Source: Gemmatimonadota bacterium
GTDB lineage: Bacteria; Gemmatimonadota; Gemmatimonadetes; Gemmatimonadales; GWC2-71-9
NCBI GenBank assembly: GCA_003220935.1
Contig: QHTT01000066.1
Coordinates: 90,990 to 154,989 of the forward strand
Direction of reading: 5' to 3'
Length of the DNA stretch: 64,000 nucleotides
Shown: positions 1-64,000 of the stretch, in pieces
Layout of the letters: each line of letters opens with the position of its first letter
Position numbering within the stretch: the stretch's first letter is position 1
The notes under the pieces: model-generated
Seen by the model: only the letters and a program-made list of their open reading frames with translations
Databases searched by the model: none
Told to the model about the DNA's origin: nothing
Position numbers and translations under genes: made by a program

Positions 1-408
1 CTCGGCATCGGGCAGGTGTGGGAGGACTTCATCAACGTGGCGGACGTGGTGCTGCCGATGGTCTACCCCAGCCACTACTACCGCGGGGCGTTCGGGCTGG
101 CGTGGCCGAACGGGCAGCCGTATTGCGTCGTGCACGCCGCGTTGAGCGACGCGCTGCAGCGCTCCCGGCCGCACCCCGCCGCCGCCGAGATCCGCCCGTT
201 CCTGCAGGCGTTCACGCTGGGCCGGCGGCTTCCCCGCTACACGCCTTCCGAGATCCGCGAGCAGATCCGCGCGGTCGAAGACCTCGGCATCACGTCGTGG
301 GTGTTGTGGAACCCACGCAGCGTGTACCAGCGGGAATCACTGCGGCCCAAGAAGAGCGCTCCCCCTCCCCCAGGGCGCGAACTCTCCGGCACGACCGGCG
401 GCCGCTAG
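1..408 (+). CDS. C-terminal fragment of a putative glycoside-hydrolase-like protein (DUF4015-type); 5' end lies outside the window
   Basis: Frame 1 is open from base 1 to TAG 406-408 (ORF track 16..408). The motif VLPMVYPSHYY...ITSWVLWNP resembles DUF4015 putative glycosyl hydrolases. The competing frame 18..455 is an Arg/Pro/Ala-rich shadow. Confidence 0.55.
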   Translation, partial: LGIGQVWEDFINVADVVLPMVYPSHYYRGAFGLAWPNGQPYCVVHAALSDALQRSRPHPAAAEIRPFLQAFTLGRRLPRYTPSEIREQIRAVEDLGITSWVLWNPRSVYQRESLRPKKSAPPPPGRELSGTTGGR

Positions 409-412
409 CCCC

Positions 413-497
413 GGCCGTTAGGCCGGGGCGGCCGTTAGGCCGGGGCGACCGTTAGGCCGGGGCGGCCGTCAGCCCGGCGCTCGTCAGGCCCGGGCGC
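413..497. repeat. Five tandem 17-bp units (GGCCGTTAGGCCGGGGC), each hairpin-forming, in a convergent spacer
   Basis: Units 413-429 and 430-446 are identical. Unit 447-463 has one change. Units 464-480 and 481-497 are degenerate. Each unit contains CGGCC-GTTA-GGCCG. Confidence 0.85.
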
Positions 498-504
498 CGC
501 GAGA

Positions 505-2565
505 TCATTCGACAGGAGCGAGCGCCATCCCGGGGTGCCATTCCGTGATGTAGCCCGTGATGGCCGATGCCGCCACGGTATATGGGTTGGCGAGGTAGAG
601 CTGCCCCGGACCCGAGCGGCCCGGAAAGTTGCGGTTGATCGCGCTGATCGTCACTTCATCCCGGGTCTTCGACACACCGGGCCCGGCGTTGATGCAGGCG
701 CCGCACGAGGGCTCGAGAAACATCGCGCCCACCTTGTGGAACAGCTCGAGGTAGCCCCGCTCCTCGCAGTAGCGTTTCACATCCTGAGACCCGCACTGGA
801 TGTAAAACCGCACCCACGGCGCGACGCGGGCGCCCCGCTCCACCGCTTCCGCGAGCACCCGTGCGTACATGTCCATGTCTTCCTTCTTCCCCGCGGTGCA
901 CGAGCCCGCGTACGCGATATCCACGCGGATCCGCCGAGCCGCCGGGTCGATATACTGACCGTTTCCCGGGTCGCCGGGCAGCGCCATCATCGGCCGGATC
1001 GCGCCAGCGTCGATCTCGATCACCTCGCAGTACTCAGCGCCCGGGTCGCTCGTCACGCCGGCGCACAGCCGCTCGGCGTCGCCCCGCGCCAAGCCGCGGT
1101 ACTCCCTCAAGTACTCGACCGTCTTGGCGTCCGGGGCGACGTAGCCGGTGAACCCGCCGACCTCGGCCGTCATGTTGGTCATGGTGGCCCGCTCGTCGAC
1201 GGACAAGGACTCGACAGCATCCCCACAGTATTCGACCAGTTTGCCGATCGCGTGGCCGTTCTTCACATAGGGATGGCGCAAGATCTCGAGCATGAAATCC
1301 TTGGCGGTCACGTTTTCCGGCTTGTGCCCGCGGACGACGACCTTGACGGTTTCGGGGACCGTGAGCCGCACGTCCTTCGTGATCCAGGAATTGAAGATCG
1401 CCGTCGTCCCCACGCCGAACGCCACGCATCCGATCGCGCCCGCGTGCGGGGTGTGGGAGTCCGAGCCGATGATCACCATCCCTGGCTCGGCGTGCCCCTC
1501 GAGCATCTTCGAATGGCAGATCGCCTCGGCGCCGTGGCGACCGAGCCGCAGCTCGCCGTACAGCTTGATCCCCTGCCGCTGCGCGAACGTGCGCTGCTTC
1601 TTCTCGAGCTGGAGCGCGACGTCGAGGAGCCCCTCCCTGACGCGCTCGGGCGTCATCGCTTCGGGGAGGAACGTGAGGTGGTCGCGGAACATGAGGATCG
1701 AGCCGGGATCGTAGACCTGCTCGTTCTCTCCCACGAGCTGCTCGAAAAAGATCGCCGCCATCGGCGTCACGTACTCGTGGCTGAACCGGATGTCGGTGAC
1801 CACAAACCCCTCGTCTCCCGGCTTGACGGCGGGAACGCCGATCCTTCCCCGCGCTGGGTCCACCACCCAACGGCGGGCGATGATCTTCTCGCCGAGCGTC
1901 ATGGGCCGGCGCGGAGTGTCGGGCGGCGCGAGGACGACTTTCCCTTGGAGCCGGGCGACGTTGAAGTTGAACAGCCCGCCGTACTCGATGATGCCGCGCG
2001 TGATCTCGCCCTCGCCTTGGGTGAAGGCTGCGAGCGGAATCGCCTCGCCGCGCCGCACTCGGTCGATGATCGAGAAGTCGGTAGTGGTGAGTATTCCCAG
2101 ATTCTGGCAATTCTCCCGGTAGATCCGCTCGATGTTCTCGGCGATGACCAGCTTGATGCCGGCGCACATCTCGGCGTACGGCGACTGCTCCCGCGACGAG
2201 CCCTTGCCGCGCCGCTTGCCGCTGACCGACGCCACGAAGCCACCGCCCTTCACCGCTCCCCGCGTGATCGGGAACTCCTCGCCGCATTTCAAGCCCAGGT
2301 ACGGGAAGTCGCCCAGCGTTTCGTCGTAGTAGTAGCAGATGTAGGCAGGCGTGATCTCGTCGGTCGAAATGTCGTCGCGCAGCGCGATGGCAGGGGTCCA
2401 GTCCAGGTCCTGCCCCGCAAGCTGGCTGCGCACCAGCGCGGGGTCCTGGGCCAGAAACAGGATACGGCCCTCGAGCCGCACCAGATCGGGGAGCCGCGCG
2501 ACGGCGCGGGCCTGCAACGCTTGCAGCATACGCGAAAGATGAACCCCTTGCTCCGAGCCGAGCAA
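505..2565 (-). CDS. Aconitase-family hydro-lyase with an N-terminal LeuD-like swivel domain fused to a LeuC-like catalytic domain
   Basis: 686-aa ORF. Swivel motifs are ISTDEITPA and GKGSSREQSP...VIAENIERIYRENCQNLGI. The catalytic part follows, with Fe-S ligand motifs GSDSHT, GSCTAG and PSCGACIN. TTG start at 2565; ATG 2529 is an alternative. Confidence 0.85.
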   Translation of the reverse strand: MLGSEQGVHLSRMLQALQARAVARLPDLVRLEGRILFLAQDPALVRSQLAGQDLDWTPAIALRDDISTDEITPAYICYYYDETLGDFPYLGLKCGEEFPITRGAVKGGGFVASVSGKRRGKGSSREQSPYAEMCAGIKLVIAENIERIYRENCQNLGILTTTDFSIIDRVRRGEAIPLAAFTQGEGEITRGIIEYGGLFNFNVARLQGKVVLAPPDTPRRPMTLGEKIIARRWVVDPARGRIGVPAVKPGDEGFVVTDIRFSHEYVTPMAAIFFEQLVGENEQVYDPGSILMFRDHLTFLPEAMTPERVREGLLDVALQLEKKQRTFAQRQGIKLYGELRLGRHGAEAICHSKMLEGHAEPGMVIIGSDSHTPHAGAIGCVAFGVGTTAIFNSWITKDVRLTVPETVKVVVRGHKPENVTAKDFMLEILRHPYVKNGHAIGKLVEYCGDAVESLSVDERATMTNMTAEVGGFTGYVAPDAKTVEYLREYRGLARGDAERLCAGVTSDPGAEYCEVIEIDAGAIRPMMALPGDPGNGQYIDPAARRIRVDIAYAGSCTAGKKEDMDMYARVLAEAVERGARVAPWVRFYIQCGSQDVKRYCEERGYLELFHKVGAMFLEPSCGACINAGPGVSKTRDEVTISAINRNFPGRSGPGQLYLANPYTVAASAITGYITEWHPGMALAPVE

Positions 2566-2609
2566 GACGATTTGCTTCCGGGCACCTGACCGGACGCTGG
2601 AGCTCGAGG

Positions 2610-4241
2610 ATGTCTCCGTGCTGTCGATTCGCTGTCACGATGCTGCTCGCCACGCCGCTCGCAGCGCTCGGCGGCCAGCAACGGGCACCCGCGTTGCCGC
2701 CCGTGAGCACCGCGGCGATGGACGCCCACCTTCGCTATCTGTCCGACGACCTGCTTGAGGGGCGTGCCCCCGGGACGCGCGGCGGCCGCCTCGCGGCTCA
2801 GTACATCGCGGCGCAGTTCCAGGCGCTCGGTCTCGCGCCTGCCGGGCCCGACGGCTCCTACTTCCAGCCGGTCGCGCTCGTCGGCTTGACGCCGCATCCG
2901 TCGCTCGTGTGGGGCACGTCCGGCGCGCCGCAACCACTCAAGCCGCTCGACGACTTCGTTGCATGGGCCGAGCGCCCGGAGCCCGAGATCACGGCTGACG
3001 GCGACGTCGTTTTCCTGGGCTACGGCATTCAGGCGCCCGAGTGGCACTGGGACGACTACAAGGATGTGAGCGTGCGCGGCAAGGTCCTGCTGCTGCTGGT
3101 GAACGACCCGGGGCTCCAGGATTCGACGGTTTTCAACGGCCGCGCGCTCACCTACTACGGCCGCTGGACTTACAAGCTCGAGGAGGCCGCCCGGCACGGC
3201 GTGCTCGGCGTTCTCCTCATTCACACCACCGCGAGCGCGACGTACCCGTGGGAGGTGGTGCGCGGGTCGTGGTCGGTGGAGCAGTTCAAGCTGGACCGTG
3301 CGGCGCCGCAGAGCATCGCGTTCGCCGGGTGGGTCACCGCCGACGCCGCCCGGGCTGCGCTCGCCCGCGCCGGCTTCAACCTCGACTCCCTGACACGCGC
3401 CGCCGCGCGGCGGGACTTCCGGCCCGTCCCGACCGGCTTGCACGTGGCGGTGGACATCATCAGCGCGCTCCGTCGCGTCCGGTCCGAGAACGTGGTGGCG
3501 AAGCTGCCGGGCAGCGACCCCAGACTCGCGAGCCAGGTCGTGCTGTTCACCGCTCATTGGGACCACAAGGGGATCGGGCCCGCGGTCAACGGTGACTCGA
3601 TCTACAACGGCGCGGAGGACAACGGGTCCGGCGTCGCCGCGATGCTCGCGGCGGCCCAGGCGCTCAGCCACGCCACGCCGCCGCCGCGGCGCACCCTGCT
3701 GTTCGTCGCGACCACGGCCGAGGAGAGCGGCCTGCTCGGCAGCCAGGCGTACGTGGAAGGCCCGCTCACGCCGCTCGAGCGCACGGCAGCGGTGCTCAAC
3801 CTCGATGTCACGAACGTGCGCGGCGCCACGCGGGACATCGACGCCCTCGGGATCGACCGCTCCACGCTCGGGCCAGTGTTCGCAGCCGCGGCGCGGGCCG
3901 AGTCGCTCGCGGTCGTCCACGAGCCGGACGTGCGTGGCTCGTTCTACCGGTCGGACCACTTCCCCTTTGCACGAGCCGGGGTGCCGGCGCTCTCGATTGA
4001 GGCGGGAAGAGATTTCATCGGGCGGCCTGCCGGATGGGGCAAAGAGCAGGATGAGCTGTACAACCGCGAGCGCTACCATCGGCCGAGCGACGAATACCGC
4101 CCGACGTTCACCTACGAAGGGATGGCGCAGGAGGTCCGCGTCACGATGTGGGTGGCTCTCGCAGTGGCGAATGCGCCGGAGTTGCCGCGCTGGTTGCCGA
4201 CCTCAGAGTTCCAGCGTCAAACCCGCCAGCCGACGCCCTGA
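2610..4241 (+). CDS. Secreted M28-family metallopeptidase with PA domain
   Basis: 543 aa with a signal peptide. Motifs are HWDHKG, NGAEDNGSGVA, TAEESGLLGS and YHRPSDE. An SD-like GAGG lies directly upstream of the ATG. Confidence 0.85.
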   Translation: MSPCCRFAVTMLLATPLAALGGQQRAPALPPVSTAAMDAHLRYLSDDLLEGRAPGTRGGRLAAQYIAAQFQALGLAPAGPDGSYFQPVALVGLTPHPSLVWGTSGAPQPLKPLDDFVAWAERPEPEITADGDVVFLGYGIQAPEWHWDDYKDVSVRGKVLLLLVNDPGLQDSTVFNGRALTYYGRWTYKLEEAARHGVLGVLLIHTTASATYPWEVVRGSWSVEQFKLDRAAPQSIAFAGWVTADAARAALARAGFNLDSLTRAAARRDFRPVPTGLHVAVDIISALRRVRSENVVAKLPGSDPRLASQVVLFTAHWDHKGIGPAVNGDSIYNGAEDNGSGVAAMLAAAQALSHATPPPRRTLLFVATTAEESGLLGSQAYVEGPLTPLERTAAVLNLDVTNVRGATRDIDALGIDRSTLGPVFAAAARAESLAVVHEPDVRGSFYRSDHFPFARAGVPALSIEAGRDFIGRPAGWGKEQDELYNRERYHRPSDEYRPTFTYEGMAQEVRVTMWVALAVANAPELPRWLPTSEFQRQTRQPTP

Positions 4242-4311
4242 GTGCAATCCGTTGCATTGCGCCTAATGTGCCGAGCAGAAATCAGTTACGGGTCTCGCCT
4301 CGGTCAGCTCT

Positions 4312-4364
4312 CCGGCGCCTCTGGCCGATTCGGAGGCCGCCGAATAAGTTTGCGCCCGCTTTTT
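4312..4364 (+). terminator. Possible intrinsic terminator of the M28 gene
   Basis: Imperfect stem CCGGCGCCTC / GAGGCCGCCG (4312-4342), followed by A/T-rich sequence and a T5 run at 4360-4364. Confidence 0.3.
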
Positions 4365-4429
4365 GACAGTCCCGTCTCCCGCACTCGTCACCGCGGAGCG
4401 AGCACCTGGAACTCCCGACGTCCCACCGG

Positions 4430-5545
4430 TTGCCGCTGTCCTGGCTGCTCGAGGCGGCGAGCCCACCGCTCCAATACCGCGCCTACGCCGAAGTTGTCCG
4501 GGAAAGCGATCGCGATCCGGAACGCCTCGCCGCGCTGCGCCAGGCCGTGCTGGGGCACAAGGTCGCTCAGGCGATCGCCCGCAAGCAGAAGTCGACGGGG
4601 CTGTGGGGCGGCAACCTGCTTGGGCCCGTCGCCTCGAAGGCATACGGTTGGAGTGAGCCCGGAACCGTGTTTCAGTACCGCCGCTTGCTCGAGCTGGGCT
4701 GGCCGCCGACCGAGCGGCCGTTCAGGCTCGCGGACCGGCTGCTGTTCCAGCTGCTGTCGCGCATCGAGCCGGACGACCCGGACCGGGCGGTCGCGCAGCG
4801 GGCTCAGGAGCTGCTGGCAGAGTACCAAAAGCCCTCCCGGACGGACCCCGGGCTGGGCCGCTGGGCACGGCGGCTCGGCCGCGAGGCGTCGGGGTGCGCG
4901 CTCGCGCGCGCCGGCCACATCGACGACCCGCGAGTGCGCGGGACCGCGCATACGATCGCTAGCAACATATCCCAGTTCCTGCGCAGCGAGCTCGCGGCGA
5001 AGCCGTTCAGGAAGGCGCACGGCAAGACCGTGCTCGAGCCCGCTGCCTACCCGCCCACGGTGTTCGCGGTCGAGATGCTCGCCTTCCTCCCTCCGGTGCA
5101 GCGGGAGCGCGCGGGGTTCATCGAGCGGTTAGGCCAGTATTTCTCGTCGCCGGCGCCGCGTCGCGCATTTTTCATCCTGGCCGGCAAGAAGCTGTTCAAG
5201 CCGCTGTTCGAGCTGCTGGGCGATCCCCTGCGCTCGGACGCGCAAGGCCACGTCAGCGACATTCCGTTCGCCGTGTACTGGCTCGAGCTCCTGGCCCGGC
5301 TCGGCCTGGCGCGCCAGATCCCGAGCGCCAACCGCGTGCTCGCCCGCCTCTACAGTGAGTGCGACGACCAGGGGATCTGGAGCCCGAACGGCCTGCGGGC
5401 CATGCCCAAGGCCACGAATCCTGTCACGGCCCACTACTTCCCCCTCGAAGGGCCCGGGAAGAGCCCCGCCCAGCGACAGACCGATGTGACGTTTCGGCTG
5501 GCGCTGATCGCACGGCTCATGGGGATCCCGGTCGAGGTGGCGTGA
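4430..5545 (+). CDS. Hypothetical protein (no family recognised)
   Basis: 371-aa ORF with balanced composition (K, Y, F, W, I present), unlike the overlapping shadow ORFs. The TTG start is uncertain. Confidence 0.6.
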   Translation: MPLSWLLEAASPPLQYRAYAEVVRESDRDPERLAALRQAVLGHKVAQAIARKQKSTGLWGGNLLGPVASKAYGWSEPGTVFQYRRLLELGWPPTERPFRLADRLLFQLLSRIEPDDPDRAVAQRAQELLAEYQKPSRTDPGLGRWARRLGREASGCALARAGHIDDPRVRGTAHTIASNISQFLRSELAAKPFRKAHGKTVLEPAAYPPTVFAVEMLAFLPPVQRERAGFIERLGQYFSSPAPRRAFFILAGKKLFKPLFELLGDPLRSDAQGHVSDIPFAVYWLELLARLGLARQIPSANRVLARLYSECDDQGIWSPNGLRAMPKATNPVTAHYFPLEGPGKSPAQRQTDVTFRLALIARLMGIPVEVA

Positions 5546-5599
5546 GCGGCGCGGGGGGACGGGGCGCAGGGTGAGTACAACCTTGCGGTAAGCGTGTGG

Positions 5600-5629
5600 A
5601 TAACGTAGTAGTAATTACTACTACGTTAT
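5600..5629. promoter_or_regulatory. Perfect 30-bp AT-rich palindrome ATAACGTAGTAGTAA|TTACTACTACGTTAT; candidate operator or RNA hairpin
   Basis: The reverse complement of 5600-5614 equals 5615-5629 exactly. Its last 2 nt are the first 2 nt of the ATG at 5628. Confidence 0.8.
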
Positions 5630-6290
5630 GGCGACCGTTGACCTCACTCCGTTCGGATTCACCCCCACGGAGTCCGTCGTCTATTCGGCTTTGCTGCGGC
5701 TCGGCCCAGCCACGGGATACGGAGTGAGCCGCGCCACGCGGCTCGCCCGCGCCAACGCCTACGCCGCGCTCGCCGGGCTCGTCGACCGCGGGGCGGCGTA
5801 CCGCACCGCCGGCCGCCCCGTGCAGTATCGGCCCACCGATCCCCAAGCGCTGCTCGCTCACCTCGCCGCCCAGCAGGGAGAGGCACTCGACCGGCTGAGT
5901 CGCGCCCTGGAGAACGCGAGCCAGCCAGCGGAGCCCGAAACGCGCGTCGTGGCGGGCGCCCGCGCCGTGGCCAATCTGATTCAGCAGCTGGTCGCGCGGG
6001 CCGACCAGGCGGTCCAGGGGATCCTGGCCGCGGAGCTGTGGCGGCCGACGCTGCCCGCGTGGCGGCGCGCCGCCACCCGGGCGGTGCTCGACGTCCGTCT
6101 GGCGGGCGAGAGCTCCGACACCGAGGGCATCACCAAGAGCGCGGTCCCCGCAGGCACGCCCACGCTGCTGCTGATCGACGACTCCCGCGTGCTGACCGTC
6201 GCGGGGACGGGCGAGCAGATTACGGCGTTGTGGAGCACCCATCCGCTCATCGCGACGCTGGCCCGCGCCGCGCTGCGCACCCTCACCTGA
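5628..6290 (+). CDS. TrmB-family (winged-helix) transcriptional regulator
   Basis: 220 aa. The N-terminal wHTH FGFTPTESVVYSALLRLGPATGYGVSRATRLARANAYAALAGLVDRGA is typical of TrmB-like regulators. Confidence 0.7.
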   Translation: MATVDLTPFGFTPTESVVYSALLRLGPATGYGVSRATRLARANAYAALAGLVDRGAAYRTAGRPVQYRPTDPQALLAHLAAQQGEALDRLSRALENASQPAEPETRVVAGARAVANLIQQLVARADQAVQGILAAELWRPTLPAWRRAATRAVLDVRLAGESSDTEGITKSAVPAGTPTLLLIDDSRVLTVAGTGEQITALWSTHPLIATLARAALRTLT

Positions 6291-7291
6291 TGCGCCGGCA
6301 GACGCTCGCGCTGTGTGCGACGCTCGCCGCCGCGTGCCGTGCGGCGCCGATTCCGGACGGCGAGCGGTTCCCGGCAGGCACGCAATTCACGGCGCGCTTC
6401 CTTCAGCTCGGCGACACCAAGGTCCGTTACGTGGATGCGGGGGAGGGGACCGCGGTGATCTTCATCCACGGGCTGGGGGCGTCTCTGTACGCCTGGCGGA
6501 AAAACCTCGCCCCCGTGATGGCGGCGGGATTCCGAGTGGTGGCATTCGACAATCGGGGCTTCGGCTCCTCCGACAAACCGGCGCACGGGTACACGAACGC
6601 CGCCTATGCACGCCTCGTGGCCGCATTGATGGACTCCCTGCACCTCCCCGATGCCGTGCTCGTGGGCCACTCGATGGGGGGCGAGGTCGCCGGCGAGGTG
6701 GCGATCGCCTTTCCGCACCGTGTGCGCGCACTGGCCCTGATCGGGGCAGTGGGACTCGGTACGCGCCAGCCGCTGCTGTTCCGAATCGCCCGGTGGCCCG
6801 TGCTCGGGCCCGCGATCCTCGCATTCCGGGGCCGGGGATTCGTCGCGCGCCTGCTCAAGTCCACGTATGCCGACCCCAGCAAGGTGGGCGAGGCAGATGT
6901 CGATCAGTACTATGCCCCGGTCGCCGAGCCGGACTACGGTCGGGCGCTGCGGGGAGTGCTGCGGGAGTTCCGGTTGGACGGCCTGGCAGGGCGGCTCGGC
7001 GCGATTCAGGCACCGACGCTGGTGCTGTGGGGCGAAGCGGACAGCTGGGTGCCGATCACCTTGGGCCGCGCGCTAGCCGCGCAGCTCGAGCGCTCGGCGT
7101 TCCTCTCCGTGCCGCACGCCGGACACTCGGTGCAAGAGGAAGCGCCCGGGGAGGTGAACCGACTCTTGATCAAGTTCCTCAAGCAGGGTCTGCCGCGAGT
7201 ACCCGAGAACCTCGCATCGGTCGCGGACTGGCGCGGCCATGGCGAAAGTATAGATTTCATCAACCGAATGGTTGACACAGCAGGGCGTTGA
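6290..7291 (+). CDS. Lipoprotein alpha/beta-fold hydrolase
   Basis: ATG 6290 overlaps the upstream TGA (TGATG). Lipobox in MRRQTLALCATLAAAC. Motifs are HGLGAS, nucleophile elbow GHSMGG and PHAGHSVQEE. The ORF-track start at 6038 lies inside the upstream gene and was rejected. Confidence 0.85.
   Translation: MRRQTLALCATLAAACRAAPIPDGERFPAGTQFTARFLQLGDTKVRYVDAGEGTAVIFIHGLGASLYAWRKNLAPVMAAGFRVVAFDNRGFGSSDKPAHGYTNAAYARLVAALMDSLHLPDAVLVGHSMGGEVAGEVAIAFPHRVRALALIGAVGLGTRQPLLFRIARWPVLGPAILAFRGRGFVARLLKSTYADPSKVGEADVDQYYAPVAEPDYGRALRGVLREFRLDGLAGRLGAIQAPTLVLWGEADSWVPITLGRALAAQLERSAFLSVPHAGHSVQEEAPGEVNRLLIKFLKQGLPRVPENLASVADWRGHGESIDFINRMVDTAGR
7260..7275. promoter_or_regulatory. Inverted repeat TCAACC-GAAT-GGTTGA; candidate TetR operator
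   Basis: 6-bp arms with a 4-bp spacer in a locally AT-rich patch, 13 nt upstream of the TetR start and inside the 3' end of the hydrolase CDS. Confidence 0.4.
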
Positions 7292-7878
7292 AGCCTAAGC
7301 TAAGCAACCCCAGAGCATTGCGGATCATCACTGCCGCCCGGGACGAGTTCGCCAGGCGCGGCTTCGATGGCGCCCGCGTGGACCAGATCGCTCGGCGCGC
7401 CGGTGTCAACAAGCAGCTGCTGTTCTACTACTTCCACTCCAAGCGCGGCTTGTTCAACACCGTGCTCACGCGCGGCGCCGCCGAGCTGGAGCAGGCGCTC
7501 GCCTCGCTCGCCATCGGCGGCGATGGGCCGCTCGATCGCTTGGCCGCGGCGCTGGCGGCACAGTTCGACTTTCTCGCCGCCCACCCCGACCTTGTGACGC
7601 TGCTCACGCAAGCCGGCCGATCCGATGCCCGGCCGTTTGCGCCGGCCATCAAGCGGTTGGTCATTCTGATCGCTGAGGGACAAGGGCTGGGCCAGGTGCG
7701 CGACGACGTCGACCCGCACGTAGCGGCGGCGCAGGCCCTGGTGCTCATGGTCGCCTATCTCGGCCTCGAATCGCTCATTGCCGCGAGTGCGCCACCACTC
7801 GGCGCCGACGAGCCGGCGTTGCGCGAGCGCTGGAAGGAAGCCGCGGTGAAGCTGGTGCTGGAGGGAGTGAGGGCCTAG
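7288..7878 (+). CDS. TetR/AcrR-family transcriptional regulator
   Basis: 196 aa. HTH motif GFDGARVDQIARRAGVNKQLLFYYFHSKRGLF. TTG start 7288 overlaps the hydrolase TGA; in-frame TTG 7318 is an alternative. Confidence 0.85.
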   Translation: MKPKLSNPRALRIITAARDEFARRGFDGARVDQIARRAGVNKQLLFYYFHSKRGLFNTVLTRGAAELEQALASLAIGGDGPLDRLAAALAAQFDFLAAHPDLVTLLTQAGRSDARPFAPAIKRLVILIAEGQGLGQVRDDVDPHVAAAQALVLMVAYLGLESLIAASAPPLGADEPALRERWKEAAVKLVLEGVRA

Positions 7879-7898
7879 ACAGAGACCTCAAGGCCCCG

Positions 7899-10493
7899 TC
7901 ACCAATTCAGCCAGTACGATGCCTTCACGAGGAAGGTGTTTTCGGGGTGAAGGCCAAACAGGTCGCGGAAGTCACCGGCTAGCGAGCGCGTCCCCGTCCC
8001 GCCAAGGAAGTCGCCTCGCCCTTGTGTCCAGACGACGAACAGCGTCGAGCCAGGCCGATACTCCCACCGCAGCACGACGTTGGAATTGAACTGCTTGAAG
8101 TTGAACCCACTGGCGACGGTGCCGAGGTACGGCTTGAACCGGTCGTCGTACGCCGCAGCGCGCGGCTGGGCGAGCTCGCGCGGGTTCGTGTATGTCCCCT
8201 TGCTCACGAAGGGTTGTGCGTAGACCTGGAGCGTGAGGTCGGGCGTTATCGTGTAGTCCACCCGCCCCGTCAGCGACAGGGTCTTCTGGTTCAGGTGGGC
8301 CACGGGGTAGTGTGTGGCGCCGGTGGAGTCCGTGATGGCGTCGAAGGGCTGGGTGTTGTCGATATTGTGCGTGACGCTGATGCCGATCGTGGTGTTGAAC
8401 TGCGACGCGATACGCACCGATACCTGCGAGCCTACGTTGACCGACTCGGACCGGCCGCCGTCCCCACGCCAATAGTTCGTCCACAGAGCGGGCACCACCA
8501 CCGGCCGGCTGTCTCCGTCCCACTCCGCCCAAGAGGAGACAACCGGATCCACCCGCACGGCCGGGCCCCCGCGAGCACGGCGGTCGTCGAAGGTCGGGCC
8601 GAGGTGGCCTAGTGTCGTGCCGGCGTGCAGCCACCAGCGGTTGTTGAGCTGTACGTGAACGTTGGTGTTGGCGGCGCGCTCGAGTGGCAGCCCGGCTCCG
8701 CTCCAAAATTGCCACCAGTTGAAGTTCCAAAACGCCGTCTGATACAGCGAGCTCGGATGCAGCGACTGCACCCCGAACCAGTTGTTCCAGCTCTGCTGGT
8801 CGGCGCGCAGCAGGAAGCCGAGGTCGTTCACCTCGAACCCCGGGGACCGCCGCTGATAACTCGTCTCGAACCTGGTGATCCCCCCACCCACCTTACCGAA
8901 GAGCAGCTCCTCCGCGTCGCCCGCGAGCGACGTCCGGGTCGAGTCGAATGGGAGGCCGGCGTCGGGGCGCTGGTAGTAGTGCACCGGGTCCCGCTGGGTC
9001 GCCGCGATCGCCGACGGCGTTCCCCTCACGCGACTCACGTCCACGGAACCGGAGAGCTGATAGCGGCTCCCCAAGAAGCGGTGCCGAAAGTCGAGCGCAC
9101 CCACGTACGCGCTGCGGCGGAGCGAGGCGTCTGTCAACGGGTCGAGGCTGCGGTTCACCGCTGTGGCCATGACGCCGACGCCGCTCCCGCCGCTGCGGAA
9201 GTCCTGCTGCGCGCGGATCGCCGCGTAGTTGGTGGCAGGCTCGGTGGTGCGGTCCGCGTTGCCCGCGGCGCGCTGCGTAACGGCGTCGAGCACACCGACC
9301 GTCTGCCCCCCGGGCAACCGGCCGGTCAGCTTCGCCGCGCTGGAGATCGTGGTGGCGATAGGCGACTCGGGATCGCCGCGGCCGAGTTGCGGGGCCCGCC
9401 CGATGCGGCGCGAGTAGAACAGGCGCTCACCGTTGCAGTTCACCTGGCTGCAGTTCACATCGAAGCGGAAGATCCCTGTACCCGCGACGAAGAAGGGACG
9501 GCGCTCCTGGAAGAAGGTCTCGAAGGCCGTGAGGTTGAGAACGGCGGGATCCGCCTCCACTTGCCCGAAGTCGGGGTTCACGGTTGCGTCGAGCGTCAGG
9601 TTGGACGTGAGCCCGTACTTCAGATCCGCCCCTCCGGTGAGCCTCTGGGATCGATCGAAGCCATTACCGGCTGGGACCGACACGTTCTTCGTCACCGCGT
9701 ACGGAGCGACCTCCAGCCGGCGCGGTGCGGCGAGTCCCACCAAACCGGTGACGTCCCCGAGCTGGGAGGCGAAGCCCGCCTTCGACTGCCGGTACACCGG
9801 CCAGGCGACCCGCTCCGAATAGCGTTGGATGTCGCGCCACACGGCGAACCCAAACGTGTTCGTGTCCGCATGCGCGTAGCGGAGCTGCGATAACGGTATC
9901 CGGAACTCCGCCGTCCAGCCGAGCGAGTCTACGGTCGCTGCCACCTCCCACACCCCGTCCCAGGCATCGTCCTCGTGGTTGTCGTTGTAGATCGCGTAAT
10001 CGCGCTTCACCCCGGCCGGGTTTACAGCGAACTCGTACCCGGTGCGCCGGTCGTGGTAGGAGTCAATCACGATCTTGAGCTGATCGGTCGGCGCGCGCAC
10101 GTCGCGACGCGCCAGGATTCTCAGGATGCTGTCGGGATGGGGATCGAAGGCGCGGATGAAGGCGTAGAAGTTGCGATCGTCGTAGGCGACCTTGGCTTCC
10201 GTGGGGAAGCGTGGGTCGCCGTCCTCCCGCGGCGAGAACTCGCGGAACGCCGTGATGGCGGGAGCCTCGCGCCACACCTCATCGTCGTCCTTGCCATCGA
10301 TGACCACGCCGCGGAGGGCCCGCCGGGCGACGACCGTAGTGGCGCTGGGCTCCGCCGGCTTGCCGGTTGGGGCGGTGGGGCTGCCGTACGCTTGGACGAC
10401 GACCATGACCGCGAGCATGGGCACGGCGGCTGGCATACTGGACCTTTGGGGGTACCGGGCACTTAGACGCGTCGAGGGCGGAAAAGGTTGCAT
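7899..10493 (-). CDS. CBM9-like / DUF5916 domain envelope protein
   Basis: N-terminal GKDDDEVWREAP...YDDRNFYAFIRAFD (CBM9-like). Central FFQERRPFF...LFYSRRIGRAP (DUF5916-like), with a beta-rich C-terminus ending in W. Start placed at ATG 10493 because the ORF-track start 10637 runs into lon. ATG 10436 is an alternative. Confidence 0.75.
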   Translation of the reverse strand: MQPFPPSTRLSARYPQRSSMPAAVPMLAVMVVVQAYGSPTAPTGKPAEPSATTVVARRALRGVVIDGKDDDEVWREAPAITAFREFSPREDGDPRFPTEAKVAYDDRNFYAFIRAFDPHPDSILRILARRDVRAPTDQLKIVIDSYHDRRTGYEFAVNPAGVKRDYAIYNDNHEDDAWDGVWEVAATVDSLGWTAEFRIPLSQLRYAHADTNTFGFAVWRDIQRYSERVAWPVYRQSKAGFASQLGDVTGLVGLAAPRRLEVAPYAVTKNVSVPAGNGFDRSQRLTGGADLKYGLTSNLTLDATVNPDFGQVEADPAVLNLTAFETFFQERRPFFVAGTGIFRFDVNCSQVNCNGERLFYSRRIGRAPQLGRGDPESPIATTISSAAKLTGRLPGGQTVGVLDAVTQRAAGNADRTTEPATNYAAIRAQQDFRSGGSGVGVMATAVNRSLDPLTDASLRRSAYVGALDFRHRFLGSRYQLSGSVDVSRVRGTPSAIAATQRDPVHYYQRPDAGLPFDSTRTSLAGDAEELLFGKVGGGITRFETSYQRRSPGFEVNDLGFLLRADQQSWNNWFGVQSLHPSSLYQTAFWNFNWWQFWSGAGLPLERAANTNVHVQLNNRWWLHAGTTLGHLGPTFDDRRARGGPAVRVDPVVSSWAEWDGDSRPVVVPALWTNYWRGDGGRSESVNVGSQVSVRIASQFNTTIGISVTHNIDNTQPFDAITDSTGATHYPVAHLNQKTLSLTGRVDYTITPDLTLQVYAQPFVSKGTYTNPRELAQPRAAAYDDRFKPYLGTVASGFNFKQFNSNVVLRWEYRPGSTLFVVWTQGRGDFLGGTGTRSLAGDFRDLFGLHPENTFLVKASYWLNW

Positions 10494-10502
10494 AAACGCA
10501 CG

Positions 10503-10531
10503 GGCCCCCGGGGAGCAACCCGCTGGGGGCC
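10503..10531 (-). terminator. GC-rich hairpin downstream of lon
   Basis: GGCCCCC ... GGGGGCC stem (7 bp, about 15-nt loop), 24 nt after the lon stop. On the minus strand it is followed by CGTGCGTTT. Confidence 0.4.
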
Positions 10532-10554
10532 TGCTGCGCCCAAGTTGCGCCGGC

Positions 10555-12984
10555 TTAGTTCTGCTTCGCCACCAGGCTCGGCTCGTGCGGTACGTCGCCC
10601 TCGAACACGAGGTGGCCCGCCTCGAACCGGGCGCCACGCAGCGCCAGGCTCAGCAGCTCGCCCAGGTCCTCGACGAGGTGCACCTCGAGCGACGTCCGGA
10701 CCTCTTCGGGAAGGTCTTCCAAGTCCGGCGCGTTCTCCTTGGGAAGCACAATCGTGCGAATGCCGGCGCGGACGGCGCCGAGCACCTTCTCCTTGACGCC
10801 TCCAATCGGCAACACCCGGCCGCGCAGCGTGACTTCACCGGTCATCGCAAGGTCGTAGCGTGCGGGCCGCCGCGACAGCGCGGACACCAGCGCGGTCGCC
10901 ATCGTCACACCGGCGGACGGGCCATCCTTCGGGATGGCGCCGGCCGGCACGTGGATGTGCACGTCGCTTCCGGTGAGGGCTGCTTCCGGGATACCGAGCT
11001 GGTCGGCGTGGCTCTTGGCGTAAGTGAGCGCCGCGCGCGCCGATTCCTTCATCACGTCACCCAGCTGGCCGGTGAGCACCAGCTCACCCTTGCCGCGCAT
11101 CACGCTCGCCTCGACAAACATGATGTCGCCTCCGACCGGCGTGTAGTACATCCCGGTCGCGACCCCGATGTCGTCCTCCCGCGCCATGCGCTCGGGGTGC
11201 ACCTTGGGGCGTCCGATGAGGTCGTCGACATCCTTCGCCTCCACGGTGACGCGCTCGACCTCCCCCCCAGCGATCCTGCGCGCGATCTTGCGCCCGAGCT
11301 TGCCGATCTCGCGCTCCAGCTGGCGCACGCCCGCCTCGCGCGTGTAGCTGGTGATGATCTCGCTCAGGGCTTCGTCCGTGACCGTGAGCTGCCCCGGAGC
11401 CAGCCCGTTCTCGTGCAGCTGCCGCGGCAGGAGGTAGCGCTTCGCGATTTCGAGTTTTTCGCGCTCCGTATAGCCGGCGAAGTTCACCGTCTCGAGCCGG
11501 TCGAGCAGCGGTGCCGGGATGTACTGGAGGAAGTTCGCCGTCGCGATGAACAGCACCTCCGACAGGTCGAACGGCACACCGAGGTAGTGGTCGGTGAACG
11601 AGTCGTTCTGTGCCGGATCGAGCACCTCCAGCAGCGCGGCCGCGGGGTCGCCTTGGAACGAGACGCCCAGCTTGTCCACTTCGTCGAGCAGGAACACCGG
11701 GTTCTTGGCGCCGGCCTGCTTCATCCCCTGGATGATGCGCCCCGGCATGGCACCCACGTAGGTGCGGCGATGGCCGCGGATGTCGGCCTCGTCGCGAGCG
11801 CCCCCCAGCGAGATGCGCACGTACGGCCGGCCCATCGCCCGGGCGATCGACTTGGCGATCGACGTCTTGCCGACGCCCGGCGGCCCGACGAACAGCAAGA
11901 TCGAGCCCTTCGACTGCTTGTCGTCTTCGTTGCCGCGCGCGTCGCCTTCCGGCGTGCGCTGCCGCAGCTGGCGCACCGAGAGGAACTCGAGGACTTCGTC
12001 CTTGACATCCTGCAGGCCGTAGTGGTCCTCGTCGAGGATCGCACCCGCCCGCTTCAGGTCGAGTGACTCTTCGGCCCGCTTGTTCCATGGCAGTTCCGCC
12101 ATGGTCTCGAGATAGGTGCGGATCACCTGGGCTTCCATCGAGTCCCGGGAGGCCCGCTCGAGCCGCGCCAGCTCGCGATCCACTTCCTTGCGCGCGGCTT
12201 CGGGGAGCTCCAGCGCCGCGAAGCGCTTCCGCAGCTCCTCGACTTCCGTCGCTTCGTCTTCCTCGCCCAGCTCCTTGCGAATCGCCTTCATCTGCTCGCG
12301 CAGGAACAGCTCCCGCTGCCGCTCACCCAGCTCCTCCTGCACCTGCGACTTGATCTGCTCCTGGGCGTCGAGCACGCCGATCTGACGCTGGACGTGCACC
12401 AGCACGCGGCGTAACCGCTCCTCGACCGAGAGGGTCTCGAGCAGCGCCTGGCGCTCCGCGGCGTCGATCTCGAGGTAACCCGCGACGAGGTCGGCGAGCT
12501 TTCCCGGATCGGTCACGCCCTCGAGCACCTGCCGTACGACCTCCTCCGGCAGCCCGGACTTCTGTCCCAGCTCCCCAGCCCGCTCGCGTGCCTCGCGGTG
12601 CAGCGCAACGAAGGCGGGGTCGTCGGGACGCAGCGGCGGCAAGTCCTCTACCTCCCGTACGACGGCTTCGAGATGCCCCTGCGTGTCGAGATAGTGGAGC
12701 GCGGCGCCACGCTTCTCCCCGTGCAGCAGCAGCTGCACGCCGCCCAGGCCACGCTGGATCTGGCTGATCTTGGCGATCGTCCCCGTCGTGTACAGCACGC
12801 TCGGGGTCACGCGATCGACGTTCTCGCGCTGCGAGACGGCGAAGATCACGCGGGACTCCCCCTTCAGCGCCGCTTCAATGGCCCGCAAAGTGGTCGGGCG
12901 GCCCGCGCCGATCGGCGTGGAGACGCCCGGAAACAACACGATGTCCCGGAGCGGTAGCACCGGGAGCGTCAAGCGCTCAGACAT
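10555..12984 (-). CDS. lon: ATP-dependent Lon protease (endopeptidase La)
   Basis: 809 aa. LON N-domain (LPVLPLRDIVLFPG), Walker A GPPGVGKTS and protease Ser motif PKDGPSAGVTM. Confidence 0.97.
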   Translation of the reverse strand: MSERLTLPVLPLRDIVLFPGVSTPIGAGRPTTLRAIEAALKGESRVIFAVSQRENVDRVTPSVLYTTGTIAKISQIQRGLGGVQLLLHGEKRGAALHYLDTQGHLEAVVREVEDLPPLRPDDPAFVALHREARERAGELGQKSGLPEEVVRQVLEGVTDPGKLADLVAGYLEIDAAERQALLETLSVEERLRRVLVHVQRQIGVLDAQEQIKSQVQEELGERQRELFLREQMKAIRKELGEEDEATEVEELRKRFAALELPEAARKEVDRELARLERASRDSMEAQVIRTYLETMAELPWNKRAEESLDLKRAGAILDEDHYGLQDVKDEVLEFLSVRQLRQRTPEGDARGNEDDKQSKGSILLFVGPPGVGKTSIAKSIARAMGRPYVRISLGGARDEADIRGHRRTYVGAMPGRIIQGMKQAGAKNPVFLLDEVDKLGVSFQGDPAAALLEVLDPAQNDSFTDHYLGVPFDLSEVLFIATANFLQYIPAPLLDRLETVNFAGYTEREKLEIAKRYLLPRQLHENGLAPGQLTVTDEALSEIITSYTREAGVRQLEREIGKLGRKIARRIAGGEVERVTVEAKDVDDLIGRPKVHPERMAREDDIGVATGMYYTPVGGDIMFVEASVMRGKGELVLTGQLGDVMKESARAALTYAKSHADQLGIPEAALTGSDVHIHVPAGAIPKDGPSAGVTMATALVSALSRRPARYDLAMTGEVTLRGRVLPIGGVKEKVLGAVRAGIRTIVLPKENAPDLEDLPEEVRTSLEVHLVEDLGELLSLALRGARFEAGHLVFEGDVPHEPSLVAKQN

Positions 12985-13034
12985 AGATTCGTCCAGTTGA
13001 GAGATAACAACGCCCTCATGCCCCCCAGCGTGTT

Positions 13035-13050
13035 AGCATCGTCCGTGCCA
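13035..13050 (-). promoter_or_regulatory. Sigma-54-type (-24/-12) promoter candidate for lon: TGGCACGGACGATGCT
   Basis: The minus strand reads TGGCAC-N5-ATGC with canonical GG/GC spacing (consensus TGGCACG-N4-TTGCW). It lies 51-66 nt upstream of the lon ATG. Confidence 0.45.
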
Positions 13051-13053
13051 CAA

Positions 13054-13081
13054 GAAAAACGCGCCGCCCCGCACGCGCGTT
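13054..13081 (-). terminator. Orphan terminator-like hairpin plus U-run, with no upstream CDS on this strand
   Basis: The minus strand reads AACGCGC-GTGCGGGGCG-GCGCGTT-TTTC. It sits immediately 5' of the sigma-54-like promoter. Confidence 0.4.
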
Positions 13082-13184
13082 CCGAGCGCGAGCGGTCAAT
13101 ACGGCAGAAACTGCCGTTTAGCCACCGGTGATCAGGACATCCGCCGTCAGCTTGGCGCCACCTCACCGACAGCGCCGACCGTAA

Positions 13185-13209
13185 GTGCAAACCGTTTGGA
13201 TGGTTGCAC
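13185..13209. promoter_or_regulatory. Imperfect dyad GTGCAAACC-N8-GGTTGCAC in the lon/kinase divergent region
   Basis: The arms are complementary except for one extra A. It overlaps a possible -35 (TTGCAC 13204-13209) of a kinase promoter whose -10 would be TAAATC 13227-13232. Confidence 0.35.
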
Positions 13210-13258
13210 GGTCGGGCCGACACGGCTAAATCTATGCGGCCACACCGCTCGGACGCCG

Positions 13259-15088
13259 ATGACGGACGCAGACAAGTCGCTCGCCGCGCGCCTGATCCAG
13301 GCGTTGGGAAGCTCCTACACCGTCGAGGGGGAGCTCGGTCGCGGCGGGATGGGCGTCGTGTACAAAGCCCGTGACGAGCGCTTGAAGCGCCAGGTGGCAA
13401 TCAAGGTGTTACCTCCCGAGCTCGCCTTTCGGGAGGAGATCAGGATCCGTTTCTTGCGCGAAGCAGAGACGGCGGCGCGGTTGTCACACCCGCACATCGT
13501 CCCGATCCACTCGGTCGGCGAAGGTCCGGACGGCCTCGTGTACTTCGTGATGGCGTACGTGGACGGCGAGTCAGTCGCGGCGAAGCTGAAGCGGCGCGGC
13601 CAACTGCCCTCGGAGGAAGCGCGCCGCATCATGCTGGAGACGGCGGACGCGCTCGGAGCGGCGCACGCGCTCGGCATCATCCACCGGGACGTGAAGCCGG
13701 ACAACATCCTCCTCGAAGGAAGCCGCGGTCGCGTGGTCGTGACGGACTTTGGGATTGCGAAAGCGCTCTCATCAACCACGGGCTCGGCGACGCTGACCGC
13801 CACGGGTGTGGCGATCGGGACGCCGCACTACATGAGCCCGGAGCAGGCCGCGGGAGACCGCGAGATCGACGGGCGCTCCGACATCTATAGCCTGGGCGTC
13901 GTGAGCTACCAGATGTTAACGGGGGAGCTGCCGTTCCACGCACCGACGGTGCCGGGCATCCTCATGAAGCACATCACCGAACGGGCACCGCTCGTCACAG
14001 ATAAGTGCCGCGATTGCCCGGAAGATCTGGCGGCCTGCGTGATGCGCTCCCTTGAGAAGGACCCAGATGACCGCTGGCCCACGGCGGACGCGCTACGGCG
14101 GGCGCTCGAGGCCCGCAGCGCGACCATGTCCCGGTCGCGGCGGCCCTCCGGGGGGCCGGCGCCGCGGGCACTGCGGTTCCCGCCCCCACCCGCCCTCCCC
14201 ATCCCCCGCAGCCCCGATGTGGGACGTCGCCCGATGCGCCACCGCGAGGCGGCTGCGCTGGCGCCTGCCGGCGAAGCGGACATTGTCCGTAAGATGCGCT
14301 CGAGCTTTGTGTCCTGGGCCTCGGTCGCCGGCGGGTGCTTGTTGTTCGACGCGGCGACCGGGTGGCATGGGTGGTCCTTGTTCGTGGCTGTCCCATGGGG
14401 CGCGTTCGGCTTGCTGCCGCTCTACATGCGGCTCTGGAGTGCGGGCTACTCCTGGCGCGACGTGCTGCGCCGGCCGGCGGCGCCCGAGTCGGCGGAGGCG
14501 CAGCTCGCGGCGGCGGGGTCACGGCCGCTCGATCTCCCGGCCGCCACCGGGGACGAATTCGGGCGCCTGGCGACGGCGGTGCAGCAGGCGCGGAACGACC
14601 GCAAGGCCATTCTCAAGATCATGGAGCGGGTGCCCAAGTCCGAAAAGAAGCTGCTCCCGGACGTTATCGTCACAGTGGACGGATTGCTCAAGCGGGCCGA
14701 AGACCTGGCGCGGACGGCGCACGCGATGAGCGGCGACGTCGATCGCGCAGCGCTCTCCCGACTCGAGGACAAGATCGAGGTGACGAAGCGGGAGCCCGAC
14801 AGCCCGGAGCGCGAGCGCCAGCTCAACCTGCTGCAGCGGCAGCGACAGACGCTCACAGACCTGCTGACGCGCCGCCAACTGGTCGAAGACCAGATCGAGT
14901 CGTGCGTGCTCGCGATGCAGAACGTGCGGTTCGATCTGCTGCGACTCAGATCGGCGGGCGTGGCCGCCGTGCTCGACGATCTCACCCACGCCACGCAGCA
15001 GGCGCGCGCCCTGTCGCGCGACGTCGACCACGCCATCGCTGCGGCCGGCGAGATCCGGGCAGCGCTGGGAGAGCAGCCCGGGGCTTAG
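13259..15088 (+). CDS. Ser/Thr protein kinase with a C-terminal two-TM segment and long coiled-coil domain
   Basis: Hanks kinase motifs GRGGMGVVYKA, VAIK, HRDVKPDNIL, DFGIA and GTPHYMSPEQ. Two hydrophobic helices lie around residues 365-405, followed by about 200 aa of helical E/R/L/Q-rich sequence. ATG 13259 preferred over ORF-track start 13196. Confidence 0.9.
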   Translation: MTDADKSLAARLIQALGSSYTVEGELGRGGMGVVYKARDERLKRQVAIKVLPPELAFREEIRIRFLREAETAARLSHPHIVPIHSVGEGPDGLVYFVMAYVDGESVAAKLKRRGQLPSEEARRIMLETADALGAAHALGIIHRDVKPDNILLEGSRGRVVVTDFGIAKALSSTTGSATLTATGVAIGTPHYMSPEQAAGDREIDGRSDIYSLGVVSYQMLTGELPFHAPTVPGILMKHITERAPLVTDKCRDCPEDLAACVMRSLEKDPDDRWPTADALRRALEARSATMSRSRRPSGGPAPRALRFPPPPALPIPRSPDVGRRPMRHREAAALAPAGEADIVRKMRSSFVSWASVAGGCLLFDAATGWHGWSLFVAVPWGAFGLLPLYMRLWSAGYSWRDVLRRPAAPESAEAQLAAAGSRPLDLPAATGDEFGRLATAVQQARNDRKAILKIMERVPKSEKKLLPDVIVTVDGLLKRAEDLARTAHAMSGDVDRAALSRLEDKIEVTKREPDSPERERQLNLLQRQRQTLTDLLTRRQLVEDQIESCVLAMQNVRFDLLRLRSAGVAAVLDDLTHATQQARALSRDVDHAIAAAGEIRAALGEQPGA

Positions 15089-18000
15089 AGCGCCTCGCCG
15101 CGCCGGCACCGCGCCACGAGCGGGGGGCCGTCGTCACGCTCGATCCCGAACTCGAGCAGCAGGATGAACTGTTGCGCGGCCTCCTCGCAGCGGCCCGCTC
15201 GCAGCGCCGCGACCGCGAGAAACTCGTGGAGCTTCGACCAGCCGTCGCGACCCGTCACGGCCGCCCGTATCAGGCTGTCGGCGATGCGTGGCGGTCCCTC
15301 CAGCGCGAAGCGCGTGAGCGCGTCCCCAAGCCATTCCCGGGGATAGGGGTGCCGCAACGTGCCGCGCGCAGCGACCAACGCCGCCCGCGCGTCGGCCGCG
15401 GCGCGGGCCCAGTCCTTGGCTCGTGCCGCCACCACCGCGAGGCCGGCGCGCGCTTCCGCGGTGTCCGCACCCGCTGCGAGCGCTCCAGTCAACAGGGCGA
15501 AAGCCCGGGCGCTCTGTCCGCGCCGCGTCGCGACGAGCCCGGAGAGCAGCCACGCGCCGGGGTCGCGCCCCGTCCTCACGAGTCGGCCCAGTGCCGTGTC
15601 GGCGAGCGTCGAGTCGCCGAGCCCCAGCAAGATCGCGGCGGCGTTGACGGTCCAGAGAGGTTGGTCAGGGCGCGCCCGGCGGGCGGCGTCGATGTAGCGC
15701 AGGGCAGCGGGATCACCACGCCGCACGGTGAGCGCTCTGGCGAACAGAAAGGGGGACGCGCCGTCCGCTTCCTGAGTCGCCGCGCGAATCGCGACCAGCG
15801 AATCGAACACCCCCTCGGTGCCCCGGCTGTCGAGGAAGCGACGCGCCGCGACGAACTCGAGCCGGGGCAGGTCGTCGCGATGTGCCACGCCGGGCCGCTT
15901 GAGCAGCTCGCCGACGCCCGCCGGCCCGAGGAGCAGGTGGCCGAAGTAGTCGGCGGGTTGGTCCACGCCGAGATACTCGCGGCCCAGCTCGCCGAGCGAG
16001 CCACGGGCGCCCACCAGCCGGCCGAGCCAAGCGCGGTCGTACGTGAGCGGCCGCGCCGAGCCGAGCACCATCACGTCGCCCGGCGAGCTGAACCAGATCT
16101 CCACGTGCGGGAACACGGCGGCGAGATTCCGCACGATGCCCGTCACGACGGCCGCCGGCAGCTGGTACAGCTGCACCCACTGGGAGAAGACGCCGCCCTC
16201 CGTGAGTCGCGCCCGCACGATCTGGAAGAACTCCGGCGTATAGAGGGTCGCGACGCCCGCGAGCCACGGGTTCGAGGGCTCGGAGACGATCACGTCGTAG
16301 CGCGCCCGGTCGATCTGGAGCGCGCTCCGCGCGTCGTCTACGACGACGGAGACGGTAGGCCGGGTGAGCACGGTGTCGTTCACGTGCAGGAAGAACCGGC
16401 TCATATCCAGCACGGCGGGCTCGATCTCCACTACGCGCACCCGCTCCATCCCGGGGACGGCGGCGAGCACGTGCGTGGTGACGCCGCTGCCATAGCCGAT
16501 CACCAGGGCCGCGGTGGCGCCGGGCCGCGCGGCCACAGGAGCGAGGCCGAGCAGGATTTCCGTGTCCATGTCGCCGTGGTCCGAGGCGTCGGCCTTGCCG
16601 TTGACCTTGAGCGTGCGGCCGGTTCCGCTCTCCCACACCGACACGGTGGCGTTCCAGCCCTCCCGGTACGCCAGCTGCCGCACGCCGCGGTGCTCGAGGA
16701 AGTCCTGGCGCGCCCCGGCAGTCATCGGCTGTCGGGCGTAGATGCTCGGGCCCAGATCGATGAGCCGCGTGCTCCAGCGCGGTGCGGCGAGGGCGACGGC
16801 GAGCCCCACGCTCGCGAGGCCGCCCGCGCCGATCACCCGCAGGCGGAGGCGGTGGCGCTGTTCGGAGCCCTCCGCGACGCGACGCGCCACCAGAACCGCG
16901 AGCGTCAGGGCCGCCCAGGCGTTGATCGCCACGCCGATGCGGAGCGTGCGATCGGTGCCGAGCGTCGCCACCAGCACGAATCCCGTGAGCACGGCTCCCG
17001 CGATGCTGCCCAGGGTGTTGAGCGCGTAGGCGCGCCCGACGTCGGACCCACGCGCCACATCGCGGAGGGCCACGAGATCCGTGAGGAGAGGAAACGTCAT
17101 ACCCATGCCGAGCGCCGGAATCAGCACTACCGCGCCGACACCGAATCCCATGGCGAGGAGCCGCTCCGTGGCCCCCAGCGACTGGGCCTGGAACACCGCG
17201 ATGATGTAGCGCGGCAGCAGCCCGAACACGACGAACAGCGCCGCAGCCCCGGCGGCAGTCACCCCCTGCGCCAACGCGACATCGGCCGCGGCCTCGGGCG
17301 CCGGCGCACTGCGCCGCGCCACGACGGCGCTGCCGACGCCGATCCCGAGCAGAAAGACGAGCAGCACCAAGGTAAAGGCGTAGGTCGAGCCGCCGACGAT
17401 CATGACGAGCACCCGCGTCCAGGCGATCTCGTCGAGCAGCGAGGCGAATGCGGTAAGGGCGAGCAGCAGGAGCGCGACACGTTGCAGCGCGTGCGCCGGC
17501 GCCTCCCCGGGCTCTCGCCCGCGGTCAGCCGATTCACCCCGCGCCTCACCCCGGGGATCGGGAAGCCGGAGCGCCACGACCCCGATGCTCAGGTTTACCA
17601 GCGCTGTGCCCCAGAGGCTCGCTCGGATGCCGACGTACTCGATGAGGAAGAACCCGGCGAGCGCCGTGCCGAGGACAGCGCCGAGGGTATTGAGACCGTA
17701 CAGGCGGCCTAGCGATGGTTGCAACGCGGCGCGGTCCGCGCCCATGAACGCCCGCGTGAGCACCGGCAGTGTGCCGCCCATCAGGGTCGTGGGGACGAGC
17801 AGCACTAGCGCCGCGAGCCCGAAGCGCAGCGCGACGCTGGCGGCGCCGCTGAGCTGCCAGGCGCCCGCCGCGGCGACGTACACCCGGTGCGCGAGCGACA
17901 GGACGAGGGGCGAAACGAGGCCGAAGACCCCGATGGCGATCTCGAGTCCGCCGTACAGCGCTGCGGGGCGCGCGTGGCGGTCGGCCCAGCGGCCCAACAG

Positions 18001-18174
18001 CCACGCACCGAGGCCGAGCCCGCCCATGTAGGCGGCGACAACCGTCGTCACCGACTGCACCGTGGAGCCAAACGCCTGATATAGGAGGCGCACCCAGAGG
18101 AGCTCGTAGACGAGCCCGGTGGCGCCTGACAGCAGAAACAGGAGACTGTAAGCGCGCGCCGCGCTAGAACGCAT
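15085..18174 (-). CDS. Fused polytopic membrane / spermidine-synthase-like protein with C-terminal TPR-like repeats
   Basis: 1029 aa. The N-terminus [21 protein letters not shown] begins many TM helices. Central aminopropyltransferase-like motifs are [18 protein letters not shown] and [11 protein letters not shown]. The C-terminus is helical-repeat sequence. Confidence 0.85.
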
Positions 18175-20284
18175 GCAGCTCGCGCATCGCCTGCGCGAGA
18201 TCCTCCACCTGTGGCAGGATGAAATCCTCGAGCGCAGGAGCGTAGCCGACGAAAGTGTCGGTCGACGCCACCCGCTTCACCGGGGCGTCGAGCCATGCGA
18301 AGCACTCGTCCGCGATCTTCGCGGCGATCTCGGCGCCATAGCCCCAGGACAGAGCATCCTCGTAGGCCACGAGCACCCGGCTCGTCTTCTGCAGCGACGC
18401 GGCGATCGTAGCGAAGTCCACTGGCGAGAGGCTGCGCAGATCGATCACCTCGCTGCTCACACCGTCCTTCTCCTCGAGCTCCTTGGCCGCGACGAGGGCG
18501 CGCTGCACCACGGCGCCGTAGGTCACCACGGTCAGGTCCTTCCCCTCCTTGACGACCTTCGCCTTGCCGAATGGGATCATGAAGTTCGGACCGGGGTTCG
18601 GCGCCTTGTTGTAGGTCTGGCGGTAGAGGTGCTTGTGCTCGAGGAAGAGGACGGGGTCGTCGCAGCGGATGGCGGTGCGGAGCAGGCCGTTCGCGTCCAG
18701 CGCCGTGCTGGGACACACGACCCGCAGCCCCGGGATGGCGGTGAAGACAACGGCCCCCGTCTGCGAATGGTACAGGGCGCCGCCCTTCAGGTAGCCGCCG
18801 TACGTCACTCGCACGACGGCCGGGGCGCTGAACGCGTTGCTCGAGCGCCACCGCAGCGTGGCGAGCTCGTTGCGGAGCTGGTGGTAGGCGGGCCAGATAT
18901 AGTCGAAGAACTGGATCTCGACGATCGGTTTGAGCCCGCGGGTCGCGAGCCCGATCGCCCGGCCCACGATGTTGGCTTCGGCGAGTGGCGAGTTGTAGAC
19001 GCGCTCGCTCCCGAACTGGCGCTGCAGGCCCCAGGTGACCTTGAAGACCCCGCCCTTCCCCTTCACTTCCTTGAGGTTTTGCTCGCGGCTGGCGTCGGCC
19101 ACGTCTTCGCCGAAGACGACGATGCGCGGCTCGCGCGCCATCTCGTCCTTGAGGCATGCATTGAGCAGATCCACCATCGTGGTGGGATCGCCTGCGAACT
19201 GGGGGTCGTCCTCGGTGTCGAACTGTTCGGAGGTCGGGTCGACGTCCGGAGAGTACACGTAGCGCAGCGCCGATTCCGGTCGCGGCTGGGGAGAGGCGAG
19301 CGCCATGTCGGCCGCGACGCTGACTTCCTCGTCCACCTGCCGCCGGATCTGCTCGATCTCCGCCTCGGTGGCTACGCCTTCGACGATCAGGCGCTTGGGG
19401 AAGGTGAGCGTGCAGTCGCGTTTCGCTTCTTCCTCGCGCTCCTTCGGCGGCTTGTACAGGACCTCGTCGTCCGAGAGCGAGTGCGAGTAGGGCCGGATGA
19501 CGTGCGCATGGACGAGCGCAGGCCCCGTGCGCTGGCGGCAGTATTCGGCCGCCCGCACGAGCACTTCATAGGAGGCGACCGGGTCACAGCCGTCCACTTC
19601 CTCGACGAGCAGATCGGGGAAATTGCGGACGAGCTTCGACACCGAGCCGCCCGCCGTTTGCACCTCGACCGGCACCGAGATCGCGTATTTGTTGTCCTCG
19701 ACGAGGAACAGCACCGGCAGCTTGAGATTGGACGCGGTGTTGAGCGCCTCCCAGAATTCGCCCTCGCTCGTCGTGCCGTCGCCGACCGAGACGTAGACCA
19801 GCTCGTCGCCCTGGATCGGCTTGTCGGTGATGTCGGCGATGCGGGCGTAGCGCAGCCACGCCTCGGCGCAGCCCACCGCCTGCAGGAGCTGCGTGCCCGT
19901 CGGGCTCGACTGGCTGACGATGTTGAGCGCCTTGTGGCCCCAATGGGACGGCATCTGTCGACCACCCGAGTTAGGATCCTCCGCCGCTCCCACCGCCGAG
20001 AGCAGCATCTCCGTCGGGGTCATGCCGAGCGTGAGGCAGAGCGCGCGATCGCGATAGTACGGATAGAACCAGTCGTAGGCGGGACGGAGCACTCTCCCCG
20101 CTGCCGCGAGCACGGCTTCGTGGCCCGCGCCCGAGATCTGGAAGAAGATCTTGTTCTGCCGCTTGAGCTGGATCTCCTTGTCGTCGAGCCGGCGAGACAG
20201 CAGCATCACCCGGTAGATATCGAGGAGATCCGCTTTCGAGAGGACCTTAGCGGCCTTGGCTCTGGGGTGGGTCCGGGTCGCCAT
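18164..20284 (-). CDS. Fused 2-oxoacid dehydrogenase E1 component (alpha + beta subunits, TPP-dependent)
   Basis: 706 aa. E1-alpha part ([17 protein letters not shown]) is followed by a transketolase-like E1-beta part ([10 protein letters not shown]...GGVFKVT...[11 protein letters not shown]). Its stop region overlaps the downstream gene start by 11 nt. Confidence 0.9.
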
Positions 20285-20321
20285 GGGGTGAAAGATAGCG
20301 CCGCCATGGCATCCGCACGAC

Positions 20322-22652
20322 TCACCACCGCTCCGTCTTCACGTCCGCCAGAACCCCGTGCAGGTCGTTGAACAGGACCTCTTTCGGCTCCGCGGGAAGG
20401 AGCGGACTCTGGTACTCCGTCCGATCTCCCCGGACCCCGATGCGGAAGTGTGCAAAGCGGTTGTTCCCCAGGTCCGCCGACACGAGAACGAACATCTGGA
20501 AGTCGCTCGGCACGTGCTCCTGCGTCACCCGAAGGCGGATCGTGTACTTCCCGCCCCCGGCGGGCTGGCTGGTCCACGCCACGTGATAGGTGGGAATGGC
20601 CGTGCCCTTTACCCACTCGTCGAAGAACCAGTCCATCGGAACGCCGGCGTGACGCTCGACGACACCGCGAAAGTCGTCGGTGGTCGCCGGCTTCCCCCGG
20701 TACGACTGATAGAAGTCGCGCATGGTCTCGAGGAAACGATCCTGCTTCATCGTGCTGAGGTCGAGCATCAAGATGCGCAGCATGTGAAAGACCCAGGCGC
20801 CCTTCTCGTAGATCACCACGTCGTACCCGCGTCGCACGCTCGGCGTGGCGGTGCGGTAGCCGATCCAGATCGGGCCCGCATCGTCCTTTTCGTCCTTGAT
20901 GTCGGCCTTGTATTGGTCGAGAAACTTGAAGTACTCGTCGTTGCGCTTGCGCTCGCTCTGGAGATACCAGAGAGCGGAGAACGAGGCCAGCCCCTCGCTC
21001 AGCCAGGCGTCGCGATACGAGCCGGGGTGGACGCCGTTGCCCCACCACTGATGGGCGACCTCGTGCGCTCGGAAGAACTCGTCGAAGCCGTCGAGCGAGG
21101 TGTTCTGAAAGGTCGACCAGGACAAATCGATCATTCCCGGAAAGGATACGCCCTCATCGTACGGGATCTCCGTGACATAGAAGTGACGGTAGGGACACTC
21201 GCCAAAGAGATTCGTGAACAGCTTCAGGCTGTTCGAGACATCCGCCGCCACGTTCTCTCGCATGCGCTTCTGCTGCGGGATCATGTAGCCCCGCGCCAGG
21301 AGCTCGCGCGCGAGTTGGCGATGGGCGTCCTCGGAGAGGAGCACATCCAGGGCGGGCGCGTCCGGTTGCGCCACGTGGTAGCTCTGGAACACGCCGAGGT
21401 TGAACGTGGCGAAGGGTGTCGGGAGCCGCGTGAGCCAGTGCGTGGTCAGCACCTTGTCGGCCACGGTGGAGTCGGTGCGCTCGCCCACGCTGACGAGCGG
21501 ATACCAGGGGGGGCTGTGATACGTGAGGTCGAACGTCGCGAGGTTCTCGCCCTGCCGGTTCACGGGATACCACCACGCGCCGGGGTCGATGAAGAACCAG
21601 TCGCCGTGCCGATCGATCAGGCCGCCGGCAGCGCTGTGATAGAACAGCCTCAGCGCCGCGGAGTCGCCCGCCTGCAGCCGGCGGCCCGCCCGTACCCACA
21701 GGTCGTCGCTGTCCTTAGCCTTGAACACCGTGGCAGTCTCGCCGGTGCTCCAGCGCGCCGAGTCCACGAGGAGCTTCGGGTGAAGCCCGAACAGGAGCCA
21801 CGGTCCGACGGGCTCGACGGCCGTCAGCGAGAGCGTGGCGCTCGCGGCGAAATCGAGGTTCGCACCCGCCGTTGGGGTGAGCTGAACATCCATGCGATAG
21901 CTCGGCACGCCGAGCTGCTCGCGATACCTCCAGGACCCGCCCGTGCCGCTTAAGGGCCGCTGCAGAGGGGACTGCGTGACGACAGCCCAACTGCTCCCCC
22001 AGCGGAGGCGGCTTACCGGACGGTACAGGCGCACCGCCTCACTCTCCTCCGGGTTGATCTGGAAGAGAACCGCCCCACCCTGAGCGCGCTCCACGCGCGC
22101 CAGAAAGAACCCGCTCGGCTCGCCGCTGAGGAGCGGGCCGATCACATCGCTGCTGAAGGCCCCATCGTTGCTCCCCTTGAGGGTGCCGATCAGGTCGTGC
22201 ACGTGGTCGCCGACCTCTCCCGGAATTTCGGCCCGCCGGAATGCCAGCGCGCCGAGTTGTTCGGCGGTCGAGTCCGAGAAGATGAGAATCGCTTCAGTGA
22301 GGGTATCCTCGAGCACGGGAGATCCGGCGAACCGCTGCAGCTCGGCTCGCTCGGCGGGAGTATCGGGCGCGAACCCGAACCGGCCCTCGCCCCGAAACAG
22401 CGCAGCTACCGTCCGGCCGCCGACAGGCGTGAGCAGATACAGCGTCCCGCGCTCCAGGATGAGCCGGCCGACGTCACGGCTGAGCACGAGGTGATTGACC
22501 TCAGCCACGCGCCCAGGCAGCGGCGCGAGGTTGCTGATCTCTTGGTATCGCTCCAGGTAGGTCGCCGCCGGGGAATGCACATCGGACGCCGCATTCTGGC
22601 CGAAGAGGCGAGCGGGAACGAGCGCCAGCGCCCAAAGGGGAAGACGGGCCAT
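20322..22652 (-). CDS. Secreted M1-family metallopeptidase (aminopeptidase N-like)
   Basis: 776 aa with signal peptide [18 protein letters not shown]. Zinc motif [10 protein letters not shown] followed by WLSEGLASF. Confidence 0.88.
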
Positions 22653-22697
22653 GACGTCAAACTTGGCGCGCCGTTGGCCCGGGTCAATATTTCACCC

Positions 22698-23180
22698 ATG
22701 GACGAAGCCGCGAAGAAAACCGTCCTCCGGCACTTCCCCTATGGGCTCTACGCGCTCACGGTCAAGCACGGGGGCGACGAGCACGGTATGACGGCCAACT
22801 GGATCACCCAGGCATCCTTCGAGCCCCCGATGGTGGTCGTGGCCGTCGAGAACACGTCGAAGACGATCGGTATGATCCGCGACGCCCACCACTTCGCGGT
22901 CAATGTGTTTCTGCAAGGGCAGCGCGAGCTCGCTGGAAAGCTGGGGCGCGCCTCCGCCACGGCCCCCCAGAAGCTCAAGGGGATCAAGACGAAGCCGGCC
23001 CCGGTCTCGGGCGCACCGCTCCTCGCCGAGGCGCTGGGCTGGGTCGAGTGCCGCGTCGTCGCCACGCTCCCGGCCGGCGATCATACGCTGGTGCTTGGCG
23101 AAGTCGTCGAGGCAGGCGTGGAGCACGACGGCGGCCAGGCGCTGACCCTGCAAGAAGCCGGGTTCAAGTATTCGGGCTAG
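22698..23180 (+). CDS. Flavin reductase family protein (FMN-binding split barrel)
   Basis: 160 aa starting at ATG 22698. GMTANWITQASFEPPMVVVAV and HTLVLGEVVEA are typical of HpaC-like flavin reductases. The ORF-track upstream extension is antisense to the M1 gene. Confidence 0.8.
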   Translation: MDEAAKKTVLRHFPYGLYALTVKHGGDEHGMTANWITQASFEPPMVVVAVENTSKTIGMIRDAHHFAVNVFLQGQRELAGKLGRASATAPQKLKGIKTKPAPVSGAPLLAEALGWVECRVVATLPAGDHTLVLGEVVEAGVEHDGGQALTLQEAGFKYSG

Positions 23181-23184
23181 ATGC

Positions 23185-23199
23185 GGCGCGCTGCGCGCC
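23185..23199. terminator. 15-bp GC palindrome GGCGCGC-T-GCGCGCC between convergent genes
   Basis: Perfect 7-bp arms located in the 24-bp convergent spacer. Confidence 0.3.
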
Positions 23200-23204
23200 A
23201 GTCC

Positions 23205-24860
23205 CTATCTCCTCTCGTATACCACTTTCCCACCCACGATCGTGACCGCGACCCGGGCCGTGCTGATCGACTCCGGCGGCAGCGTGAACAGATTGCGGTC
23301 GATCACCACCACGTCCGCGTCGTAGCCGGGAGCGAGCGTGCCCCGCCTCTTGTCGGCGAACGTCGCATAGGCATTCCCCGCGGTATAGGCGCGCAGGGCC
23401 TCGCCCACCGTGATCCTCTGCTCAGGCACCCACCCGTTCGGATTCTTGCCGTCGAGGGTGCGGCGCGTGACCGCGGCGTAGATCCCCGAGATCGGGTCGA
23501 GCGGCGCGACGGTCCAGTCGGACCCGAACGCGAGCTTCGCCCCGGTATCGAGCAACGTGCGGAACGCATAGGTCGTCTTGATGCGCAGCGGGCCGATGCG
23601 CTGCTCGACCCAACGGCCGTCGTCGATGGCGTGATAAGGCTGCATCGAGGGAATCACACCCAGGGTGCCGAACAACGGAATGTCCTGCGGCCGCAGGTGC
23701 TGGGCGTGCTCCACGCGAAACCGGCGGTCCCGGGGCCCGTGTGCCTTGGTCACGCTGTCGTAGATCGACAAGATGAGCGCATTGGCGCGGTCGCCGATGG
23801 CGTGCACCGCCACTTGCAACCCCGCCGAGTCGGCGTTGCCGATCCACGTGGCGAGGTCCTGCGGCGGGTGCTGTAGCAAGCCGGCATAGCCCGTCGAGTC
23901 GGCGTACGGCTGGAAGAAGGCGGCGGTGCGCGCGCCCGCGGAGCCGTCCGCGAAGCCCTTCAGCCCGGCGATGCGGACCCAGTCGTCCCCCGGGCCCGCG
24001 CGCCGGACCGTGTCCGCGACGGCGCGCCACTGCTCGAGAGGCAAGTACAGGGCCACGCGCATGGTCAGGCGGCCCGCCTTTTCCAGGCGCCGGTAGGCCG
24101 CCACGTCCGCCCAGGACGCCGCCATATGCGCAGTGGCAGTAACGCCGAGTGACGCGGCGTGAGCGAGGGCGCGCGCCAGCGCCGAGTCCTGCTGCTCGGG
24201 AGACGGGTCAGGCTCGACCCGACCGATGAGATCGAGCGCCTGATCCTTGAAGATCCCGATGGGCTCGCCGGTCTTCGGGTCGCGCAGGATCTCACCGCCC
24301 GCTGGCGTGGGGGTGTCCTTGGTGATGCCGGCTGCTTTCATGGCAGCGGCGTTCGCGAGCGCCTCGTGGCCGTCCAGCCGACTGACGAAGACGGGGTTGC
24401 TGGGCGTCACCGAATCGATCCATTCGTGCCGCGGCAGCGGCTGGCCCGGCCAAAGCGTGTGGTCCCAATCACCACCGGTGATCCATTCCCCGGGCTTGAC
24501 GGTTCGCGCGTACTCCCGGAGACGCCGGATGAATTCCTGGGGCGTCGCGGCGTTTCGCAGATCGACCGACGCGAGCCGGAACCCGCCGCCAATGAAGTGC
24601 GTGTGGCCGTCTGCGAGACCGGGGATCACCAGCCCGCCGTGCGCGTGAATCACCTGGGTGCGCGAGCCGACGTAGCGGGCGATCGCGGCTGAGTCGCCGA
24701 CCGCGAGGATCTTGCCCGCCGCGATCGCCACGACGCCCGGCTGCGCAGCGCCAGAGGAGAGGCCGGTCCATACCATACCGCCGCGGATGACGATTTCCGC
24801 CGGCCGGCCGCACGCGGCGAGCGAAACGCACAACAGTCCCACCTGAACGTGTCGGCTCAT
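23205..24860 (-). CDS. Lipoprotein amidohydrolase-family metal-dependent hydrolase
   Basis: 551 aa. Lipobox in MSRHVQVGLLCVSLAAC, HxH metal motif GLADGHTHF, and amidohydrolase_3-like length and C-terminus. Confidence 0.85.
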   Translation of the reverse strand: MSRHVQVGLLCVSLAACGRPAEIVIRGGMVWTGLSSGAAQPGVVAIAAGKILAVGDSAAIARYVGSRTQVIHAHGGLVIPGLADGHTHFIGGGFRLASVDLRNAATPQEFIRRLREYARTVKPGEWITGGDWDHTLWPGQPLPRHEWIDSVTPSNPVFVSRLDGHEALANAAAMKAAGITKDTPTPAGGEILRDPKTGEPIGIFKDQALDLIGRVEPDPSPEQQDSALARALAHAASLGVTATAHMAASWADVAAYRRLEKAGRLTMRVALYLPLEQWRAVADTVRRAGPGDDWVRIAGLKGFADGSAGARTAAFFQPYADSTGYAGLLQHPPQDLATWIGNADSAGLQVAVHAIGDRANALILSIYDSVTKAHGPRDRRFRVEHAQHLRPQDIPLFGTLGVIPSMQPYHAIDDGRWVEQRIGPLRIKTTYAFRTLLDTGAKLAFGSDWTVAPLDPISGIYAAVTRRTLDGKNPNGWVPEQRITVGEALRAYTAGNAYATFADKRRGTLAPGYDADVVVIDRNLFTLPPESISTARVAVTIVGGKVVYERR

Positions 24861-24869
24861 GCGGTTCTC

Positions 24870-25142
24870 TCAGCGGAGTTTGGTGATGCGGCGGATCGTC
24901 TCCAACGCAGCGACGGGGTCGGCGCCGGCGCTCTTCCCAGCGCTTCCTTCAGCGACGGCGGGCGGGACGGCGAGGGCGTCGCGGATGTCGAGCAGCACCT
25001 CGAGCAAGAGCTGCTCGCGCTGGTAGGCAGCGTCGACATCGGCCATCCGCGTCTGGTCGCCGGCGGCCTTGGCGCGATCGTAGGCTTCGCGGTAGATCGA
25101 TTCGAGATTGCCGAGGATCCGCTCACGGGGCCGTGGACTCAT
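24870..25142 (-). CDS. Small hypothetical protein
   Basis: 90 aa with natural composition, ending 9 nt upstream of the amidohydrolase start. Confidence 0.55.
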   Translation of the reverse strand: MSPRPRERILGNLESIYREAYDRAKAAGDQTRMADVDAAYQREQLLLEVLLDIRDALAVPPAVAEGSAGKSAGADPVAALETIRRITKLR

Positions 25143-25168
25143 GGCGGGGAAAGATATAGCTTGGCGAC

Positions 25169-25699
25169 ATGAGCCTCAAAGGCAAGAACGTGCTCTTCTT
25201 CGCGGGTCCTCTGTACGAGGACCTCGAGCTGTGGTATCCAAAGATCCGCCTCGAGGAGGAAGGCGCGGCGACGGTGGTTGCGGGATTGGGAGAACGCACC
25301 TACCAGGGGAAACGCGGCTATCCCGTCACCGTGGACACCAACGTCGATCAAGTCGACGCGGCGGACTTCAACGGTCTGGTGATCCCCGGCGGGTTCGCGC
25401 CCGACCAGCTGCGCCGCTACGAGAAGGTCCTCGCGATCACCCGAGCGATTTTCCAGGCCGGGAAACCGCTCGCGTTCATCTGTCACGCCGGGTGGGTGCC
25501 GATTTCGGCGAAGATCCTGGACGGGAAGCGCGCGACGAGCGTGCGGGCGATCAAGGACGACATGGAGAACGCCGGCGTGATCTGGCAAGACGCCCCGGTG
25601 GTGGTGGACGGCAACCTGATCTCCTCGCGCACGCCCGCCGACCTGCCGCACTTCTGCCGCGCCCTGATCGCGGCCCTACGCCAGGGACCGCAGGACTAG
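25169..25699 (+). CDS. DJ-1/PfpI family protein (type 1 glutamine-amidotransferase-like)
   Basis: 176 aa. Nucleophile elbow AFICHAGW. GLVIPGGFAP is typical of PfpI-like proteins. Confidence 0.88.
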   Translation: MSLKGKNVLFFAGPLYEDLELWYPKIRLEEEGAATVVAGLGERTYQGKRGYPVTVDTNVDQVDAADFNGLVIPGGFAPDQLRRYEKVLAITRAIFQAGKPLAFICHAGWVPISAKILDGKRATSVRAIKDDMENAGVIWQDAPVVVDGNLISSRTPADLPHFCRALIAALRQGPQD

Positions 25700-26929
25700 G
25701 CCGCTCGGCACCTTCGGCACGAAGTAGGTGGACTTGGGCGGCATCACGTCTCCCGCATCCGCCACCGCGAACACCTGCTCCACCTTGGGGGGGTTGAGCA
25801 ATACTGCGGCCGCCGCCTTCCCGTTGCGCACCGCATCGAAGGCCGCCCTCGGGTCCGGGGTGTAGGCGAGCGTCGGCGTGGTCGTCCCCGCGCCCAGGAT
25901 GTACTGCACGACGAGCGCCTCGACGCGCGCCACGTCGAGTGCGCGGACCGCGGGCGTCCTGCCCAGCCCCGGGATGTGGTCGAGCCGCGCGTCTCTCTTC
26001 AACACCAGGGTCACGTCGTAGGCGCCGGGGAACGCGACGATGCACGCCGTGCGGTCGCGACCCAGCTCGGCGAGGCGTTCGATCCGGTCCATGCAGGGCG
26101 CCACGCGGCCCACGTCGAACCACTCGCGCCACCCCTCGATCAGGTTCGCGGCATCGCGGTCGGCACCGAATACGATGCGGTACGTCGCGAGGAGCGTGAG
26201 CCCGGGATCCGCAGCCGAAACGATGAACGAAAGCACCCGGTCGGCATGGGGATCCTCCACTGCGAAGGCGATCGCGGTCTCGTAGCGGTGATGGCCATCC
26301 GCGATGTACAGCTGCGCCCGGCCCGCCAGCGCCGCGAGCTCGCTTGCGCCTGCTCCGGTCACTCGCCACATGCGGATGCCTACGCCGTCCAGCTCGGCGT
26401 GCGCCGCCGGCGCGCGCCGCGCCGCCCGCGCGAGGGCCTGGGCGAGCGCGCGGTCGGCGTCGGGCGCGAGCAGGAAGATCGATTCGAGGCTGGTCCGCGT
26501 CGCCCGGAGCAGCGCGAGCCGGTCCGCCTTGGGGGCCGCGTGGGTCTGCTCGTGCGGCCGCACCCGCCGCGTCGCGAACGGCTCCGCCCGCACGGCGGCG
26601 AACATCCCGATTCGGGCACGGCGCTCGCCCGACGGAAGCCCGTAGTCCTGCGCGACGACGTACACCGCGTCTCCCGGGTCCGCCTGGAGCACACCGGCGT
26701 TCCGCCATCCCGCCAGGCGTTCGGCGGCGCCGGCGTATCGATCCGCATCCCCCGGCGCTTCCGGCAGGATGAGGTGGACGATATTGTGGGGGTCCCGCGC
26801 CGCGTAGCCCGCCCGCTCGGCGGGCGCGATGACGTCGTACGGCGGCGCGATCAGCGCGCTCAGCCGGTCCTGCGCCGCGTAGCGCTCGCCGCGGAACGGG
26901 ACCACGAGCGGTGGCAGATCGGCACTCAC
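25676..26929 (-). CDS. DUF1015 domain-containing protein
   Basis: Family-typical N-terminus PFRGERY...APPYDVI and HEQTH. GTG 26929 chosen as start, with GGGAGG 12 nt upstream. The ORF-track start 27079 would be antisense to the MazG-like gene. Confidence 0.75.
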   Translation of the reverse strand: MSADLPPLVVPFRGERYAAQDRLSALIAPPYDVIAPAERAGYAARDPHNIVHLILPEAPGDADRYAGAAERLAGWRNAGVLQADPGDAVYVVAQDYGLPSGERRARIGMFAAVRAEPFATRRVRPHEQTHAAPKADRLALLRATRTSLESIFLLAPDADRALAQALARAARRAPAAHAELDGVGIRMWRVTGAGASELAALAGRAQLYIADGHHRYETAIAFAVEDPHADRVLSFIVSAADPGLTLLATYRIVFGADRDAANLIEGWREWFDVGRVAPCMDRIERLAELGRDRTACIVAFPGAYDVTLVLKRDARLDHIPGLGRTPAVRALDVARVEALVVQYILGAGTTTPTLAYTPDPRAAFDAVRNGKAAAAVLLNPPKVEQVFAVADAGDVMPPKSTYFVPKVPSGLVLRSLA

Positions 26930-26947
26930 GCTTGCCTGGAGCCTCCC

Positions 26948-27268
26948 TTGTCCCTGCGCGAAACCCAGCAGACAGTCGATCGCTGGATCGGCCAATATAA
27001 GGAAGGATACTTCTCGCCGCTCACGAACGTCGTCCGCTTGATGGAAGAGGTGGGCGAGCTGGCGCGCGAGATCAACCACCGGTTTGGCGAGAAGACCAAG
27101 AAGCAGGACGAGGCGGAGGGCTCGGTAGCAATGGAGCTCGCCGATATCCTGTTCGTCGTCGTCTGCATCGCCAACTCACAGGGAATCGACCTCGATCAGG
27201 CGTTCGCGGCGATGATGCAGAAGGTGACGGTGCGCGACGCCCACCGCTGGACCGAGAAGACGGAGTAG
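26948..27268 (+). CDS. MazG-like nucleotide pyrophosphohydrolase (YpjD-like)
   Basis: 106 aa. TVDRWIGQYKEGYFSPL...EEVGELAREINHRFGEK...ELADILFVVVCIANSQGIDL closely follows the small MazG/YpjD pattern. TTG start with GGAG 6 nt upstream. Confidence 0.75.
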   Translation: MSLRETQQTVDRWIGQYKEGYFSPLTNVVRLMEEVGELAREINHRFGEKTKKQDEAEGSVAMELADILFVVVCIANSQGIDLDQAFAAMMQKVTVRDAHRWTEKTE

Positions 27269-28201
27269 TCACCTCGCGCGACGGCGGGCGCTGGACCAGG
27301 AGGGCACGCTGACTTCTTCGTAGATCCGCTGGTAGGAGACCAGCCGATCGGGGTCGAAGCGATCTTCCTCCGCTGCCCGCCGCACGGCGCAGTCCGGTTC
27401 CATGAGGTGGCGGCAGTTGTCGAAGCGGCACCCGTCGAGCAATAGGCGGAACTCGGGGAAGCAGCCGCCGAGGGCATCCGGGTCCACGCCCCAGGTCGCG
27501 ACTTCCCGCAGCCCCGGCGTGTCCACGACGAAACCGCGCCCCGCGAGCGGCACGAGCAGGGCGGCGCGCGTCGTGTGCTTCCCCTTCCCCCAGTACGAGC
27601 TGATCTCGCCGATCCGGAGGTTCAACCCGGGGTGGAGCGCGTTCATGAGACTCGACTTCCCTACCCCCGATGGGCCGGTGAGCACCGAGGCCCGGCCGCG
27701 CAGCAGGTCGCGCAGCGCGGGCAGCCCTTCCGCCGCCTGCACCGATGTCAACAGGATCTGATAGCCAGCCGGCCCGAACCGCCGCTGGAACACGTCCGCA
27801 GCGCGCCGCTCCAGCTCGATCTTGTTGAGCACGATGACCGCGGGGAGCCGGTTCGCCTCGGCGATGACGAGGAAGCGGTCGAGCATCCGCAAGTTGGGCT
27901 CGGGGTCGCGCGCCGACGCGACGACCACGACCTGGTCCACGTTCGCCGCGAGTGGCTGGACGCGGGGGCTACGCGCGCCGGCGGCGCGCCGCGCCAGCAC
28001 CGAGCGCCGCGGACGCACGCACGAGATCGTCGCGAGCCCATCCCGCTGCAGCTCGAGCTCCACGACGTCCCCGGCGACCACGCGGTCGTCCTCGCGCCGC
28101 CGCAGCTTGCCGCGCAGCACCGCCGTCACCTCGCCCCAATCGGTGTACACGCGGTAGGTGGCGCCGGTGCGCACCAGCACCACGCCGGTGTTCATGGCCA
28201 T
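27269..28201 (-). CDS. rsgA: Ribosome small-subunit-dependent GTPase A
   Basis: 310 aa circularly permuted GTPase: NKIEL (G4), GPSGVGKSSL (G1), DTPG (G3). C-terminal zinc motif CRFDNCRHLMEPDCAV. Confidence 0.93.
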   Translation of the reverse strand: MAMNTGVVLVRTGATYRVYTDWGEVTAVLRGKLRRREDDRVVAGDVVELELQRDGLATISCVRPRRSVLARRAAGARSPRVQPLAANVDQVVVVASARDPEPNLRMLDRFLVIAEANRLPAVIVLNKIELERRAADVFQRRFGPAGYQILLTSVQAAEGLPALRDLLRGRASVLTGPSGVGKSSLMNALHPGLNLRIGEISSYWGKGKHTTRAALLVPLAGRGFVVDTPGLREVATWGVDPDALGGCFPEFRLLLDGCRFDNCRHLMEPDCAVRRAAEEDRFDPDRLVSYQRIYEEVSVPSWSSARRRAR

Positions 28202-28491
28202 CGCGCGTCACCACCTTCCCTGCTCGCCGCCGCGATACAGCCGTCGAGATGCTGTTTCACGTCCTGGAGCGTCAGGGCGAGCACCGGTGCGAGCGCCTCG
28301 GCCGGCGTCTTCCCCCAGGCGAGGTATTCAGTTTCCAGGTGCCCCACGGGCCGGTCGCCTCCCTCGGACCAGCGCACGAACAGCAGCGCCGCCCCATACA
28401 GCCCCGTCGCGTTCGGCGCGTCGTCCACGAACGTGGCGACGGAGTACGCCCGGCCGTCCGCGCCGCCAAACGCGGGCGCCCGCTCGTGCAC
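28192..28491 (-). CDS. Hypothetical protein
   Basis: 99 aa with natural composition. Its stop region overlaps the rsgA start by 10 nt. Confidence 0.5.
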   Translation of the reverse strand: MHERAPAFGGADGRAYSVATFVDDAPNATGLYGAALLFVRWSEGGDRPVGHLETEYLAWGKTPAEALAPVLALTLQDVKQHLDGCIAAASREGGDARWP

Positions 28492-28520
28492 GCGCTGGTA
28501 GCCGCCCAGCGTGGCGTCAT

Positions 28521-29453
28521 TCAGCTCCGCCGTAGCGACTCCCGCACGATGTTGCCGAGCAGAAAGGCGATGTTCGCCGGGCGCTCGGCGAGCCGCCGCA
28601 TGAGATAGGGGTACCAGTGGCCCCCAAACGGGACGTAGACCCGCACGTTGTAGCCCTCGCGGCGCAGGCTCAGCTGGAGGTCGCGGCGCACGCCGTACAG
28701 CATCTGGAACTCGAAGCGCTGGGGCGCGATGCCGGTCCGGCGGGCGAAGGCTTTCGCGTGCGCGATGATCCGGGCGTCATGCGTGGCGATTCCGGGATAG
28801 TCCCCGCGCTCGAGCAGCCGCTCCATGCAGCGGACGTAGTTCGCGTCCACGTCGCGCTTGTCCGGAAACGCGACCGTCGCCGGCTCCTGATATGCGCCCT
28901 TGCACAGCCGCACGCGGCCGCCCAGTGCGATCATCTCCTCCACGTCGCGCTCGGTGCGTCGCAGATACGACTGGAGCACGACGCCGACGACGTTCCCGAA
29001 CTCGGGATGGAACGTCCGCTTGAACAGCTGCAGCGTGTTCTCGGTATAGGCCGACTGCTCCATGTCGATCCGGACGAAGGTCCCGTAGCTTCGCGCTCTG
29101 GCCATGATCGCCCGGAGGTTCTCGACGCACACCCGCTCGTCGACCTCGAGCCCCATCTGGGTAAGCTTTACCGAGACGTTCGCGTCCGCGCCCACGGTGC
29201 GGATGCGGTCGAGGGTTTCCAGATAGGTGTCGCGCGCGGCGCGGGCTTCGGAGAGGCTCGTCACGGACTCGCCCAGCAGATCGAGGCTCGCGGCCATGCC
29301 ACTGGCGTTGAGCCCTTGGAGCGCAGCAACCGCGGCCTCGACCGTTTCACCCGCGACGAAGCGCGCGGCGAGACGGCGGGCAAGCCCGTTGCCTCGAATG
29401 AAGCCAAAGATGCGGGATTGCTCGCTGAGCCACAGGAGGCCGGCGCGGATCAT
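28521..29453 (-). CDS. Proline dehydrogenase (monofunctional PutA-like)
   Basis: 310 aa from ATG 29453. Family-typical segments are SVKLTQMGL, VRIDMEQS, LQSYL and LCKGAY...YVPFG. The upstream ORF-track extension overlaps the FadJ-like gene. Confidence 0.88.
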   Translation of the reverse strand: MIRAGLLWLSEQSRIFGFIRGNGLARRLAARFVAGETVEAAVAALQGLNASGMAASLDLLGESVTSLSEARAARDTYLETLDRIRTVGADANVSVKLTQMGLEVDERVCVENLRAIMARARSYGTFVRIDMEQSAYTENTLQLFKRTFHPEFGNVVGVVLQSYLRRTERDVEEMIALGGRVRLCKGAYQEPATVAFPDKRDVDANYVRCMERLLERGDYPGIATHDARIIAHAKAFARRTGIAPQRFEFQMLYGVRRDLQLSLRREGYNVRVYVPFGGHWYPYLMRRLAERPANIAFLLGNIVRESLRRS

Positions 29454-29466
29454 CAGGTGTGGAGCG

Positions 29467-31595
<2,129 letters not shown>

Positions 31596-31596
<1 letters not shown>

Positions 31597-32855
31597 CAGC
31601 GGCGCTCCAGCACCATCGCGAAGCCCATGCCGCCCTGCGCGCAGATCGAGAGCAACCCGAACTGCACGTCGCGGCGCGCCATCTCGTTGGCGAGCGTCGT
31701 GACGATGCGTGCACCGGTAGCACCGAAGGGATGCCCGATCGCGATCGAGCCCCCCATCACGTTGATGATCTCGGGGTCGATCTCCCAACCTAACGCCCGC
31801 CATCCCTGCAGGTTCGAGAGCACCTGCGCCGCGAACGCCTCGTGTACTTCCACCAGGCCCAGATCCCGCCACTCGATCCCGGCGCGCTCGAGCGCCTTGG
31901 GAACCGCGAAGATCGGGGCCTGCAACAGCTGCCAGCCGGGGTCGACGGCGGCGACCGCGTACGACCGGATGTACGCGAGCGGCGTGTACCCGAGCGCACG
32001 CGCCGCGGCGTCGCTGGTGAGCAGCACCGCCGCGGCGCCGTCGGTGAGCGGCGAGGAGTTCGCGGCCGTCACGCTGCCGTAACGACGGTCGAACACCGGC
32101 TTGAGCTTCGCCATCTGCTCGAGCGAGGTGTCCCGCCGGATGCCGTTGTCCTGGGAAACCACGGGCTCCCCGGTCCGGGCCGGGAGCCACGGCACGATCT
32201 CGGCGGTGAGGCGACCGTCGTCCGTGCCCTGGGCGGCGCGCTGGTGGCTCCGCAGCGCCCACTCGTCCTGCGCGGCGCGAGCGATGCCGTTCTGCTTCGC
32301 CATCTTCTCGGCTGACTGCCCCATCGTTTCCCCCGTCGAAGGCTCGGCGATCGCGGGGGAGATCGGCACGAGATCGCGAGGACGGATGCGACTGAACGTC
32401 TTGAGCCTGGCGGGCAGTGTCTTCGCCCGGCTCGCCTCGACCAGGAGGTCGGCGAGGCGGCGCGAGGCGAGGATCGGGATGTCGGAGAGCGATTCCACGC
32501 CTCCCGCGATCACCACGTTCGCATGGCCGAGCGCGATCTGATCGTGGGCGTTGGAGACCGCCTGACCGGCGGAAGCGCAGGCGCGATTGAGGGAGTACGC
32601 TGGGATCTCTTTCGGGAACTGGGGGAGGAGGCTCACTTCGCGGGCGACGTTCGGGACGAGCGCCGATGGGACGACTTGCCCGAAGACCACCTCATCCACC
32701 TCCGTGCCTTCCAGGTTGGTTCGCTCGAGCAGCTCACGGGCCACGTAGCGGGCCAGGTCCACGGCGCGCGCGTCCTTGAGCGCGGTGCCCGACTTGCAAA
32801 ACGGCGTGCGACACCCGGCGATGATCGCGACCCGCCGTCCGTTTCTTTCAGACAT
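31596..32855 (-). CDS. Acetyl-CoA C-acyltransferase (thiolase, FadI/FadA-like)
   Basis: 419 aa from ATG 32855, with GGAGG 8 nt upstream. Motifs are LNRACASAGQA (Cys nucleophile), NVMGGSIAIGHPFGATG and ICAQGGMG. Confidence 0.92.
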
Positions 32856-32877
32856 TACATTCCCCTCCGCACGAGTA

Positions 32878-32896
32878 CGCGCCCTGAGAGGGCGCG
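32878..32896. promoter_or_regulatory. Palindrome C-GCGCCCT-GAG-AGGGCGC-G in the divergent thiolase/glpD promoter region
   Basis: 8-bp perfect arms with a 3-nt centre. Confidence 0.45.
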
Positions 32897-32908
32897 CTCG
32901 GCCCGGGC

Positions 32909-32924
32909 GCGTCCTGTAGGACGC
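32909..32924. promoter_or_regulatory. Related palindrome GCGTCCT-GT-AGGACGC
   Basis: 7-bp perfect arms. Same GCGYCCT/AGGRCGC half-site as 32878-32896, centred about 30 bp away. Confidence 0.45.
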
Positions 32925-32927
32925 ACG

Positions 32928-34673
32928 ATGCCCGAGCCCGGGACGAAACCTACCACAGGGCCCGCGGACCGGCCAAGACACGTCGTGACGACCGAACCGG
33001 AGTTCTCGCACCGCACTCGCGCCGCCGCACTTCGTGCGATGGCTGCGGAGCCCGTAGACCTGCTCGTGATCGGCGGCGGCATCACGGGCGCCGGCGTCGC
33101 CCGCGACGCAGCGTTACGCGGCATCCGCACGGCGCTGGTGGACAAGGGCGACTTCGGCGGCGGGACGTCTTCGCACTCCTCACGCTTAATTCACGGGGGG
33201 CTGCGCTACCTCGAGCAGCGCGCCTTCCGCCTCGTGTTCGAGGCGAGCCGCGAGCGGCGCGTGCTGCTCACGATCGCGCCGCATCTCGTCCGGCCGCTCG
33301 CGTTTCTCTTCCCTGCCTATCGTGGCGCGCGCGTGCCGGCGTGGCAGCTCCGCGCGGGTCTATGGCTGTACGACCTGCTCGCGGCGTTCCGCAACGTGCG
33401 CGCGCACCGCTGGCTCGGGCGCAAGGCGGTGCTGCGCGTCGAGGCCGGCTTGCGCGAGCGGGACCTGCTGGGCGCCGGGCTGTACTATGACGCGCAGACG
33501 GACGACGCGCGGCTCGTCATCGCAACGATACGGAGCGCTGCGCAGGCGGGGGCGCTGGTCGCCAACTACACGGAGGCGTCTAGCCTCCTGAAGCCCGATG
33601 GGCGGGTCCGCGGTGCGACGCTGCGGGAGGCCCTGACCGGGGCGACGTGCACCGCGCGCGCGCTCATCGTCGTGAACGCCACGGGTCCGTGGCTCGACCG
33701 CGTGCGGCGACTCGACGATCCCCGGGCGGAGCCGCTGCTGCGGCTCACCAAGGGCACGCACGTGGTCGTACCCCGGCAGCGCCTCGGCAATGCGCACGCC
33801 GTGACGCTCACTTCGCCGATAGACGGGCGCGTGATGTTCGTCTTGCCGTGGGGAGACCAGACCTACATCGGGACGACCGACACCGACGAAGATGCCTCGC
33901 CCGACGAGGTGCGGGCGACCGCCGACGACGTGATCTATCTCCTCCGCTCGGCCAACGCCTTCTTCCCGCAGGCCCGCCTCGCGCCCACGGACGTCGTAGG
34001 CACCTGGGCGGGACTGCGCCCGCTGCTCGCCCCACCGCGAGACGTCTCGGCATCGGACGTCTCGCGCGAGCACCGGATCGTCGAGAGCCCGAGCGGGCTG
34101 ATCACGATCGCGGGTGGCAAACTCACAACATACCGCGTGATGGGGCAGGACGTTGCGGAGCGCGTGGCCGCGCGGCTGCACGAACTGGACGGCCGGCCCC
34201 GGGCCGCCGCCCCGCGGACCGATCGGCTCCCGCTCCCGGGCGGCGAAACCGCCGACCTCGAAGTGCTGGTCGACTCGGCCAAAGCGCGCGGCGTGCTGGA
34301 GTCGACGGCGCGGCACCTCGTCCAGCGCTACGGCAGTGAGTCGGCAGCGGTTCTGAACCGGGTGGACCGCGACCGCGCGCTGGGCCGGCCGATCGTCGGA
34401 GGGCGTCCGGAGATCTGGGCAGAAGTCGTCCACGCCGTCGAGCGCGAGATGGCGCTGCGGCTGGCGGACGTGCTGGTCCGGCGGCTGCACCTGTTCTACG
34501 AGATGGGCAGCCATGCCGCCGGCGCGGCCCCAGCCGTCGCAGCGAGCATGGCCGATCTGCTCGGCTGGGATGCGACTCGCGTGGCCCAGGAGCTAGCCGA
34601 CTATGGCGCACTCGCCGATCGCGCGCGAACATTCCTCAAGGACACGCCGCGACTGAACACGGAGTCCGGATGA
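32928..34673 (+). CDS. glpD: FAD-dependent glycerol-3-phosphate dehydrogenase
   Basis: 581 aa. FAD motif DLLVIGGGITGAGVARDAALRG and SSRLIHGGLRYLE, with a GlpD-type C-terminal domain. An internal ATG giving MAAEPVD is an alternative start. Confidence 0.88.
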   Translation: MPEPGTKPTTGPADRPRHVVTTEPEFSHRTRAAALRAMAAEPVDLLVIGGGITGAGVARDAALRGIRTALVDKGDFGGGTSSHSSRLIHGGLRYLEQRAFRLVFEASRERRVLLTIAPHLVRPLAFLFPAYRGARVPAWQLRAGLWLYDLLAAFRNVRAHRWLGRKAVLRVEAGLRERDLLGAGLYYDAQTDDARLVIATIRSAAQAGALVANYTEASSLLKPDGRVRGATLREALTGATCTARALIVVNATGPWLDRVRRLDDPRAEPLLRLTKGTHVVVPRQRLGNAHAVTLTSPIDGRVMFVLPWGDQTYIGTTDTDEDASPDEVRATADDVIYLLRSANAFFPQARLAPTDVVGTWAGLRPLLAPPRDVSASDVSREHRIVESPSGLITIAGGKLTTYRVMGQDVAERVAARLHELDGRPRAAAPRTDRLPLPGGETADLEVLVDSAKARGVLESTARHLVQRYGSESAAVLNRVDRDRALGRPIVGGRPEIWAEVVHAVEREMALRLADVLVRRLHLFYEMGSHAAGAAPAVAASMADLLGWDATRVAQELADYGALADRARTFLKDTPRLNTESG

Positions 34674-34719
34674 TGCTTGCCAAGCCCCGCGACCGCCGAT
34701 ACTATCTCTCCCGCTACAC

Positions 34720-35625
34720 ATGGGTTCCGAGCATCAAGTGCTCCGCCGCCGCTCCAGCATCGTGCGGGTGGTCCTGTTCGGCCTCTCCCTGTTGGGAGGC
34801 TGTGCGCGCGAGCACGCTCCGGCGCGCGACCGGAGCGCGGCCGCTGCACCGGCGCTGCACGGTCCCGCCGACTCCCTGATCCCCCCCGGCCCGCTCGGCG
34901 CCGCGATCCAGCGTGGTCGCGCCCTCCTCCTTGCCACCCGCGACAGCCTGCCGAGTCACGTCGGCAACAACCTGCGTTGCGTCAGCTGTCACCTCGACGC
35001 GGGCCGCCGCCACGCGATGGGCTCGTGGGTGGGCGTCTACGCGCGCTACCCGCAGTACCGCCCCCGCAGCGCGACGGTCGAAACGATTGAGTACCGCGTG
35101 AACGACTGCTTCCGGCGCAGCATGAACGGCGCGCCGCTCGCCGTCGACGGCGCCGAGATGCGGGACATCATTGCGTACCTCTGGTTTCTGTCGCGCGACG
35201 TCCCGATCGAGCCCGCCGCGCCGGGCAATCGGCTCCAGCAGTGGGCCCAGCTGACGGCGGACACGACGGCGGGGGCGGCGGTGTACGCCGCCAGCTGCAC
35301 GAAGTGTCACGGCCCGACGGGTCAGGGGACGGCCGTCGCGCCGCCCGTGTGGGGGCCTCAGTCATACAACATCGGCGCCGGGATGGCGCGCATCCGCACG
35401 GCGGCGGCGTTCATCAAGGAGAACATGCCGTTCGATCTGCCGGGCACGCTCACCGACCAGCAGGCGTTCGATGTCGCGGCCTACGTCAGCGCGCACCCGC
35501 GGCCGGACTTCCCCGAAAAGATGCACGACTGGCCGAACGGCGACGCGCCGCCCGACGTCGCCTACCCTACACTCGCCGCCCAGCGGAAGTCGGCGGGCGC
35601 GCCCGCGAAGCCGCACGCACCCTAG
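34720..35625 (+). CDS. Lipoprotein diheme c-type cytochrome, TsdA-like (thiosulfate dehydrogenase family)
   Basis: 301 aa with lipobox LLGGC and two CxxCH motifs (CVSCH, CTKCH). A Cys lies 39 residues after the heme-1 His (NDCFRRSMNG). An NMP motif lies about 39 residues after the heme-2 His, as in TsdA enzymes. Confidence 0.75.
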   Translation: MGSEHQVLRRRSSIVRVVLFGLSLLGGCAREHAPARDRSAAAAPALHGPADSLIPPGPLGAAIQRGRALLLATRDSLPSHVGNNLRCVSCHLDAGRRHAMGSWVGVYARYPQYRPRSATVETIEYRVNDCFRRSMNGAPLAVDGAEMRDIIAYLWFLSRDVPIEPAAPGNRLQQWAQLTADTTAGAAVYAASCTKCHGPTGQGTAVAPPVWGPQSYNIGAGMARIRTAAAFIKENMPFDLPGTLTDQQAFDVAAYVSAHPRPDFPEKMHDWPNGDAPPDVAYPTLAAQRKSAGAPAKPHAP

Positions 35626-35657
35626 TCCACAATGCACCCATTGATAGAGGAGGTCGC

Positions 35658-36353
35658 ATGTTCGAGCTCGGCCGCTCCACCACACACCGTCGCGGCTTTT
35701 TGGGGCGTATCGCCGCCAGCGCCGCCGCCTTTGGCCTAGGTGGGCTCGTCGCCCCGCTTGATGCAGCGGCCCGGCCCACGCGCGCCGCGACCGGGGCCTC
35801 GGCGAATCCCGAATTCGAGGCATGGCTGAACAAGATCACCGGGAAGCACAAGATGGTCTACGACGTCCCCGAGCCGAACGACGGCTTCGCGTTCGCGTGG
35901 GCCCGCGTGTTCCTCAACACCACGAACGAGACCTACGGCACCACGGATGCGGACAACACCGTAGTGATCGTGCTCCGTCATTCGGGGATTCCCTACGCGA
36001 TGGAGAGTGCGATGTGGGCGAAGTACAAGTTCGGTGACGCGTTTAAGATCACCGATCCCGCGACGAAGGGGCCCGCCATCCGGCATCCCCTCATCCATCT
36101 CAAACCCGGCGACGTGCCGTTCCCCGGCATGGGCACCGACGAGTTGCTGGCGAAGGGTGTCCTCATCGGCGTGTGCAACATCGCCCTCACCTTCAACAGT
36201 ATGCGGTTGGCGAAAGAGATGGGCATGCAGGCCGAGGCCATCAAGAAGGACTGGGTCGCCAACCTGCTCCCAGGCGTTCTGGTAGTGCCCTCGGGCGTGA
36301 TCGCGGTGAACCGCTCCCAGGAGAAGGGCTGCACGTACTGCTTCGCCGGGTGA
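35658..36353 (+). CDS. Tat-exported DsrE-like (COG1416-type) protein with a Cys-rich C-terminal tail
   Basis: 231 aa with GAGGAGG SD and twin-arginine signal HRRGFLGRIAASAAAF. IGVCNIAL...LLPGVLVVPSGVIAVNRSQEKGCTYCFAG follows the DsrE-like pattern. Confidence 0.65.
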   Translation: MFELGRSTTHRRGFLGRIAASAAAFGLGGLVAPLDAAARPTRAATGASANPEFEAWLNKITGKHKMVYDVPEPNDGFAFAWARVFLNTTNETYGTTDADNTVVIVLRHSGIPYAMESAMWAKYKFGDAFKITDPATKGPAIRHPLIHLKPGDVPFPGMGTDELLAKGVLIGVCNIALTFNSMRLAKEMGMQAEAIKKDWVANLLPGVLVVPSGVIAVNRSQEKGCTYCFAG

Positions 36354-36362
36354 AGAACAAGC

Positions 36363-36395
36363 GGGGTCCGGAGAGCCCCCGGCTCGCCGGACCCC
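36363..36395. terminator. Bidirectional hairpin between convergent genes (GGGGTCCGG ... CCGGACCCC)
   Basis: 9-bp perfect stem with a 15-nt loop in the 57-bp convergent spacer. Confidence 0.5.
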
Positions 36396-36410
36396 TGACA
36401 CGCCCGTCGC

Positions 36411-37805
36411 CTAGATCCGCTTCTTCACCTTCGGCCGAACGCGCACCCGCAGGCTCCGGTCCTCGTCGTCGATCTGGCTCAGCGCCCAACGCGCGGCATC
36501 CTGCACGTCGCGGGACTCGTCCTGGAGCGCCGCCTTGAGGGGCTCGATCGCGCGCGAGCTCTCGAGCTGGCCCAGCGCCCACGCCGCCGCGATCCGCACG
36601 GCCGGCTCGCGGTCTTTGAGCGCGGCCGCCAGGGGATCGACGGCGGCGGCATCCTCGATCTCACCCAGCGCCCACGCAGCGAGCTGGCGGGTTTCCGAAT
36701 CGGGATCTTTGAGCGCGGCGCCCAGCGGGTCGACTGCGCTCCGGTCCTCGATCTGACCGAGCGCCCAGATGGCGGCGCGTCTCACGTCGGGCGACTCGTC
36801 GTGCACCAGGGCGCCGAGGCCGCGCACGGCGCGCGGGCTCTCGATCTCCCCCAGAGCGTGCGTGGCGGCCAGCCGCACCTGGGGATCCCGATCGCGCAGC
36901 AGCGGCAGCAGCAGATCCACTCCGTCCTTGTCCTCGATCTCTCCCAGCGCCCAGACGGCCGCGCGGCGCACGTCGGGCGACGGATCTCTGAGCGCCTCGC
37001 CCAGCACAGGCACGGCGCGCGCGCTCTCGATCTCGCCCAGCGCCCAGGCCGCGACCGCTCGCACCTCGGAGGAGCGGTCCCGCAGCGCCTGGCTCAGGGG
37101 CTCAATCGCCTGGGGGCTCTGCACCTCACCCAGGGCCCACGCCGCGGCCCGCCGCACGGGAACGGCGTCGTCCGTCAGGGCGTTCGCCAACCCGCCAATT
37201 GAGCTCGAGTCCGCGATCTCCCCTAGACCGCGCGCTGCCATCGCCCGAACAGCTGCGTCCCGGTCCCGGAGCGCGTTCTGCAGCGGGCGGAGTGCGCGCC
37301 GGTCGTCCAGCTCGCCGAGACCGAGCGCCCCTGTCTCGCGCGGCCCCGGGCTGGCGTCCTCGAGCAGCGCGAGGAACGCATCATAGCTCGCCGGCGAGCG
37401 CGCCCGGCCGAGCACCCGCGCCGCGATGTTCCGCACACAGCGGTTGTCGTCGCGTAGCACCGCGCGGAACGCCCCAGAGACGACCGCGTCCCCGCCGTAC
37501 CAGGCGGGGCCGTGGCGCACGTGCACCCGGACGTGGGGCACCCGGATACCCATGCGCATCGCCATCGGCATCGGCATCGGGGTGGGCATCGGCATCGGCA
37601 TGGGTGTCGGCAACAGCCTCGGCTCCCCGGGGAAGCCCCAGGAGTTACTGATCGCCTGTCCGGCGAGGTCGCAAACGGTCGAGTCGGACGTCTTGAGAAG
37701 CGCGAGGACACGGGCGACTGCGCTTGAGTCCATGGGGGCGTCGAGCGCTCGTTGGGCGGCGAGCCGAGTCGCGACGAGCAGAAGGACGGCTGGCCAGCGG
37801 AGCAT
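36411..37805 (-). CDS. Secreted HEAT-repeat (PBS-lyase-type) protein with an N-terminal (Met-Pro)n tract
   Basis: 464 aa with signal peptide MLRWPAVLLLVATRLAAQ. It carries 10.5 contiguous 31-aa repeats of the form D..VR..AAWALGEIE....V.PL..AL. Confidence 0.85.
   Translation of the reverse strand: MLRWPAVLLLVATRLAAQRALDAPMDSSAVARVLALLKTSDSTVCDLAGQAISNSWGFPGEPRLLPTPMPMPMPTPMPMPMAMRMGIRVPHVRVHVRHGPAWYGGDAVVSGAFRAVLRDDNRCVRNIAARVLGRARSPASYDAFLALLEDASPGPRETGALGLGELDDRRALRPLQNALRDRDAAVRAMAARGLGEIADSSSIGGLANALTDDAVPVRRAAAWALGEVQSPQAIEPLSQALRDRSSEVRAVAAWALGEIESARAVPVLGEALRDPSPDVRRAAVWALGEIEDKDGVDLLLPLLRDRDPQVRLAATHALGEIESPRAVRGLGALVHDESPDVRRAAIWALGQIEDRSAVDPLGAALKDPDSETRQLAAWALGEIEDAAAVDPLAAALKDREPAVRIAAAWALGQLESSRAIEPLKAALQDESRDVQDAARWALSQIDDEDRSLRVRVRPKVKKRI
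36459..37451 (-). repeat. 93-bp (31-codon) tandem coding repeats of the HEAT array
   Basis: The recurrent DNA motif CTCGATCTC.CCCAGCGCCCA recurs every 93 bp on the plus strand. Confidence 0.8.
37551..37610 (-). repeat. Hexanucleotide (ATGCCG)n coding microsatellite encoding PTPMPMPMPTPMPMPMAMRM
   Basis: The plus strand reads (GGCATC/GGCATG) repeats. There are two blocks of three perfect ATGCCG units separated by CCCACCCCG. Confidence 0.85.
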
Positions 37806-37911
37806 GGAGGACCTCGACGGAAAGGGAGAGGGCGTGGTTGCTCACCGGGCGCCAAACAGTGGGATGTGTGGCTGGGGTGAAAGGTTGCAGGGAGCCGATT
37901 GGACACCGCTT

Positions 37912-38919
37912 TCATCTCCACCCCCGCAGGCTCCTGATGAAATCCCCCAGGACGAGGAACTTTTCGAACACCGGCACGCCCTTCCGCTTACGCCCGAACT
38001 CGGCGAACAGCTCCCGCAGCCGGCCTCGCCGCGCCACGTAGAAGCGGAACGTCTCGGCGAAATCTTCCTGTGGGTGTGTCGCGGCGTATGCGGTGACGTA
38101 GTTCGGCAGGGTCGTGGTCACACCGCGGCGCTCGAAGTCCACCCACTTCGAGTCCGCCACGCGATACACCTTGCGCACTTCGCCGAAGGCGCGGCGGAAC
38201 CGTCCCGTGCGCGTGAACGACCAGTTGTGATACAGAAACGAGTGGCCGAGCTCGTGCAAGATCAGGCCGGTGAGCATGTTCCACGAGATCTCGTCGCGCC
38301 ACCGCTTCCCAGTGACGTAGCGCCGCTCGATCTCGATGACCTTGGGCGAGCGGTGCGTCACACCCGACACACCCGGCCGGAGCAGCACGCGGTAGTTCCA
38401 GTCCTTGAGCCGTGACACGACGAGCAGCTGGCGCACGCGGCGCAGCGCCTGGCGGATGAGGTCGCGCCCGGTTGCGTCCTCGCCGCACCACGGACAGACG
38501 TCCATCCAGTCGTCCACACCCTTGCTGCAGTGCGGGCAGATGTTCTGGTAGCCGTCGTAACGCCACTTCTGGGGCCGGCCGCACCAGGGGCAGTACGCCA
38601 TCGGGTACATCACGCCACCGCCGCACCCCCAGCGGCAGCGCCGCTCGTACTTGAACCCTTTCGGAGCCTTGAGCGGCTCGGGGCTCGACGCCTCGTCCGT
38701 GATGTCGCGCCCGCACCAGGGACAGAACGAGAAGGCGTCGGAGACGATCCAGCCGCAGTAGTAGCACTCGGCGCCCGTCGCCTTCTGCGTGTCGCGCCAC
38801 TCCAGCCGCCGCCCGCAGTTGGAGCAGTGCGACCAGAAGCGCTCCAGCTCCGCACCGCACGTCGGGCAGCGCAGCTCCGGCGTCGGCACCTCGCGACGCC
38901 GCCCCACGGGCTTAGCCAT
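37912..38919 (-). CDS. Four tandem zinc-ribbons fused to a putative HExxH zinc metallopeptidase domain
   Basis: 335 aa. The ribbons are CPTC..CSNC, CYYC..CPWC, C..C..CPWC and CPHC..CPWC. The C-terminus carries LILHELGHSF and HPQEDFAETF. The start overlaps the upstream stop by 8 nt. Confidence 0.75.
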   Translation of the reverse strand: MAKPVGRRREVPTPELRCPTCGAELERFWSHCSNCGRRLEWRDTQKATGAECYYCGWIVSDAFSFCPWCGRDITDEASSPEPLKAPKGFKYERRCRWGCGGGVMYPMAYCPWCGRPQKWRYDGYQNICPHCSKGVDDWMDVCPWCGEDATGRDLIRQALRRVRQLLVVSRLKDWNYRVLLRPGVSGVTHRSPKVIEIERRYVTGKRWRDEISWNMLTGLILHELGHSFLYHNWSFTRTGRFRRAFGEVRKVYRVADSKWVDFERRGVTTTLPNYVTAYAATHPQEDFAETFRFYVARRGRLRELFAEFGRKRKGVPVFEKFLVLGDFIRSLRGWR

Positions 38920-39919
38920 GGTCGCGCTCTAGCGCTTCGTCGACGATCCGCTGGATGAACTCGGCGTAGCTCATCCCCGCTTTCTCCGCGGCGTTCGCCA
39001 TCTCGTGCTCGAACGCGATGAAGGGATTGGGATTGACCTCGAGCACGTACACTTCGTCGTCGTGCGTCAGCCGCAGGTCGATGCGCCCGTAGTCCTGGAG
39101 CCACAACGCGTGGAACGCGGTCGTGCAGATGTCCCCGATCTTCGCCGTGAGCTCGTCCGACAGGCCCTTCGCGAACACGTTCTTGATCTTCTTGCGCTTG
39201 CGGTACTCCTCGTCCCACTTCGCCTTGTAGGTCGCGATGCGGTGCTCCCCGTTTTCGGCTTCTCCGAACGTCATCTCGATGATCGGCAGCTGCTGGACCG
39301 TCTCGTTCCCGACCAGGCCGACGTACAGCTCCCGGCCCTCGATCAACTCCTCGACGATCGCCGCCTGGCGGAATTTCTCGTGGATGAACTTCACCCGCTC
39401 GGCCAAGTCCTCGTCGTTCTCGACCACCGATGCCTGCGCGATCCCGACCGACGCATCCTCGAGCAGTGGCTTCACGATCAGCGGGAACCGGAGCTCCGAC
39501 GGGCGCATCGGCTTCTCGCCGAGATGGCACTCGGCGAACGCCGGCACGCGGATCCCGTGGTAAGCGAGGATCTTCTTTGTCAGCGACTTGTTGCGCGCGA
39601 CGAGCAGGGCCGTGGGCGACGAGCCCGTGTAGCGGTAGCCGTGCATCTCCAGCACCGCCGCCAAGGCGTATTCGTGCCGCGCGTTGCGCCGGAACGACTC
39701 GCAGCCATTGAAGACGAGCTTCGGCTGGAACGTGGCGAGCCGCTCGAGCATCGGCTCGAGTTGTTCGGCCACCCCGACCATGAGGACGTCGTGTCCCTGC
39801 GTCAGCAGCGCGCGGGCCACGTCGTACTCCGCCTCTTCGACCTTCGCCTCCACGGCCTTCTTGTAGTCGGCGTCGTCCCATTCGGGGTGAAGGGTGTCGA
39901 AGAGGACGGCGATCTTCAT
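38912..39919 (-). CDS. ATP-grasp ligase (D-alanine--D-alanine ligase-like family)
   Basis: 335 aa from ATG 39919 (MKIAVLFD...). It has an ATP-grasp core (PLIVKPLLEDASVGI...ELIEGRELYVGLVG...RIDLRL...VYVLEVNPNP). The ATGA overlaps the MFS stop. Confidence 0.85.
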   Translation of the reverse strand: MKIAVLFDTLHPEWDDADYKKAVEAKVEEAEYDVARALLTQGHDVLMVGVAEQLEPMLERLATFQPKLVFNGCESFRRNARHEYALAAVLEMHGYRYTGSSPTALLVARNKSLTKKILAYHGIRVPAFAECHLGEKPMRPSELRFPLIVKPLLEDASVGIAQASVVENDEDLAERVKFIHEKFRQAAIVEELIEGRELYVGLVGNETVQQLPIIEMTFGEAENGEHRIATYKAKWDEEYRKRKKIKNVFAKGLSDELTAKIGDICTTAFHALWLQDYGRIDLRLTHDDEVYVLEVNPNPFIAFEHEMANAAEKAGMSYAEFIQRIVDEALERDHG

Positions 39920-41451
39920 CGCGGCCCTCGAACCCGCTGCATATCCCGCCCCACTGTCGTCAGCGCGATCAGGATCAGGAGCCCGCCGACTGCCCCCGCG
40001 GACGGAAGCAGCAGCATCGCGGGTCTCAGGCCGAACCGGTCGGAGAGATACCCGACGAGTGGCGGCGCGATGGCGTCGCCCGCGAGGTGCGAGAACAACA
40101 AGTAGCCGCCGATGACCGAGGCTCGCACCGCGGGCGGCACCACGTCCAGGATCACGGCCGAGAGGGGTCCGTTGTACCAGGTATAAAGGAAGAAGGTCGC
40201 GAACAGGAGCGGCACGAACAGCCGCAACTCGTCGACGAGCAGTAGGGCGGCGCACACCGGCCCGCCGAGCACGAACCCAGCCCCGGAGACCACCACGCGG
40301 CCCCCGCTCCAGCGCGTCAGCAGCCAGTCGCCGACCCGCCCTCCGAACAACCCGCCGAGCGCGCCGCCAGCGAGCCCCCAGACGCCGAACTGCCGGCCCA
40401 CGACCGCGACCGACAGGCCGTGCGCGCGCTGCATGAAGCTCGGCGCCCAGGCGATGAGCCCGTTCACGGCGAACGTCACGAGCGCGCCGCCCAAGAACAT
40501 CCAGATCAACGTCGGGGTTCGGAGCACGGTCGCGGCCGCTTGGAGAAACTCGCCGAACGCCGTCGCGGCGACCTCGCTCGCCTCGGTCGTGCGCCGCACG
40601 GCGGCGGGGACGAGCCGCACGACGGTCCAGATGATCCCGGCGCTCACGAACGCCGCGAACACCGCGGTCTCGATGCCCGGCGGCAGGCCTTCGAACAGAT
40701 CCAGCAGCCCGCTCAGCGCGGCACCGGCGAGCGCGAGCCCGATCAGCGGCTTGCCGTACTGCATCGCCTGTCGCCGCCCGCGCTCGAACCAGCCCTGGAG
40801 GGTGGTCGCCATCGGCGCGGGCGGGCGCTGCCGCGGCTCGCGCAGCCGCGAGGCGAGGATCGCCAGCAAGAAGCCCGGCACACCCATCGCCACGAACGCA
40901 GCACGCCACCCGTAGCGCTCGGCGAGCACGCCGCCCAGCCAGATACCCAGCACTCCTCCGAACGCCATACCGACGGAATAGACGCCGATCGCGAACGCCC
41001 GCCGCCGGCCCTGATAGAACTCGGCGATCAGCGCTTGCGCGGCCGGCCCGTAGCCGGCCTCGCCGACCCCCACGAGCGAGCGGCACACGAGCAGCTGCCA
41101 GAAGCGGTGGACGGCGGCTCCGAGGGCGGTGCAGGCGCTCCACAGCCCCACGCCGAACGCGATCACCGCGCGGCGCGAGCGCAGATCGCCGATCACGCCG
41201 AGCGGCAGCGCCGCGAGCGACAGCACGACGACGTACGCCGAGCCGAGCCAACCGAGCTGCTGGTCGGAGAGCGTGAGCTCGCGCTTGATGTGCTCGAACA
41301 GGGCGAAGATGACGTTGCGGTCGGTGTAGTTCAGCAGGTTGATGAGTGTGAGCAGGCCGAGGGCATAGGCCGCGTACGCCCCGGCGCCGCTGGCTTCGCG
41401 ATCCGCCCTCGCGTCCCTAAGGCCTGCGCCCAGCAGTGGCCGCCTCCGCAC
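39916..41451 (-). CDS. MFS transporter (Spinster-like)
   Basis: 511 aa and polytopic. Motifs are LNYTDRNV and GDLRSRR. The GTG start overlaps the upstream gene end by 35 nt. Confidence 0.85.
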
Positions 41452-42556
41452 GCGCGTCGCGGTCCGCCTTCGCCTCCTGGTACGCCTCAGTCAAGGCCCG
41501 CATCATGTCGGGTCGCTTGTGGTACAGCCGCTTCAGGCGCCGCGGCTTGCGCCGGGCGAGCGCGTACGCGGCGAGGATCGGAAAGCCGACCGTGTTATCG
41601 AGGTAGCAGACCACCGTGTCCGGCAGCTTGTCGGGGTCCACCTTGCCCCAACTCACCGCCTCCGAGGGCGTGGCTCCCGAGAGGCCGCCCGTGTCCGGCC
41701 GGGCGTCCGTCATCTGGAGGTAGTAGTCGTGCCCTTTTTCGCTGATGCCGAGCACTTCCTGGATCTGCGGCTCGGTTTGCAGCACAAAGTTCTTGGGGCT
41801 GCCGCCACCGATGATCAGCACGCCGCTCCGGCCGCGGTGCGTCTTCGCGTGAAACACGATCGCGGAGGTCTCGTTGACGTCGGCGCTCGCGTCGAACCGG
41901 AGCTGCGAGCCCGTCAGGGCCTGCTCCGCCACGTTCATGCCGATCGAAGAATCCCCCGGGGACGATGTGTAGATCGGGACGCCGCACTGGTGCGCCACGC
42001 CCAGCACGGATTTGCGTGCGATGCCGAGCGCCTGCTCGCGCTTGAGGATGTAGCCGCCCAGCAGGTAATGGTACTCGGCGGTGCTCATCGGCCGCTGGAA
42101 CTCCGGGCCCGCGGAGACTTCCCGAATGTAGGCGTCGGTCGAGAGCAGCACCTCATAGTCGAAGAAGATGTCGTAGATGCGGACGACGCCTTCCTCGCGC
42201 AGCTCCACGTCGTCGGCGAACGGGGTGCCGCGGTGCATCGCGAGCCCGAGGCCGAAATGGGCGTCGTGGTAGAGATTGGCGCCGGTCGAGACAATCCAGT
42301 CGACGAACCCCGCTTCGATCAACGGGATGAGAGTCGACATCCCCAGGCCCGCGGGCGTCATCGCGCCGGTGAGGCTCATCCCCACAGTCACGTCGTCCTC
42401 GAGCATACGCTCCGAGAACAGCCGGCACGCCTCAGAGAGGCGGCCGGCGTTGTAGGCGAGAAACGCGTTGTCTACGAGCTCCGGGACCGTCTCCCGGCCG
42501 GTGATGGGCTTCGGGTCGATGCGCTGGCCGCGCAGAAAGTCCTTGCGTGTGGTCAT
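41417..42556 (-). CDS. Deoxyhypusine synthase-like family protein
   Basis: Family-typical segments are [34 protein letters not shown] and [11 protein letters not shown] 42556 lies 4 nt after the LOG stop and is preferred over ORF-track start 42637. Confidence 0.8.
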
Positions 42557-42560
42557 GGCG

Positions 42561-43307
42561 TCAGGCGTCTCCGTCGATGGCCGGGAGCTCTCTGCTGCGG
42601 CGCTCCCGGGCCTGCCGGATGATGGCGACCGCGTCACGCGCGGTATCGGTCGTGTGGAACAGATCCAGGTCGGTTGTCGCGATCTTTCCTTCCCCGGCGA
42701 CCCGATCGCGCAGCCAGTCCGTCATCCCCATCCAGTACGCCCGGCCGAACAGTATCACGGGAAAGTGACGGACCTTGCCGGTCTGGATCAGGGTCAGCGC
42801 TTCGAACAGCTCGTCCATGGTGCCGAAGCCACCGGGGAAGACGATGAACGCCGTCGAGTACTTCACGAACATGGTCTTGCGCACGAAGAAATAACGGAAA
42901 TTGATGGCCCGCTCCACGTAGGGGTTGAGCCCCTGCTCGAACGGCAGCTCGATGTTGCAGCCGATGGAGAGGCCGTTCCCCTCCTGGCAGCCGCGATTGG
43001 CCGCCTCCATGATGCCCGGGCCACCCCCCGTGATGATGGGGAAGCCCTCCTCGGCGAGCATGCGCGCGGTCTCCACCGCCTTCTCGTAGTACGGGTCGTC
43101 GACGGGCGTGCGCGCCGAGCCGAAGATCGTTACCGCGTTGTACACGTCCGAGAGCGTGTCGAACCCTTCGACGAACTCTCCCATGATGCGGAGCACCCGC
43201 CAGGAGTCGGTCCTCGTGAACGCGCGGCGCTCACGGGGGAGCTGCGTGAGGAGTCGTTCGTCCTCAGTGACGGCTTTGCGCTGCGAGCCGCTCGAGTGCT
43301 GCGACAT
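42561..43307 (-). CDS. LOG-family (TIGR00730) Rossmann-fold nucleotide-binding protein
   Basis: Motifs are [35 protein letters not shown] and [12 protein letters not shown] 43307 is used; GTG 43271 is an alternative. Confidence 0.85.
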
Positions 43308-44445
43308 AGTCGTCCTGCACGTTGTAGAAGAAGGGGGAAAGACGGACGTGACCGGGCCGCGCATCCGCGATGATCCCCGCCGCCGCAAGGTGGCGCACCC
43401 GGTCCGCGGGGTCCTCCATCGGGAGCATGACGATCGCCGAGCGGTCCTCCCCCCGAGCGGCCACCTTGGGCCGGAGGCCCATGGCCCGAGCGCGCGCGAT
43501 CAGGTCCTCGGTGAGCGCGGCGGTCACGTCGCGGATCGCAGGCACGCCGATCTCCTCGATATAACCGAGGCCCCCGAGCTGGGCGTAGATCGCGGCGAGC
43601 GATGGGGTGCCCAGCTCGAAACGCCGGGCATCCTCGTGCCACTCGAGCGACCGCGGCTCGAAGGCGAACTGGTTCCTGTGGCCGAACCAGCCGGCGATCG
43701 CCGGCGCGAGGGTCCGGGCCAGCTCGGCTCGCACGTACAGGAACACGATCCCGGGGCCACCCAGCAGCCACTTGAGCCCGCCCGCGGTGAGGAAGTCGAC
43801 GCCCGCCGCCGGCGCGTCGCACGGCACTTGTCCCACCGACTGATACGCGTCGATCAAGCACAGGGCGCCTTTGGCGTGCGCCGCGTCCGCGACGGCGCGG
43901 ATATCCTGGATCGCGCCGCTTGTGAAGTAGACGTGCGAGGTCGCGACCAGCGCGGTGCGCTCGTCCACGGCGCGGCCGATCGCCTCGACCGGTACGGAGA
44001 TCTGGTCGGGGCTCTCCACGACCACGAGCTCGATCCCGCGCCCACGCTTCGCGAGCCACTGGTAGGCGACGGTCGGGAAGTCGAGCGACGTCACCACGAC
44101 CTTGGGGCGACGCACATAGTCGAGCGACTCGGCCAGCACGGAGAGGGCTACGGAGACACTGGGCGCGAGCGCGATCGCTTCCGGCGCCGCACCGATCACG
44201 CGGGCGTAGCGACCGCGCAGCTCCGAGAGGGCGGCCCACCACACGTCATACCACGCGGACGCCCCGCGCGCCTGCCACAAGTCGACGAACTCCACCACCT
44301 TGTTGCGGGCGCGCTCGCCCAGCGCACCGAGCGAGCAGGTATTGAGGTAGATGCGGTCCCGAAAGATCGGGAACTCGCTGCGGTACCGGGCGAGCCGGTG
44401 CGCCCCGGCCTGGTGGCCCGTCGTCAGGCCGCTTGCGAACGTCAT
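43264..44445 (-). CDS. Aminotransferase class-V fold PLP-dependent enzyme (kynureninase / cysteine-desulfurase-like)
   Basis: 393 aa. YLNTCSLG at the N-terminus, LIDAYQSVG, and a candidate PLP-lysine in LTAGGLKWLLGGPG. Confidence 0.8.
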   Translation of the reverse strand: MTFASGLTTGHQAGAHRLARYRSEFPIFRDRIYLNTCSLGALGERARNKVVEFVDLWQARGASAWYDVWWAALSELRGRYARVIGAAPEAIALAPSVSVALSVLAESLDYVRRPKVVVTSLDFPTVAYQWLAKRGRGIELVVVESPDQISVPVEAIGRAVDERTALVATSHVYFTSGAIQDIRAVADAAHAKGALCLIDAYQSVGQVPCDAPAAGVDFLTAGGLKWLLGGPGIVFLYVRAELARTLAPAIAGWFGHRNQFAFEPRSLEWHEDARRFELGTPSLAAIYAQLGGLGYIEEIGVPAIRDVTAALTEDLIARARAMGLRPKVAARGEDRSAIVMLPMEDPADRVRHLAAAGIIADARPGHVRLSPFFYNVQDDYVAALERLAAQSRH

Positions 44446-44505
44446 AGGCGGTCAATATACAGGAGGAAAAGCACGGTCGACACGTCCCGACGTAGATTCC
44501 GTCGC

Positions 44506-44772
44506 ATGCCGTCCCCCACCCGCTGGTCGGCCCTGTTCGCGCGCCTCGCGCTCCGCGCCGCGGTCAACCCTCGATTGGCCCTCGACCTGTTGCGTCTCGT
44601 CTGGAGCTTCCGGGCGCGTGACTGGTACCGCCGCCCGCCGTTCTTACCGCTGCCGCCGGGTGAGTACACCCGCTGGCGCATGCTCACCGCCTACGGCGAC
44701 GAGCACGCCGTCCCGCCGGTCGAGGACGTCATCAACTTCGCCCGCTGGCGGCGCGAGACGATGCATGTATGA
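44506..44772 (+). CDS. Small hypothetical protein (Trp/Arg-rich)
   Basis: 88 aa. The ATG lies 7 nt after a TAGATT hexamer. The stop overlaps the queG ATG (ATGA). Confidence 0.55.
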   Translation: MPSPTRWSALFARLALRAAVNPRLALDLLRLVWSFRARDWYRRPPFLPLPPGEYTRWRMLTAYGDEHAVPPVEDVINFARWRRETMHV

Positions 44773-45746
44773 CTAAAGACGTCGAGCAGAATCGTCGCGC
44801 GAAGACGTCACCCAACATCGTCGCGCTGAAACGTCGAGCGCTCGAGCTCGGGTTCGACGCCGTGGGAGTGGCCCCGCTCGAGCCGAATGCGCACGCCGGC
44901 GAACTCGACGCATGGCTCGCCGCAGGCTACGCCGGCACGATGAGCTACCTGCACCGCCAGTCAGCCAAGCGAAAGCAGCCGGCCCGTATCATGCCGGGAG
45001 CCAAGGTCGCGGTCGTCACGCTCACAAACTATTTCCATGGGTCGACCGACCCCGGGGCCCTGCCCCGGGGTTCTGCCAAGGTCGCCCAGTACGCCCAGTC
45101 CGCCGACTACCATCGCGTCCTCGGCCACCGCCTGGAGCAGCTCGCCGCCGCGATTCGTGACATCGCGCCCTGGGCTCAGACGCGCGTGTATGTGGACGCC
45201 GGACCGGTCCCCGAGCGCGAGCTCGCGCAGCGCGCGGGCCTCGGCTGGATCGCGAAGAACATGATGCTCATCCACCCCGAGCTCGGCTCGTTCACCTTCA
45301 TCGGGGTCATTCTCACCGACGCTCCCCTCGCGCCCGATCTCCCGTTCCAGGCGGATCGCTGCGGCACCTGCCGCCGCTGCCTCGACGCCTGCCCCACGGA
45401 TGCCTTCGTCGCACCGCACGTGATGGACGCGCGACGGTGCATTTCCTACCTCACGATCGAGCACCGCGGGGACTTCACAGCGGACGAGCGGGCGCTCGTC
45501 GGTGATTGGCTGTTCGGCTGCGACGTCTGCCAGGATGTGTGTCCGTGGAACGTACAGTTCGCCCGGGCGACCGCCGATCCGGCGCTCGCTCCTCGCTCAG
45601 ACCTCGCCGCCCCCGACGCACACGAGTTCCTGGAAATGGACGAGGAAACGTTCGCGCAACGCTACGGCGACACGCCGCTCGAGCGGCCGGGCCGCCGCGG
45701 GATGCGGCGCAATGCCGCCGCCACGCTCGGCGGGACGGGGCCGTGA
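44769..45746 (+). CDS. queG: Epoxyqueuosine reductase
   Basis: 325 aa. Motifs are YAQSADYH, GLGWIAKN, two 4Fe-4S motifs (CGTCRRCLDACP, CDVCQDVCP) and CISYLTIE. Confidence 0.92.
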   Translation: MTKDVEQNRRAKTSPNIVALKRRALELGFDAVGVAPLEPNAHAGELDAWLAAGYAGTMSYLHRQSAKRKQPARIMPGAKVAVVTLTNYFHGSTDPGALPRGSAKVAQYAQSADYHRVLGHRLEQLAAAIRDIAPWAQTRVYVDAGPVPERELAQRAGLGWIAKNMMLIHPELGSFTFIGVILTDAPLAPDLPFQADRCGTCRRCLDACPTDAFVAPHVMDARRCISYLTIEHRGDFTADERALVGDWLFGCDVCQDVCPWNVQFARATADPALAPRSDLAAPDAHEFLEMDEETFAQRYGDTPLERPGRRGMRRNAAATLGGTGP

Positions 45747-46006
45747 GCGAGGAGATCAGCGAGATCCAGCGCCGGCTGGCGGACGGGCTCGCCAAGATCG
45801 ATCCCCACCACCGTCTCCTCGGCCGGCCGGTGCATTACCGGATCATCGATGGGACGACCCTGGAGATTACCTACCGGGACGTGCCGGGGATCGCCGAAGG
45901 CGAGGTCCTCGGCGTCAAGCGGCTGCTCCCACACGACTGTTTCTGCAGCGTGTCGCCACAGACGGCGGAGTGCGTGACGGTGCGATTCGTGGTGTCGCTG
46001 AAATAG
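45743..46006 (+). CDS. Small hypothetical protein
   Basis: 87 aa. The GTG start overlaps the queG TGA (GTGA). Composition looks natural. Confidence 0.5.
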   Translation: MSEEISEIQRRLADGLAKIDPHHRLLGRPVHYRIIDGTTLEITYRDVPGIAEGEVLGVKRLLPHDCFCSVSPQTAECVTVRFVVSLK

Positions 46007-46008
46007 AA

Positions 46009-46075
46009 GTCAGACGTTAGACATCAGATGGTCAGATCTATCTGACGTCTGACGTCTGATGTCTGAGGTCTCACG
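46009..46075. repeat. Heptamer array: five direct TCTGAYG-type units facing four inverted copies; long imperfect palindrome and likely bidirectional terminator
   Basis: Direct units are 46041-46047, 46048-46054, 46055-46061, 46062-46068 and 46069-46075 (tctgacg, tctgacg, tctgatg, tctgagg, tctcacg). Inverted units lie at 46008-46036. The centre is GTCAGAT-ct-ATCTGAC. Confidence 0.8.
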
Positions 46076-46955
46076 TTGACCTCTCCAATCGAATGACCGG
46101 CAGCTCAGGTGGATTCCCCCATCTCATCGGAATGGCGGCGGTGCCGACTCCCGCCGATACGTAGAGCCACGTCGCCCCGACCCGCTTGAGGCCGTGCATG
46201 TAGCGCCCCCCGAACTGCGACGGCACCAGAAGCGGGCCCAGCAACGGCAGGTGGAGCTGGCCGTTGTGCGTGTGCCCCGACAGCATCACGTCCACCCGCA
46301 GTCCGATGGGGAGGTACTCGATGAGATCGGGGTTATGAGAGAGCAGGATGCGGGGGACCTCGGGTGCGACACCGGCGAGTGCCTCGTCGGGACGGGTAGC
46401 GCCGTGGCTAAAATCGTCCACGCCGGCCACGGCCAGGGTGGCCGCCCCGCGCCGCACGAGGACGTGGCGGTTGGTGAGTAACGCAACGCTGGCGCGCGCG
46501 AGCACGGCGCCGACCGCGTCCGGCCCGACCCAGTGGTCGTGATTGCCGAGCACGGCCACCACACCGTCGCGCGCGCGGAACCGAGCGAGCACGGACGCGA
46601 GCCCATCGAGATCACGCTTCACGTGGCTCACGAAATCCCCGCCCAGGGCGACGAGATCAGGCGCGAGCTCCGCGGCGCGGTCCGCCACACGCGCGAGCCA
46701 GGAGGCCGGCACCACCGGGCCGCGGTGCAGATCCGTGACGAGCGCGATGCGGTAGCCGTCGAGCTCCGGCAGAAGACCAGGGATCGGCACGCCGACCTCG
46801 GGCGTCAGGAGCGGCCGCCCATTCCAGCGCGCCAGCGGCGCGCACAGGTGCTCCACCACCCAGCCGATCGGCACCTTCACCGCGCGCTCGAATGCGGGCG
46901 CGCGCCCGTCGCGGCTGGGCGGGTGTCGCCGGGGATAGAAGAGCGGCCCGATCAC
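46071..46955 (-). CDS. Metallophosphoesterase (calcineurin-like)
   Basis: 294 aa with motifs DLH, GGDF, GNHD and GHTHNG. Confidence 0.88.
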   Translation of the reverse strand: MIGPLFYPRRHPPSRDGRAPAFERAVKVPIGWVVEHLCAPLARWNGRPLLTPEVGVPIPGLLPELDGYRIALVTDLHRGPVVPASWLARVADRAAELAPDLVALGGDFVSHVKRDLDGLASVLARFRARDGVVAVLGNHDHWVGPDAVGAVLARASVALLTNRHVLVRRGAATLAVAGVDDFSHGATRPDEALAGVAPEVPRILLSHNPDLIEYLPIGLRVDVMLSGHTHNGQLHLPLLGPLLVPSQFGGRYMHGLKRVGATWLYVSAGVGTAAIPMRWGNPPELPVIRLERST

Positions 46956-48424
46956 CTCGCGACGACGCGCGACACGACGTCGTACATGAAGTGGACGCCA
47001 AACGTCAGGTCATCGAAGCTCACCCGCTCGTCGTTACCGTGCACGCCGCGCGACTCGACCTGGTTGAGCGGAAACGGTGACAGCCCGTAGCTCACGATCC
47101 CCAAGCGCCGGAAGTAGTGGCTGTCCGTGAATCCGGTGAGCGGCGGCGTCGTGACGAGGGCGTCGGGGTCGCGCGCGCGCGCCGCCGCCACGATCGCCCG
47201 GAACAGCTCGGTGTCGGCCGAGCTCTCCGTGGCCGGCCAGTTCGGCCCCTGGGGCGTGATGGTCACGGCGCTGTCGTTCACCACCCGTACGAGCTCGGCA
47301 AGGAAGGCCGCCGGCTCCTGCGCCGGCAAGAGGCGCACGTCGAGCGCCGCCGATGCGACGGGCGGGATCACGTTCGTCTTGTCGCTCCCCTTCAAGCCAG
47401 TGATCGAAATCGTGTTTCGTAGCAGCGCGTTGTAGGTGAGGTCCGCCGTGAGCGCCCGGATGGCCGTGGAATCCCGCAACGCCGCCCGCACGTCCGCGAG
47501 CCAGGCCCGCCGTGTCGCATCGGTCTCGATCGTCGACAGATCGTGGAGGTAGCGCTCCACCGTCGGCGTCACCACCAGCGGCGTCTGCCAGCTCGCGATC
47601 CGGTTCAGCGCTCGCACCAGCCGGTGCACCGGATTGTCCGGGGTGGGACGCGATCCATGCCCCGCCGTTCCCCTCGCCGAGACGTTGAGCCAGAACGGGG
47701 ACTTCTCCGTCGTGCCGACGCCATAGTACTCGATGCGACCCCGCGCGTCGGCGCGGATCGTCCCGCCTTCGTTGATCAGGAACTCCGCGTCCTGGATCAG
47801 GTCGGGATGGTTCTCCACGAACCACCCCGCCCCCACCCCTGCACCGATCTCCTCGTCCGACGTCGCAAGAAAGATGACGTCGCGCCGGAGCGGGACCTGC
47901 GCGCGCTTGAGAATGATCAGCGTCATCAGCTGGGCGATCGCCTCCCCCTTCATGTCGAGCGCGCCACGCCCCCAGACGTAGCCGTCCTTCACCACGCCGC
48001 CGAACGGGTCCACCTTCCAATACTCCGGGCTGGCGAGCACTACGTCCATGTGATTGAGGAAGATCAGCGGCCGTCCGCTCCCGTCCCCGCGTACGCGCGC
48101 GTACAAGTTGGCCTTGCCGGGCCCGGGCTCGAACACCTGTGACTCGATCCCTTCTCGTGCCAGCACCTGCTTCACCCATTCTGCTGCCTTGAGCTCGTTC
48201 CCCGGCGGATTCGTGGTGTTGATGGCGATGTACTGCGACAGCAGCGTCGCCGCTTCTCTCCCCGCCGCCTGCCACTCCTCTTCGCTCTTGGGCACGCCTT
48301 CGCGGAATAGCTGCGGGGGGAGCAGCACGGGCTGCGAGGAAGGGCCCATGAGCGACGGCCGGGGATGCCGGGCGCAGCCCACGAAGCAAAGACAGGACAG
48401 CCCCACCAGCGCGTGACGACGCAA
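46952..48424 (-). CDS. Lipoprotein M20-family metallopeptidase
   Basis: 490 aa. Lipobox CFVGC. Motifs are NHMDVV, GALDMKG, TSDEEIG and NEGG. TTG start with GGAGG 5 nt upstream. Confidence 0.88.
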   Translation of the reverse strand: MRRHALVGLSCLCFVGCARHPRPSLMGPSSQPVLLPPQLFREGVPKSEEEWQAAGREAATLLSQYIAINTTNPPGNELKAAEWVKQVLAREGIESQVFEPGPGKANLYARVRGDGSGRPLIFLNHMDVVLASPEYWKVDPFGGVVKDGYVWGRGALDMKGEAIAQLMTLIILKRAQVPLRRDVIFLATSDEEIGAGVGAGWFVENHPDLIQDAEFLINEGGTIRADARGRIEYYGVGTTEKSPFWLNVSARGTAGHGSRPTPDNPVHRLVRALNRIASWQTPLVVTPTVERYLHDLSTIETDATRRAWLADVRAALRDSTAIRALTADLTYNALLRNTISITGLKGSDKTNVIPPVASAALDVRLLPAQEPAAFLAELVRVVNDSAVTITPQGPNWPATESSADTELFRAIVAAARARDPDALVTTPPLTGFTDSHYFRRLGIVSYGLSPFPLNQVESRGVHGNDERVSFDDLTFGVHFMYDVVSRVVAR

Positions 48425-48505
48425 CGCTGCCTCCGGAAAGAGATGGCTCGGGACGGCGGAAGCTAGGGGCGCGCGGCGCGCGCGGCGAGTCCCCTGCCCG
48501 GCCCG

Positions 48506-49489
48506 CTATAGCGCGCGGGTCTCCCCATGCGCCAGCACCCAGAACTGCTCCGGCGCGAGGCCCGCCCCCTGCCACGCCGCGCGGGCCCGGACGGGCGGCT
48601 CGTCCATGGCCTCATCGGTGAGCTTGAACGTGCCCCAGTGCATGGGAATCATGACCGTCCCGTGGGTTCCGCCCCCCAAGTCGCGGAACGCCCGCACGGC
48701 CTCCTCGGGGTTCATGTGTACCGGCTGCATGAACCAACGGGGCTCGTACCCGCCGATCGGCAGCAGCGCCACGTCGAACGGCCCGTAGCGCGCCGCGATG
48801 CGCCCGAACTCGGGGTGGTACCCCGTGTCGCCCGCGAAGAACACACGGTGGGCGTCGGTCCGCACCGACCAGCCGCACCACAGCGTAGCGCCGCGGTCGC
48901 GCAGGCCGCGCGAGCTGAAGTGCTGGGCCGGCGTGCAGGCGACCGATGCCGCGGCGAGGGGCGTCTCCTGCCACCAGTCGTGCTCCCGGACGTCCCCTGC
49001 CCCGCGCGCCCGCACGAAGCGCGCGAGGCCGAGCGGCACCAGCCATGTGGCGCGCGGCTCCCGCGCGGCGAGCCGGCGCACGGTGCGGTCGTCCAGATGG
49101 TCGTAGTGGTTGTGCGACAGCAGCACGAGGTCGATCGGCGGCAGCGTGGCGAAGTCGATCCCGGGCGCCACCCAGCGGCTGGGGCCGGCGAAGCGCACCG
49201 GCGACGCGCGGCTGCTCCACATCGGATCAGTGAGCACGTTGAGCCCGCCCACCTGCAGCAGAAAGCTCGAATGTCCGACCCATGTCACGAGCAGCCGATC
49301 GGGTGTCGCGCGGGGAACGGCAAACTTCGGCTCGAGTCGGAGGAACGCCGAGTGCGGGGGATCCGCGGGCCGCGGCCGAGTGGTGCGGTGCACCAACACC
49401 CACTTGAGGAAGCGGCCGAAGGCGGGGGCGCCCGCGTTGGCCCACGGGTTGCGGAAGCCGCCGCCGGGGCGGTGATGCGGAGGGGTCAC
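48506..49489 (-). CDS. MBL-fold metallo-hydrolase (NAPE-PLD-like)
   Basis: 327 aa. GGGFRNPW at the N-terminus and LLSHNHYDHLD. GTG start. Confidence 0.85.
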   Translation of the reverse strand: MTPPHHRPGGGFRNPWANAGAPAFGRFLKWVLVHRTTRPRPADPPHSAFLRLEPKFAVPRATPDRLLVTWVGHSSFLLQVGGLNVLTDPMWSSRASPVRFAGPSRWVAPGIDFATLPPIDLVLLSHNHYDHLDDRTVRRLAAREPRATWLVPLGLARFVRARGAGDVREHDWWQETPLAAASVACTPAQHFSSRGLRDRGATLWCGWSVRTDAHRVFFAGDTGYHPEFGRIAARYGPFDVALLPIGGYEPRWFMQPVHMNPEEAVRAFRDLGGGTHGTVMIPMHWGTFKLTDEAMDEPPVRARAAWQGAGLAPEQFWVLAHGETRAL

Positions 49490-49505
49490 GGGCCGCGAAA
49501 CCTAA

Positions 49506-49541
49506 AGCGGGGAGCGCGATAATGCCACCGCGCCCCTCGCT
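49506..49541 (-). terminator. Hairpin terminator after the Big_2 lipoprotein gene
   Basis: 13-bp stem (one mismatch, one G-U) AGCGGGGAGCGCG/CGCGCCCCTCGCT with a 10-nt loop. On the minus strand it is followed by TTAGGTTT. Confidence 0.45.
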
Positions 49542-49563
49542 TGGCCTATTGCCGCCGCCGTGA

Positions 49564-51003
49564 TCAGTGCACCGTGATCGAAGTTTGGCCGGTCTTGCCC
49601 TCGCTCGTCGCGCGCAGCAACGCGCTCCCAACCTTCCGGCACCGGACAATCGAGTAGGGACCGAACGCCCCCTCGATGACGAAGACCGCGGTGTCGGTGC
49701 TGAACCACGAGACGGGCCGGTTGGTGAGCACGGTCCCGGCGCTGTCGCGCAGCTCCGCCCGGAAGCCGAGGCTATCGCCCACGGCGGCGGTCACGCTTCC
49801 GGGCACTACGGTGACGGACGCTACGGGCGCCGGCGAGCCGACCACTTGCACCGTGAGCGTGTCGCTCAGGCCACCGCTCGTCGCCGTGATGGTCGCCAGG
49901 CCCGGTTGACGGCCAGCCACAGACGCAGTGTCACCCACGCCGGTCACGTCGGCGATCGACGGGGCACTGCTCGTCCAGGTGACGGACGGATTCGGAACAA
50001 GGTTGCCGTTCGCGTCGCCGACGGCGGCATACAGAGTGATCGTCCCCCCGACGCCGACCGACGAGGGGCCGGAGACGTGCACGTATGCACCGCCGGTGCT
50101 ACCGCCCGCCGCTGGGAGTGAAACGGAGAGCCTCGTGGTGGCGCCCGCCGAGACCTGCACGTTCGGGGTTACGACCGCACCGAGGGACGGGTAGTCGGGC
50201 TGCTCGATTCGGACGATGTAGGTCGCGGCGCTCACGAAGGCGACCTTGTAATAGCCCGTGTCGTCGCTCCGGCCGGTGGCCGCAGCGTACCACGTGGACG
50301 GCGGCTGGCGCGGATCGCCCGAGTACAGCGTGACGTTCGCATTCTTGATGGGTCGGCTCTGTCCGCCGGAGTCGGCAGTCACCGTGCCCTCGAGCGCCCC
50401 GGTCGCGGCCGAGTTCACCGCGCGCAGCCAAGGCAGCACGGTGAATTCCTTGGTGCCGAAATAGTCGTACAGAAAGCTCCGCCCCACGTCGAAGTCGATC
50501 ACGATCACTGCCTCCCCGCTCGCCGCAATCGCTGGCGCCGAGAAGTCGAGCGGCTCTTCGACCAGGGCGTACATCGTGATGGCTCCGCTCCCCGGCCACG
50601 GCCAGTGCACCGGCGGTGGCGCACCGTTGTTGTAGACGATCGAAGATTTGTCAGCGTCGATCACCATGCGGATCGCCCGGTATTGTCGGGCGTCGAGCTC
50701 GCCTTCGCCGAGGAAGGCGGTGGTCCCGTGCTGCAGCGTCAGCAAGTCGAACGTTTTCTCGGGAGAGGCGACCCGAACCCAGTCGCCGCCTCCGCTCGTG
50801 TCGAGCCCGCTGCTGGCGTCGATGCTGACCACGTAGACGTTGACACTCGCGACCGAGTCGTACGGGAACGGCGCGTCCGTTAGCAGCACCCGAGCGAGTG
50901 GCTTGCGGCTCGGCGCGGGAGTCGTAGTCTCGTCTTGGTAGCACCCGCCCCCGGCTAGCAGGGTGGCGGCGGCGAGGGCGGGCAGGATGACACGTCTCGA
51001 CAT
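49564..51003 (-). CDS. Lipoprotein with DUF4382-like, carboxypeptidase-regulatory-like and two Big_2 (Ig-like) domains
   Basis: 479 aa from ATG 51003 with GGAGAAGGAG SD and lipobox LLAGGGC. The C-terminus has two Ig-like repeats (TLYAAVGDANGN...TWTSS..., VTAAVGDSLGFRAELRDSAG...SWFS...). Confidence 0.75.
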   Translation of the reverse strand: MSRRVILPALAAATLLAGGGCYQDETTTPAPSRKPLARVLLTDAPFPYDSVASVNVYVVSIDASSGLDTSGGGDWVRVASPEKTFDLLTLQHGTTAFLGEGELDARQYRAIRMVIDADKSSIVYNNGAPPPVHWPWPGSGAITMYALVEEPLDFSAPAIAASGEAVIVIDFDVGRSFLYDYFGTKEFTVLPWLRAVNSAATGALEGTVTADSGGQSRPIKNANVTLYSGDPRQPPSTWYAAATGRSDDTGYYKVAFVSAATYIVRIEQPDYPSLGAVVTPNVQVSAGATTRLSVSLPAAGGSTGGAYVHVSGPSSVGVGGTITLYAAVGDANGNLVPNPSVTWTSSAPSIADVTGVGDTASVAGRQPGLATITATSGGLSDTLTVQVVGSPAPVASVTVVPGSVTAAVGDSLGFRAELRDSAGTVLTNRPVSWFSTDTAVFVIEGAFGPYSIVRCRKVGSALLRATSEGKTGQTSITVH

Positions 51004-51136
51004 CGTTGGCTCCTTCTCCGGGCATGCGGGACCGCGACGGCTCTGCGAGAGATACCCCAGCTCCCACTGCGAAGTCACAACACCGCCCGATGCGGGGTAC
51101 TGTGACGCAGGGGGTTGTCCCTTGGGTATAGATAAG

Positions 51137-51679
51137 GTGGGGGCGAGCGACGGAGACTTGGTGCGCCGAGTCCTGGCTGGCGACACCGGTGCCTACGCCG
51201 CGCTGGTCGCGCGGTACCGCGACCGCCTGGGTCGGTACGCCGTGCACATGCTCGGGGACCGGCAGGATGCGGAGGAGGCGCTACAAGACGCGTTCGTCCG
51301 GGCATACCGCTCGCTGGCGCGCTGCGACGATCCCGAGCGGTTCGGTGCGTGGCTTTACGGCATCCTGGTGAATCGGTGCCGCACGACCGGCGGGCGCGCG
51401 GCGCGGCGCGCGCGGCTGTTCGTGCGCAACGACGCGGCGCTCAGCGGTGTTGCCCTCCCGAGTCCGGCCGAGCGCGCCGAATGGGACGACACCGTCCGGC
51501 GGGCGCTCGCGCGGCTCGCGCCCGAATACCGGGAGGCGTTTCTCCTCAAGCACGTGGAGGAGTTGGAGTACGAAGAGATGGCGCAGCTCACCGGCGCCGG
51601 TATCTCGGCGTTGAAGATGCGGGTGAAACGCGCCCGCGAGCAGCTGCAGGTCATTTTCCGAGAGGCAGAACGTGTTTGA
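51137..51679 (+). CDS. ECF-type RNA polymerase sigma-70 family factor
   Basis: About 180 aa. Region 2 is DAEEALQDAFVRAY. Region 4 is EYREAFLLKHVEELEYEEMAQLTGAGISALKMRVKRAREQL. The GTG 51137 start is uncertain; TTG/GTG near 51158 are alternatives. Confidence 0.85.
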   Translation: MGASDGDLVRRVLAGDTGAYAALVARYRDRLGRYAVHMLGDRQDAEEALQDAFVRAYRSLARCDDPERFGAWLYGILVNRCRTTGGRAARRARLFVRNDAALSGVALPSPAERAEWDDTVRRALARLAPEYREAFLLKHVEELEYEEMAQLTGAGISALKMRVKRAREQLQVIFREAERV

Positions 51680-52226
51680 ACAACCGGAAGACGCGGTCGA
51701 GCGCATCGTCCGTCAGCTGCAGCGGCCCGTGCCAATCGATCCGGCGGTCGACGGCCGTGTGATGGACGAGATCGCGCGCCTCCCCGTGCCGGGGGGACGC
51801 AGCGCGGCCCGAGTCGCCTGGGGCTGGGTCACCCGGCCGCGCCACATTGCGCTCTCGCCGCTCGGCGGGCTGGCGATCGCAACGGGGGTCGCCGCGCTCG
51901 CGCTGGTGCTATCGGGCCGGCGCCCCGGGTCAGCGCCGCCCGCGGAGGACACGCCACGCGAGTTTGAGTTCGTCGTCGTCGCCCCCCGCGCGGCAAGCGT
52001 GTCGCTCGTGGGCGACTTCAACGACTGGGACGCCGCCCGCACCCCGATGCGACCTTCACAACGCGGCGGCCCGCTGTGGACCGCGGTCGTTCCGCTCGCT
52101 CCAGGGCGCTACCGTTACGCCTTCCTCGTGGACGGCTCCCGCTGGCTCGCCGATCCCGCGGCTCCACGCGCGCGCGATGACGAGTTCGGGACACCGAGCT
52201 CGGTCGTGACCGTGGGGGGCTCGTGA
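51672..52226 (+). CDS. Single-pass membrane protein (putative anti-sigma) with extracytoplasmic AMPK-CBM/E-set (CBM48-like) domain
   Basis: 184 aa, overlapping the sigma gene by 8 nt. One TM (LGGLAIATGVAALALVL). The C-terminal VSLVGDFNDW...PGRYRYAFLVDGSRW matches the glycogen-binding-domain pattern. No HxxxCxxC ZAS motif. Confidence 0.7.
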   Translation: MFEQPEDAVERIVRQLQRPVPIDPAVDGRVMDEIARLPVPGGRSAARVAWGWVTRPRHIALSPLGGLAIATGVAALALVLSGRRPGSAPPAEDTPREFEFVVVAPRAASVSLVGDFNDWDAARTPMRPSQRGGPLWTAVVPLAPGRYRYAFLVDGSRWLADPAAPRARDDEFGTPSSVVTVGGS

Positions 52227-52864
52227 CGCTGCGATCGCTGCTCCGCGCCGCGGTCGCCACCGCACTCGCCGCGGCGTTCGTGGCCACGGCGGCGGCTGCG
52301 CAGGATCCGCGGCTCGGACGCCTCGACCCGGGCACGCGCCCGCTGGTCGCGGTCGCGATCGACTCGGCGCGCGCCGCGGGCCTTCCCACGGAGCCGCTGG
52401 TGCAGCGTGCACTCGAAGGCGCGACGAAAGGCGCGCCGGGCCCGCTCATCGTGAGCGCGGTGCAGCGCCTCGCCGCCGATCTTGGCCGGGCCCGCGAGGC
52501 CCTCGGACCAGGGACCACGCCGCCCGAGCTCGAGGCAGGGGCCGCGGCGCTCCGCGCCGGCGCCGGCCCGGCGGTGCTGACGCAGCTGCGCCGGGCGCGC
52601 CGTCAGACCATCGCGGTTCCGCTCGCTGTGCTCACTGACCTCGTGGCCAGCGGCGTCCCCGTAGACAGCGCCGCGGCCGCCGTGCTCGCCCTCGCGGCAC
52701 GAGCCAGAGACGCGGACCTCGTCGAGTTCCGGCGCGCCGTCGAGCGCGACATCGCGCTCGGCGCACCGCCCACGGCCGCCACCGCGGCCGCTGCGGCGGC
52801 CGCGGATGCCAGGATCTCGCAGCTGAATGCGGGGGCCCGCGAGAATCGCCCCGGCCGCCCCTAG
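52223..52864 (+). CDS. Secreted Ala-rich hypothetical protein
   Basis: 213 aa with signal peptide MTLRSLLRAAVATALAAAFVATAAAAQ. ATGA overlap with the upstream gene. Confidence 0.6.
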   Translation: MTLRSLLRAAVATALAAAFVATAAAAQDPRLGRLDPGTRPLVAVAIDSARAAGLPTEPLVQRALEGATKGAPGPLIVSAVQRLAADLGRAREALGPGTTPPELEAGAAALRAGAGPAVLTQLRRARRQTIAVPLAVLTDLVASGVPVDSAAAAVLALAARARDADLVEFRRAVERDIALGAPPTAATAAAAAAADARISQLNAGARENRPGRP

Positions 52865-54020
52865 CACCGCGCGTCCGGCGACGAGCACGCGACGTGCCTG
52901 GGCCGCGTCCGTCACGGCGGCGTGGTCGCTCCTGAGCGTGCGCACAGCAGTTGCCCAGATGACCGGGACCGTCGACCTCGGCGTCTCCACCGTCCACTAC
53001 GATGGTTTCCTCCCCTCCGGCGCCGCCGCCGTCACCCCCGTCCTGCGCTGGGACCGGCCCGCCGGGATGCTCACCGCCAGCGGCACGTATCTCCGGTTCG
53101 AGAGCGGCCACCGCAGCCTGCAGGGCCTCCTGGCGGGCTCATTCTTGACGCCTCCCGCCGCGCATGCGTGGCGCGGCGAGTTCGCTGCGTCGGCGGGCGC
53201 AAGCCGCTACCTCGATTTCGCGAGCTTCTGGCACGTCGTTGCCGAGGCCCGGCTGCATAGGCTGGGAGCGGAGCGCGGCCTGTGGGTCGGCGGGACCGCA
53301 GGAACGACGTCGTACGGCACCGCGCCTCGCCCCGTGATCGCGGCGGACGTCGGGGTCTGGGCCCGGCGGTCCGAGGTCACGCTGAGACTCGCAGTAAACC
53401 ACGCACAGGTCGGCGACACGACCTACACCGATCTCGAATCCTCAGCCCATGCCGGGCGTGGTCCGGTCGCGCTCGAAGCGAAGCTCGGCGCGCGCGTCTG
53501 GAGCCGCGGCGGTGGCCGCGGCGTGTACGGGGAAGGAAGCGCCACCATCTGGGTCGGAGGGCGAACGGCGTTCGTGATCTCAGGCGGCCGCTACGCGACC
53601 GATCCGATCAGCGGCAGCATCACCGGCCGCTATCTCTCCGCCGCGCTGCGCGTCCGCACCGCCGCGCCGCGCCGCGCGTTCCCGCGCGATCCCGCGGTGC
53701 TACACGCCCGCGGTGCGGATGGAGCAACCGTCCTGCGGGCGGCCCGGCTCGAGGTGCACGCCGACCGCAATCGGGCGGTGCGGCTCGTCGTGCGGGTCGC
53801 CAGCGCTGCGCTCGTCGAGATCGCCGGAGACTTCACCGATTGGCAGCCTGTCGCCCTGGGCAGCGCCAGCCCCGACACGTGGGAGGTCACGCTGCCGGTG
53901 CCGAGCGGCGTGCATCGGCTCGACGTGCGTATCGACGGTGGCGCGTGGATCGTACCGGCCGGCACGACGCGAGCACCCGATGACTACGGCGGCGACGTTG
54001 GGATCTTCGTAGTGCCATAG
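52827..54020 (+). CDS. Secreted beta-rich protein with a second C-terminal AMPK-CBM/E-set (CBM48-like) domain
   Basis: 397 aa. The N-terminal two thirds have an alternating beta-strand-like pattern. The C-terminal VEIAGDFTDWQPV...SGVHRLDVRIDGGAW is paralogous to the domain in 51672..52226. Confidence 0.6.
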   Translation: MRGPARIAPAAPSTARPATSTRRAWAASVTAAWSLLSVRTAVAQMTGTVDLGVSTVHYDGFLPSGAAAVTPVLRWDRPAGMLTASGTYLRFESGHRSLQGLLAGSFLTPPAAHAWRGEFAASAGASRYLDFASFWHVVAEARLHRLGAERGLWVGGTAGTTSYGTAPRPVIAADVGVWARRSEVTLRLAVNHAQVGDTTYTDLESSAHAGRGPVALEAKLGARVWSRGGGRGVYGEGSATIWVGGRTAFVISGGRYATDPISGSITGRYLSAALRVRTAAPRRAFPRDPAVLHARGADGATVLRAARLEVHADRNRAVRLVVRVASAALVEIAGDFTDWQPVALGSASPDTWEVTLPVPSGVHRLDVRIDGGAWIVPAGTTRAPDDYGGDVGIFVVP

Positions 54021-55258
54021 GGCCGCTCTCCTGCCCCCTCTGCCTTGACCGCCTGGAGCCGCCGAATCGAGGCGATACCCAAGCCGGGGCCGATCGCCAG
54101 CGCAGCGAACGCCCACCGCCAGCCGACGAGGGCGACGAGCGGCGGAACGAGCTGAATGCTCGCCATCGTGAGCAGAAATCCCAACGACGTCTGCAGAGTC
54201 AGCGCAGTCCCCACCGCGTGCGGCGGCACCGATCTCGTGACCATCGTGCTGAACTGCGCCGAATCGGCGATGACGAAGAACCCCCACACCCATGCGACGG
54301 CGACCATGACCCAGACGCTCGATGCAAAGAAACCGCCGATGACTGCGGCGCAGCTGCCGCTCACCGCCATGGCCCGGATCACGAGCCGCTCGTGCCCGAT
54401 CCGATCCGCAACCCAGCCGCCCCACACGCACCCCAAGCCGCCGACGGCGATGGCTCCAAACGCCAGCAGACCGAGCACCGCCGCGGAGGGCACGGCGCCA
54501 CCCGCGCGGGCGCGCGCGGCCGCGCTCGCCACGACAAAAGCCGTGATCCACGTCCAGAAACTGTACAGCTCCCACATGTGCCCCAGATAACCACCCGTCG
54601 CCAGGCGCCACCGTCGCTCCCCCAGCACGGTCCCGGCGAGACGCCATGAGAACGGCCGTCTCGCGAACGCGAACGGCCCGTCGCGGTATCCCGCGGCCAC
54701 GAGCAGGGCGGCCACCAGCGCGCCCCCCGATACGACGACCACGACCGGGGCGACGCGCGAGCCGGCGAGCGCGTGCGCCAGATACGGCACCGCCTTGCCG
54801 ACCGTGAGCGCCCCGACCACGGTCCCGATCGCCAGGCCCCGATCCGAAGAGAACCACGTCGCGATCATCTTCATGGCAGGCGGGTACACCCCCGCGAGGC
54901 AGAACCCGGTGAAGAAGCGAGAGACGAGGGCGAGCGGATAGGTCGGCGCCGCGAGTAGGGCGGCGTTGACCACCGCGCCGAGTGTCGCCGACCCCGCGAA
55001 ATACCAGCGTGACGGGATCACGTCGGCGAGGTTCAGGACGGCAGCGGTCGCGGTTCCAGCGACGAATCCAGCTTGCACCGCGGCCGTCAGCCAGCCCGTC
55101 TGGCTCGCTGTCAGACCCCACTGGCGCTGGAGCTCGGGTGCAACGGCACTGGCGGCGAACCACAGGCACATCCCGAGCAACTCGGCCGCTGCGAGCAGGA
55201 GCAGCATCGGCCAGCGATGAGGATGGGCGTCGAGCGCGGTGGCGCCCGTGAGCGTCAT
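53984..55258 (-). CDS. MFS transporter
   Basis: 424 aa with about 12 predicted TM helices. It overlaps the convergent upstream gene by 37 nt. Confidence 0.85.
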   Translation of the reverse strand: MTLTGATALDAHPHRWPMLLLLAAAELLGMCLWFAASAVAPELQRQWGLTASQTGWLTAAVQAGFVAGTATAAVLNLADVIPSRWYFAGSATLGAVVNAALLAAPTYPLALVSRFFTGFCLAGVYPPAMKMIATWFSSDRGLAIGTVVGALTVGKAVPYLAHALAGSRVAPVVVVVSGGALVAALLVAAGYRDGPFAFARRPFSWRLAGTVLGERRWRLATGGYLGHMWELYSFWTWITAFVVASAAARARAGGAVPSAAVLGLLAFGAIAVGGLGCVWGGWVADRIGHERLVIRAMAVSGSCAAVIGGFFASSVWVMVAVAWVWGFFVIADSAQFSTMVTRSVPPHAVGTALTLQTSLGFLLTMASIQLVPPLVALVGWRWAFAALAIGPGLGIASIRRLQAVKAEGAGERPYGTTKIPTSPP

Positions 55259-55277
55259 GGAGCGTCGTTCGACGTCG

Positions 55278-56030
55278 TCACAGACCGGTAGGATGGTCGA
55301 GGAACGTCCAGGGCAGGCCGAACTTGACGCACAGGTGCTCCGCGAGCGCTTTGACGCCGACGGTCTCCGTCGCGTAATGGCCGGCGTAGAAGACGTTCAC
55401 CCCTAACTCCTCGGCGTCAAAGAAGGTGTGGTGCGCTCCTTCGCCGGTGATGTAGGTGTCGAGCCCCGCCGCCCGGGCCTGGCCGATCATCGAGCCTGCT
55501 CCCCCGGTGACAATGCCCACCCGCCGCACCCGCTCGGGGCCGAACGGCATGACCCGCGGCGGGGCGCCGAGCGCCGCGGCGAGCTTCTGCTGCAGCGCGC
55601 CGCGCGGAGCATCGAGCTCCCCCCACACGCCGATCTGCACGCCGTACTCCTCGCCGAAGCCACCGCGCACCGTGACGCCGAGCTGCCGGGCGAGCACCGC
55701 GTTGTTCCCGACGTCCGGATGTAGATCCAGGGGGAGATGCGCACTGTAGAGCGCGATGTTCTTTTGCAAGAGTCCGGCCACGCGGCGGTACGCAGGGCCG
55801 GTGAGCGGCTTGAGCCCGCCCCAAAACAGCCCGTGATGCACGAGCAGCAGGTCAGCCCCCTGCTCAGCCGCCATCCGCACCGTCGCTTCACACAGGTCGA
55901 CGGCCGCCGCGATGCGCGCGACGTCGCCCGAGTTCGCGACTTGCAGCCCATTGAGCGCGTGGGGCGCGTCGGGCACGTCACGAACGCGCAGGTAGGCGTC
56001 GAGGTAGGTGACCAAATCGGCAAGCTGCAT
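55278..56030 (-). CDS. Nif3-like dinuclear metal centre protein (GTP cyclohydrolase 1 type 2 homologue)
   Basis: 250 aa with motifs NGLQV, LLLVHHGLFW, YSAHLPLD and AGHYATE. Confidence 0.9.
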   Translation of the reverse strand: MQLADLVTYLDAYLRVRDVPDAPHALNGLQVANSGDVARIAAAVDLCEATVRMAAEQGADLLLVHHGLFWGGLKPLTGPAYRRVAGLLQKNIALYSAHLPLDLHPDVGNNAVLARQLGVTVRGGFGEEYGVQIGVWGELDAPRGALQQKLAAALGAPPRVMPFGPERVRRVGIVTGGAGSMIGQARAAGLDTYITGEGAHHTFFDAEELGVNVFYAGHYATETVGVKALAEHLCVKFGLPWTFLDHPTGL

Positions 56031-56143
56031 CAGCCCGTGCGACGGTGACAGTATGATGACATTAGCGCGCCAGCCTAGAGACAGTGACGTGAGATTCCCA
56101 CATGGGGAAAGCTGTAAGCCGCTATGCAGTAGCGAGATAAATA

Positions 56144-56174
56144 ATCCACACGCGGGAAACGCCCGCGTGTGGAT
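56144..56174 (-). terminator. Strong intrinsic terminator of the parA-parB-M23-bactofilin operon
   Basis: Perfect 13-bp stem ATCCACACGCGGG / CCCGCGTGTGGAT with a 5-nt loop, 13 nt after the bactofilin stop. On the minus strand it is followed by ATTATTTATCTC. Confidence 0.75.
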
Positions 56175-56186
56175 ATCTAGAACGGA

Positions 56187-56597
56187 TCAGTAGGTGCGTT
56201 GCGACCCTGCCTTTTCGACGGTTTCGGGCTCAAGCGTGGTCTCGCCCATCCGCACTACGCCGTTGATCTCACCGCCCTCTTGCACGAGGAGTCGCTTGGC
56301 CGCGATGTCCCCGTGCACCACACACGACGCTTGGATCTCGACGCGCTCGTCGGCGCGGATGCTGCCGCGCACCTCCCCGCCGATGATGGCTTCGCGGGAA
56401 ATCACATCGCCCTCCACTTCCCCGCCCTTGCCCACCAGCACCTGGCGCCCGGCGCGCACCGTGCCGACGACGGTCCCTTCGATCTTCACCACCCCCTCAG
56501 CGGTGATGTCGCCGACGACCCGCATGCCGGTCCCGATGATCGAGAGACCGGTTTCGGTTACCGGGGCGCCGTGTCCCTTCTCGGTGAAGATGGCCAT
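56187..56597 (-). CDS. Bactofilin (polymer-forming cytoskeletal protein, DUF583)
   Basis: 136 aa. Characteristic beta-helix repeats (G.V.G.V....V...G.V.G.V) run throughout. AGGAG SD. Confidence 0.9.
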   Translation of the reverse strand: MAIFTEKGHGAPVTETGLSIIGTGMRVVGDITAEGVVKIEGTVVGTVRAGRQVLVGKGGEVEGDVISREAIIGGEVRGSIRADERVEIQASCVVHGDIAAKRLLVQEGGEINGVVRMGETTLEPETVEKAGSQRTY

Positions 56598-56598
56598 G

Positions 56599-57387
56599 TC
56601 AGTTCTCCTGTCTCACGACCGTAAGGGGATCGAGCGACTTCCCCGCGCGGCGGATTTCGAAATGCAGGTGCGGCGCGGTGGATCGGCCTGAGCTGCCGGA
56701 AAGCGCGATTACCTGCCCCGCTGCGACCGAGTCGCCTTCGCGCGCGACCAAGCGCGATGCGTGTCCATACATGGTCTCATACCCGTCGGTGTGCCGCAAG
56801 AGCACGAACAGCCCGTACGCGGGGTCCGTGCCGGCCTGCGCTACGACGCCGCCGCCGGCGGCGCGCACCGGCGTTCCCGCCGGCACAGCGATGTCGATCC
56901 CGGGGTGGGACTCCGCGGGATCGCCCGGGCGCACTTGTCCACGCGTGACGAAACCACTCATGTCGAGCGGCCAGTGCAGCGGGGTCGCGGAGTCTGGCGC
57001 GAACCGTGGCGGCGCGCCGGGGGCTCGCGCCTGCACGGCTCCCGCGCGCAACAAGTCAGCGGTCACGACGACCTTTTCGGGCGGCGCCTTCACGCCCAGC
57101 AGCTGGCGCAGCTCCTGGTAGTTGGCCTCCGCCCGGTTCAGTGCAGCGGCCAACTGCTGCACGCGGCTGTTCTCCTCCTTGAGGCGCGCGACTTCCCGAT
57201 CGAGCAGCTGCGCGCGAATGGCGTTCCGGGTGATCGGGCCGGCGAACAAGAAGAACAGGACGACCAGGACGGCAATGCCACCCGCCGCCCACTTCCCCAT
57301 TTCGAAGGCCCACAGCGGTACGCGGTATTGGCGGGACTCGAGCTCGCCGTCAGTGTGGACGACGATGGTGACGCTCTTGTCCCTCAT
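56599..57387 (-). CDS. Membrane-anchored M23-family (LytM-type) metallopeptidase with coiled-coil
   Basis: 262 aa with one TM and a coiled-coil. Motifs are HPGIDIA, GYETMYGHAS and STAPHLHFEI. Confidence 0.9.
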   Translation of the reverse strand: MRDKSVTIVVHTDGELESRQYRVPLWAFEMGKWAAGGIAVLVVLFFLFAGPITRNAIRAQLLDREVARLKEENSRVQQLAAALNRAEANYQELRQLLGVKAPPEKVVVTADLLRAGAVQARAPGAPPRFAPDSATPLHWPLDMSGFVTRGQVRPGDPAESHPGIDIAVPAGTPVRAAGGGVVAQAGTDPAYGLFVLLRHTDGYETMYGHASRLVAREGDSVAAGQVIALSGSSGRSTAPHLHFEIRRAGKSLDPLTVVRQEN

Positions 57388-58280
57388 CCGTCGAACGGCG
57401 CTCCGAGGAACAGCTCGAGCAGACGCGCGAGGTCTTCGTTCGAATAGAAGTTGACGTGGATCTGCCCCTTCCCTTTCGCCCGCAAGGTCACGCGCACGTC
57501 GGTACCCAGCCGCCGGCGCAGCGCGTCCTCGATGCGGCGCACTTCCGGTGCCTGACCGAGCCCCTGCTTGAGGCGCGGCCGGCGGACCGGGGCCCGGCCG
57601 CCCCGCACCCGATCCTCGACGTCGCGCACCGAGAGCCCGAGGTCGACGGCTTCCTTGGCGACCGCGGCCACGGCGCGCGGGTCGTCGAGCGCGAGCAGCG
57701 CGCGCGCGTGCCCGACCGAGAGCCGTCCTTCGTGCAGCAGCGCCAGCACGGTCGCCGGCAGCTTGAGGAGCCGGAGTGCGTTGGCGACCGTGGAGCGATC
57801 GCGTCCTACGGCATCGGCCACGTCCTGCTGGGCGAGACTGAACTCGGCGATGAGGCGTTCGTAGCCGCGCGCTTCGTCGACCGGCGAGAGGTCGTCGCGC
57901 TGTAGGTTTTCGATCAGCGCGAGCGTCAGCACCGTGCGGTCGTCCACATCGCGCTTCACGGCCGGGATCCGCTCCCAGCCGAGCGCCTGACAGGCGCGCA
58001 GGCGCCGCTCGCCGGCGATCAGCTCGTAGCCGGCTGGCCGGTCGCGCGGCGCCGCGCGCACCACCACCGGCTGCAGCAGACCGGCTTTCAGAATCGAGGC
58101 CTTGAGCTCGTCCAGCGCTGTCGGGTCGACGTCCCGGCGCGGCTGGTAGGGATTGGGCCGAATGTCGGCGATCGCCAATTCGACGAGACTCCCTTCGCGC
58201 TCCGCTTCCTCGCGCGTCGGTCCCAGCAGGGCCTCGAGCCCCCGACCGAGACGCCGGCGACCAGCGATGGTTTCCGTCAT
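57384..58280 (-). CDS. parB: Chromosome partitioning protein ParB (Spo0J)
   Basis: 298 aa. Motifs are [15 protein letters not shown] and [12 protein letters not shown], with an HTH. ATGA overlap with parA. Confidence 0.95.
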
Positions 58281-59107
58281 GCAGGCACCTCCGGCAGCGG
58301 TTCAGCGGCGGGTGGGGCAGGGGAGAGGGGGGGAGCGGCGCGCTCGACCCGGCGGATCAGCTCCTGCGCCACCGCCAGGTAGCTCTTCGCGCCCACCGAC
58401 TGGACGTCGTACAGCAGAATTGGCTTGCCGAAGCTCGGGGCCTCAGCGAGCCGCACGTTGCGGGGAATGGTGATGCTGAACACCTGCGAGCCGAAGTACT
58501 CCTTCGCCTCCTCGGCCACCTGCTTGCAGAGGTTCAGGCGCGCGTCGAACATCGTCAGCAACACGCCATCGATCGCGAGCGCCGGGTTGAAGTTTCGTTG
58601 CACCAGTTTCACGGTGTTGAGGAGCTGCGAGAGCCCCTCGAGCGCATAGTATTCGCACTGGATCGGGATCAGCACACTGTCCGCCGCCGTGAGCATGTTG
58701 AGCGTGATCAGGCCAAGCGACGGTGGGCAATCGATGATGACGTACTGGTACTGGTCGCGGAGGTCGAGCAGGGCGCGCCGCATCATGGTCTCGCGCGCCT
58801 GTTTGTTCACCAGCTCCAGCTCGGCGCCGACGAGATCCTGGGTGGCCGGCACGACGTCGAGATACGGGAAATGCACATGCGGGAAGCGCGCCTCCGCGAG
58901 CGGCCGGCCGTCGAGCAGCGCATCGTACAGCGAGTGCCGGATGCGGTCGCGTTCGATGCCGACGCCGCTAGTCGAATTCGCCTGCGGGTCGGCGTCGACG
59001 AGCAGCGTCTTGCGCTCGGCAGTGGCGAGCGACGCGGCGACGTTGACCGCGGTCGTGGTCTTGCCGACGCCGCCCTTCTGGTTGGCAATGGCGATGACGC
59101 GCGACAT
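58277..59107 (-). CDS. parA: Chromosome partitioning ATPase ParA (Soj)
   Basis: The deviant Walker [19 protein letters not shown] 59107 preferred; the ORF track uses GTG 59110. A Pro-rich C-terminal tail is present. Confidence 0.95.
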
Positions 59108-59197
59108 CACATAACGTATTGCGTTACAACGAGTTATGTAAGATGACGATCATGAGGGGTCAAATATACGTCGTGGTGCACGGTCGGTAAAGAGTCG

Positions 59198-59211
59198 GTT
59201 TCACGTGAAAC
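59198..59211. other. parS centromere-like site (GTTTCACGTGAAAC)
   Basis: Exact match to the 14-bp core of the conserved parS consensus tGTTTCACGTGAAACa. Confidence 0.9.
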
Positions 59212-59221
59212 TCGCGCCGGA

Positions 59222-59235
59222 GTTTCACGTGAAAC
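59222..59235. other. Second parS site (aGTTTCACGTGAAACa)
   Basis: Exact core match, 24 bp centre-to-centre from the first site. Confidence 0.9.
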
Positions 59236-59273
59236 AATCCGCCCTGCCTCGACTGCCTCACGAAATTAGGGAC

Positions 59274-61142
59274 TTACGCCACCCGCCGGCGCCAACGCGC
59301 TGTCTCGACCACCAGGTTGTGGAGATCGCTCGGCGAGACCCCTGGGATCCGCGCCGCCTGAGCGAGGGATGTGGGACGGACGCGATCCAGCTTTTGCCGC
59401 GCCTCGGTCGCGAGACTCTGCAGCTCGAGGTAGGGAAGCTCGGCCGGCAACGCGAACGAGGCAAGCTCAGCGAGCCGGCGCGCCGCGTCGCGCTCGCGGG
59501 CGAGATAGCCGTCGTACTTGAGTTCGATCTCCGCACTGGCCACGACGCCGTCGTCGCATGTCACCGTCACGCCCGCCGCCTCAAGCAGCCCCTTGAGCGG
59601 CACACCCGGCCGTCGCGCTACGCTCGCCACGCGCTCCGGCTCCGCGAGCCCAGTACCGGTGGGCCCGAGCACCGATGCGGCTTGGCTGGGCGTGATCGTC
59701 GTCGCCCGCGCCGTGTCGAGGAGCTGCTCTTCCTCTTTCAAGCGCCGCTCGGCCGCACGCAGCTCCGCCGTGGTGAGGAGCCCCAACTGCTCCGCCAGCG
59801 GCACGAGGCGTCGCAGCGCGTTGTCCTGCCGCAGCAGCAGGCGGAACTCGGACCGCGACGTAAACAACCGATACGGCTCGTCCACGCCGCGCGTGACCAG
59901 GTCGTCCACCAGCACGCCGATGTACGCTTCGTCCCGACCGAACAGCACGGGCTCGGCCCCCCGCAGCCGGCGCACCGCATTGATCCCCGCCACGACGCCT
60001 TGGCCAGCCGCCTCTTCGTAACCGGTCGTGCCGTTGATTTGGCCCGCGAAAAAGAGGCGCTCGATCGCCTTGGTCTCGAGCCACGGCGTGAGCTGAGTCG
60101 GCGGGTAGTAATCGTACTCGATCGCGTATCCGGGGCGTGTCATCGTCGCCCGCTTGAGCCCGGGCACGGCGTGCAGGAACTCGAGCTGCACGTGGACGGG
60201 CAGGGAAGTGGAGAGCCCGTTCACGTACAACTCGTACGTGTCCAGCCCCTCGGGCTCGAGGAAGACCTGATGCCGCCTGGCGTCGGGGAACTTTACGATC
60301 TTGTCCTCGACTGACGGGCAATACCGCGGCCCCCGGGAGGCGATGGCCCCGCCGTACAGCGCCGACTCCTTCAAGTGACGCCGGATGATATCCTTCACTT
60401 CCTCACCGGCCCACGTGATCCAGCACGGCACCTGGCGTGGCAGTTCGACCCGCTCGTAGAAAGAGAAGCGGTACTCCGTCCCGTCGCCGTCTTGCCGCTC
60501 CACGCTCGACCAATCGACCGTCCGCCCGTCTACTCGGGGCGGAGTACCGGTCTTGAAGCGCGCTACCGTAAGTCCAAGTGACTCAATGTGTTGGGCAACC
60601 TCGACCGCAGGCCCTTCGCCCGCGCGACCGGCCGGAATCTGCGTGTCCGTACCCACGTGGATGCGCCCGCGCAGGAACGTGCCCGCGGTAATGACCACGG
60701 CGCGCGCCGTGAATCGGCGTCCGTCCGACGTTGCGACGCCGCCCACCTGCGTTCCTTCAATAAGGACGCGGCTTACCGTGCCCTGCGTCAGCTCAAGGTT
60801 CGCAAAGCGCTCGAGCAGCTGGCGAGCGGCGCGGCGGTAGAGGGTGCGATCGCACTGCGCCCGCGGCGCCCACACCGCCGGTCCCTTCGACCGGTTGAGC
60901 ATCCGGAACTGGATCGTCGCGCGATCGGTGACGCGCCCCATGAGACCGCCGAGGGCGTCGATTTCGCGGACGACGGTGCCCTTTGCGATCCCGCCTACGG
61001 CGGGATTGCAGCTCAGCTGGCCGATCGTGTCGAGGTTGGAGGTGAGGAGCAGCGTGCGCGCCCCGAGCCGCGCCGCCATGACTGCGGCCTCGGTGCCGGC
61101 ATGACCGGCACCGACCACGATCACGTCATAGTCGCAAGACAC
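59274..61142 (-). CDS. mnmG: tRNA uridine 5-carboxymethylaminomethyl modification enzyme MnmG (GidA)
   Basis: 622 aa. Motifs are VIVVGAGHAGTEAA, SCNPAVGG and FAGQINGTTGYEEAA. GTG start. Confidence 0.96.
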   Translation of the reverse strand: MSCDYDVIVVGAGHAGTEAAVMAARLGARTLLLTSNLDTIGQLSCNPAVGGIAKGTVVREIDALGGLMGRVTDRATIQFRMLNRSKGPAVWAPRAQCDRTLYRRAARQLLERFANLELTQGTVSRVLIEGTQVGGVATSDGRRFTARAVVITAGTFLRGRIHVGTDTQIPAGRAGEGPAVEVAQHIESLGLTVARFKTGTPPRVDGRTVDWSSVERQDGDGTEYRFSFYERVELPRQVPCWITWAGEEVKDIIRRHLKESALYGGAIASRGPRYCPSVEDKIVKFPDARRHQVFLEPEGLDTYELYVNGLSTSLPVHVQLEFLHAVPGLKRATMTRPGYAIEYDYYPPTQLTPWLETKAIERLFFAGQINGTTGYEEAAGQGVVAGINAVRRLRGAEPVLFGRDEAYIGVLVDDLVTRGVDEPYRLFTSRSEFRLLLRQDNALRRLVPLAEQLGLLTTAELRAAERRLKEEEQLLDTARATTITPSQAASVLGPTGTGLAEPERVASVARRPGVPLKGLLEAAGVTVTCDDGVVASAEIELKYDGYLARERDAARRLAELASFALPAELPYLELQSLATEARQKLDRVRPTSLAQAARIPGVSPSDLHNLVVETARWRRRVA

Positions 61143-61242
61143 GGGGACAAACTACGTAAGGAGGTAGGGCAAGGGCTAGATGCGTCCGCGCGGGAAACCG
61201 TCGACGGGTTGGAGCGATTCCGCCGCTGGCTGATCCTAGGAA

Positions 61243-61270
61243 GGAGCACTCAATGGCGAGGCGGTGCTCC
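61243..61270 (-). terminator. Hairpin 2 nt after the stop of the repeat protein (GGAGCAC ... GTGCTCC)
   Basis: 7-bp perfect stem with a 14-nt loop and a weak U-tract. Confidence 0.35.
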
Positions 61271-61272
61271 GC

Positions 61273-61878
61273 TCATTGCGGAACCACACTCTCGGATCCT
61301 CCTGGGCCATTGAGATTCGTTACCGTTGACTTCCCGTCGGCGGCGACGCCCATCCCAGCACGGGTGACACCATTGCTGTCGGCGAGCGCAAGACTCGCCG
61401 CCTGACGAGCCGTGAGGCCCAACGCGGCCCGGCTTATGCCTTGGCGATCGGCGAATGCCAGCGTGATCGTCTCGTCCGGCAACAGCCCGAGCGCAGCGCG
61501 GGAGCGTCCCTTCTGGTCGATCAGCGTAAGACCCGGCGACCCGTCCCCCAGTACGATCAGCCGGAGCCGCGCATGGCCGCTCTCGTCCTGAAGCACCAAC
61601 TGCGACGCCCCGTTCGTCGCCATGCCGAACACGCCGCGCAGGCGTCCCTTGGCGTCTCGGAGCGCGAAGCTGCGGGCCTGCACCACTTCTCCCGGCGCCG
61701 GCGGTAGCCGCAGCGCCAACGTGACCACGGTCGCGGCCGCGGTCCCCAGAAGGACGGCCAGACCGATTAGCAGAAGTCGGTTTGTTCTCAGCAGCCGACC
61801 GTATGCTCGCTCCACCCGCTCGAGGCGTCGCAGCATGGCCTCAGGGATAGGCTCGTGTACTTCCTGGCTATCGCTCAT
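61273..61878 (-). CDS. Membrane-anchored hypothetical protein with five tandem 23-residue repeats
   Basis: 201 aa from ATG 61878, with a GGAGGAG SD, one TM (LLLIGLAVLLGTAAATVVTLAL), then repeats of the form .L.L.D..G..RA.LGL. Confidence 0.7.
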   Translation of the reverse strand: MSDSQEVHEPIPEAMLRRLERVERAYGRLLRTNRLLLIGLAVLLGTAAATVVTLALRLPPAPGEVVQARSFALRDAKGRLRGVFGMATNGASQLVLQDESGHARLRLIVLGDGSPGLTLIDQKGRSRAALGLLPDETITLAFADRQGISRAALGLTARQAASLALADSNGVTRAGMGVAADGKSTVTNLNGPGGSESVVPQ

Positions 61879-61910
61879 TGCTCCTCCGGCCTGGTGGGCG
61901 CTTCGAACAG

Positions 61911-62357
61911 TCACGCCCGGTGTAAGGAATTCGCTCGACGCGTCATCGCGGCAGCGCGTTCCACGCCCGTTGCCGGCCCGCCCGCGCCCTGCGGCCGCCC
62001 GGCGAGAGAGTGCCAGGCGAGCGTATCCCCTTCGCGCGTTCCGGTCATGGCGAGCGTGCCCACTGGAAGCTCGAGGGCATACGCGGCCGCCTTGTGCCAG
62101 CGGGAATAGCGGCTTGGGGCGAGGCGCTGATACAGGGCGACGACGGCGCCCCCCCCATCCACGAACGCGACGTCCACGGGGTACGACAGGCCAAACGTGT
62201 GCACGGCACGGCAGGGTGTCAGCAGCAAACCGGCCCCGACGACGAGTGGTGGACGGCCCAGCAGCCCTCGGAGCCGTAGCCACCAACGGTCCGCCACGGC
62301 GATCCGCGTCCCCAGGACGCGCCCGCGCGTGACGTTCGTAAGCCGCGCATAGCTCAT
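61911..62357 (-). CDS. DUF192 domain-containing protein
   Basis: 148 aa. WWLRLRGLLGR...GLLLTPCRAVHTFGLSYPVDVAFVD...ALELPVG follows the DUF192 pattern. ATGA overlap with tadC. Confidence 0.8.
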   Translation of the reverse strand: MSYARLTNVTRGRVLGTRIAVADRWWLRLRGLLGRPPLVVGAGLLLTPCRAVHTFGLSYPVDVAFVDGGGAVVALYQRLAPSRYSRWHKAAAYALELPVGTLAMTGTREGDTLAWHSLAGRPQGAGGPATGVERAAAMTRRANSLHRA

Positions 62358-63283
62358 CGGACAAACTCGTTCAGCGTCCGGTAGATGGTGATCAGGGCGG
62401 GCCCCAGGATCACGACGAACAACGCCGGCAGCACGAACAGCACGAGCGGAAAAATGAGCTTGATGGTCGTCTTGGCGGCGGCTTCCTCGGCCCGCTGGCG
62501 TCGCTTGGTCCGCACCGTGTCGGAGTGTACCCGGAGTGCCTGGGCGACGGACGTGCCGAAGCGATCGGTCTGAATCAGCATCGCGACGAGCGACCGCACA
62601 TCCGGGATCCCGGTGCGCTCGCCCAACCCCCGCAGCGCCTCGTCCCGTGGCACGCCTGCGCGAATCTCGAGGTTAACGGCCATGAGCTCCTCACCCGTCA
62701 GCCTGCTCAGCCGTTTGATCTCGTCGGAAACGCGCACCAGCGCCTGGTTGAGGGCCAGCCCCGCCTCGACACAGACCACCAGCAGGTCGAGCGCATCCGG
62801 CAGCGCCCGCTGGATCTCCTTCTGGCGCGCCCTGGCCCGCTTCCCCACGTAGAGTGTCGGCGCCACCCACCCCAGCACCGCGCCCCAGACTGCCACGAGC
62901 ATGGCTCCGACCACGCCCCCACCAAGCATCGGCGTCACGAGCAACCCCGCGACACCCAGCGAGGCCATGAGGCCCAGTCGAGCGCCCCAGTAGATCGCCA
63001 GGGCGTTCGGGTACCGGTATCCCGCGTGACTGAGGAGGTGGCGCGCCGCGGTCCGGTCACCTTTCGCCAAGCCTCCGCCCAGCCGCTCGACTAGAGCCCC
63101 GAGCCGTGCGGCTCGCTCCTGGCGACGGTGCCGCTCTAGTTGCGCGTCTTGCTCGCTCACCCTTTGCTCGAGCTCGGATAACCGACGGTCCACCGCGCGT
63201 GGTCGGGCGGGCACGAGCCGTCCGGCCAGGGCGACGATCAGCGCCACGGAAGTCGCAAGCACGGCAGTCGCGAAGTAAATCAC
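62354..63283 (-). CDS. tadC: Type II secretion system F-family protein (Tad pilus TadC)
   Basis: 309 aa. T2SSF domain LPDALDLLVVCVEAGLALNQAL...FGTSVAQALRVHSD plus a terminal TM. GTG start. Confidence 0.88.
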   Translation of the reverse strand: MIYFATAVLATSVALIVALAGRLVPARPRAVDRRLSELEQRVSEQDAQLERHRRQERAARLGALVERLGGGLAKGDRTAARHLLSHAGYRYPNALAIYWGARLGLMASLGVAGLLVTPMLGGGVVGAMLVAVWGAVLGWVAPTLYVGKRARARQKEIQRALPDALDLLVVCVEAGLALNQALVRVSDEIKRLSRLTGEELMAVNLEIRAGVPRDEALRGLGERTGIPDVRSLVAMLIQTDRFGTSVAQALRVHSDTVRTKRRQRAEEAAAKTTIKLIFPLVLFVLPALFVVILGPALITIYRTLNEFVR

Positions 63284-64000
63284 CCGAGGCCTCTAGATCT
63301 CGATGTGCACGATGCGGCGGATCCGCCGAGCCCACGGCGATGGGGAGCACTGCCAGGACGTAACCACTGAAGCGCCCTTGGGCCGTGTAGACCCGCACCT
63401 GACGCCGAATGGTGAAGCGGGCGCGTACTGTATGGGAGATCTTGTCGAGCACCTCGGCGAGGTTCCCGCCGACCTCCCGCTGTATCAGGATAGCGGTCAC
63501 CAGGATCCGCACGTCGACCAAATCGATCCGGTCTGCCAGTCCCAACAGGGCGTCCTCGAACGGAATGCCGAATCGCTGCTCCTCGAACACGCGGCGGAAC
63601 GCGCCGGCGACGGGCTCGGTGGCCTCGTCCGCCGCCATCTTGAGGCCGGCCGACAACGGGTGTCCTGCCCGGAGCGCCCGGCCCAGCAGGTCGATCGCCT
63701 CGGGCAGCTGCTCCTCGAAGGTTTGGATGAAGCGCGCTTTTCTGCGGCGCAGATAAAAATACGGCAAGCAGGCGCCGCCGCTCGCCGCGACGAGCGCCGC
63801 TACCCACAGCCGGAGAACCAGGAATGCGGTGAGTCCCAGCCCCCCCGCGACTGCGAGCGTCATGAGAAAGTAACTCCGCGCGCTCCAGCGCATGCCTGCC
63901 TGCGCGAGTGCATCAGCGAGATCGCGCAACTGGGGCACTCCGGCGGCGACTCGCTGGAGCCACGGCGCCTCGCCGGTCTTGACACCGCGAATCAGCGTCC
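63057..64000 (-). CDS. tadB: Type II secretion system F-family protein (TadB-like). The N-terminus lies beyond the window and the 3' end appears frame-disrupted, so it is a possible pseudogene.
   Basis: The frame is open to base 64000. T2SSF domain is LPEAIDLLGRALRAGHPLSAGL...REVGGNLAEVLDKIS. After ...VLAVLPIAVG the frame runs 227 nt into tadC as Arg/Ala-rich sequence. Another frame reads ...WARRIRRIVHIEI-stop at 63293-63295, just upstream of tadC. Confidence 0.6.
   Translation of the reverse strand, partial: TLIRGVKTGEAPWLQRVAAGVPQLRDLADALAQAGMRWSARSYFLMTLAVAGGLGLTAFLVLRLWVAALVAASGGACLPYFYLRRRKARFIQTFEEQLPEAIDLLGRALRAGHPLSAGLKMAADEATEPVAGAFRRVFEEQRFGIPFEDALLGLADRIDLVDVRILVTAILIQREVGGNLAEVLDKISHTVRARFTIRRQVRVYTAQGRFSGYVLAVLPIAVGSADPPHRAHRDLEASGDLLRDCRACDFRGADRRPGRTARARPTTRGGPSVIRARAKGERARRATRAAPSPGASRTARGSSRAAGRRLGER

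Follow-up and report, generated by a model that had tools for sequence, protein, structure and literature searches.

A tightly packed six-gene array in soil Gemmatimonadales that probably joins a SpeY-centred gene set to a separable ATP-grasp ligase-metallopeptidase pair

Six minus-strand genes of a soil Gemmatimonadales bacterium, encoding a PLP enzyme, a LOG protein, a deoxyhypusine synthase (DHS) homologue, an MFS transporter, an ATP-grasp ligase and a zinc-ribbon metallopeptidase, follow one another so closely that an earlier note had read them as a single biosynthetic and export module. Do these genes constitute one pathway, or have they been brought together from separate sources? Here we report a computational analysis of the array and of its relatives in other genomes, with gene coordinates counted along the 64-kb stretch of DNA that was analysed (the window). 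In a compact, high-GC genome, as the results show, close translational coupling of genes is not enough to define a pathway. With moderate confidence, we interpret the array as a lineage-specific, probably leaderless polycistron that joins two units independent elsewhere, namely a set centred on the SpeY-type DHS homologue and a ligase-peptidase pair.

Gene structure and upstream element of the array

All six genes are intact open reading frames with no internal stop in the window sequence (Table 1), placed exactly where they had been described, and gene calling done independently on identical public contigs yielded the same six. Their five junctions also agree with the earlier description, and comprise a 44-nt overlap between the PLP and LOG genes, a 4-nt gap between the LOG and DHS-like genes, a 35-nt overlap between the DHS-like and MFS genes, an ATGA junction between the MFS and ATP-grasp genes, and an 8-nt overlap between the ATP-grasp and peptidase genes. 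For the MFS gene, the GTG at 41451 is the sole in-frame start from the upstream stop to 200 nt inside the reading frame. Outside the cluster, six of the 11 same-strand junctions within the 21-kb locus overlap as well, unrelated genes included; since overlapping starts and stops are usual in this genome, tight coupling is weak evidence of shared function.

Table 1. Features of the six-gene array, with coordinates in the window
Feature	Coordinates	Strand	Length	Basis or remark
Extended -10-like box TGTATATT	44454..44461	-		8 nt upstream of the PLP gene ATG; kept across relatives
Class V PLP enzyme, kynureninase-like	43264..44445	-	393 aa	Pfam Aminotran_5, E 3e-33
Type II LOG (nucleotide 5'-monophosphate phosphoribohydrolase family)	42561..43307	-	248 aa	TIGR00730
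SpeY-type DHS homologue (homospermidine biosynthesis protein)	41417..42556	-	379 aa	NCBIfam NF001980.1
MFS transporter	39916..41451	-	511 aa	Pfam MFS_1, E 2e-54
Ddl-fold ATP-grasp amide ligase, first gene of the pair	38912..39919	-	335 aa	Dala_Dala_lig_C, E 1e-27
Cytoplasmic metallopeptidase, second gene of the pair	37912..38919	-	335 aa	Pfam DZR and Peptidase_Mx, above gathering scores

The box TGTATATT in front of the first gene varies little, if at all, among 46 distinct upstream sequences of related loci, and its flanks diverge. Its conservation and its position immediately before the ATG support the leaderless-type promoter that had been proposed at this place. The box is likely to be the promoter of a leaderless transcript, on which the six genes would probably be transcribed together. 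A strict scan for sigma-70 two-hexamer promoters detected nothing, TGTATATT included, and an equally strict scan for intrinsic terminators gave nothing informative; no terminator-like fold was found downstream of the peptidase gene, and no Rfam RNA family within positions 36000-46000. Among relatives, the MFS/ATP-grasp junction is a variable seam: the two genes overlap by 4 nt at one extreme and stand ~127 nt apart at the other, and the gap often holds a large hairpin of heptamer repeats.

PADLOC returned no specific match to a model of a known anti-phage defence system; its matches were the generic class V ones (SspA, DndA) and one marginal match for the LOG protein, and the DHS-like, MFS, ATP-grasp and peptidase proteins had none.

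The SpeY-type gene and its neighbours

At 547.7 bits, the DHS-like protein exceeds the cut-off of 450 set for the NCBIfam equivalog NF001980.1 (Pfam DS, E 4e-68), and it contains the motif EAVSWGK, which we take to be the catalytic-lysine motif of DHS. A canonical deoxyhypusine synthase modifying eIF5A or aIF5A was rejected by the scores for TIGR00321 (171.9 vs 304), NF002006 (227 vs 434) and NF002630 (212.7 vs 364). Elsewhere, homologues with 45-52% identity adjoin genes for PvlArgDC, Orn/Arg decarboxylase or arginase-family (agmatinase) proteins, and arginase-DHS and AdoMetDC-DHS fusions exist among the homologues. The polyamine chemistry suggested in the earlier note is thus borne out, the gene being of the SpeY type by NF001980 and by the neighbours of its homologues. 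Matches to the DHS-like protein in a plasmid collection were distant only.

The SpeY route to homospermidine combines a bacterial DHS homologue with an arginine decarboxylase and a G44G ureohydrolase, and the described speY gene clusters have the same kinds of ADC/agmatinase neighbours as the homologues of the window protein (Li et al., J Biol Chem 2026; PMC13625781). By family membership, the window protein would use NAD and condense two molecules of agmatine to N1,N9-bis(guanidino)homospermidine; a ureohydrolase whose gene lies elsewhere would then convert this product to homospermidine. Searches by tblastn with PvlArgDC, Orn/Arg decarboxylase and arginase-family queries, which covered the 64-kb window and the flanks of 80 related loci, gave no match, which leaves the SpeY pathway incomplete at this locus. 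The window locus differs from the published system in two further respects. Its DHS-like protein matches NF001980, whereas the G44G synthase is named in NF002699, a model that it fails (163 bits vs a cut-off of 500); and its neighbours, a type II LOG, a kynureninase-like PLP enzyme and an MFS transporter, differ from those of every cluster listed in PMC13625781. Neither Gemmatimonadota nor LOG came up in a text search of that paper, and nothing relevant emerged from a literature search for Gemmatimonas with homospermidine. Our assignment places the gene in this recently defined agmatine-dependent route and extends the route, by annotation, to soil Gemmatimonadales.

Judged by its sequence, the LOG protein is an ordinary type II LOG, passing TIGR00730 (147 vs 96.35 bits) and carrying PGGFGTMDE, an instance of the PGGxGTxxE motif. 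It resembles solved type II LOGs over its full length (5zi9, 5wq3 and TT1465/1wek, E 3e-85 to 4e-64), of which 5zi9 (E 3e-85) and 5wq3 (E 5e-76) are both named cytokinin riboside 5'-monophosphate phosphoribohydrolase. What sets it apart from them is its 44-nt overlap with the PLP gene, kept in 55 of 58 loci, and its adjacency to speY, both peculiar to this Gemmatimonadales lineage.

The PLP enzyme falls under every NCBIfam equivalog cut-off. A kynureninase was rejected at 92.9 vs 246.4 bits for TIGR01814, even though the bacterial kynureninase 1qz9 is the best solved relative (E 4e-31). Cysteine desulfurases (SufS/IscS/NifS) were rejected with models far under their cut-offs (SufS, 101.9 vs 475), and also because the only cysteines, C37, C195 and C209, leave the C-terminal active-site loop without any. 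The matches in a homologue search with this protein all had at least 80% identity. For the MFS transporter, no NCBIfam model scored above its cut-off. Pfam and NCBIfam profile scores agree with the families to which the six products had previously been assigned.

We propose that the PLP, LOG, SpeY and MFS genes make up the first unit, centred on the SpeY-type DHS homologue; the type II LOG, the kynureninase-like enzyme and the transporter would be its clade-specific neighbours, with no link to its chemistry seen.

The ATP-grasp ligase and the zinc-ribbon peptidase

The pair formed by the ATP-grasp ligase and the four-zinc-ribbon Peptidase_Mx protein is the only uncharacterised element of the array. 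The ligase shares with Ddl its ATP-grasp fold family and its ATP/Mg residues; an assignment as a D-Ala-D-Ala ligase was rejected, at 127.6 bits vs a Ddl cut-off of 243 and with all Ddl cut-offs missed. In the alignment, A, W, H and E take the places of residues S150, Y216, S281 and L282 of E. coli DdlB, presumably those that bind D-Ala. The N-terminal substrate domain cannot be aligned with that of Ddl, and the partner of the gene is a peptidase gene instead of cell-wall genes. Membership of the RimK family was rejected likewise (TIGR00768, 36.5 vs 143.4 bits), and so was a glutathionylspermidine synthetase/amidase, neither protein of the pair having a Pfam match to GSP synthase or CHAP at E <= 0.01. 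The nearest ATP-grasp relative outside Gemmatimonadota (~33% identity) belongs to a diamino-acid cluster that also encodes diaminobutyrate transaminase, SbnA and SbnB, and this makes an amine-bearing small-molecule substrate plausible for this subfamily.

The peptidase consists of four tandem CxxC...CPWCG zinc ribbons (residues ~18-145) followed by a Peptidase_Mx gluzincin domain (PF15887, 44.6 bits vs a gathering score of 27) with HELGH at 222-226 and EDFAETFR at 285-292; the cysteines and both motifs are invariant in 26 sequences. With the Peptidase_Mx/TIGR04549 substrate-import-associated zinc metallohydrolase lipoproteins (9urd) it shares HExxH and, ~59 residues on, EDF(A/V)E, but it is cytoplasmic, has four N-terminal zinc ribbons and scores 22.4 bits vs the TIGR04549 cut-off of 75. 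PDB sequence and profile searches found no close structure, their weak matches being 9urd (E 0.003) and the zinc-ribbon protein 2k5c, and an AlphaFold2 model built from the 26-sequence alignment was too poor for use (mean pLDDT 49). Relatives occur in about 431 species genomes, and of those examined almost all carry the label Gemmatimonadales or Gemmatimonadota; the plasmid collection held no match, and among the titles and abstracts returned by a literature search on Peptidase_Mx/PF15887 none concerned the family.

Beyond the lineage of the array, the two genes form a stand-alone overlapping pair in six of seven more distant genomes (L087, L088, L089, L090, L099 and L100), in unrelated contexts and with no conserved third gene beside them. 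In 55 of 59 metagenome loci the ATP-grasp gene is followed directly by the peptidase gene, and none of the PLP, LOG and DHS genes was found within 7 kb in any of 80 metagenome loci. The second unit would accordingly be an autonomous pair spread through Gemmatimonadota, in which the Ddl-fold ligase may form an amide bond via an acyl-phosphate intermediate, and the bond so made is most likely removed or trimmed by the cytoplasmic HExxH...E gluzincin, whose four zinc ribbons probably dock it on a macromolecular partner. Such a write/erase pair would resemble RimK-type tailing or glutathionylspermidine synthetase/amidase in its mode of action. The likeness to RimK with its associated protease and to glutathionylspermidine synthetase/amidase is one of analogy only: an ATP-dependent amide ligase is encoded with a hydrolase that could undo its bond, and the window pair is conserved as a translationally coupled unit. 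It differs from them in belonging to neither sequence family and in having as its hydrolase a four-ribbon Peptidase_Mx gluzincin instead of a CHAP amidase or an aspartic protease. The pair is thereby isolated as a small testable unit whose substrate may be a small molecule or a protein, and, should it prove to modify its target reversibly, it would hold moderate interest for the biology of an abundant but little-studied soil phylum.

The docking function suggested by invariant zinc ribbons on a cytoplasmic peptidase, for a protein or nucleic-acid partner, raises the alternative that the pair is a protein or peptide tailing system unrelated to polyamines, in which the ligase adds residues to the terminus or a side chain of a protein in the manner of RimK or tubulin-ligase-like enzymes, the peptidase trims them, and the position in the operon is incidental. 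The self-contained nature of the pair in the six stand-alone loci and the weak RimK-family signal would fit this. We nevertheless consider it unlikely, as that signal falls far short of the RimK cut-offs, no candidate substrate gene is conserved beside the pair, the distant ligase relatives occur in small-molecule contexts, and the peptidase is kept without an adjacent ligase in several genomes.

Conservation of the array and the case for one pathway

Of 59 informative Gemmatimonadales loci, 52 have all six genes in the same order; four of the seven exceptions lack the ATP-grasp gene, two the PLP gene, and one both the PLP and MFS genes. The PLP gene is missing in L036, L041 and L042, and the MFS gene in L042 and L044; one relative keeps LOG, DHS and peptidase alone of the six. 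The order is found in a single Gemmatimonadales lineage only (peptidase identity at least 77%), an outcome that the earlier note itself had named as telling against a dedicated pathway, and the unrelated divergent queG gene is equally conserved beside the array. The peptidase gene directly follows the ATP-grasp gene in 69 of 70 related loci. In L047, L077, L082, L086 and L098 it still stands beside LOG-DHS after loss of the ATP-grasp gene, or of the ATP-grasp and MFS genes, which could be a sign that it is tied to the polyamine genes, as opposed to having simply been inherited within a syntenic block. In the neighbourhoods examined outside the lineage, DHS-like homologues never have LOG, PLP, ATP-grasp or peptidase genes beside them.

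These data bear on the possibility that the fused operon serves one pathway, in which the SpeY product, homospermidine or its bis-guanidino precursor, would be ligated by the ATP-grasp enzyme to an amino acid or peptide carboxylate, the peptidase would act as the amidase, in analogy to glutathionylspermidine synthetase/amidase, and the MFS transporter would export or import the conjugate. The single conserved promoter, the tight junctions in 52 of 59 loci, the retention of the peptidase next to LOG-DHS, and the diamino-acid cluster around the ~33% ligase relative are all in its favour. We regard it as quite improbable, given that the pair is autonomous in the distant genomes and metagenome loci without nearby DHS, LOG or PLP genes, that SpeY homologues elsewhere do without these partners, that single genes drop out of the array, that unrelated neighbours are equally syntenic and overlaps common in the genome, and that glutathionylspermidine synthase and CHAP amidase domains are missing from the Pfam matches. 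Of the module envisaged in the earlier note, the gene families, coupling, promoter and polyamine chemistry stand; a single pathway does not, because the order is lineage-confined, genes are individually lost, and the parts occur separately elsewhere.

More speculative still is a combination of these ideas, in which the pair is an undescribed reversible amide-tagging system of Gemmatimonadota that was recruited behind speY in this lineage, where it would produce and recycle a conjugate of homospermidine or bis-guanidino-homospermidine that the adjacent MFS transporter handles. In broader terms, a lineage-specific functional link among the genes, for example through a homospermidine conjugate, is conceivable, although nothing found here supports it. 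It is very improbable that the array is a mere syntenic string with internal promoters and without co-expression of the six genes, a reading compatible with the uninformative sigma-70 and terminator scans and with the structured 100-130 nt MFS/ATP-grasp spacer of many relatives, which could terminate or process transcripts, but opposed by window junctions that leave no space for conventional promoters and by the single strongly conserved -10-like box before the first gene.

Organisation of the array and its protein families

Six minus-strand genes (PLP enzyme, LOG, DHS-like, MFS, ATP-grasp and peptidase) are present where the earlier note had placed them. The ORFs are intact in a window of 65-75% G+C, and gene calls agree on public contigs, including GCA_009771695.1, that carry the same DHS-like protein with identical neighbours. 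The proposed tight coupling also holds, with overlaps at PLP/LOG (44 nt), DHS/MFS (35 nt), MFS/ATP-grasp (ATGA) and ATP-grasp/peptidase (8 nt) and a 4-nt gap at LOG/DHS; the MFS gene has no in-frame start other than GTG 41451 from the upstream stop to 200 nt within the ORF. Coupling alone is little evidence here, because 6 of the 11 same-strand junctions that lie outside the array in the 21-kb locus that holds it overlap as well (e.g. Peptidase_M20/Metallophos).

Coordinates and contexts of the array genes, flanking genes, hairpins and DHS-like representatives
Feature	Position	Strand	Remark
PLP enzyme	43264-44445	-	ORF without internal stops
LOG	42561-43307	-	ORF without internal stops
DHS-like	41417-42556	-	ORF without internal stops
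MFS	39916-41451	-	ORF without internal stops
ATP-grasp	38912-39919	-	ORF without internal stops
Peptidase	37912-38919	-	ORF without internal stops
88-aa ORF	44506-44772	+	Upstream of queG, 4-nt overlap with queG start codon
HEAT-like repeat gene, 464 aa	36411-37805	-	106 nt downstream of peptidase
Heptamer hairpin, related locus L008	8878-8975		Between MFS and ATP-grasp; also in many other loci
Heptamer hairpin, related locus L018	8877-8982		Between MFS and ATP-grasp; also in many other loci
DHS-like representative, 63% identity			Alone
DHS-like representative, 52% identity			Overlap with Orn/Arg decarboxylase gene
DHS-like representative, 48% identity			PvlArgDC, DHS, arginase family, DHS
DHS-like representative, 45% identity			PvlArgDC then DHS

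The intergenic space between the PLP start and the opposite-strand 88-aa ORF is only 60 nt, and the minus strand before the first ATG reads TGTATATT-GACCGCCT-ATG. A leaderless promoter ahead of the PLP gene, as suggested earlier, is supported because 46 distinct upstream sequences from related loci conserve the TGTATATT box at a distance of 8 nt from the ATG while the surrounding bases vary; a strict two-hexamer promoter scan gave no match. A TANNNT hexamer also lies 5-9 nt before ATG or GTG at five more candidate starts, 20284 (-), 25169 (+), 61142 (-), 59107 (-) and 49489 (-), all in-frame inside long high-GC3 ORFs of the window, and starts of the leaderless type may be frequent in this genome.

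HMM classification of each protein upheld the proposed families. The DHS-like protein scores 547.7 bits against the NCBIfam equivalog NF001980, 'homospermidine biosynthesis protein', above its cut-off of 450, and falls below the cut-off of every canonical deoxyhypusine synthase (DHS) model, so it was rejected as a canonical DHS. LOG is of the standard type II (TIGR00730 above cut-off; 5zi9, E 3e-85; PGGFGTMDE motif present). The PLP enzyme is of class V, nearest to the bacterial kynureninase 1qz9 (E 4e-31) and below all equivalog cut-offs; its C-terminal region lacks the cysteine that desulfurases have there. No specific transporter model matched the MFS protein. The ATP-grasp protein shares the Ddl fold; its reading as a D-Ala-D-Ala ligase was rejected (127.6 versus 243 bits, N-terminal domain not alignable), and the positions of DdlB S150, Y216, S281 and L282 are occupied in it by A, W, H and E. 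The peptidase consists of four tandem zinc ribbons, each with a terminal CPWCG, and then a Peptidase_Mx domain in which EDFAETFR lies 59 residues after HELGH; the ribbons and both motifs are invariant among 26 homologues. No solved structure is close to it, its structure model is of too low quality for use, and a literature search found no paper characterising Peptidase_Mx.

Gene order in close relatives

Relatives of the window genes come from MAGs labelled as Gemmatimonadales or Gemmatimonadetes, most of which are of soil origin. With the peptidase as anchor, a scan covering a single genome of each species detected relatives in 431 genomes; the 80 best (at least 77% identity) nearly all carry Gemmatimonadales or Gemmatimonadota labels. 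When the window proteins were placed in these 80 loci by tblastn, the complete six-gene order was found in 52 of the 59 loci with enough upstream DNA; four of the others lack ATP-grasp, two lack PLP, and one lacks both PLP and MFS. The divergent queG is no less conserved than the array genes, and therefore the whole region is syntenic by descent.

Of the junctions, PLP/LOG keeps its overlap in 55 of 58 loci, and ATP-grasp/peptidase is conserved in 69 of 70. The spacing of MFS and ATP-grasp is variable, the two genes overlapping by 4 nt at one extreme and lying about 127 nt apart at the other. In many relatives this gap is filled by a hairpin of about 100 nt, built of inverted heptamer runs, (GCGGAAT)n and (ATTCCGC)n, which marks the junction as a seam. 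The hairpin folds at -65 and -81 kcal/mol (z -3.7 and -5.4). Possible readings of it are a terminator, an RNA-processing site or a REP-like element; the window has no match to it allowing up to 2 mismatches.

On the queG side, the 88-aa ORF has no Pfam hit on record, and since it is 67-100% identical across 66 related loci it is a real small gene, coupled to queG. The gene after the peptidase encodes a 464-aa protein with a hydrophobic N-terminus, numerous HEAT-like 'AAWALGEI' repeats and a low-complexity (PM)n stretch; the gene keeps this position in the closest relatives only, and between it and the peptidase gene there is no terminator-like fold.

The DHS-like gene and the ligase-peptidase pair in other contexts

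A library-wide search gave 364 DHS-like representatives with E <= 1e-30, and members as low as 39-42% identity still passed NF001980. Among the four representatives with contexts given in the table, the decarboxylase and arginase-family neighbours match the gene clusters of SpeY, which joins two agmatines into N1,N9-bis(guanidino)homospermidine, from which a ureohydrolase then releases homospermidine (Li et al. 2026, PMC13625781). Fusions of DHS with an arginase-family and an AdoMetDC-family domain (P0267, 698 aa; P0255, 581 aa) are further evidence tying this clade to agmatine and polyamine metabolism. The DHS-like gene maps to a described pathway, the SpeY route. Neither arginine decarboxylase (ADC) nor agmatinase occurs in the window or related loci, and therefore the rest of the SpeY pathway must lie elsewhere in the genome. 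The four examined SpeY-type loci contain no LOG, class V PLP, ATP-grasp or Peptidase_Mx gene.

Within the locus L095 (1360-5575), an arginase-family gene lies between two DHS-like paralogues, and a small inserted GIY-YIG gene separates PvlArgDC from the first paralogue. Two SpeY/DHS-like homologues (P0121, 645 aa; P0138, 725 aa) carry inteins at about residues 295-310 of the DHS domain, with Intein_splicing and Hint domains and, in one, an HNH endonuclease.

Among seven more distant peptidase relatives (65-75% identity), six have the overlapping ATP-grasp/peptidase pair in unrelated contexts (L087, L088, L089, L090, L099 and L100), with no DHS, LOG, PLP or matching MFS gene near it; in the seventh, L098, LOG, DHS and peptidase are the only array genes, and they lie beside queG. 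When metagenomes were scanned with the stand-alone type of ATP-grasp as anchor, 80 loci were obtained, none with PLP, LOG or DHS within 7 kb, and the peptidase directly follows the ligase in 55 of the 59 with downstream room.

Composition of the array

The best reading of the array is an operon specific to this lineage, in which a SpeY-centred unit is concatenated with an autonomous ligase-peptidase pair. Of the earlier interpretation, the families and the coupling stand; the single polyamine-conjugate or protein-modification pathway does not, as the six-gene order is not conserved beyond close relatives and neighbourhoods anchored on either the DHS-like or the ATP-grasp gene separate the two parts. 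Most components are of known kinds, and the uncharacterised remainder is the ATP-grasp and four-zinc-ribbon peptidase pair. By analogy with RimK-type tailing and with glutathionylspermidine synthetase/amidase, the two enzymes may stand in a write/erase relationship, although they belong to neither family.

A functional merger in this lineage is possible though less likely; the ligase would, for example, make a homospermidine conjugate that the peptidase hydrolyses. Two observations hint at it: the peptidase remains with LOG-DHS where the ligase is absent, and the ligase's nearest relative outside Gemmatimonadota (about 33% identity) is in a diamino-acid cluster. This relative, on Thioflavicoccus mobilis plasmid pTHIMO01 (L097, 3548-7894), is last in an apparent operon with diaminobutyrate transaminase, SbnA and an SbnB-like ornithine cyclodeaminase, convergent to a KamA-family radical SAM gene, which looks like an uncharacterised diamino-acid ligation cluster. 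Another non-Gemmatimonadota ATP-grasp relative adjoins CapA. The stand-alone pair of L100 (7936-9017) has an intact peptidase gene, while its ATP-grasp gene is broken into ORFs of 214 and 162 aa, which points to a frameshift or a pseudogene.

Follow-up and report, generated by a model that had tools for sequence, protein, structure and literature searches.

ECF sigma/anti-sigma pairs are a major mechanism of bacterial signalling. To our knowledge, the routes by which the outer membrane reaches an anti-sigma factor are either TonB-dependent transducers or the proteolytic sensing of misfolded porins. In FecA-FecR-FecI, as in the SusC-like/anti-sigma/ECF systems of Bacteroides, a barrel with an extra periplasmic domain, a single-pass anti-sigma factor with a periplasmic sensor, and an ECF sigma factor are encoded together. 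RpoE-RseA-RseB and SigX-CfrX-CmpX-OprF (ECF102; PMC7826278) combine an RpoE/SigW-like ECF sigma factor with a single-pass anti-sigma factor, a periplasmic co-regulator, a link to an outer-membrane protein, and autoregulation. The SigI-RsgI systems of the Gram-positive Clostridium thermocellum (PMC10328401, PMC6852018) have no outer-membrane partner; their membrane anti-sigma factors carry an extracytoplasmic carbohydrate-binding-type module, and the sigma gene adjoins. Here we describe a gene cassette that has features in common with each of these.

The cassette lies in a window of 64,000 nt (the whole stretch of DNA that was analysed) from a soil bacterium of the Gemmatimonadota. The initial annotation had read four overlapping plus-strand genes at 51137–54020 as an ECF sigma operon. 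ORFs were present at these coordinates, and the successive overlaps of 8, 4, and 38 nt confirmed that the genes are tightly coupled. For the fourth gene, the ATG at 52827 is the sole in-frame start codon 5' of the signal-peptide sequence; hence, the coordinates first given for it stand. The genes and the features discussed below are as follows.

51137–51679, plus strand: sigma gene, encoding an ECF sigma factor of 180 aa, RpoE/SigW-like (Pfam, NCBIfam)
51672–52226, plus strand: membrane-protein gene; single-pass protein with a C-terminal CBM48 domain
51672–51845, plus strand: aa 1–58 of the membrane protein, cytoplasmic; a putative minimal anti-sigma domain with a conserved motif
51846–51917, plus strand: its single transmembrane helix (aa 59–82), a hydrophobic stretch seen in the sequence and in alignments, with a conserved SPLxGLA start
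51948–52226, plus strand: its CBM48 domain (aa 93–184 and the stop codon; Pfam), predicted to be periplasmic
52223–52864, plus strand: gene for a secreted, Ala-rich helical protein of 213 aa
52827–54020, plus strand: gene for a beta-rich protein, a 14-stranded barrel with a C-terminal CBM48-like domain
52956–53663, plus strand: its outer-membrane beta-barrel (aa 44–279), with 14 long strands in the AlphaFold model (Foldseek)
53745–54020, plus strand: its C-terminal CBM48-like domain (aa 307–397 and the stop codon; hhalign, BLASTP), predicted to be periplasmic
49564–51003, minus strand: divergent lipoprotein gene (DUF4382, CarboxypepD_reg, Big_2), a predicted regulon member
51102–51129, plus strand: GTGACG-N17-GGGTAT, an ECF-type promoter motif with its end 7 nt upstream of the start codon of sigma
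51052–51078, minus strand: GTGAC-N16-GGGTAT, the ECF-type promoter motif that points towards the lipoprotein gene

Scanning the 64-kb window for Rfam families and tRNAs gave no matches, and consensus scans of the region found neither a sigma-70-type promoter nor an intrinsic terminator.

Conservation was examined in a sample of 79 Gemmatimonadota loci, 55 of them complete. All four genes were present in 55/55 complete loci, in the order sigma factor, membrane protein, helical protein, and barrel protein in 52, and with the barrel protein ahead of the helical protein in 3. The cassette persisted even in loci whose barrel protein is only 27% identical, and across changes of the flanking genes. 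Of four contexts found with the membrane protein as the sole anchor, three contained the full cassette; in the fourth, the contig begins inside the cassette, which is truncated at the sigma end and retains the three downstream genes. The junction between the membrane-protein and helical-protein genes was −4 in 46/67 loci. Thus, none of the Gemmatimonadota loci examined that were sufficiently complete lacked the cassette. We consider it probable that it forms a self-contained module for ECF sigma signalling, found widely in Gemmatimonadota and specific to them, that works along the lines proposed further below.

The product of the first gene matched Sigma70_r2 (56.7 bits) and Sigma70_r4_2 (50.1 bits) in Pfam, and TIGR02937 sigma70-ECF in NCBIfam (77.4 bits, cut-off 42.9). 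Having sigma-2 and sigma-4 domains only, and with its length inside the ~170–200 aa typical of the group, it is an ECF (group 4) sigma factor. The nearest named NCBIfam models were SigW, SigM, and RpoE, all far under their equivalog cut-offs. Among solved structures, its best relatives were likewise ECF sigma factors, and SigW and SigE ranked near the top.

A search for target promoters upstream of 51003 and 51137 revealed mirror copies of one motif, one for each gene. GTGAC(G)-N16/17-GGGTAT matched exactly twice in the window, against 0.06 matches expected by chance, and the two copies stand back to back within the sigma/lipoprotein divergent intergenic region. This two-part ECF-type motif, common to the operon and the lipoprotein gene, is new here. 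Its position at exactly 7 nt from the sigma start codon recurred in 52/65 loci, and implies a leaderless sigma mRNA as a prediction; the minus-strand copy was found in 51/65. A footprint anchored on the start codon showed conservation of TGTGACG and GGGTATAGA, with the variable spacer at background. Across ~2 Mb of loci, 110/127 motif matches lay within 260 nt upstream of sigma, and the motif recurred in the independent contexts L082 and L083. A distant clade has another form, GTCACA-N16-GGTCT: among the 15 distant loci listed, 8 carry it ahead of the sigma gene and 4 have it on the strand that faces the lipoprotein gene. For the lipoprotein gene, a 5' UTR of ~42 nt is predicted, with AAGGAG before the ATG at 51003. 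The conservation, specificity, and correct placement of the motif suggest that the sigma factor may regulate its own gene and that both promoters may depend on it.

Two further readings of such sites were rejected. A third, weaker match (23219–23246, minus strand), situated at the 3' end of an ORF, is no more than chance would give. The inverted GTCAC/GTGAC pair does not behave as a palindromic operator: the distance from half to half varies from ~14 to 29 nt, and each half has its own GGGTAT partner on the same strand at a fixed 16–17 nt.

The closest described promoters are those of ECF41, which have a TGTCACA −35 element and a 16+/-1 spacer (TGTCACA-N16-CGTC; PMC3426412). In both cases, the sigma gene and one neighbouring target gene are preceded by a −35 element of the GTCAC type, separated by ~16 nt from a short −10 element that contains GT. 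The cassette differs from ECF41 in its −10 element (GGGTAT/GGTCT), in the placement that predicts a leaderless message, and in its sigma factor, which at 180 aa lacks the ECF41-type C-terminal extension.

The divergent DUF4382/Big_2 lipoprotein gene of the initial annotation was borne out, with Pfam scores of 60.4 bits for DUF4382, 34.9 bits for CarboxypepD_reg, and 26.6 bits for Big_2; its signal peptide ends in LLAGGGC. A DUF4382 lipoprotein gene was present within the locus in 51/65 loci. In L063, it has been relocated and is now the fifth gene, on the same strand. As it was non-adjacent in 4/4 of the contexts anchored on the membrane protein, we regard it as an accessory and not a core part. 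In the searchable literature, DUF4382 occurred once, in an archaeal glycoproteomics paper.

The fourth protein has a signal peptide (aa 1–43) that ends in AVAQ. Its AlphaFold model is of moderate confidence (pLDDT 77, pTM 0.59, alignment of 39 sequences) and shows a 14-stranded outer-membrane barrel at aa 44–279, in keeping with the barrel suspected at residues 40–290. Foldseek gave 14-stranded OmpG as the best match (E 1.2e-7, target TM-score 0.59–0.65), with CymA lower in the list. Sequence identity to OmpG/CymA is 7–10% and the likeness is that of a generic 14-stranded barrel; as there was no sequence-family match, this places the protein in the fold and not in the OmpG family. In the model, the protein has the attributes of a porin, namely a signal peptide, an even strand number, and a fold match to solved barrels. 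A disordered linker (aa 280–303) joins the modelled barrel to the C-terminal CBM48-like domain.

A barrel with an even number of strands begins and ends on the periplasmic side; OmpA, whose C-terminal domain is periplasmic, is an example. By this topology, the C-terminal domain of the fourth protein is predicted to be periplasmic and not surface-exposed, so that both sensor-type domains of the cassette would face the same compartment. On these rules, both CBM48-type domains should lie in the periplasm on flexible tethers. The arrangement recalls OmpA-type proteins, in which a flexible linker likewise connects an N-terminal even-stranded barrel to a globular domain at the C-terminus; OmpA has 8 strands against the 14 here, and ends in the peptidoglycan-binding OmpA_C and not in a CBM48-like beta-sandwich.

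The glycogen-binding-type domain ascribed to the membrane protein was supported by profile searches: aa 93–181 scored 47.1 bits against CBM_48 (cut-off 22.4) and 36.2 bits against AMPK1_CBM (cut-off 26.8). Both profiles were matched by 21/21 divergent orthologues, and the best solved relative of the domain was the AMPK beta1 CBM (E 1.8e-10). The beta-rich protein had been said to end in a second copy of the same domain. In the window, aa 328–389 of the barrel protein scored 21.4 bits against AMPK1_CBM, under the cut-off of 26.8 (Pfam); its orthologues in L063 and L062 reached 24.2 and 22.6 bits against CBM_48 (cut-off 22.4), and precomputed PF16561/PF02922 matches are carried by many orthologues. 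BLASTP between the two window proteins aligned their CBM-type domains with 31% identity over 81 residues (E 6e-8), and hhalign aligned them with 98% probability (E 1.8e-13). AGDFTDW is invariant in the CBM of the barrel protein despite a barrel identity of 27–40% in distant loci. Judging from these alignments, the C-terminal domain of the barrel protein is homologous to the CBM of the membrane protein, the window copy taken by itself being sub-threshold, and the claim of paralogy held.

The domain family raises the question of glycan sensing, which had been part of the original proposal. A strict glycan sensor would use the barrel as an OmpG/CymA-like channel for oligosaccharides; both CBM48 domains would bind alpha-glucan or maltodextrin that has entered the periplasm, and sugar on the anti-sigma factor would release the sigma factor. 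Besides membership of CBM48/AMPK1_CBM, this reading draws on the invariant equivalents of AMPK beta1 W100, W133, and G147 (W119, W158, and G173 in the membrane protein; W339, W374, and G388 in the barrel protein). In structure, the barrel comes closest to sugar channels, and the RsgI anti-sigma factors of C. thermocellum with their carbohydrate-binding sensor modules (PMC10328401, PMC6852018) provide a precedent. However, the equivalent of K126 is lost, being A150 in the membrane protein and D366 in the barrel protein (Asp/Asn among barrel proteins), and K126Q abolishes glycogen binding in AMPK beta1 (PMC6274970). The likeness to OmpG/CymA is generic, as noted above; the predicted regulon near the locus comprises only the operon itself and the DUF4382 lipoprotein gene; and no carbohydrate-active enzyme, glycoside hydrolase, or sugar transporter is conserved beside the cassette in the related loci examined. 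We therefore regard strict glycan sensing as rather unlikely. The kept aromatic and glycine positions speak for that part of the proposal, while the lost lysine and the neighbourhood leave it not established. Glycan binding by the two domains and their pairing are both putative. A protein search of a plasmid collection returned only the CBM48 domains of GlgB.

In the signalling module that we favour, the membrane protein would be the anti-sigma factor. Its cytoplasmic N-terminus contains no cysteine, and hence no HxxxCxxC (ZAS) motif, as the initial annotation had stated. Neither 21 full-length nor 26 N-terminal sequences matched zf-HC2, RskA, or RseA_N in Pfam, although hits with E values as high as 5–10 were admitted; a PDB profile search with the N-terminus gave RseA as the best hit at a non-significant E of 0.24. 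A four-helix anti-sigma domain, the mark of class I (ASDI), was not detectable. The N-terminus does carry a motif kept across divergent loci, D-x-hh-E-R-hh-x-x-L-R-R-P-V-x-h-D-P-x-h-D-x-R-V-M (h = hydrophobic). As it matches no known anti-sigma domain, the putative assignment rests on position, translational coupling (an overlap of 4–20 nt with the sigma gene in 64/66 loci), and topology, and the ~35 conserved cytoplasmic residues imply a cytoplasmic partner. That there is no signalling, the membrane protein not being an anti-sigma factor and the sigma factor driving structural genes (membrane CBM48 protein, helical protein, barrel-CBM48 protein, lipoprotein) for an envelope-spanning or glucan-handling complex, would agree with the lack of a recognisable anti-sigma domain, with four downstream products that are all envelope proteins, and with a helical protein that ranks second in conservation among the components (median identity across loci 66%), as for a structural part. 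This reading is quite improbable, since such gene overlaps are typical of sigma/anti-sigma pairs, the conserved cytoplasmic residues exceed the needs of a membrane anchor, and an ECF sigma factor under positive autoregulation but without an inhibitor would be locked on.

The Ala-rich protein gave no Pfam or NCBIfam match. The mature N-terminus, QDPRLxRL, is invariant in the alignment across loci. Its AlphaFold model (pLDDT 88.9) is all-alpha with 11 helices, the first being the signal-peptide helix. Foldseek with this model against the PDB returned designed helical repeats only, and no natural structural neighbour; a PDB sequence-profile search found nothing below E 0.03. It has no MucB_RseB domain (Pfam, NCBIfam), and was accordingly not classed as an RseB/MucB co-regulator.

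Taken as a signalling module, the cassette would operate as follows. The single-pass protein of the adjacent gene would keep the sigma factor at the inner membrane, binding it through a short, conserved, two-helix-sized cytoplasmic N-terminus that acts as a minimal non-ZAS anti-sigma domain. The periplasmic CBM48 domain of this protein would be the sensor, and the helical protein of the third gene a periplasmic co-factor. The CBM48-like domain of the 14-stranded outer-membrane barrel would hang into the periplasm on its flexible linker, and the sensor would read the state of this outer-membrane protein, either by direct pairing of the paralogous beta-sandwich domains or by both binding the same periplasmic glycan. 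Loss or change of contact would release the sigma factor, probably via proteolysis of the anti-sigma factor. Free sigma factor would then transcribe its own operon from the leaderless promoter GTGACG-N17-GGGTAT and, via the mirror copy of the motif, the divergent DUF4382 lipoprotein gene.

The signal would thus run from the outer membrane to the cytoplasm, as in FecA-type systems. Unlike those, the cassette contains no TonB-dependent receptor, STN domain, or FecR domain, in agreement with the absence of any TonB-dependent element claimed at the outset: TonB_dep_Rec, Plug, STN, and FecR had no matches in the five proteins (Pfam, NCBIfam) or among the called genes of related loci. Its barrel has 14 strands and not 22, the extra domain is C-terminal and not N-terminal, the two periplasmic domains form a paralogous pair (CBM48/E-set), and a novel helical periplasmic protein is added. 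The SigI-type sigma factor and RsgI_N domain of SigI-RsgI are absent from the cassette, and the modules of those systems belong to other CBM/PA14 families and not to CBM48. In contrast to RpoE-RseA-RseB, no RseA_N or MucB_RseB domain was detected; compared with the RpoE and SigX systems, the putative cytoplasmic inhibitory domain is much shorter, and the operon itself encodes an outer-membrane protein bearing a paralogue of the sensor domain.

A more specific form of the favoured module would make it a TonB-independent trans-envelope class, in which heterotypic pairing of the tethered CBM48/E-set domains of barrel and anti-sigma factor, possibly glycan-bridged and modulated by the helical protein, reports the outer-membrane or envelope state to an ECF sigma factor held by a new ~35-residue anti-sigma domain. 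We put this forward tentatively, as a possibility. Of the trans-envelope signalling first suggested for the locus, the sigma operon, the CBM paralogy, the barrel (as a model), and the absence of TonB-dependent elements stood; glycan sensing and anti-sigma function were not established, and the second CBM was assigned to the periplasm by topology. The mechanism had been called undescribed, and we found no account of such a system in the searchable literature, nor anything relevant on a CBM48 or glycogen-binding anti-sigma factor. The main text of the ECF reclassification paper (PMC7826278) makes no mention of CBM48 or Gemmatimonadetes.

To the known routes from the outer membrane to an anti-sigma factor, the cassette would add a third design, a paralogous pair of sensor-type domains with one tethered to each membrane. 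Further additions would be an anti-sigma domain that is very short and unclassified, and a periplasmic protein whose fold lacks a natural neighbour in the PDB. Its tiny predicted regulon near the locus and its sharply defined promoter make the system easily testable, and the sigma factor and its promoter could possibly be reused as an orthogonal pair. The cassette is widely conserved across an abundant, poorly studied soil phylum.

The cassette was found to consist of four plus-strand open reading frames with successive overlaps of 8, 4 and 38 nt, with a lipoprotein gene divergent from them.

49564-51003, minus strand (divergent): lipoprotein gene; DUF4382, CarboxypepD_reg and Big_2 domains
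51137-51679, plus strand: ECF sigma factor; Sigma70_r2 56.7 bits, Sigma70_r4_2 50.1 bits, TIGR02937 77.4 bits (cut-off 42.9)
51672-52226, plus strand: membrane protein, 184 aa; C-terminal CBM_48 (47.1 bits, cut-off 22.4) and AMPK1_CBM (36.2 bits)
52223-52864, plus strand: Ala-rich (helical) protein, 213 aa; signal peptide, no family match
52827-54020, plus strand: barrel protein, 397 aa; signal peptide; sole match AMPK1_CBM, residues 328-389, 21.4 bits, sub-threshold (cut-off 26.8 bits)

Since these ORFs and domain matches were recovered, and the ATG at 52827 is the sole usable in-frame start codon of the barrel-protein gene, the genes, coordinates and domains described for 51137-54020 in the initial annotation are accurate. 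The window has a high GC content (~70%), and its nearest relatives are all Gemmatimonadota/Gemmatimonadales metagenome-assembled genomes. Neither tRNA genes nor Rfam families at the gathering threshold were detected anywhere in the 64 kb. A convergent MFS gene (53984-55258, minus strand) shares 37 nt (53984-54020) with the 3' end of the barrel-protein gene, and no intrinsic terminator was detected between the two. Beside the cassette, 55278-58280 (minus strand) belongs to a syntenic block of MFS transporter, NIF3/DUF34, bactofilin, M23 peptidase and ParB, the domain names being those of the related loci L001 and L002. This block, in which ParA lies beyond ParB in L001, suggests that the locus lies near the chromosome partition/origin region in close relatives.

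When the barrel-protein alignment was scanned against one genome per species, 79 loci were obtained, all 79 from Gemmatimonadota, and gene order in them was read by tblastn with the window proteins. The order sigma, membrane protein, helical protein, barrel protein was observed in 52 complete loci, and the last two genes were exchanged in 3. The cassette order was kept down to 27% barrel-protein identity, and the cassette stayed intact in loci lacking the M20 peptidase, beta-lactamase-fold and MFS genes in its flanks. The bias of the barrel anchor was corrected by fetching four extra contexts via distant membrane-protein homologues alone. Three of these carried the full four-gene cassette within unrelated flanks; in the fourth, where the contig starts a short way ahead of the membrane-protein gene, the three genes that follow sigma are present. 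The sigma and membrane-protein genes overlap in 64 of 66 loci, most commonly by 8 nt, and the junction of the membrane-protein and helical-protein genes is -4 in 46/67; these junctions indicate translational coupling. The DUF4382 gene was found within 51 of 65 loci, is the fifth gene on the cassette strand in the distant locus L063, and was absent from all four contexts fetched via membrane-protein homologues. Hence, the DUF4382 lipoprotein is a frequent accessory, not a core part.

An exhaustive profile search gave 391 clusters (50% identity, E < 1e-30), a count in which family members are mixed with unrelated multi-CBM48 proteins; the N-terminal motif, transmembrane helix and CBM48 domain occurred together in 7/7 members inspected. 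The top matches of this search (proteins P0361, P0362, P0401 and P0484) are very large and contain numerous CBM48-like repeats in tandem (as many as 18 stretches matched in 1812 aa; another protein has 6207 aa), without obvious link to the cassette.

A second copy of the membrane protein's CBM domain had been claimed for the beta-rich barrel protein, and this was borne out. Residues 93-173 of the membrane protein and 313-389 of the barrel protein were 31% identical (E 6e-8, BLASTP among window proteins), and profile-profile comparison of the two families gave 98% probability (E 1.8e-13). In the HMM check, the membrane protein scored above the cut-offs; the barrel copy in the window did not, but distant orthologues in L063 and L062 passed that of CBM_48, and precomputed PF16561/PF02922 matches are present on many others. 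When divergent sequences were aligned, conservation was poor over the barrel, whereas the C-terminal domain had an invariant AGDFTDW followed by further invariant W, G, R, W, P and G positions. Judged by these sequence comparisons, the C-terminal domain of the barrel protein is real and a paralogue of that on the membrane protein. The tethers of both are variable, Pro/Ala-rich or disordered.

The best solved relative of the membrane-protein domain was the AMPK beta1 CBM (E 1.8e-10), in which glycogen binding is abolished by W100G and K126Q and weakened by W133L and G147R (PMC6274970). The equivalents of W100, W133 and G147 are retained in the membrane protein (W119, W158, G173) and in the barrel protein (W339, W374, G388), but that of K126 is A150 or D366, respectively. 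In sequence terms, therefore, both domains keep the aromatic platform and have lost a key polar contact. No carbohydrate-active enzymes or sugar transporters were conserved around the cassette, and the predicted local regulon does not extend beyond the operon and the lipoprotein gene. E-set domains also mediate protein contacts. Of the proposal of glycan-sensing envelope signalling, the paired domains and the barrel stood, but the glycan part was weakened by the K126 replacement and the lack of conserved sugar genes nearby. Glycan binding by these domains is possible; a strict alpha-glucan sensor, which the aromatic platform would suit and these two observations would not, appears unlikely.

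The beta-barrel prediction proposed for the fourth protein was upheld. Its AlphaFold model, built from 39 sequences (pLDDT 77), contained 14 long strands (residues 44-279), a disordered linker (280-303) and a beta-sandwich (307-396). When compared with the PDB by Foldseek, the top match was the 14-stranded porin OmpG (E 1.2e-7, target TM-score 0.59-0.65); CymA appeared further down the list. On this model, the protein should form a barrel in the outer membrane and carry a tail domain in the periplasm. As even-stranded outer-membrane barrels keep both termini in the periplasm, its CBM48-like domain should be periplasmic, as the C-terminal domain of OmpA is. The membrane-protein domain should be periplasmic too, because that protein has no signal peptide and a long hydrophilic N-terminus.

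The helical protein was the second best conserved after sigma (median identity 66% across loci). Its confident model (pLDDT 88.9) was all-alpha, with eleven helices, the first being that of the signal peptide. No sequence neighbours were found for it, and Foldseek against the PDB returned no natural structural neighbour, only designed helical repeats (best E 0.015). The predicted mature N-terminus, QDPRLxRL (aa 27-34, 52301-52324), is nearly invariant from 96% down to 33% identity, which may point to a dedicated role of this end in docking or processing.

The membrane protein consists of a cysteine-free cytoplasmic N-terminus, a single hydrophobic helix (aa 59-82) and the C-terminal CBM48 domain. 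It is a putative anti-sigma factor by its position, the overlap with the sigma gene, the single-pass topology and a cytoplasmic motif of ~35 conserved residues, D-x-h-h-E-R-h-h-x-x-L-R-R-P-V-x-h-D-P-x-h-D-x-R-V-M. Its full-length and N-terminal sequence sets matched no Pfam anti-sigma family, and a PDB profile search with the N-terminus gave RseA at E 0.24 only. The protein thus belongs neither to the ZAS nor to the class I anti-sigma factors; in size, enough for two short helices, its N-terminus resembles the minimal class II type, to which CnrY and NepR belong. A purely structural regulon devoid of any anti-sigma factor, with which the missing family matches would agree and the overlap and motif would not, is improbable. 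On its cytoplasmic side, the transmembrane helix starts with a conserved SPLxGLA stretch containing Pro/Gly (51846-51870, aa 59-67), preceded by W-x-W-L-x-R-P-R. Helix-breaking residues of this kind are typical of site-2 protease substrates, and reading the stretch as such a feature is speculative.

A promoter motif, not noted in the initial annotation and added by our analysis, was found on both strands of the 133-nt divergent intergenic region by pattern matching.

51102-51129, plus strand: GTGACG-N17-GGGTAT, facing sigma
51078-51052, minus strand: GTGAC-N16-GGGTAT, facing the lipoprotein gene

These were the only matches in the 64 kb, with 0.06 expected by chance. A slightly relaxed pattern gave 127 matches across loci: 110 lay within 260 nt upstream of sigma and only 17 in the remaining ~2 Mb. 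The sole other relaxed match in the window (GTCACG-N17-GGTAT, 23219-23246, minus strand, at the 3' end of ORF 23205-24860) was rejected as a further promoter, being at chance level (~1.2 per window in shuffles). In 52/65 loci, exactly 7 nt separate the end of the plus-strand copy from the sigma start codon; this codon is GTG, or ATG in the distant clade (51129-51139 in the window; loci L003-L081, contexts L082 and L083). In the footprint anchored on it, TGTGACG and GGGTATAGA were conserved, with the spacer at background. Because of the 7-nt spacing from the -10-like element, the sigma mRNA is predicted to be leaderless. For a transcript started from the minus-strand copy, the predicted 5' UTR is ~42 nt long and has AAGGAG upstream of the lipoprotein ATG. 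The motif was found again, at the same distance from the sigma start, in two independent contexts (L082 and L083), where public gene calls start the sigma gene too far upstream and engulf the promoter in the ORF. No sigma-70-type promoter was found in the intergenic region. The distant clade (L066-L081; sigma ~55% identical) has GTCACA-N16-GGTCT in place of this motif. Among the 15 loci listed for the clade, 8 have this sequence 7 nt upstream of the sigma start and 4 have it on the strand that faces the lipoprotein gene. Such a switch on both strands fits co-evolution with the ECF, so the motif is predicted to be read by the ECF itself rather than by a housekeeping sigma. The same reading is favoured by the recurrence in L082 and L083, by the lack of a sigma-70-type promoter match and by a precedent in ECF41, whose documented promoters combine a TGTCACA -35 element with a spacer of 16+/-1 (PMC3426412).

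Taken as a whole, we consider the following mechanism rather probable. The ECF sigma would be held by a novel minimal anti-sigma domain, whose periplasmic CBM48 sensor would read the barrel protein via the paralogous tail domain of the latter, by direct contact or by way of a periplasmic glycan bound by both, with the helical protein as co-factor. Once released, sigma would activate transcription of both the operon, from its leaderless promoter, and the lipoprotein gene.

The cassette is proposed to work similarly to FecIRA-type and Bacteroides trans-envelope signalling, but it lacks the TonB-dependent receptor, the STN domain and the FecR domain. RsgI/SigI likewise has an anti-sigma factor with a carbohydrate-binding-type sensor (PMC10328401, PMC6852018), although sigma type, anti-sigma domain and cell envelope all differ. 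With RpoE-RseA-RseB the cassette shares the sigma type and a periplasmic co-factor, but not any RseA or RseB domains, and the barrel-linker-periplasmic-domain layout of its fourth protein is like that of OmpA. In the searchable literature, neither an anti-sigma factor bearing CBM48 nor this cassette was found to be described, although a bare listing in the ECF Hub group tables may exist. The initial observation was confirmed and its interpretation supported in part: the cassette, which is well conserved and readily testable, would be a form of ECF envelope signalling with an outer-membrane partner.

Follow-up and report, generated by a model that had tools for sequence, protein, structure and literature searches.

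Why should the genes that segregate a bacterial chromosome and the genes that remodel the cell wall lie end to end behind the same parS sites? The question is raised by a locus in a 64-kb stretch of DNA from an uncultured member of the Gemmatimonadales, analysed here as a whole and termed the window. On its minus strand, two parS sites are followed by a sigma-70-like promoter, parA, parB, an M23 peptidase gene, a bactofilin gene and a terminator (Table 1). An earlier note on this DNA had described a compact four-gene unit with parS at one side and a strong terminator at the other, and its boundaries hold, with the promoter on the parS side. As it had also stated, both the parA/parB and the parB/M23 junctions, read directly from the sequence, are ATGA overlaps, and the M23 and bactofilin genes are separated by a single nucleotide (TGA-C-ATG) with an AGGAG 8 nt upstream of the bactofilin ATG. 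The terminator lies where the note had placed it and has a folding energy of -27.1 kcal/mol (z = -6.45), a value that none of 200 shuffles equalled. Both upstream parS sites are present too, the first ending at 59236 and not at 59235. No rsmG gene separates mnmG from parA: parA directly follows mnmG, and the order in relatives is yidC-trmE-mnmG-parA. Neither dnaA nor oriC was located within the 64-kb window, and NCBIfam named neither the bactofilin nor the ORFs upstream of mnmG at family level.

Table 1. Features of the parS-parAB-M23-bactofilin locus, in window coordinates.
Feature	Position	Strand	Description
parS site 1	59221..59236		TGTTTCACGTGAAACT on the minus strand; 1 mismatch to the consensus TGTTTCACGTGAAACA
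parS site 2	59197..59212		2 mismatches to the consensus; its end lies 5 nt before the -35-like hexamer
Sigma-70-like promoter	59163..59191	-	TTTACC-17-TATATT; consensus match
AT-rich conserved leader	59108..59140	-	ATAAC..ATTGT ... GTTAT; just 5' of the parA start
parA, Soj-type ATPase	58277..59110	-	Pfam AAA_31 E=1e-64, CbiA E=1e-28
parB	57384..58280	-	Pfam ParB_N, HTH_ParB, ParB_C
LmdC-like bitopic M23 peptidase gene	56599..57387	-	Pfam Peptidase_M23 E=3e-33
Bactofilin gene, 136 aa	56187..56597	-	PF04519 E=4e-23; core residues 19-115; profile positions 1-97 of 98
Intrinsic terminator	56144..56174	-	13-bp stem, 5-nt loop, then T-rich tail TATTTAT

All four proteins are canonical and, judged from their sequences, appear intact. 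ParA has the Soj/ParA fold and a deviant Walker A motif, KGGVGKTT at residue 12 (pattern KGGxGK[ST]), and its true start is probably the ATG at 59107, a position that 12 relatives conserve. ParB combines the CTPase, HTH and C-terminal dimerisation domains with nearby parS sites (tGTTNCACGTGAAACa) in the manner of a chromosomal ParABS system; its CTP motif GERRLR lies at residue 90 and its N-terminus bears the ParA-contact peptide LGRGLEALL. The M23 protein is LmdC-like in architecture, with bitopic topology, an adjacent bactofilin gene and a complete zinc-binding and catalytic set of the form HxxxD, H, HxH (H161/D165, H209 and H240/H242). Its layout consists of a cytoplasmic beta-hairpin (residues 5-24), a transmembrane helix (34-52, also the most hydrophobic 19-mer), a coiled coil up to about residue 97, a disordered linker and the M23 domain (137-258). 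The AlphaFold model (mean pLDDT 80) gives strands at 5-11 and 18-24, one helix at 25-97 that includes the transmembrane segment, and the M23 domain at 137-258. The protein can be aligned to the active NMB0315/NGO1686 and its fold matches ShyA and Csd1 (5j1l among the best structural matches); it is predicted to act as a DD-endopeptidase. The bactofilin, the only one in the operon, matches BacA (2n3d) and TtBac (6ria) and has short tails only, the C-terminal one being about 20 aa. Its N-terminus, MAIFTEKG, is a loose match to the membrane-targeting consensus MFSKKKK (PMC12448750), and related bactofilins begin with MFGKEGD, MFSRPAQ or MIKK...

The placement of parS against the promoter suggests how the unit might be controlled. 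The two sites are the only matches to the parS consensus TGTTTCACGTGAAACA in the 64 kb, where 0.04 would be expected, and none of 100 shuffles gave two or more. All 13 aligned close relatives keep a parS immediately next to the -35 hexamer, and three of them carry a second parS within the promoter spacer; the TATATT shows no variation across the window and 12 relatives. The operon promoter is probably influenced by ParB occupancy, and ParB may regulate its own synthesis. A consensus scan detected no promoter-like or terminator-like site inside the four genes, Gemmatimonadota promoters being uncharacterised; the promoter and terminator scans report consensus matches only. We infer from this layout that the four genes are co-transcribed from one promoter. 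The conserved leader contains no Shine-Dalgarno sequence, and an RNA structure in it was considered and rejected, RNAalifold finding zero consensus pairs among 13 sequences.

Gene order was compared in the closest M23 orthogroup, for which the 80 best were taken from at least 598 pattern matches. Within this orthogroup, parB lies directly upstream of the M23 gene in 74 of the 78 informative loci and the bactofilin gene directly downstream in 80 of 81, the genes mostly overlapping or abutting, with median gaps of -4 (parA-parB), -1 (parB-M23) and 3.5 nt (M23-bactofilin) over 71-82 loci and a parB-M23 overlap of exactly -4 in 36 of 77. The surveyed loci include those of Zixibacteria, Krumholzibacteria, FCPU426 and Chitinivibrionales; the linkage extends over at least five phylum-level lineages and is not sporadic. 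When protein searches were run with the M23 sequence of the window, and with a profile built from full-length but distant relatives of it, the best 120 matches all belonged to Gemmatimonadales or Longimicrobiales; the other phyla were reached only by a genome scan with a re-ordered alignment. The genetic linkage of parAB with the M23-bactofilin pair is thus real and under selection. Such a gene order across phyla is unusual for functionally unrelated genes, which leaves room for a direct functional link.

The pair also occurs without parAB, in four related loci (Goldbacteria, Eisenbacteria and others) and in Thermus. This bears on an N-terminal motif of the M23 protein, h-h-h-V-P-x-D/G ... R-x-F/Y-R-h-S, common to Gemmatimonadota, Zixibacteria, Krumholzibacteria, FCPU426 and Chitinivibrionales. 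The motif is present in three of the four loci that lack parAB, the Goldbacteria locus being the exception, and since it is kept there and the bactofilin gene is adjacent in nearly every surveyed locus, we consider it tied to the bactofilin and not to ParAB. The M23 tail may accordingly be the part that binds the bactofilin.

We lean, if only slightly, towards a coupling of the two machines at the level of expression, not necessarily through contact, with a wall module that is dispensable for segregation. One origin-proximal transcription unit would then carry two complete, known machines. The two parS sites that adjoin the promoter of the operon would be where ParB loads, and the resulting ParB-parS complex would be moved by ParA. 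The bactofilin would polymerise under the inner membrane and bind the cytoplasmic beta-hairpin tail of the M23 endopeptidase, confining the cleavage of peptidoglycan cross-links to a defined zone. Both machines would share a promoter, an origin-proximal gene dosage and their timing, and the overlapping stop and start codons may couple their translation. The wall module would shape the cell and not be required for segregation, as with BacM of Myxococcus.

The strongest competitor of expression-level coupling is a physical or spatial one, in which the bactofilin polymer also acts as a landmark for placing ParB-parS or for keeping ParA sequestered, much as BacNOP-PadC, PopZ or DivIVA do, and the origin is held in the same envelope zone as the wall remodelling by the M23 enzyme. 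The conserved four-gene order in five lineages would suit it, as would the organisation of ParABS by bactofilins in Myxococcus (PMC5703909) and the bactofilin genes that follow parAB in Myxococcus (PMC3899335) and in Bdellovibrio (PMC10547168). We nevertheless regard it as rather improbable. ParB is the sole ParB homologue in the 64-kb window, which holds no PadC-like second homologue that could act as adaptor; the operon encodes no co-polymerising bactofilin paralogues, and its short-tailed bactofilin has no long C-terminal extension. Lineage-specific extensions of ParA or ParB were considered as bactofilin contacts and discarded, the ParA C-tail being variable and ParB canonical. Two apparent ParB-M23 fusions, each a single database sequence, were taken to be artefacts: P0110 (446 aa) joins ParB residues 1 to about 200 abruptly to M23 residue 13 or so, as after a deletion, and P0007 (436 aa) runs from 22 ParB residues through frameshifted junk into M23. 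The existence of the pair away from parAB counts against contact as well. The earlier note had pointed to bactofilins as scaffolds of ParABS in Myxococcus, but for such a role of the bactofilin here we find no support: the scaffold in Myxococcus is BacNOP with PadC, encoded elsewhere (PMC5703909), and BacM, the bactofilin next to parAB, is dispensable for segregation (PMC3899335). Nor is a mechanistic coordination of chromosome anchoring with wall remodelling, as suggested in the note, supported by a pair that exists without parAB and a window without a PadC-like ParB homologue, and such coordination could be proposed only by inference.

A more ambitious form of the idea would make bactofilin-M23 a third segregation component in Gemmatimonadota, Zixibacteria, Krumholzibacteria, FCPU426 and Chitinivibrionia, with a promoter controlled by ParB/parS and a bactofilin marking the zone of origin parking and wall cutting. 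We put this forward tentatively and think it unlikely to be correct. It would nonetheless matter, as the earlier note foresaw in pointing to budding or polar growth: the phylum is named after its bud-like polar appendages, which are inert, and its members divide at fractional positions with no known division-site system (PMC11271474). If true, the proposal could explain how cells without Min, MipZ and PomZ place their division planes 1/2, 1/3 or 1/4 of the way along their length, and also the origin of the enigmatic inert polar 'buds'. The finding yields a hypothesis, both concrete and inexpensive, on a puzzling cell cycle, and the linkage is kept in at least four further phylum-level lineages that are without any cell-biology model. 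The finding offers, too, a natural test of whether the repeated occurrence of bactofilin genes after parAB (Myxococcus bacM, Bdellovibrio bd3904) means a functional connection or only shared regulation. Should co-expression be the whole explanation, the result would be a tidy annotation and synteny finding of modest importance.

The same division pattern and the missing Min, MipZ and PomZ (PMC11271474) could instead point to a division-linked hydrolase, M23-bactofilin serving septal or division-site wall processing and co-expression with ParAB letting chromosome segregation time the cleavage or place it. The division factors EnvC and DipM, both M23/LytM proteins, are indeed structural neighbours of the M23 domain. 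The architecture found here, however, is LmdC-type and bactofilin-associated, not EnvC/FtsEX-associated or of the LysM-bearing DipM/NlpD type, and its catalytic residues are intact where those of the activators EnvC and NlpD are degenerate, so that we hold this explanation to be quite improbable. That the M23-bactofilin pair forms an independent transcription unit, or consists of chance ORFs of a GC-rich genome, could draw only on the internal-promoter scan being a consensus search in a phylum with uncharacterised promoters, and is very hard to reconcile with the strong Pfam matches, with ATGA overlaps that leave no space for an intergenic promoter and with the arrangement and 4-nt parB-M23 overlap kept among the surveyed loci.

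Several known systems are comparable. The M23-TtBac gene pair of Thermus thermophilus has the same 1-nt gap, but its neighbours are a pyrimidine-nucleoside phosphorylase gene and accD/accA, and parAB is absent there. The csd1 and ccmA genes of Helicobacter pylori likewise adjoin, but Csd1 acts with Csd2, Csd5 and Csd7 in a helical-shape complex, and no link of Csd1-CcmA to parAB is known. In the LmdC-BacA module (Hyphomonas neptunium, Rhodospirillum rubrum; Pohl et al., 2024; PMC10945521), a bactofilin gene adjoins that of a bitopic M23 endopeptidase whose short cytoplasmic N-tail is followed by a single transmembrane helix, a coiled coil and an M23 domain with intact catalytic residues. Cytoplasmic residues 1-38 of LmdC bind BacA (PMC10945521). 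The likeness is one of architecture and gene adjacency, whereas the pair described here sits in a parAB operon behind parS. The 226-species list of that study has zero Gemmatimonadota entries and the paper does not mention parAB (PMC10945521); by the coordinates in its supplement, which give positions only, most pairs lie mid-chromosome and a few near record ends, e.g., in Halothermothrix orenii and Leptospira interrogans.

On the segregation side, Myxococcus xanthus also has a bactofilin gene downstream of chromosomal parAB, co-transcribed as parA-parB-bacM-MXAN_7474, but there the bactofilin gene follows parB and is succeeded by a lipoprotein gene, with no M23 gene between (PMC3899335). BacM has a role in cell shape, and segregation proceeds without it (PMC5703909, PMC3899335). 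BacNOP-PadC of the same species does link bactofilins functionally to ParA and ParB-parS; it depends on PadC, an adaptor resembling ParB, and on three bactofilin paralogues whose genes lie apart from parAB (PMC5703909), none of them present here. In Bdellovibrio bacteriovorus the bactofilin gene bd3904 directly follows parB, close to two parS sites, and the figure legend reports no M23 gene at that locus (PMC10547168). The literature searched yielded no account of the four-gene unit or its conservation, no paper naming both bactofilin and Gemmatimonadota, and, among papers that treat bactofilin, M23 and ParB together, none that describes a parAB-M23-bactofilin operon. Both modules are already known, and the new element is their union in one conserved operon fronted by parS.

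The genes parA, parB, the M23 peptidase gene and the bactofilin gene form one parS-fronted unit that ends in a hairpin terminator (folding energy -27.1 kcal/mol, z = -6.45), with an MFS transporter gene and a Nif3/DUF34 gene as neighbours beyond it. Direct reading of the sequence gives ATGA overlaps at the parA/parB and parB/M23 junctions and TGA-C-ATG at the M23/bactofilin junction, with AGGAG 8 nt 5' of the bactofilin ATG, and a sequence scan found no promoter-like or terminator-like sites within the four genes. parS matches occur just twice across the 64-kb window, where 0.04 are expected and two were reached in 0 of 100 shuffles. The junctions stand as the earlier note had described them.

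Features of the four-gene unit and its surroundings in the window
Feature	Position	Strand	Remark
148-aa ORF	61911-62357	minus	upstream of mnmG
363-aa ORF	61273-62364		overlaps 148-aa ORF
mnmG	61142-59274		upstream neighbour of four-gene unit
parS site 1	59236-59221	minus	first element of unit
parS site 2	59212-59197	minus	between parS site 1 and promoter
sigma-70-like promoter TTTACC-17-TATATT	59191-59163	minus	
AT-rich leader	59102-59162	minus	between -10 and parA start
parA	59110/59107-58277	minus	
parB	58280-57384	minus	
M23 peptidase gene	57387-56599	minus	
bactofilin gene	56597-56187	minus	
hairpin terminator	56174-56144	minus	3' end of unit
Nif3/DUF34 gene	55278-56030	minus	downstream of terminator

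The G+C content of the window is about 69%, and the closest M23 homologues (identity up to 94%) come from Gemmatimonadales metagenome bins. In bacteria rsmG (gidB) commonly lies between mnmG and parA; it is absent from this interval in the window (59111-59273) and in related loci, and in Longimicrobiales (L002, L003) one or two small opposite-strand ORFs fill the interval instead. Gene calls upstream of mnmG are uncertain, because the 148-aa ORF, with a weak match to the NCBIfam hypothetical protein PRK03760 (E=1e-11), overlaps a longer 363-aa ORF without family match.

Three homologue loci, one Gemmatimonadales-like and two Longimicrobiales-like, all share the order (yidC-trmE-)mnmG-parA-parB-M23-bactofilin-Nif3. 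A broader scan took a single genome from each GTDB species and used as query an alignment of full-length, distantly related M23 proteins, whose first sequence was picked far from the window protein; it contributed its top 80 hits out of 598 or more. All 83 loci were annotated by phmmer against the six window proteins; the survey is built around the M23 orthogroup closest to the query, carries depositors' taxon labels and is no unbiased census. Among these loci, parB lies immediately 5' of the M23 gene in 74 of 78 with at least 1 kb upstream, L003 and L072 included, and a bactofilin gene follows immediately in 80 of 81 with enough downstream sequence, so the tight arrangement proposed in the earlier note is not sporadic. 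Median gaps are -4 nt (parA-parB), -1 nt (parB-M23, where 36 of 77 loci have exactly -4) and 3.5 nt (M23-bactofilin). Within this survey, the four-gene order occurs in 59 Gemmatimonadota loci, in bins labelled Zixibacteria (L015, L020, L024, L032, L076, L078), Krumholzibacteriia (L006, L012), FCPU426 (L033), Chitinivibrionales of the phylum Fibrobacterota (L055), 'Ignavibacteriales' (L025) and bacterium HR33 (L031), and in four further bins without taxon name. The M23, bactofilin and ParB termini of L025 are near-identical in pattern to those of Zixibacteria L024, L076, L078 and L083, and its label may be unreliable. Most Gemmatimonadota loci have the Nif3/DUF34 gene on the far side of the terminator; it is absent from those of Zixibacteria, Krumholzibacteria, FCPU426 and Chitinivibrionales.

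The M23-bactofilin pair also occurs without parAB, in four surveyed loci with different upstream genes: cytochrome and asd genes in a Lac Pavin bin, phosphatase and nuclease genes in Goldbacteria (L069), ispD in Eisenbacteria (L080, 4956-6302) and ispF in a 'Gemmatimonadetes' bin (L066, 2114-3441). In Thermus thermophilus it is flanked by a nucleoside phosphorylase gene and accD/accA, and most pairs in a published list of 226 species, which has no Gemmatimonadota entries, are mid-chromosome (PMC10945521). The pair is therefore the near-invariant core, and its attachment to parAB has been conserved in one set of lineages, of which three belong to the FCB group per NCBI and two are unplaced candidate phyla. 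L066 and L080 share isoprenoid genes 5' of the pair and closely similar N-termini (M23 MP.(K/R)(S/H)YSIIVAPSDGS.., bactofilin MFGKD.K(D/E)R); the label of L066 may reflect a binning error, or this bin may carry a second, paralogous pair. L013 (5768-6169) alone lacks a detectable bactofilin gene 3' of the M23 gene, having there a 133-aa ORF with no Pfam match, and its M23 match is N-terminally truncated.

The M23 protein (262 aa) aligns to active M23 enzymes along the entire domain and retains all catalytic residues (H161/D165, H209, H240/H242). Its AlphaFold model (35 homologues, mean pLDDT 80) predicts an N-terminal beta-hairpin (residues 5-24), directly followed by a long single helix (25-97) containing the most hydrophobic stretch (34-52), then a disordered linker and the M23 domain, whose top structural matches are ShyA, Csd1, the EnvC LytM domain and NMB0315. 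The cytoplasmic hairpin motif is conserved in all lineages with the four-gene order (TIVVHTDGELESRQYRV in the window, LTLIVVPHGDLETRSF.VSYR in Longimicrobiales, FSVIVVPHDDSRMRNYRFSY in Krumholzibacteria-like bins). Since it persists in three of the four loci without parAB, the exception being Goldbacteria, its partner would most simply be the always-adjacent bactofilin, rather than ParA or ParB. The bactofilin (136 aa) spans nearly the whole PF04519 profile and matches Caulobacter BacA and Thermus TtBac, and its N-terminus MAIFTEKG only loosely resembles the published membrane-targeting consensus MFSKKKK.

An alignment was made of the mnmG-parA spacers from the window and from 12 close relatives that carry the leader upstream of parA (L001, L017, L037-L039, L041, L045, L064, L068, L070, L075, L081). 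TATATT is invariant, the -35 hexamer is CTTTAC-like, and every spacer has one parS whose edge lies ~5 nt 5' of the -35. The second parS lies either 24 bp farther 5', as in the window, or, in L038, L064 and L070, within the promoter spacer, where the full core GTTTCACGTGAAAC ends 5 nt 5' of TATATT; the latter position argues that ParB binding and initiation at ParB's own operon interfere mutually. Given this conserved arrangement of parS and promoter, ParB could plausibly control the operon as a whole. The parA start is conserved (ATGTCNCGNGT), and although the ORF list places it at GTG 59110, ATG 59107 (ATGTCGCGCGTCATC, MSRVI...) is more likely the true start because it is kept in all 12 relatives. 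The leader (ATATAAC.CATTGT ... GTTAT, conserved in the 12 relatives; in the window it includes the partial inverted repeat ACATAAC-N17-GTTATGT) has no Shine-Dalgarno sequence and no consensus RNA structure by RNAalifold, and could serve as an operator at the DNA level or enhance translation.

On balance we favour, with moderate confidence, a single polycistronic unit for two distinct machines, the ParABS system that segregates the origin and an M23 endopeptidase confined by the bactofilin; the two would be coupled through a common and probably ParB-sensitive promoter, origin-proximal gene dosage and translational coupling. ParA (AAA_31/CbiA family, deviant Walker A KGGVGKTT) and ParB (ParB_N, HTH_ParB and ParB_C domains, CTP motif GERRLR, N-terminal LGRGLEALL peptide) have no conserved lineage-specific tails. 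Two seeming ParB-M23 fusions, each a single database sequence, were rejected as probable assembly or gene-calling artefacts, P0110 showing an internal deletion junction and P0007 a frameshift that reads through the ATGA overlap. The depth of the four-gene synteny and the BacNOP-PadC example of M. xanthus would also suit a bactofilin that additionally positions ParB-parS or ParA, which we rate as rather unlikely given the tail-less ParA and ParB, the artefactual fusions, a pair viable away from parAB and the lack of any PadC-like adaptor found in the window. A division-linked role of the pair, to which the unusual division-site pattern of Gemmatimonadota without Min, MipZ or PomZ lends some appeal (PMC11271474), appears improbable, and chance adjacency of the pair and parAB is effectively excluded.

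Nothing in the analysis demonstrates a new mechanism. Bactofilin-M23 pairing, organisation of ParABS by bactofilins (PMC5703909) and bactofilin genes 3' of parAB in Myxococcus (PMC3899335) and Bdellovibrio (PMC10547168) are already published. Our literature search found no description of the parS-parA-parB-M23-bactofilin operon or its conservation, and none tying bactofilins to Gemmatimonadota; the operon provides a testable way into the little-understood cell cycle of this phylum and of several candidate phyla. The predicted architecture of the M23 protein is that published for LmdC of Hyphomonas and Rhodospirillum, a DD-endopeptidase recruited by a bactofilin; the cytoplasmic residues 1-38 of LmdC bind BacA (PMC10945521). 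The expression-coupled reading has its nearest precedent in M. xanthus, whose parA-parB-bacM-MXAN_7474 operon is co-transcribed; BacM has a role in cell shape there and segregation proceeds without it (PMC3899335, PMC5703909).
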